Origin: an uncultured virus (IMG/VR IMGVR_UViG_2061766007_000712)
Taxonomy: Duplodnaviria > Heunggongvirae > Uroviricota > Caudoviricetes
DNA: 543 bases
IMG/VR virus record: IMGVR_UViG_2061766007_000712
Direction: 5' to 3' (one strand)
A program made the position numbers and the translations under genes. Below the pieces are notes generated by a model. That model saw only the letters and a program-made list of their open reading frames with translations, was not told where the DNA came from and did no database searches. Shown here piece by piece: positions 1 to 543 of this stretch; position 1 is the stretch's first letter, and each line of letters begins with the position of its first letter.

Positions 1-39
1 AATTCCATACAGGATATTAAGCCCATTCATAAGCACCAT
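1..39 (-). CDS. Possible N-terminus of a downstream gene running off the left edge (MVLMNGLNILYGI...)
   Basis: ATG at 39-37 and an in-frame ATG at 30-28 open a frame that stays open for 13 codons to the window edge, directly downstream of the structured region. There is no well-spaced Shine-Dalgarno (GGAGG at 70-66 is 26 nt upstream of ATG39), and the frame is too short to recognise. Confidence 0.2.
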   Translation of the reverse strand, partial: MVLMNGLNILYGI

Positions 40-128
40 TTAGTAGATATTATATGGTTTATTTGCCTCCCCATACTTACTAATGTGCGACCTATGTGCA
101 ACCATAGACCTTGCAATATATCTACTTA

Positions 129-148
129 ATGCTACTTATAAGTAGCAT
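129..148. repeat. Perfect 20-bp palindrome ATGCTACTTA|TAAGTAGCAT (hairpin with 8-bp stem and TATA loop, or an operator)
   Basis: Read directly: 129-138 is the exact reverse complement of 139-148. It extends to 125-151 (CTT/AAG) with a 1-nt bulge. Confidence 0.95.
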
Positions 149-167
149 AAGACAAAAATATTATTTA

Positions 168-206
168 GTTTACTATTGTTTAAAGGTACAATAGTATAAA
201 CCTTTA
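168..206. other. Interlocked inverted repeats (pseudoknot or alternative hairpins)
   Basis: TACTATTGT (171-179) pairs with ACAATAGTA (188-196). The loop sequence TAAAGGT (181-187) is the exact reverse complement of ACCTTTA (200-206). GTTT (168-171) can also pair with AAAC (198-201). Confidence 0.75.
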
Positions 207-236
207 GATACTCCTTCCTAGTAAAGACAGTATCTA
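205..236. other. Stem-loop with an 8-bp perfect basal stem
   Basis: TAGATACT (205-212) pairs with AGTATCTA (229-236). An inner CTT/AAG pairing (214-216/224-226) is also possible. Confidence 0.75.
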
Positions 237-266
237 TACATTGCATTTTGCTGTACATTGTTTCTA

Positions 267-283
267 GTCAAATTATCTTTGAC
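267..283 (-). other. 5'-terminal hairpin of the predicted transcript
   Basis: The minus strand reads GUCAAA-GAUAA-UUUGAC, a 6-bp perfect stem whose first base is the predicted +1. Confidence 0.6.
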
Positions 284-289
284 ACCTTA

Positions 290-318
290 ATATTACCACA
301 TTTTGTAATTTTTGTCAA
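290..318 (-). promoter_or_regulatory. Sigma-70/sigma-A-type promoter with extended -10, firing leftwards; predicted TSS about 283
   Basis: The minus strand reads TTGACA (318-313, perfect -35), then aaaattacaaaaTGTGg (exactly 17 nt, ending in the TRTGn extended -10 motif typical of Firmicutes), then TAATAT (295-290; 4/6, retaining the key T, A and final T). A purine (G283) lies 7 nt downstream. Confidence 0.8.
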
Positions 319-434
319 CATAGGTAAATTTTTTATTGGAGTTATGGGAGGAGGTAATTGTAGCGATTTTCAATTTCTCTTTTGGGGGTGGGTAAGTAGT
401 GGCTTTTCTTTGTTTACTTTCGTTATTGTATAAT

Positions 435-462
435 ATTATAAGTTAACTATATTATTTTTTAA
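435..462 (-). promoter_or_regulatory. Possible second, upstream leftward promoter
   Basis: The minus strand has TTAAAA (462-457; 4/6 -35), a 16-nt spacer and a perfect TATAAT (440-435), with A/T tracts upstream. The region is about 13% GC, so chance matches are likely. Confidence 0.3.
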
Positions 463-543
463 TGATTTTATATCTATCTTTTTTTTATATCTTTTTTACA
501 TTTTGTTATTATCTATATATTAAAAAGACAAAATATAATTACC

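Follow-up and report, generated by a model that had tools for sequence, protein, structure and literature searches.

Type I toxin mRNAs carry an early metastable hairpin that is later displaced by a long-range helix between the 5' and 3' ends. Phage tRNA regions have long been known to encode small stable RNAs of obscure role; for T4 these include RNAC and RNAD, described in excerpts of PMC3014915 as small stable RNAs without known roles.

Long duplexes also serve as processing signals. In Bacillus subtilis, RNase III cleavage of long-range duplexes, 10-36 bp in length, leaves a 2-nt 3' overhang, and positions -2 and +2 of these sites are over 90% paired (excerpts of PMC11780869). Reactivity with RNase III is governed by the proximal box (PMC3074117, in part), and the scRNA of B. 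subtilis is freed from a stem by RNase III with the help of RNase J1 (PMC1935012, in part). For Mini-III the core is WSSW, with ACCU the best version (PMC5141509, in part). Y RNAs, in turn, present a docking motif, GNCGAAN0-1G, near their 5' end (PMC4201824, in part).

The window considered here is a 543-nt stretch of DNA from an uncultured tailed virus, about 27% G+C and without a long open reading frame. It is most likely the promoter end of a polycistronic non-coding RNA array in an AT-rich gut phage. What is new is that different phage RNAs share one recognisable, covarying handle.

Promoter, fold and make-up of the window

An earlier note on this DNA had described a strong minus-strand promoter followed by one densely structured RNA of about 260 nt. 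The promoter-proximal features are as follows.

290 to 318, minus strand: sigma-70/SigA-type promoter, with TTGACA at 318-313, a 17-nt spacer, an extended TG, and TAATAT at 295-290
267 to 283, minus strand: first hairpin, 6 bp; not conserved, with 263 other bases instead in contig X5
167 to 256, minus strand: upstream module, consisting of hairpins 236-205 and 202-167 plus a weak stem at 257-242

Judged by its spacing, the promoter would start transcription near 283-284 on the minus strand. The match alone is not above chance, since the window holds five promoter-type sites against 3.9 +/- 1.9 in shuffled sequence (a weak second site lies at 462-435). The promoter is nonetheless supported, because it is kept in the goat-gut contig X5 (286-514 aligned, spacer 1 nt shorter) and promoters of the same type occur at every one of the 11 phage loci checked. 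An inverted repeat of 8 bp without mismatch (293-286 and 21-14) surrounds the whole 283-21 stretch and overlaps the -10 box; it would pair only in a transcript started further upstream, as at the weak site.

The fold is real. On the minus strand the 21-283 region reaches -68 kcal/mol (z -4.03), which 0 of 200 shuffles equal; the plus strand gives z -3.41 (1 of 200). For 154-290 the two values are -3.16 and -1.63. G-U pairs make up 10 of 81 on the minus strand and 3 of 69 on the plus strand in the 21-283 region, and so favour the strand of the promoter. Sliding windows of 100 nt place the signal between about 76 and 250 and detect none from 226 to 475. Pair probabilities of 0.73-0.98 support the stems 283-278/272-267, 236-229/212-205 with 5 inner bp, 202-198/171-167, 196-188/179-171, 110-103/96-89, and 76-71/57-52, together with a long-range pairing, 141-118/50-27; the stem at 257-242 is weak (0.41).

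On promoter, dense folding and strand, the earlier note is thus borne out. Its picture of successive local stems needs revision: the stems are there, but a single 23-bp helix of long range is the main feature of the 3' half. Its statement that nothing comparable occurs in 320-543 holds for 320-460, where folding is no better than in shuffles (z -0.6 and -0.3), but 400-543 gives a weak, AU-only signal on the minus strand (z -2.4; 4 of 200 shuffles). An Rfam search of the window produced no match above the gathering score (best E 2.3), in keeping with the claim of an uncatalogued family, and a scan of the window found no terminator. A stretch at 353-445, G-rich in its plus strand and unfolded, nevertheless shows no listed difference in X5 and X7 run contigs and few in X8; it is absent from the viral and genome collections scanned.

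Two relatives reveal how the folded region is put together. X5 came to light when the window was compared with contigs of four sequencing runs. It keeps 286-514 and 172-256, with 263 other bases replacing 257-285. Over 172-256 it is identical to the window save for a 27-base insertion within the tip of the 236-205 hairpin, and it ends in 25 loose bases whose minus-strand reading resembles the a' element described below (GUGCUAUC). The second relative, L001, is a phage-like metagenome contig of 1650 nt that agrees with window positions 26-136 at 102 of 111 and has no match to the rest of the stretch. The swap in X5, and the retention of 26-136 alone in L001, mean that the 263 nt consist of modules strung together after a promoter that stays fixed. 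The structure is a genuine minus-strand one without a catalogued family, and it is a composite: the 5' hairpin and 3' module proposed as parts of one RNA do not travel together, and the conserved unit is 148-21.

Among 20 listed sequencing runs, more than half of the window's words occur in one bovine gut metagenome, its possible source; the others are mostly ruminant gut, with small shares, and no RNA run is listed among the 20.

The closing helix and its two folds

The conserved unit consists of a cargo, a helix that closes it, and an outer flank on each side, in the order a'-a-cargo-b-b'. We call the helix and its flanks the handle.

118 to 141, minus strand: arm a (5') of the helix that closes the cargo, with GUAGCAU as its core and the mismatched G at 132
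27 to 50, minus strand: arm b (3') of the same helix, with AUGGUGC as its core and the mismatched G at 36
51 to 117, minus strand: cargo, 67 nt; hairpins 110-89 and 76-52 on a three-way junction
129 to 148, minus strand: a'-a hairpin, a perfect 20-nt palindrome; alternative partner of the 5' arm, competing with the a:b helix
21 to 34, minus strand: b-b' hairpin, degenerate in the window (5 bp, two of them G-U)
38 to 128, minus strand: predicted released RNA, 91 nt, from putative cuts at 129/128 and 38/37

Comparison with L001 separates cargo from handle. The cargo, which carries a GGGGAGG loop and may form a loop-loop pairing, differs at one of its 67 nt, and the arms differ at 11 of 48 (Fisher p 2.6e-4); all but one of the arm differences keep the pair. 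Six modules can be aligned, a small and related set that was aligned before the structure was drawn and in which two share a cargo. Over these six, the a:b helix has 23 pairs, with 97.8% of 138 cells paired and two-sided change in 12 of the 23; 0 of 500 shuffles reached as high a value, and slid controls gave 26-50%. The G.G mismatch is invariant across the six, as is one U-G pair (6/6); another column is G-U in 3/6. Changes among the homologues are compensatory rather than stem-breaking, as expected of the folded RNA that the earlier note had described.

A model, R1, built from the two cargo-sharing copies (window and L001) finds unaided a second L001 module with another interior (639-842, E 5.6e-7). 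This module, L001B, spans 834-647 (z -4.5) and combines the same arms with a different interior. R1 also matches around other cargoes in L177 (E 6.6e-7) and in L112 and L168, which are identical here (E 8.7e-6); reading the L177 array revealed one further handle. These last loci come from a set of viral loci around Ro60 (80 kept of 120), gathered because two family records encode Ro60 in the array slot. Three of the 80 match R1 below E 1e-4, and 77 have no match below E 0.4. In 62 sources R1 finds nothing outside the window and L001.

The reach of the handle search is that of R1 and the pattern scans. Over 2.14 Mb, the pattern scan returned only known modules (its a' rule missed L001B) and none in reversed sequence. 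L112 7785-7915, which was not used to define the pattern, has the same G.G, with both folds at -39.3; L177 7925-8075, found afterwards, has A.G in place of G.G, and both flank hairpins are possible. A sequence-free search for the architecture gave 18 matches against 10 in reversed sequence, a weak enrichment, so only the sequence-defined handle is secure. A degenerate arm pattern with hits in nine viral loci was rejected, all of them lying inside open reading frames without a partner arm. One handle encloses only 37 nt, which argues that the handle itself matters.

Each arm can also pair with its own outer flank. An a' partner is present in all six modules; a shuffled flank does as well in 4 of 1000 cases for the window and in 0-22 of 1000 across modules, and in the diverged module L177 8096-8180, a' follows the changes of a. 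A b' partner is well formed in five of six, with 38-129 of 1000 shuffles as good in each, which is individually weak; for b:b' of the window the figure is 476 of 1000. The long fold and the two-hairpin fold lie 0.9-2.7 kcal/mol apart in five modules and 6.5 in one, the long form being favoured in all six (pair probability 0.79-1.0). In the hairpin form, the 5' mismatch G is paired with C in 6/6, and the 3' G likewise in the five with a good b'.

At the level of sequence comparison, then, the a:b helix, its G.G mismatch, the a':a hairpin, the modularity, the strand and the reuse around different cargoes are established. This reuse, along with the lack of a reverse transcriptase in five of five related phage records, counts against the earlier suggestion of an RNA that serves a partner gene to the left.

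Gene neighbourhoods place the handle in a phage family. L001 encodes a MucR/Ros zinc-finger protein (PF05443), a two-way terminator at 451-469, and, downstream of the module, a 115-aa orphan protein that is acidic (pI 4.1) and of no family; a search for relatives of the latter returned none but itself, and its Atlas matches, below 0.9, are hypothetical proteins from phages. The 67 relatives of the MucR-like protein led to 12 viral and three binned contigs. In 6 of these 15, the slot of L001's array, just downstream and on the opposite strand, holds 14-23 tRNA/tmRNA genes; two have one or two such genes and seven have none. The slot encodes Ro60 in 2/15. G417, a handle-bearing 104-kb tailed phage that has Pol III alpha, Ro60, RtcB and a tyrosine recombinase, has a YonO-like RNA polymerase (64-71%), a terminase (66-91%) and a primase in common with eight of the 11 records fetched. 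Phages of this family measure 100-130 kb and carry tRNA clusters and a YonO-like RNA polymerase; Ro60 is often present too. No MucR-like gene was found in G416-G420, so L001 is tied to G417 and G418 by its RNA modules and indirectly by core genes.

The window's own phage origin is inferred from these relatives. The host is uncertain, since one related contig sits in a genome binned as Candidatus Coprovivens and another in a bin from a separate phylum. Of 401 sampled genomes, G013, a binned genome that contains a related phage contig, is the only one with Ro60 and the MucR-like gene. Searches for window homologues gave five short AT-rich matches across the family of G013 (401 genomes), nothing beyond promoter-like or AT-rich fragments among the 15 MucR-bearing records, and 21 and 18 short chance matches by BLAST against phage and plasmid records, none covering 80%. 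Exact-pattern scans of viral contigs and of genome contigs found nothing, and a metagenome scan gave four loci, one real (L001) and three chance 18-20-mers. A literature search produced no description of the handle. The handle motif is absent from the six supplements of PMC10690425 that were searched, and a prior computational listing is possible.

The related phages hold other RNA elements. A conserved, G+C-richer non-coding stretch of at least 450 nt lies within a tRNA cluster on the minus strand of L018 (11288-11736), L026 (about 3790-4236) and L019 (about 8150-8340); it ends just before a tRNA in two phages, has no Rfam match at the gathering score, and is a candidate large ornate RNA. Phage-encoded tmRNA genes are present at L015 18836-19261, L016 17424-17862 and L018 15202-15568. 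Short promoter-driven hairpin RNAs with the loop AGCAGUAUC in common adjoin the MucR-like gene on the minus strand of L015 (10440-10800), L016 (10424-11010), L019, L026 and L027. L001 1470-1650, minus strand, forms a module C with several possible pseudoknot pairings by eye; it shares 30 of 37 nt with an L177 array module at about 8290-8390, plus strand. At the end of the L177 array, 8570-8658 on the plus strand, lies a degenerate tRNA-like element (35 bits) that ARAGORN missed. Long near-perfect hairpins with palindromic feet occur at L078 9835-9935 (plus), L082 160-395 (minus), L100 9715-9820 (minus), and L105 1310-1410 and 1740-1840 (plus), between same-strand genes and just before ribosome-binding sites; they resemble RNase III-type sites.

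Processing proposal and rival readings

The preferred reading, at about even chances, is that the handle is a processing element, predicted to release the 91-nt RNA (128-38) and to cap both neighbours. In this model, a':a would fold first, during transcription, and the 23-bp a:b helix would form once b is made. A host RNase III-family enzyme would make two cuts just inside the mismatch, one in each strand (129/128 and 38/37) and staggered by 2 nt 3', and the cargo would leave as a 91-nt stem-closed RNA. The left-over arms would then refold to guard against exonucleases, a':a capping the new 3' end upstream and b:b' the new 5' end downstream. The G.G mismatch would keep the long helix near in energy to the two-hairpin form, where both Gs are paired with C.

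The positions of the hairpins bear on this model. The U of GUAGCAU (window 129) is where the a':a hairpins stop, and in five of six modules, the window being the exception, b:b' begins at the partner site with a 2-nt stagger (38/37); the 5' cut was placed after the hairpin ends were known, so only the 3' match counts as a test. Pieces enclosed between the putative cuts measure 91, 91, 162, 91, 132 and 37 nt in the six modules. With a covarying helix of 23 pairs that encloses an RNA, the handle fits the duplex range of 10-36 bp given in the excerpted B. subtilis source. Against processing, the handle matches the E. coli RNase III consensus (PMC4357697, in part) only loosely, and the G.G falls 4 nt before one proposed cut and 2 nt after the other (-4/+2), a register that departs from the paired flanks and proximal box of the excerpted sources; another register is possible. 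WSSW is absent at the proposed cut, and AGAU/AUCU, which BsMiniIII cuts 62% more slowly, occurs in four of six modules. No RNase III gene was found in five related phage records; G013, the candidate host genome by binning, has two RNase III-family genes with frames of 136 and 337 codons. RNase III leaves 5'-phosphate and 3'-hydroxyl ends, which are not substrates for RtcB, so circularisation would need another nuclease.

A broader form of the proposal is tentative and distinctly less probable: a plug-and-play cassette, in which a bistable handle would take any cargo, both strands would be cut, and refolding would cap the neighbours, so that a whole gut-phage family could make a library of small RNAs, as yet undescribed, next to its RNA-repair genes (Ro60/RtcB). 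At a guess, the cargo may be a stable RNA of the phage tRNA/RNA-repair region that acts as a decoy or a scaffold. The handle gives exact predictions (the cut sites, the 91-nt product and the capped flanks), and with it a family of cargo RNAs can be searched for. A processing stem that caps itself, if true, would be a compact tool for making several stable RNAs per transcript in Gram-positive hosts.

The handle could instead be a second kind of Ro60-docking stem, its modules being Y-RNA-like tethers for phage Ro60, which we judge unlikely. The handles of L112/L168 and L177 lie on the Ro60 strand, 1-550 nt past its stop codon; the family carries Ro60 in the slot adjoining the MucR-like gene (in the 2 of 15 records already mentioned); a constant stem with a variable head is the plan of Y RNAs (PMC4201824 and PMC12135203, in part); and the likely Y RNAs of these phages are missed by Rfam as well. 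The docking motifs GNCGAAN0-1G and (C/U)GAAG and the T-loop are nevertheless absent from window 1-330, L001A (its first module) and L001B, whereas (C/U)GAAG, or a sequence very near it, is present in the L021 and L026 modules upstream of Ro60. The window handle, lacking the docking motif given in the excerpts of PMC4201824 and PMC12135203, is for that reason not classed as a Y RNA. The link to Ro60 is also biased: Ro60 lies within 4 kb on the same strand in L112, L168 and L177, all fetched by Ro60, and most of the loci so fetched (77 of 80) have no handle match. L001 has two handles and no Ro60 within its 1650 nt, and docking leaves a' and b' unexplained. As to tRNA-like T and D arms, there is no GUUCRA loop in the window or the L001 modules, and no tRNA in L001.

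Separately, rows of 2-4 stem-closed RNAs lie directly upstream of phage Ro60 at L026 7320-6720 and L021 12382-12148, both minus strand. They share a handle of their own, (C/U)GAAGCRG...UAUUCUC, which also occurs upstream of Ro60 in L112, L177 and L144, and one of the L026 RNAs has its T arm before its D arm, like YrlA. These rows are likely phage Y RNAs that Rfam does not call.

More doubtful is a regulatory or folding switch without cleavage, which would gate the cargo fold or read-through to the next gene; its metastable 5' hairpin would give way later to 5'-3' pairing, in the manner of type I toxin mRNAs. Near-equality of the two folds in five of six modules is what such a switch would use, the cargo has its GGGGAGG loop, and the L001 protein gene starts 135 nt after a module. 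The cargo hairpins, however, are the same in both folds in L001A, L001B, L112 and L177; no terminator and no open reading frame start at ribosome-binding distance from GGGGAGG were seen; and what comes after most handles is further non-coding modules rather than genes.

A single-stranded DNA site, attC-like or HUH-type, that shuffles cassettes within the array is very improbable. An attC site has the core RYYYAAC...GTTRRRY (GTT/AAC) and a variable, non-conserved interior. Modules are indeed gained, lost and swapped like cassettes, the handle folds as DNA too (z -3.2 and -4.6), and G417 has a tyrosine recombinase. Against this stand the U-G pair kept in all six modules and the column that is G-U in three, the disappearance of the cargo hairpins in the DNA centroid fold, a cargo more conserved than the arms, the absence of the GTT/AAC core at the window handle ends, and the absence of a Y1 transposase among 108 G417 proteins. 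A MITE was dropped because the arms covary with each other, which terminal inverted repeats do not need; a tRNA mimic, a T-box, SAM-II, purine and c-di-GMP riboswitches, and a ribozyme, all considered by eye, were dropped without Rfam support.

Just as poorly placed is the idea of one 260-nt RNA (a retron, DRT, type III/AbiF toxin-antitoxin or IscB component, or a cis leader for the left gene), for which speak the promoter directly before 263 densely folded nt, sub-domain ends that pair like retron a1/a2 arms, and a left-hand gene outside the window, and against which speak the composite nature of the 263 nt, the missing reverse transcriptase in five of five related phage records, the absence of RT, TnpB/IscB, ToxN and AbiF among 108 G417 proteins, the lack of an Rfam match, and L001 neighbours that are a 115-aa orphan and a MucR-like gene.

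Comparison with known RNAs

RNase III processing stems are the nearest counterpart of the processing proposal. Those of the 16S and 23S rRNA precursors, the B. subtilis scRNA precursor (PMC1935012) and mRNA duplexes (PMC11780869), as far as the excerpted sources describe them, resemble the handle in being helices of 20-25 bp made of RNA flanks, of a length that RNase III can cut, with a predicted release of the enclosed RNA. They differ in that the handle has a conserved core and a G.G mismatch, is reused around unrelated cargoes, and gives each arm its own outer partner, with flanks that are predicted to be able to cap themselves.

Bacterial and phage Y RNAs (YrlA/YrlB, PMC4201824; Yrl1/2 of Thermus phage phiLo, PMC12135203; both in part) are alike in having paired ends with a conserved defect and a variable interior, in occurring as several copies in a row, and in lying near Ro60 in some handle relatives. 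In contrast to them, the handle has no CGAA/GAAG docking motif, a symmetric G.G in place of a large bulge, no tRNA-like arms and additional hairpins in its flanks, and it occurs downstream of Ro60 or where there is none.

T4 RNAC and RNAD (excerpts of PMC3014915) are non-tRNA structured RNAs in a phage tRNA/ncRNA transcription unit, as the modules here may be. The handles of L112 and L177 follow 3-4 same-strand tRNA genes at a distance of 2-2.5 kb; neither the window nor L001 has a tRNA. The likeness ends at sequence, the window having none in 50,697 phage records, and at the handle, which is common to the modules here and is not stated for T4 in those excerpts.

Type I toxin-antitoxin mRNAs offer a parallel to the proposed displacement of the handle's early hairpin by a long-range, end-to-end helix. 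They differ in their toxin reading frame and antisense RNA, neither of which is seen here, and the cargo fold in most modules is independent of the state of the handle.

Processing stems as such are already known; the novelty lies in a shared two-state handle around exchangeable cargoes.
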